Source: an uncultured Clostridia bacterium (lineage in GTDB: Bacteria; Bacillota; Clostridia; TANB77; CAG-508). Taken from it: a stretch of DNA of 32,000 nt. The stretch is taken from positions 1 through 32,000 of the forward strand of contig CALXJM010000004.1 in NCBI GenBank assembly GCA_944388625.1, written 5' to 3'. Both the position numbers and the translations under genes were made by a program. The notes under the pieces were generated by a model. That model was not told the DNA's origin. It ran no database searches and saw nothing but the letters and a program-made list of their open reading frames with translations. Positions 1 to 32,000 of this stretch are shown here, in pieces. The first letter of the stretch is position 1. Each line of letters starts with the position of its first letter.

Positions 1-822
1 GCAGCACAATCTATTGGGGAACCAGGAACACAGCTAACAATGAGAACATTCCATACAGGGGGTGTAGCAGGAGGAGACATTACACAAGGTCTTCCTAGAG
101 TTGAAGAACTATTTGAAGCTAGAAAACCAAAAGGACTAGCAATAATCTCAGAAATAGATGGTAAAGTATCTATAAAAGATGAAAATAAAAGAAAAGAAGT
201 AACAATCACAGGAAAAAATGAAGCAAAAACATATTTAATTAGCTTTGGGGCAAAACTACGTGTAAAAGACGGAGACGAAATAGAAGCAGGAGAGCCACTT
301 ATTGAAGGTTCAATAAATCCAAATGATATTTTAGCAATAAAAGGGCCTGAAGGAGTATATAAATACTTAACAACAGAAGTGCAAAAAGTATATAGAAATC
401 AAGGTGTTGACATCAATGACAAACACATTGAAGTAATAGGTAGACAAATGCTTAAAAAAGTAAGAGTAGAAGAAGCAGGAGACACAGGACTAATAACAGG
501 AAACCTAGTAGACCTATATGAATTTGAAGAAGCAAACAGAAAAGCACTAGAAGAAGGCAAGAAAGAAGCAGTAGGAAAAAGAGTATTGCTAGGAATTACA
601 AAAGCATCTTTAGCAACAGAAAGCTTCCTATCAGCAGCATCATTCCAAGAAACAACAAGAGTATTAACAGAAGCAGCAATAAAAGGAAAAACAGACCATT
701 TATTAGGACTAAAAGAAAATGTAATAATAGGAAAATTAATTCCAGCAGGAACAGGTATGAATGTATACAAAAAAATTCATATAAATACTGAAGAATCAGA
801 AACAGAAGAAACAAATGTATAG
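1..822 (+). CDS. rpoC: DNA-directed RNA polymerase subunit beta-prime, C-terminal fragment (5' end lies outside the window)
   Basis: Frame 1 is open from nt 1. The translation [45 protein letters not shown] ... [45 protein letters not shown] matches conserved beta-prime C-terminal motifs. TAG stop at 820-822. Confidence 0.95.
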
Positions 823-829
823 ATAAAGT

Positions 830-862
830 AAAGGCAGATTTTAATCTGCCTTTATTTTTTTT
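830..862 (+). terminator. Rho-independent terminator after rpoC
   Basis: 10-bp stem aaaggcagat/atctgccttt (830-839 and 844-853) with a 4-nt loop, followed by a T8 run at 855-862. Confidence 0.8.
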
Positions 863-946
863 ATCTTGTAAAACAAAAATATATGAATTTACTTTAATAA
901 AAATCAATTATTTAATAAAAAATCTATTATAAAAACTTAGAAAATA

Positions 947-976
947 TTGCAAAAAATATAAAACATATGATAATAT
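947..976 (+). promoter_or_regulatory. Candidate sigma-A promoter for the 1082/1592 operon
   Basis: TTGCAA at 947-952, then about 18 nt, then TGaTAATAT (extended -10) at 968-976. Called by eye only. Confidence 0.35.
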
Positions 977-1081
977 AATGAAAACAATAGTATAAAATAA
1001 TCTATTTGCAAACTTAACAAATCAAACTTAATCAACACTCATGCGAAAGACTAATTTTATGCAAATAAAAGGAGGAAACCA

Positions 1082-1576
1082 ATGAAAGAAAAGATTAAAA
1101 CAATTATTATTATTTTATTAGCAATTGCTGTAATAGTACTTACAGTACTATTTGTACAGGAAAAAATGAAAGAACCAGAACAAGCAGAAGTAGACATGGA
1201 CAAACTATTGCAAGAAGCCATTAGAGAAGTAGAACAAGGAAAACAAAACAATGTAGAACTACAAGAAGACTTTACAAGAAAAAACATTAGCGAAAAATTA
1301 AAAGAACCAAGAATGCTAGGAGACTTAGAAATAAACAATATTCAACTAGAAGCAAAAGACAATATAACAGTTATAACAGCAGATGTAACAAATAGGGGAG
1401 AAACAGTTGATGGAGACTATGAAATAGAAATAAAATTTGTAGACGAAGACGGAAACACAATTATAGAAATTTTATCTTATATAAATGAAGTACAACCAGG
1501 AGAAACAATATCTTTAAGCACATCAACACAAAGAGATTTTGCAAATGCCTATGACATGGAAATTGTAAAAAAATAA
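1082..1576 (+). CDS. Small N-terminally membrane-anchored protein with a C-terminal beta-sandwich-like domain; function unknown
   Basis: SD aaaggagg at 1068-1075, 6 nt before the ATG. One N-terminal TM helix (IIIILLAIAVIVLTVLFV). Stops 15 nt before the giant gene, so co-transcription is likely. Any resemblance to FxLYD-type domains rests on my memory only. Confidence 0.75.
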   Translation: MKEKIKTIIIILLAIAVIVLTVLFVQEKMKEPEQAEVDMDKLLQEAIREVEQGKQNNVELQEDFTRKNISEKLKEPRMLGDLEINNIQLEAKDNITVITADVTNRGETVDGDYEIEIKFVDEDGNTIIEILSYINEVQPGETISLSTSTQRDFANAYDMEIVKK

Positions 1577-1591
1577 AACAGGGGGACAGCC

Positions 1592-4500
1592 ATGAAAGAA
1601 AAGGGAATTACATTAGTAGCATTAGTTATAACAATTATTGTGCTACTAATTTTGGCAGGAATTACACTAGCAACATTAAATAGAGCTGGACTAATAGGAA
1701 AAACAAACGAAGCAAAAATACAAGCAGGTTTAAGAGCGGTTTACAATGGAGTAGAAGCCTATAAACTAACATTAGAACCAAGTGAAAATAGTGTAGTAAC
1801 AGTAAAAGACTTAGAAAATGAAAATCTCGTAACAAAAGTAACAGTAGCAGACACAAATAGAACTATAGGAATAATAAATAATTTAGAAACATTAGGAATT
1901 AAATCTGAACTAGGCGCAGGAGGAGAACAAGAAACAAGAACAGAAATAGACACAATTTTAAGCTTAAGTGATGCCTATGTAATAGACTATGAAGATGAAA
2001 CACTCTACTATATTGATGAAGGAATATGGAGTATTGAAGGAAGTACACATATTAGCGAAGTTTTACCAGAAAAAAGAATATTTACTATTGCATATGATGC
2101 AAATGGTGGAACTGATGCCCCAGCTAACCAAACAAAAACTGAAGGAGAAGACATTAGGCTTAGTACAAAAACTCCAACTAGAAGCGGTTACACATTTTCT
2201 GGCTGGAGCACCACTGAAGATGGAGTAGTACAATACAACCCAGGACAAATTTATAATAGAGATGAAAACTTAAACCTATTTGCCGTATGGTCAGCAAAAA
2301 CAAATATTGAATACAAAATAGAACACTATAAGCAAAACACACAGAAAAATGGATATGATTTAATAGAAACAGAAACAAGAAAAGGTTCAACAGGAGCACT
2401 AGTAACAGCTATTGCAAAAACATATTCAGGATTTACATATGTATCAAACATATCTACACCAGAAGGAAATATTAAAGAAGATGGAAGTTTGGTACTAAAA
2501 CTATATTACAATAGAAATAGCTATACAATTACATATGTTTTAGATGGTGGAACAAATAATAGTTCAAACCCAACAAGCTATGTATATGGAATAGGTGTAA
2601 CATTTGCAGAACCTACTAAAACAGGTTTTGAATTTGAAGGTTGGTATAAAGAACAAAGCTATACAAACAGAATAACATCAATAGGAACATCAGATGTAGG
2701 AAATATAACAATATATGCAAAATGGGTAATGCTAGAATCACCAGAACTAACATTAACATATGTAGAAGAAAATGGAGCAATAAAAGCAGTAGCAACAGAC
2801 AAAACAGGAACAGGAATAAACTATATAGAAAACCCAGATGGAACAAGAACCCCAGGAGATACATCAATTTACAATGTGACAAAAAATGGAACATACACAT
2901 TCAAAGCAGTAGATAACATGGGGCAAGAAACAACTCAAAGTATAGAAATAACAGAAATACAAGGATTTATAACAGAATGGAACATACCAGCAGACAACAC
3001 ACAAATAAAATTACCAATTATTAGTACAACAAACTTAAATGCAAATGTAGACTGGGGAGATGGAACAACTGAAGAAATAACAGGAACATTCCCAACACAC
3101 ACATATGCAAAAGCAGGCACATATGATATAAACATAACAGGAACAGTAGATAGATTTGGATATAATAGCTCTACAACCCCAACCGAAAGTAATAATTATA
3201 GTAATTACTACACATTTACACAATATGTAACAAAAGTAAAAGACTGGGGAAATATAGGAGCAACACAATTTGGATTTAGTCAATGCAAAAAATTGACTAG
3301 TATAGCAAGCCCAAGGGCAGAAAGCTTTAGAAATGTAACATCTTTTGCTAGTACATTTGAGGACTGTAGAGGACTAACCGGCTCGATTCCAGCCGAGTTG
3401 TTTGCGAACTGCCCAAATGTAACATCTTTTAAATATACTTTTGCAAACTGTAGTGGCCTAACAGGAGAAATTCCAGGTGACTTATTTGCAAGCAATCCAA
3501 ATGTAACTACTTTTGAAAGCACATTTTATGGATGCAGTGGACTAACAGGAGAAATTCCAGCTGAACTATTTGCAAACAACTCAAATGTAACTTCTTTTAG
3601 TAGTACATTTTCTAGCTGTAGTGGCCTAACCGGCACAATCCCAGGCGAGTTATTTGCAAACAACCCAAATGTAACTTCTTTTAGCTATACATTTCTTAAC
3701 TGTAGCGGCCTAACCGGAGCTATTCCAGGCGAGTTATTTGTGAACAGCCCAAATGTAACTTCTTTTGGTAGTACATTTTCTAGCTGTAGTGGCCTAACCG
3801 GCACAATCCCAGGCGAGTTATTTGCGAACTGCCCAAATGTAACGAATTTTAGCCATACATTTTCTAGCTGTAGCGGCCTAACTGGCTCTATTCCAGCTGA
3901 TTTATTTGTGAACTGCCCAAATGTAACGAATTTTAGCTATACATTTCTATACTGTAGCGGCCTAACTGGCTCTATTCCAGCTGATTTATTTGTGAACTGC
4001 CCAAATGTAACGAATTTTAGCTATACATTTCTATACTGTAGCGGCCTAACCGGCACAATCCCAGGCGAGTTATTTGCGAACAGCCCAAATGTAACTTCTT
4101 TTGTTAGTACATTTTCTTATTGTAGCGGCCTAACCGGCACAATCCCAGACAAGTTGTTCGCGAACAGCCCAAATGTAACGGATTTTGGTAGTACATTTTC
4201 TAGCTGTAGCGGACTAACTGGTTCTATTCCAGCTGAACTATTTGCAAACTGTCCTAATGTAACAGATTTTGATAGAACATTTGAATACTGTAGCAAATTA
4301 ACAAGTGCTAACATTGATATTGGATTTATAGGAAATTATATGTTTTATGGCTGTAATAGCTTAACCAATATAACAATATCAGACAAAGTAACTAGTATAG
4401 GAACAGACGCATTCTACTATAGTAGTTCTGGCACATTGGATACATATTTAATAACCAATAATGATGTTGCTAAAAACTATGATTGGACAGGTGATAAGAG

Positions 4501-7500
4501 AAACCTAGTTTCACCTGTACCAGAACTAACATTAACATACATAGCAGAAAATGGAGCAATAAAAGCAGTAGCAACAGATAAATCAGGAACAGGAATAAAC
4601 TATATAGAAAACCCAGATGGAACAAGAACCCCAGGAGACACATCAATATACAATGTACTAAAAAATGGAACATACACATTCAAAGCAGTAGATAACATGG
4701 GGCAAGAAACAACTCAAAGTATAGAAATAACAGAAATACAAGGACTAATAACAGAATGGAACATACCAGCAGACAATACACAAATAAAATTACCAATTAG
4801 TAGTACAACAAACTTAAATGCAAATGTAGACTGGGGAGATGGAACAAGTGAAGAAATAACAGGAACATTCCCAACACATACATATGCAAAAGCAGGCACA
4901 TATGATATAAGCATAACAGGAACAGTAGATAGATTTGGATATAATGAGTATTCTGAACTAACAGCAAGTGATAATTACTATACATTTACACAATATGTAA
5001 CAAAAGTAAAAGACTGGGGAAATATAGGAGCAACACAATTCGGGTTTAGCAGGTGTACAAATTTAATTAGTATAGTAAGCCCAAGGGTAGAAAGCTTTAG
5101 AAATGTAACATCTTTTGAATATACTTTTGCAAACTGTAGCGGACTAACAAGTATTCCAGCAAACTTATTTGCAAACAGCCCAAATGTAACTACTTTTAGA
5201 AGCACATTTAATAGATGTAGCGGCCTAACAGGAAATATTCCAGCAGACTTATTTGCAAATAATCCAAATGTAACTACTTTTCGTGGAACATTTTATGGCT
5301 GTAGCGGACTAACTGGAAGCATTCCAGCCGAACTGTTTGCAAATAATCCAAATGTAACAGATTTTTATACAACATTTTATGAATGTAGCGGACTAACGGG
5401 AGCTATTCCAGCCGAACTATTTGCAAATAACCCAAGTGTGACAACTTTTAATGGAACACTTTGGAATTGTAGCGGACTAACTGGAAGCATTCCAGCCGAA
5501 CTATTTGCAAAGAATCCAAATGTAACAGATTTTGGGTATACATTTTATAACTGTAGCGGACTAACAGGAAGTATCCCAGCAGACTTATTTGCAAATAATC
5601 CAAATGTAACAACTTTTTCATATACATTTCCATCCTGTAGCGGACTAACAGGAAGTATCCCAGCAGACTTATTTGCAAATAATCCAAATGTAACAACTTT
5701 TTCATATACATTTCAATCCTGTAGCGGACTAACAGGAAGTATTCCGGCCAAACTATTTGCAAACAATCCAAATGTAACTAATTTTAGTCATACATTTTGG
5801 AATTGTAGTGGCATAACAGGAGCTATTCCAGGAGACTTATTTGCAAATAATCCAAATGTAACTACTTTTTATGCAACATTTTATGAATGTAGCGGCCTAA
5901 CAGGAAATATCCCGGCAGAGTTATTTGCAAAGAATCCAAATGTAACAGATTTTGGGTATACATTTTCTTGGTGTGGTGGATTAACAGGAGAAATTTCAGC
6001 AAACTTATTTGCGAACAGCCCAAATGTAACTACTTTTTATGCAACATTTAATTCTTGTCATGGATTAACAGGAGAAATTCCAGCAAACTTATTTGCAAAT
6101 AACCCAAATGTAACAGATTTTAGTCATACATTTAATAATTGTGATAAACTAGAAGGAAGTATTCCAGCCGAACTATTTGCAAATAACCCAAATGTAACTA
6201 CTTTTGAAAGCACATTTTTGGACTGCCATCAATTAATGGGAAACATTCCAGCCGAACTATTTGCAAACTGCCCAAATGTAACTAATTTTACTAAAACATT
6301 TATAAACTGTAACAGATTAACAAGTGCAAATATTGATATTAACTTTATAGGAGATGAAATGTTTGATGGTTGCAATAGCTTAACAAATATAGCAATATCA
6401 GATAAAGTAACTAGTATAGGAACACAAGCATTCCGATATACTGGCACTGGCACATTAGGCACATATTTAACAACAAGCAATGAAGTGGCTCAAAATTATG
6501 ATTGGGCAGGAGATAGAAGAAACTTATTATCAACTGCACCAGAGCTAACACTAACTTATGTAGCAGAAGATGGAGCAATAAAAGCAGTAGCAACAGATAA
6601 ATCAGGAACAGGAATAAACTATATAGAAAACCCAGATGGAACAAGAACCCCAGGAGACACATCAATATACAATGTGTTAAAAAATGGAACATACACATTC
6701 AAAGCAGTAGACAATATGGGACAAGAAACAACTCAAAGTATAGAAATAACAGAAATACAAGGACTAATAACAGAATGGAACATACCAGCAGACAACACAC
6801 AAATAAAATTACCAATTAGTAGTACAACAAACTTAAATGCGAATGTAGACTGGGGAGATGGAACAAGTGAAGAAATAACAGGAACATTCCCAACACACAC
6901 ATATGCAAAAGCAGGCACATATGATATAAGCATAACAGGAACAGTAGGTAAATTTGGATATAATAGCAGTGCATCTCTATCAGAAACTAGTGATTACTAT
7001 ACATTTACCCAATATGTAACAAAAGTAAAAGATTGGGGTAATATAGGAGCAGTACAAATTGGATTTGCACATTGTATAAATTTAACAAGCATAGTAAGCC
7101 CAAGAGAAGAAAGCTTTAGAAGTGTAACAAGTTTTGAATATGCATTTAGGGACTGTAGCGGACTAACTGGCACAATTCCATCAGACTTATTTGCAAACAG
7201 CCCAAATGTAACAAGTTTTTATCAAACATTTGCTTACTGTAGTGGACTAACCGGAGCAATCCCAGCTGAACTATTTGCGAACTGCCCAAATGTAACAAAC
7301 TTCGGCTTGGTATTTATTTTCTGTAATAGTTTAACAGGAAGTATTCCAGCAGATTTATTTGCAAACTGCCCTAATGTAACATCTTTTAATAGAACATTTA
7401 CTGAATGTAGTGGATTAACAGGAAGTATTCCAGCTGAACTATTTGCAAACTGTCCTGATGTAACTACTTTCGAATTGATATTTTCTTACTGCAGAGGCTT

Positions 7501-8287
7501 AACTGGATCCATTCCAGCCGGATTATTTGCAAACTCTCCACAAGCAACTACTTTCAATCAAGCATTTTCATACTGTAGTGGATTAACCGGAAATATTCCA
7601 GCAGATTTATTTGCAAATTGCACCAAGGCAGTATCTTTCAGATATGCATTTGATGGTTGTAGTGGACTAACAGGAAATATTCCAGGAGAATTATTTGCAG
7701 ATTGCTATAGTGCAGAATCTTTTGAAAGGACATTTGATGGCTGTAGTGGATTAACAGGAAATATTCCAGCAGATTTATTTGCAAACTGCCCTAAAGCAAC
7801 TACTTTTGAATATACATTTAGGGACTGTAGTGGACTAACCGGCTCCATTCCAGCAGATTTATTTGCAAATTGCCCTAATGTAACTACTTTTGAATATACA
7901 TTTAATGAATGTAGTGGATTAATGGGAACAATTCCAGCTAACTTATTTGCAAACTGTTCTAATGTAACATCTTTTTCAGGTACATTTTCTAGTTGTAGAG
8001 GACTAACGGGAACAATTCCAAGCGGTTTATTTGCAAACTGCCCAAATGTAACAGATTTTTCAAATGTATTTGGTAGTTGTAGTGGACTAACAGGAAACAT
8101 TCCATCCAATTTATTTGCAAATAATCTAAAGGTAACAGATTTTATGAACACATTCTTTTACTGTGGCAATTTAACAGGAAATGCACCAGAACTATGGAAC
8201 AGAACAAATGTCACATCACACGATAATTGCTTCTCAGGTTGTACGAGACTAAGCAATTATTCATCTATACCAAGCGATTGGAAATAG
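1592..8287 (+). CDS. Giant (2,231 aa) surface repeat protein: a prepilin-like N-terminal segment, two Listeria-Bacteroides (Flg_new) repeats, then three [Ig-like + PKD-like + BspA/LRR-like 28-aa repeat array] modules
   Basis: Uninterrupted 6.7-kb ORF with SD gggggaca upstream. The N-terminus MKEKGITLVALVITIIVLLILAGITLATL resembles a class-III (prepilin) signal, but position +5 is Ala rather than Glu. FTIAYDANGG...GYTFSGW...LFAVWS (about 2081-2295) and YTITYVLDGG...GFEFEGWY...IYAKW (about 2522-2726) are Flg_new-type repeats. VDWGDGT...THTYAKAGTYDI.ITG is a PKD-like signature. About 40 copies of F..CSGLTG.IP..LFAN.PNVT.F..TF follow. Modules 1 and 2 end in classical LRR_5-like caps (F.GCNSLTNI.ISDKVTSIG..AF). 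Confidence 0.9.
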   Translation: MKEKGITLVALVITIIVLLILAGITLATLNRAGLIGKTNEAKIQAGLRAVYNGVEAYKLTLEPSENSVVTVKDLENENLVTKVTVADTNRTIGIINNLETLGIKSELGAGGEQETRTEIDTILSLSDAYVIDYEDETLYYIDEGIWSIEGSTHISEVLPEKRIFTIAYDANGGTDAPANQTKTEGEDIRLSTKTPTRSGYTFSGWSTTEDGVVQYNPGQIYNRDENLNLFAVWSAKTNIEYKIEHYKQNTQKNGYDLIETETRKGSTGALVTAIAKTYSGFTYVSNISTPEGNIKEDGSLVLKLYYNRNSYTITYVLDGGTNNSSNPTSYVYGIGVTFAEPTKTGFEFEGWYKEQSYTNRITSIGTSDVGNITIYAKWVMLESPELTLTYVEENGAIKAVATDKTGTGINYIENPDGTRTPGDTSIYNVTKNGTYTFKAVDNMGQETTQSIEITEIQGFITEWNIPADNTQIKLPIISTTNLNANVDWGDGTTEEITGTFPTHTYAKAGTYDINITGTVDRFGYNSSTTPTESNNYSNYYTFTQYVTKVKDWGNIGATQFGFSQCKKLTSIASPRAESFRNVTSFASTFEDCRGLTGSIPAELFANCPNVTSFKYTFANCSGLTGEIPGDLFASNPNVTTFESTFYGCSGLTGEIPAELFANNSNVTSFSSTFSSCSGLTGTIPGELFANNPNVTSFSYTFLNCSGLTGAIPGELFVNSPNVTSFGSTFSSCSGLTGTIPGELFANCPNVTNFSHTFSSCSGLTGSIPADLFVNCPNVTNFSYTFLYCSGLTGSIPADLFVNCPNVTNFSYTFLYCSGLTGTIPGELFANSPNVTSFVSTFSYCSGLTGTIPDKLFANSPNVTDFGSTFSSCSGLTGSIPAELFANCPNVTDFDRTFEYCSKLTSANIDIGFIGNYMFYGCNSLTNITISDKVTSIGTDAFYYSSSGTLDTYLITNNDVAKNYDWTGDKRNLVSPVPELTLTYIAENGAIKAVATDKSGTGINYIENPDGTRTPGDTSIYNVLKNGTYTFKAVDNMGQETTQSIEITEIQGLITEWNIPADNTQIKLPISSTTNLNANVDWGDGTSEEITGTFPTHTYAKAGTYDISITGTVDRFGYNEYSELTASDNYYTFTQYVTKVKDWGNIGATQFGFSRCTNLISIVSPRVESFRNVTSFEYTFANCSGLTSIPANLFANSPNVTTFRSTFNRCSGLTGNIPADLFANNPNVTTFRGTFYGCSGLTGSIPAELFANNPNVTDFYTTFYECSGLTGAIPAELFANNPSVTTFNGTLWNCSGLTGSIPAELFAKNPNVTDFGYTFYNCSGLTGSIPADLFANNPNVTTFSYTFPSCSGLTGSIPADLFANNPNVTTFSYTFQSCSGLTGSIPAKLFANNPNVTNFSHTFWNCSGITGAIPGDLFANNPNVTTFYATFYECSGLTGNIPAELFAKNPNVTDFGYTFSWCGGLTGEISANLFANSPNVTTFYATFNSCHGLTGEIPANLFANNPNVTDFSHTFNNCDKLEGSIPAELFANNPNVTTFESTFLDCHQLMGNIPAELFANCPNVTNFTKTFINCNRLTSANIDINFIGDEMFDGCNSLTNIAISDKVTSIGTQAFRYTGTGTLGTYLTTSNEVAQNYDWAGDRRNLLSTAPELTLTYVAEDGAIKAVATDKSGTGINYIENPDGTRTPGDTSIYNVLKNGTYTFKAVDNMGQETTQSIEITEIQGLITEWNIPADNTQIKLPISSTTNLNANVDWGDGTSEEITGTFPTHTYAKAGTYDISITGTVGKFGYNSSASLSETSDYYTFTQYVTKVKDWGNIGAVQIGFAHCINLTSIVSPREESFRSVTSFEYAFRDCSGLTGTIPSDLFANSPNVTSFYQTFAYCSGLTGAIPAELFANCPNVTNFGLVFIFCNSLTGSIPADLFANCPNVTSFNRTFTECSGLTGSIPAELFANCPDVTTFELIFSYCRGLTGSIPAGLFANSPQATTFNQAFSYCSGLTGNIPADLFANCTKAVSFRYAFDGCSGLTGNIPGELFADCYSAESFERTFDGCSGLTGNIPADLFANCPKATTFEYTFRDCSGLTGSIPADLFANCPNVTTFEYTFNECSGLMGTIPANLFANCSNVTSFSGTFSSCRGLTGTIPSGLFANCPNVTDFSNVFGSCSGLTGNIPSNLFANNLKVTDFMNTFFYCGNLTGNAPELWNRTNVTSHDNCFSGCTRLSNYSSIPSDWK
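2741..4519 (+). repeat. Mega-module 1 of the giant gene (593 aa; about 12 LRR-like units)
   Basis: Starts at ccagaactaacattaacatatgtagaagaaaatgg (PELTLTYVEENG). The first roughly 400 nt are nearly identical to 4520-4920 and 6539-6940. Confidence 0.9.
3868..4050 (+). repeat. Perfect 84-bp in-frame tandem duplication (2.2 copies) inside the module 1 array
   Basis: 3868-3966 is identical base for base to 3952-4050 (offset 84). It encodes SIPADLFVNCPNVTNFSYTFLYCSGLTG twice. Confidence 0.9.
4520..6538 (+). repeat. Mega-module 2 of the giant gene (673 aa; about 15 LRR-like units)
   Basis: Starts at PELTLTYIAENG. The head of about 136 aa differs from module 1 at about 8 residues and from module 3 at about 4 residues. 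Confidence 0.9.
5551..5742 (+). repeat. Near-perfect 84-bp in-frame tandem duplication (2.3 copies, 1 mismatch) inside the module 2 array
   Basis: 5551-5634 versus 5635-5718 differ only at ttccatc/ttcaatc (Pro/Gln). A third partial copy runs 5719-5742. Confidence 0.9.
6539..8287 (+). repeat. Mega-module 3 of the giant gene (583 aa; about 13-14 more degenerate LRR-like units, no LRR_5 cap)
   Basis: Starts at PELTLTYVAEDG and runs to the stop codon. Its units are more divergent (QATTF, KAVSF, SAESF, KATTF replace NVT.F). Confidence 0.85.
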
Positions 8288-8299
8288 GAAACTGAAACC

Positions 8300-8326
8300 G
8301 TATGGGCGAACGATGCATACCCATAC
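8300..8326. repeat. GC-rich REP-like palindrome, degenerate copy (GTATGGGCGAAC...CCCATAC)
   Basis: gtatggg (8300-8306) pairs with cccatac (8320-8326). The left half shares GGGCGAAC with the other copies. Confidence 0.6.
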
Positions 8327-8380
8327 AAAATTACAACAGAATTAATATTAGAGACAAACAATAACAGCAGAGGACCTTAA

Positions 8381-8401
8381 CGGGCGAACAATGTTCGCCC
8401 G
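8381..8401. repeat. GC-rich REP-like palindrome (perfect 10-1-10)
   Basis: cgggcgaaca-a-tgttcgcccg, read directly from the sequence. Confidence 0.85.
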
Positions 8402-8599
8402 CTCTTCGTAGAAATTGCTAAAACAAAATCGAAATAACAGCAATATGTGAAAAAACTGCGTCCTCCAAGGCGTTAAAGAAAGAGGAAAAAATAAGGAAAA
8501 TGAACACACTAAAATGCAGAAAAAGCAAAAAAATCACAAGGTCGGACTCGTTTTTCCCATAAAGACTGTTATTTCTAAAAATAAAACAGCAGAGCAACC

Positions 8600-8626
8600 G
8601 TAGGGGCGAACAATGTTCGCCCCTAC
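8600..8626. repeat. GC-rich REP-like palindrome (perfect 13-1-13, begins with GTAG)
   Basis: gtaggggcgaaca-a-tgttcgcccctac. Confidence 0.85.
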
Positions 8627-8676
8627 AGATTGAACAGAATTAATGTTAGCAACAAATAATATCAGGCAGAGCACAT

Positions 8677-8701
8677 GTAGGGGCGAACATTGTTCGCCCG
8701 C
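8677..8701. repeat. GC-rich REP-like palindrome (9-1-9 core, begins with GTAG)
   Basis: gtag-gggcgaaca-t-tgttcgccc-gc. Confidence 0.85.
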
Positions 8702-8734
8702 AATCCAAAAAATATGTAAAATTATAAAAATTGT

Positions 8735-8775
8735 AAAAAACTCTATTTTGATATAATCAGAATAGAGTTTTTTTG
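8735..8775. terminator. Bidirectional terminator-like hairpin in the non-coding gap
   Basis: aaaaaactctatt (8735-8747) pairs with aatagagtttttt (8761-8773). There is an A-run upstream and a T-run downstream. Confidence 0.55.
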
Positions 8776-8808
8776 GCAACAAATAACAAATGCATAAAAA
8801 ATCATTTT

Positions 8809-8837
8809 TTGACAAAAAACATAGAATATGATAAAAT
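8809..8837 (+). promoter_or_regulatory. Candidate sigma-A promoter of the 8880 gene
   Basis: TTGACA at 8809-8814, a 17-nt spacer, then the extended -10 TGaTAAAAT at 8829-8837. Confidence 0.55.
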
Positions 8838-8879
8838 ATATTATATAATTAAAGAGACACATACAAAGGAGGAATGTAT

Positions 8880-32000: not shown

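Follow-up and report, generated by a model that had tools for sequence, protein, structure and literature searches.

A giant BspA/DUF285 surface protein with a pilin-type α1 helix and its probable tie to the type IV pili of uncultured gut Clostridia

In proteins with class III signals the basic leader remains in the cytoplasm, the Sec system places the hydrophobic helix in the membrane, and the rest of the protein is exported. The leader is short and hydrophilic and ends in Gly or Ala, and Glu5 is present "often, but not always" (PMC10191384). Tip subunits lack Glu5 (PMC10191384), and in the tip position a subunit can do without a salt bridge to one above it (PMC10191384, PMC8179133). Among the closest described systems are the modular type IV pilins of Streptococcus sanguinis, whose PilB bears a vWA module and whose PilC bears a lectin module (Raynaud et al. 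2021, PMC8179133). Tip exposure is assumed for modular pilins, and the largest in the 2021 survey, its most extreme case, has 860 aa (PMC8179133). The surveyed ones show the complete fold, with a β-sheet head on the helix, and pass IPR012902.

Tip pseudopilins and minor pilins of the GspK and PilK/PilX class lack Glu at +5, carry an additional bulky domain and are predicted to sit at the tip. BspA/DUF285 (PF03382) proteins of Bacteroidales and Mycoplasma are built from 28-aa coils (FxxCxxLTGxIPxxLFxNxxxVTxF) with a preceding PKD-like domain and a cap, ...NYxxIPxxWK. The relatives of the locus described here, CAG-numbered "Clostridium sp." MAGs and Ca. Merdicola, presumably belong to the order TANB77. 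Pili of uncultured gut Clostridia are also the subject of work on a TANB77 cluster with "pilin 938" (Kim et al. 2024, PMC11680825). This cluster belongs to the Tad type (TadZ/CpaE, CpaF, TadB/C), and neither "prepilin" nor "N-terminal" occurs in the text of the paper. The operon found in relatives of the locus is PilB/PilT/PilC type IVa-like. In archaea, pilin-type signals act as a sorting tag on many non-pilin surface proteins; in the Sulfolobus bindosome the peptidase is PibD, and sugar-binding proteins with class III signals are assembled by the type IV pilus-like Bas system (PMC3047682). A literature search with the motif string of the N-terminus returned no paper, one on FxLYD nothing relevant, and one on DUF285 with pilin only unrelated Lactococcus papers.

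The window, the whole 32,000-nt stretch that was analysed, contains a gene for a 2,231-aa protein that begins MKEKG followed by ITLVALVITIIVLLILAGITLATL (Table 1). The leader is short, hydrophilic and ends in Gly. The 20–25 mainly hydrophobic residues expected after the cut of a type IV pilin are found at aa 6–29, with Ala instead of Glu at +5. The first-pass annotation had described this charged-Gly-hydrophobic layout with Ala at +5, had taken it for the sole hydrophobic N-terminal element and had seen no LPXTG, choline-binding, SLH or C-terminal anchor; Pfam, motif and hydropathy scans bore it out on each of these points. In a 19-residue scan of all 2,231 aa, hydropathy windows above 1.6 started at residues 1–18 only, and no C-terminal transmembrane anchor was present. 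The protein does not fit the sortase, lipoprotein, SLH or choline-binding classes of wall protein. No lipobox was found, there were two internal LPISS strings and no real LPXTG, and Pfam gave no match to SLH, choline-binding or wall-anchor domains. The 24-residue hydrophobic run has no AxA-type cleavage site.

An exact look-up of the protein found no record in the databases, an exact search of species genomes with 90 nt of the DNA had no match, and short-read assemblies all break within the repeats of the gene. An assembly artefact was rejected, since six independent metagenome contigs match the window from 1 to 3705–5627 (94–99.4% nucleotide identity) before they break inside the repeats.

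Table 1. Features of the locus, with positions numbered along the window
Feature	Coordinates	Strand	Details
3' end of rpoC	40..822		Pfam/NCBIfam
Intrinsic terminator after rpoC	825..858	+	15-bp stem, 4-nt loop, T-run; upstream edge of inserted island
164-aa single-pass membrane protein, C-terminal FxLYD domain	1082..1576	+	NF038353 FxLYD_dom, 29.3 bits (cut-off 23)
Gene for pilin-tagged BspA/DUF285 adhesin	1592..8287	+	2,231 aa, 240.6 kDa, pI 4.4, ATG start
Leader peptide MKEKG, aa 1–5	1592..1606	+	predicted prepilin-peptidase cut after Gly5
Hydrophobic α1N, aa 6–29, ITLVALVITIIVLLILAGITLATL	1607..1678	+	Ala at +5; consensus as in operon-encoded major pilins
Full predicted α1 helix, aa 4–60	1601..1771	+	sole part homologous to pilins
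Linker / poorly predicted region, aa 61–163	1772..2080	+	pilin head not detectable
Two Flg_new (Listeria-Bacteroides) repeats, aa 164–231 and ~311–378, β-rich segment between	2081..2725	+	PF09479 E 2.8e-27, 2 stretches; TIGR02543
Super-repeat 1, aa 384–976: Ig-like, PKD, ~12 DUF285 28-aa coils, LRR_5-like cap	2741..4519	+	repeat scan, Pfam, AF2
Super-repeat 2, aa 977–1649, ~14 coils	4520..6538	+	stalk 87.5% aa, 90% nt identical to repeat 1
Super-repeat 3, aa 1650–2231, ~13 coils	6539..8284	+	stalk 92% aa identical to repeat 2; ends in DUF285 cap
148-aa single-pass membrane protein	8874..9320	+	downstream of giant gene; last island gene before gdpP

The body of the protein was examined with Pfam and a repeat scan. 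Both agreed with the two Flg_new repeats and three Ig/PKD-like stalk segments that had been proposed, and the proposed figure of about 40 LRR-like units was a fair one: the LF[AV] motif was counted 37 times, with a constant spacing of 28 residues inside each array. PF03382 (DUF285) scored 107.2 bits (gathering score 25), PF13306 (LRR_5) scored 57.2 bits (gathering score 27.7), and PKD gave three stretches above the Pfam cut-off. Among the Pfam/TIGRFAM models named beforehand, Flg_new, PKD, LRR_5 and DUF285 were above cut-off and N_methyl alone was sub-threshold. The AF2 model of super-repeat 1 had a mean pLDDT of 87, reaching ~98 in the solenoid. Foldseek matched the Ig and PKD parts of this model (PKD against the PDB at TM ~0.5) and found no solved structure for the solenoid at E≤0.001. 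A conserved DUF285 C-terminal cap (aa 2101–2222, ...IPSDWK; PF03382 E 5.5e-31) is also present in homologues.

With both Pfam scores above gathering and a regular solenoid of 28-aa repeats, the body falls within the BspA/DUF285 proteins, and those of its top homologues that have a name go by "BspA family leucine-rich repeat surface protein". The closest body homologues have 650–970 aa and a single Ig-PKD-DUF285 module, often behind the same pilin-type N-terminus. The BspA/DUF285 homologues that were read through differ from the giant in having one module instead of three. The BspA/DUF285 proteins of Bacteroidales and Mycoplasma are lipoproteins or Sec-secreted (LAAC/LASC lipoboxes) rather than pilin-type at the N-terminus. 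Judged by their sequences, the three Ig-PKD-DUF285 modules of the giant are recent duplicates. Membership of the NCBIfam family CPR_pilus_PamR was rejected (56 bits, cut-off 300), similarity in a PKD-like domain being the only thing in common.

In related species, pilin genes encoding 69–185 aa were found between pilMN/pilO and pilD-pilB-pilT-pilC in 37 species (L091–L127) and 80 further loci (L208–L287), the operon order being pilMN-pilO-pilin-pilD-pilB-pilT-pilC. The PilB of L081 as query returned only a sister group with no overlap with the window's relatives, and the PilT of CAG:440 was needed to reach the operons of those relatives. These operon pilins start (Q/E)KG-ITL[VI]ALVITIIVLLILAG. 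The N-terminus of the giant is 70–90% identical over 25–40 residues to pilins adjoining pilD and pilB in >110 species (>110 loci, six close relatives included). One consensus extends to ~+40, well beyond the membrane span, in 134 small and 90 large (at least 300 aa) proteins, and positions +25 to +40, in the extracytoplasmic part of α1 (...LTGxNGILxxAxxAK), are common to giant-type proteins and major pilins. Position -1 is Gly in 134/134 small and 88/90 large proteins and Ala in the other two large ones, counts that are to be read with a collecting regex that confined this position to G/A/S. Ala is found at +5 in 133/134 small proteins, and the leaders of the small pilins have 6–7 aa. Some operons of the clade encode helix-only pilins of 69–89 aa.

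Within the 32,000-nt window no pilus gene was found. Six MAGs among the window's nearest DnaB relatives have a pil operon, including the nearest of all, CANEEJ (79%). Another of the six is UMGS1673, which encodes a Flg_new protein of 1,422 aa at the corresponding rpoC-gdpP site, and the N-terminus of this protein is pilin-like and more divergent. The operons are of the PilB/PilT/PilC, type IVa-like kind, and because PilT is included the pilus of these relatives should be retractile. The PilD-like protein of the clade has an N-terminal A24_N_bact domain. Its membrane half gave no match to Peptidase_A24 even at E≤10, and the putative second catalytic Asp is conserved in 68% of 111 homologues; for these reasons cleavage after Gly5 by this protein is a predicted step only.

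N_methyl (PF07963) matched the giant N-terminus in register with 16.3 bits (E 0.0074), below the curated cut-off of 21.2. As a control, an operon-encoded pilin of a relative (L234:5567-6031) scored 16.9 bits, which is also sub-threshold. GITL[VI]AL, which includes the GITLVAL motif picked out earlier, is the operon pilins' own motif, and the control pilin has the sub-threshold N_methyl score in common with the giant. With the machinery present in close relatives, none of the observations that the first-pass annotation had named as refuting its view was made. The top HMM matches of the N-terminus were N_methyl and GspG, in register. A PDB search with the N-terminal profile gave three weak matches, all of them type IV pilins (E 0.1–0.3), in which α1N lines up without shift against the solved structures 7tgg and 9lab. 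A leave-one-out profile gave 76 bits to the giant, all from aa 1–60.

AF2 was run on aa 1–165. Helix was predicted at 4–32 and 34–60 (57 residues, block pLDDT 74–97), and pLDDT was <50 from residue 77, leaving the helix as the only confident part. No pilin globular head was detected, either as profile signal in aa 61–400 or as a confident AF2 fold beyond the helix; of the lollipop fold, an α1 of ~53 residues on a β-sheet head, helix 4–60 is the predicted portion. Because homology stops at ~residue 60 and the pilin head is not detectable, we read the giant as tagged with the α1 helix and not with a complete pilin module. In this respect its pilin part resembles the 69–89-aa helix-only pilins. 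The prepilin-type N-terminus of the first-pass annotation is upheld by comparative genomics and by the in-register N_methyl and GspG matches, but not by the PF07963 cut-off, and it extends to the helix without a head.

The 164-aa membrane protein encoded upstream had been noted before, and its gene does end 15 nt before the giant ATG, with a GGGGGA ribosome-binding site in the gap. This FxLYD gene is probably co-transcribed with the giant gene. Homologues of the 164-aa protein flank large surface-protein genes in four other loci (L009, L012, L030, L144). The 148-aa protein gave no Pfam or NCBIfam match. A promoter scan did no better than shuffled sequence. Beyond the island gdpP is split in two parts; an alternative genetic code as the cause was rejected, the stop being TAA and the parts lying in different frames. 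A phage origin was also rejected, with 4 marginal matches, at contig ends only, in 2.9 million viral contigs.

The giant is not a one-off, as relatives and paralogues with the same N-terminus were found in large numbers. The tag heads 24,922–33,680 protein clusters, many of 300–700 aa and one of 2,491 aa, with a median length of 393 aa in sampled loci. Each sampled genome has several tagged proteins, some in tandem. The tagged genes inspected lie outside pilus operons, that of the giant between rpoC and gdpP. Nearly all of the 120 matches of the first search had no Pfam domain or name. Many different cargo modules follow the one tag, some of them seemingly non-adhesin by eye. The giant stands at the extreme of a family that numbers tens of thousands of pilin-tagged proteins.

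We favor the reading that the giant is a prepilin-type BspA/DUF285 adhesin that depends on the pilus machinery, a view that we hold at about even strength with its denial. Because its signal and helix are the same as those of the relatives' major pilus subunit, the type IV pilus system is the probable carrier or anchor of the giant. The MKEK leader would be kept in the cytoplasm while Sec puts the hydrophobic helix into the membrane and the rest is exported, and the PilD-like protein of the pilus operon would cut after Gly5. Since the mature helix is that of the major pilin, the PilB/PilC/PilMNO machine could load it into a retractile pilus. The most probable place would be that of the first, tip subunit, which would have no need for Glu5; less probably the giant would be an occasional body subunit on a flexible linker. 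The three Ig-PKD stalks and the LRR solenoids would provide the surface for binding at the fibre end.

Like the modular pilins (PMC8179133), the giant has a class III signal and a pilin helix followed by adhesive modules that are not pilus-specific, it belongs to a monoderm bacterium, and its predicted role is that of an adhesin on a type IVa pilus with PilT. Raynaud et al. define modular pilins by an IPR012902 module plus a non-pilus domain. Flg_new, PKD, DUF285 and LRR_5 are present in the giant, while the pilin signature is sub-threshold and confined to the helix. It also differs in size (2,231 aa, and 2,491 aa in a relative, against 860 aa), in having the helix of the major pilin rather than of a dedicated minor pilin, and in a gene that lies outside the pilus operon, with several paralogues per sampled genome. 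The giant modular pilin suggested at the outset keeps its pilin-type helix and adhesive domains, but not a pilin module that passes N_methyl or recognisably goes beyond the helix. The GspK class shares with it the missing Glu, the bulky extra domain and the predicted tip place. There is no sequence similarity to GspK, however, and because the clade's operon major pilins have Ala5 too (133/134), the missing Glu is a lineage trait and not a tip marker.

Some observations run against the pilus reading. Several tagged proteins per sampled genome, some of them in tandem, with the inspected genes outside the pilus operons, exceed what a pilus tip would seem to require, and a 240-kDa cargo must cross the cell wall with the fibre. 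The PF07963 score is below cut-off, no pilin head is seen and the window has no pilus gene. The PilD-like protein is without a recognisable Peptidase_A24.

The pilin-type helix, cleaved or not, could instead be an N-terminal transmembrane anchor that is never polymerised. The helix would then be reused as a general surface anchor, and the 2,231-aa body, perhaps 50–70 nm when extended, would span the wall and expose the LRR arrays. Homology confined to the helix, a huge and varied family with several members per genome, genes outside the pilus operon, the unrecognisable peptidase domain and a long stalk suited to a wall-spanning adhesin all agree with this. A plain anchor, however, needs neither the invariant Gly-1, nor a short pilin-type leader, nor the conservation at +25 to +40 in common with major pilins. 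A protein with the major pilin's α1N would be hard to exclude from the assembly machine, and relatives of 300–400 aa are hardly long enough to reach through a Gram-positive wall. We consider an anchor without polymerisation possible, if somewhat unlikely; display on a pilus and anchoring alone cannot be separated by sequence.

A machine like type II secretion or the bindosome might also extract tagged proteins from the membrane and push them through the wall, after which they would be shed or loosely attached. The many cargo modules behind one tag, some non-adhesin by eye, the archaeal precedent (PMC3047682) and a weak match of PilB to BasE, the bindosome ATPase, as one of many related ATPases that it matches, are in its favor. 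On the other hand no means of release is evident, a PilD-type cut leaves the helix on the mature protein, and in layout the operon is a type IVa pilus with PilT rather than a secretion system. Monoderm bacteria offer no experimental precedent, and a bindosome-like route is not known from bacteria. We consider this explanation improbable. An ordinary Sec signal peptide or a chance resemblance with no tie to pili, which the PF07963 shortfall and the lack of pilus genes in the window might suggest, is very improbable and close to refuted by the comparison with operon pilins, given 70–90% identity to them in >110 species, an HMM shortfall common to them, and a 24-residue run without AxA-type site, atypical for a substrate of signal peptidase I.

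The preferred reading, a pilus-dependent adhesin, can be extended to the family, though we regard this wider proposal as doubtful. Throughout a large clade of uncultured gut Clostridia, the α1 of a Glu5-less major pilin may serve generally as an N-terminal address tag, sending many unrelated surface proteins per genome to the retractile pilus machine. The cargo would include adhesins, perhaps enzymes, of up to 2,200–2,500 aa. Such a pilus-based way of displaying or sorting proteins in monoderm bacteria would have its counterpart in the archaeal bindosome and be served by a prepilin peptidase with a catalytic domain diverged beyond recognition; homology between the giant and the bindosome is limited to the general layout of the signal.

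If loaded onto pili, the giant would be ~2.6x larger than the 860-aa extreme of the 2021 survey, and a bare α1 helix would be enough as a carrier. The Glu5-less pilins of this lineage would be a natural test case for type IV filament assembly, in which Glu5 is considered key for subunit docking. Pilin HMMs now in use miss the whole group of tagged proteins. The ~25,000–34,000 tagged clusters, largely unannotated, come from uncultured gut bacteria common in humans and animals, and much of the adherence of these organisms to food particles, mucus or other cells may depend on the family.

The first-pass annotation had described the giant gene product as 2,231 residues with a prepilin-type start, Flg_new repeats and an Ig-like/PKD and LRR-like body, and translation plus Pfam searches recovered all of these elements. 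A hydropathy scan agreed that the N-terminus, MKEKG-ITLVALVITIIVLLILAGITLATL, is the sole hydrophobic segment. The claimed absence of LPXTG and wall-binding domains also stood, since a whole-protein motif and Pfam search found no lipobox, functional LPXTG or wall-binding domain. Its body places the protein in the BspA/DUF285 family. Each super-repeat combines one Ig-like and one PKD domain with 12-14 coils of a strict 28-aa period. Across the stalk parts, identity is 87-92% at the protein and 90-93.5% at the DNA level, which marks the triplication as recent. AlphaFold modeled super-repeat 1 as a regular solenoid after two β-sandwiches (mean pLDDT 87, about 98 in the solenoid). A PDB search with this model returned partners for the PKD and Ig parts only; at E<=0.001 the solenoid had no solved relative. 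Six independent metagenome assemblies align to the window from position 1 up to 3705-5627 with 94-99.4% nucleotide identity and all stop within the repeats. By these six assemblies the giant gene is real.

Features of the giant gene, the rpoC-gdpP gap and loci of related genomes (L-numbers)
Feature	Position or locus	Description
Giant gene	1592-8287 (+)	2,231 aa, 240.6 kDa, pI 4.4 (ORF translation)
Flg_new repeats (n=2)	aa 164-231, 311-378	Pfam, above cut-off
PKD domains (n=3)		Giant protein; Pfam, above cut-off
LRR_5		Giant protein; Pfam, above cut-off
DUF285		Giant protein; Pfam, E 5.5e-31, above cut-off
Super-repeats 1, 2, 3	aa 384-976, 977-1649, 1650-2231
FxLYD-domain membrane protein	1082-1576	164 aa; 15 nt upstream of giant gene, in rpoC-gdpP gap
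Non-coding stretch		GC-rich palindromes; rpoC-gdpP gap of window
orf148	8874-9320	148-aa single-pass membrane protein; rpoC-gdpP gap
Flg_new protein and neighbors	L009, 1258-7035	1,422 aa, pilin-like start; FxLYD protein on either side
Pilin-like stub and neighbors	L030, 3636-6681	99 aa, with 623-aa ORF and FxLYD protein
β-helix protein and neighbor	L012, 74-5593	>1,584 aa, with FxLYD protein
CANEEJ	L002/L231	DnaB relative with PilB/T/C operon; the closest
CAG:440	L006/L208	DnaB relative with PilB/T/C operon
UMGS1673	L009/L212	DnaB relative with PilB/T/C operon
E03_bin62	L005/L215	DnaB relative with PilB/T/C operon
BRZ_IE_bin33	L022/L252	DnaB relative with PilB/T/C operon
BRZ_HF_bin22	L012/L272	DnaB relative with PilB/T/C operon

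The top Pfam match of the N-terminus was the prepilin signature N_methyl (PF07963), in register but below its cut-off (16.3 vs 21.2 bits), and the top NCBIfam match was GspG (E 0.0018). A PDB profile search returned type IV pilins only, in register and weakly (Geobacter PilA-N, MshA; E 0.1-0.3). By themselves the HMMs leave the prepilin question undecided; at the level of sequence, comparison across genomes gives the answer. Hundreds of small proteins (90-280 aa) share the first 40 residues at about 70% identity. One of these, P0079 (150 aa), is encoded within a complete type IV pilus operon in the order pilMN, pilO-like, small membrane protein, pilin, pilD-like, minor-pilin-like, pilB, pilT, pilC. 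The arrangement was the same in nearly all of 37 species reached via PilB, a type IVa form (TIGR02538, E 1e-122), and across 80 loci reached via PilT. In these loci the pilD-like gene is directly preceded by 1-2 pilin genes (69-185 aa) whose products start (Q/E)KG-ITL[VI]ALVITIIVLLILAG, with locus L234 a clean example. The L234 pilin (5567-6031), the one example tested, likewise falls under the N_methyl cut-off (16.9 bits). The shortfall is therefore a trait of the lineage's pilins and no argument against the giant protein, and it suggests that standard annotation misses this clade's pilins.

An alignment anchored at the cleavage site, with 134 distinct small and 90 distinct large (300 aa or more) proteins, gave one consensus for both sets to about +40, GITLIALVITIIVLLILAGVxIAxLTGxNGILxxAxxAK; positions +10 to +40 were unconstrained by the collecting pattern. 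In the small set Gly-1 was found in 134/134, and the Ala noted earlier in place of the usual Glu at +5 was kept in 133/134. The pattern permitted Glu at +5, which was found in none. Operon-encoded major pilins have Ala at this position clade-wide (L091-L127, L208-L287; e.g. L234 5567-6488), which is unusual among bacterial type IVa pili. The start common to the giant protein and the operon-encoded pilins of its relatives is strong evidence for a prepilin-type N-terminus.

The likeness is short. AlphaFold predicted a continuous helix at aa 4-60 (block pLDDT 74-97) and nothing with confidence past residue 77. A profile built without the query gave the giant protein 76 bits, a score due wholly to aa 1-60; by itself, the stretch aa 61-400 gave no signal with it. 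The giant protein is thus predicted to have a class III signal followed by the full α1 helix, with no recognizable pilin head, much like the helix-only pilins of some operons of the clade. Such pilins of 69-89 aa, nearly α1 alone, occur in many sister-group operons (L100-L127, about 2-3.5 kb upstream of pilB) and recall Geobacter PilA-N. The proposal of a giant modular pilin remains the best-supported reading; it is unproven, with pilin likeness confined to the helix.

Pfam and NCBIfam searches of the window, which is low-GC (about 28%) housekeeping DNA of a Clostridium-like organism (rpoC 3' end, gdpP, rplI, dnaB, tilS, ftsH and nrdDG among others), found no pilus genes. By DnaB (78-79% identity) the closest genomes come from uncultured Clostridia of the gut: 'Clostridium sp. 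CAG:440', Ca. Merdicola and many MAGs from animals and humans. A PilT-based search for pil genes found the PilB/T/C operon, with pilins of the shared start, in six of these MAGs. The window's lineage is presumably TANB77 (GTDB); the 'TANB77 pilin' described in the literature comes from another cluster, of Tad type. PilT loci contained PilB and PilC in 80/80, PilD-like in 66/80 and PilMN/PilO in 61/80 cases, and short contigs ending near PilT may account for the missing genes. In L179 (2319-3666; Clostridium sp. CAG:440, older assembly) pilC is apparently split into 193-aa and 302-aa ORFs, a frameshift or assembly error. The PilB N-terminus of L234 (8327-9958) has a sub-threshold match to the MshE-type c-di-GMP-binding motif (29.8 bits vs 38), which hints that c-di-GMP might regulate pilus assembly.

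The PilD-like protein (L234 6532-7377; L081 11022-11831) has an N-terminal zinc-finger/methylase domain (A24_N_bact, E 5e-30), and its membrane half has no Peptidase_A24 match even at E<=10. The first candidate catalytic Asp (in GIDKE) is kept in 89% of 111 homologues and replaced by Glu in 8%; the second (in FDTITLK) is kept in only 68%. In prepilin peptidases the two Asp residues are described as universal (PMC10191384). Signal cleavage in this clade is plausible because Gly-1 is invariant, and unproven given the incompletely conserved Asp residues and the missing Peptidase_A24 match.

From rpoC stop to gdpP start the distance is 8.7 kb in the window vs about 0.1-0.7 kb in many DnaB relatives. 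Some relatives have other large surface proteins and FxLYD proteins here instead, which makes the site a variable surface-protein hot spot. The small membrane protein reported upstream of the giant gene is present and has an FxLYD domain; FxLYD proteins are recurrent partners of large surface proteins. One also lies beside a 694-aa pilin-tagged protein in L144 (9952-12558). orf148, without a Pfam or NCBIfam match, occupies the place of the second FxLYD protein in L009. A GC-rich 19-bp palindrome, GGGCGAAC-NNT-GTTCGCCC, flanks it in the non-coding DNA from the giant gene to gdpP, with four perfect copies and a degenerate fifth (8300-8700 and 9389-9407) that belong to an imperfect direct repeat some 300 bp long. 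By chance no copy would be expected, and the palindrome is absent from the rest of the window and from 287 related loci; the copies may be REP/MITE-like hairpins or leftovers of island insertion. gdpP (c-di-AMP phosphodiesterase; 9538-11494) is split into 552-aa and 88-aa ORFs directly downstream of an A-rich run (11170-11185). This is a frameshift, either a sequencing error or a real pseudogene; the TAA stop and the two frames rule out an alternative genetic code.

Proteins with the same N-terminus, which the first-pass annotation had proposed seeking, are abundant. The N-terminal module profile matched 33,680 representatives of 50%-identity clusters at E<=1e-3; tightening to E<=1e-10 left 24,922. 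Of the 120 matches from the initial search, nearly all lack a Pfam domain or name. Complete ORFs with the pilin-type start numbered 100 in 80 genome loci (median 393 aa, many 300-715 aa, one 2,491 aa in L128), several per genome and some in tandem. Their C-terminal parts are diverse, with GLUG by Pfam and LRR_5, RCC1-like, β-helix and others by eye. Four tandem paralogues in L191 (3102-12750; 657, 420, 413 and 468 aa) are identical over >40 N-terminal residues (...GVALATLTGNSSIIDNANYAV), and recombination could exchange their C-terminal modules. Several other tagged genes in relatives' MAGs are broken right after the helix (for example ...LLILARSNI*, about 30-50 aa; L004 ~1004; L034 ~14649, ~16430; L030 3636-3935 + 4312-6183). 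The breaks may reflect assembly errors, pseudogenization or a switch. Homologues nearest in the body are 650-1,030 aa long and have a single Ig-PKD-DUF285 module; many show the same pilin-type start, Bacteroidales ones lipoprotein signals, and the named ones are called 'BspA family leucine-rich repeat surface protein'. With the tag so widespread and single-module homologues at hand, the giant protein represents an extreme, triplicated case of an architecture that is established but unannotated.

SRP/Sec inserts class III signals with the leader staying cytoplasmic, and prepilin peptidase cleaves after Gly/Ala-1; α1N helices make up the filament core, growth of the filament runs from tip to base, and its capping subunit has no Glu5 (PMC10191384). 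The giant protein would be inserted likewise, its leader in the cytoplasm, then cut after Gly5. The PilB/PilC/PilMNO machine would take it up, most plausibly as tip subunit, because its helix equals that of the major pilin, and three LRR solenoids would be presented on a retractile fiber. We felt that the chances of such pilus-machine-dependent display are about even. The main rival, in which the helix merely anchors a wall-spanning adhesin in the membrane, is possible but on the unlikely side: in its favor are the absent head, the abundance and variety of tagged proteins, their placement outside the pilus operon and a PilD-like protein without recognizable Peptidase_A24, whereas the invariant Gly-1, the pilin-type leader and the conserved extracytoplasmic part of α1 speak against it. 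Pseudopilus-type export or release of the giant protein is improbable, and an N-terminus unrelated to pili hardly credible.

Conceptually, modular pilins (S. sanguinis PilB, PilC; PMC8179133) come nearest to the giant protein. GspK-type tip pilins likewise lack Glu5, but here the loss is lineage-wide. The spread of a single pilin signal over many unrelated surface proteins brings to mind archaeal class III signal proteins and the Sulfolobus bindosome (PMC3047682). The survey of modular pilins demanded the IPR012902 signature, and its most extreme case was an 860-aa protein with one motif in 12 copies (PMC8179133). Unlike the proteins surveyed, the present tagged family lacks a passing match to that signature, and an IPR012902-based survey would have overlooked it.
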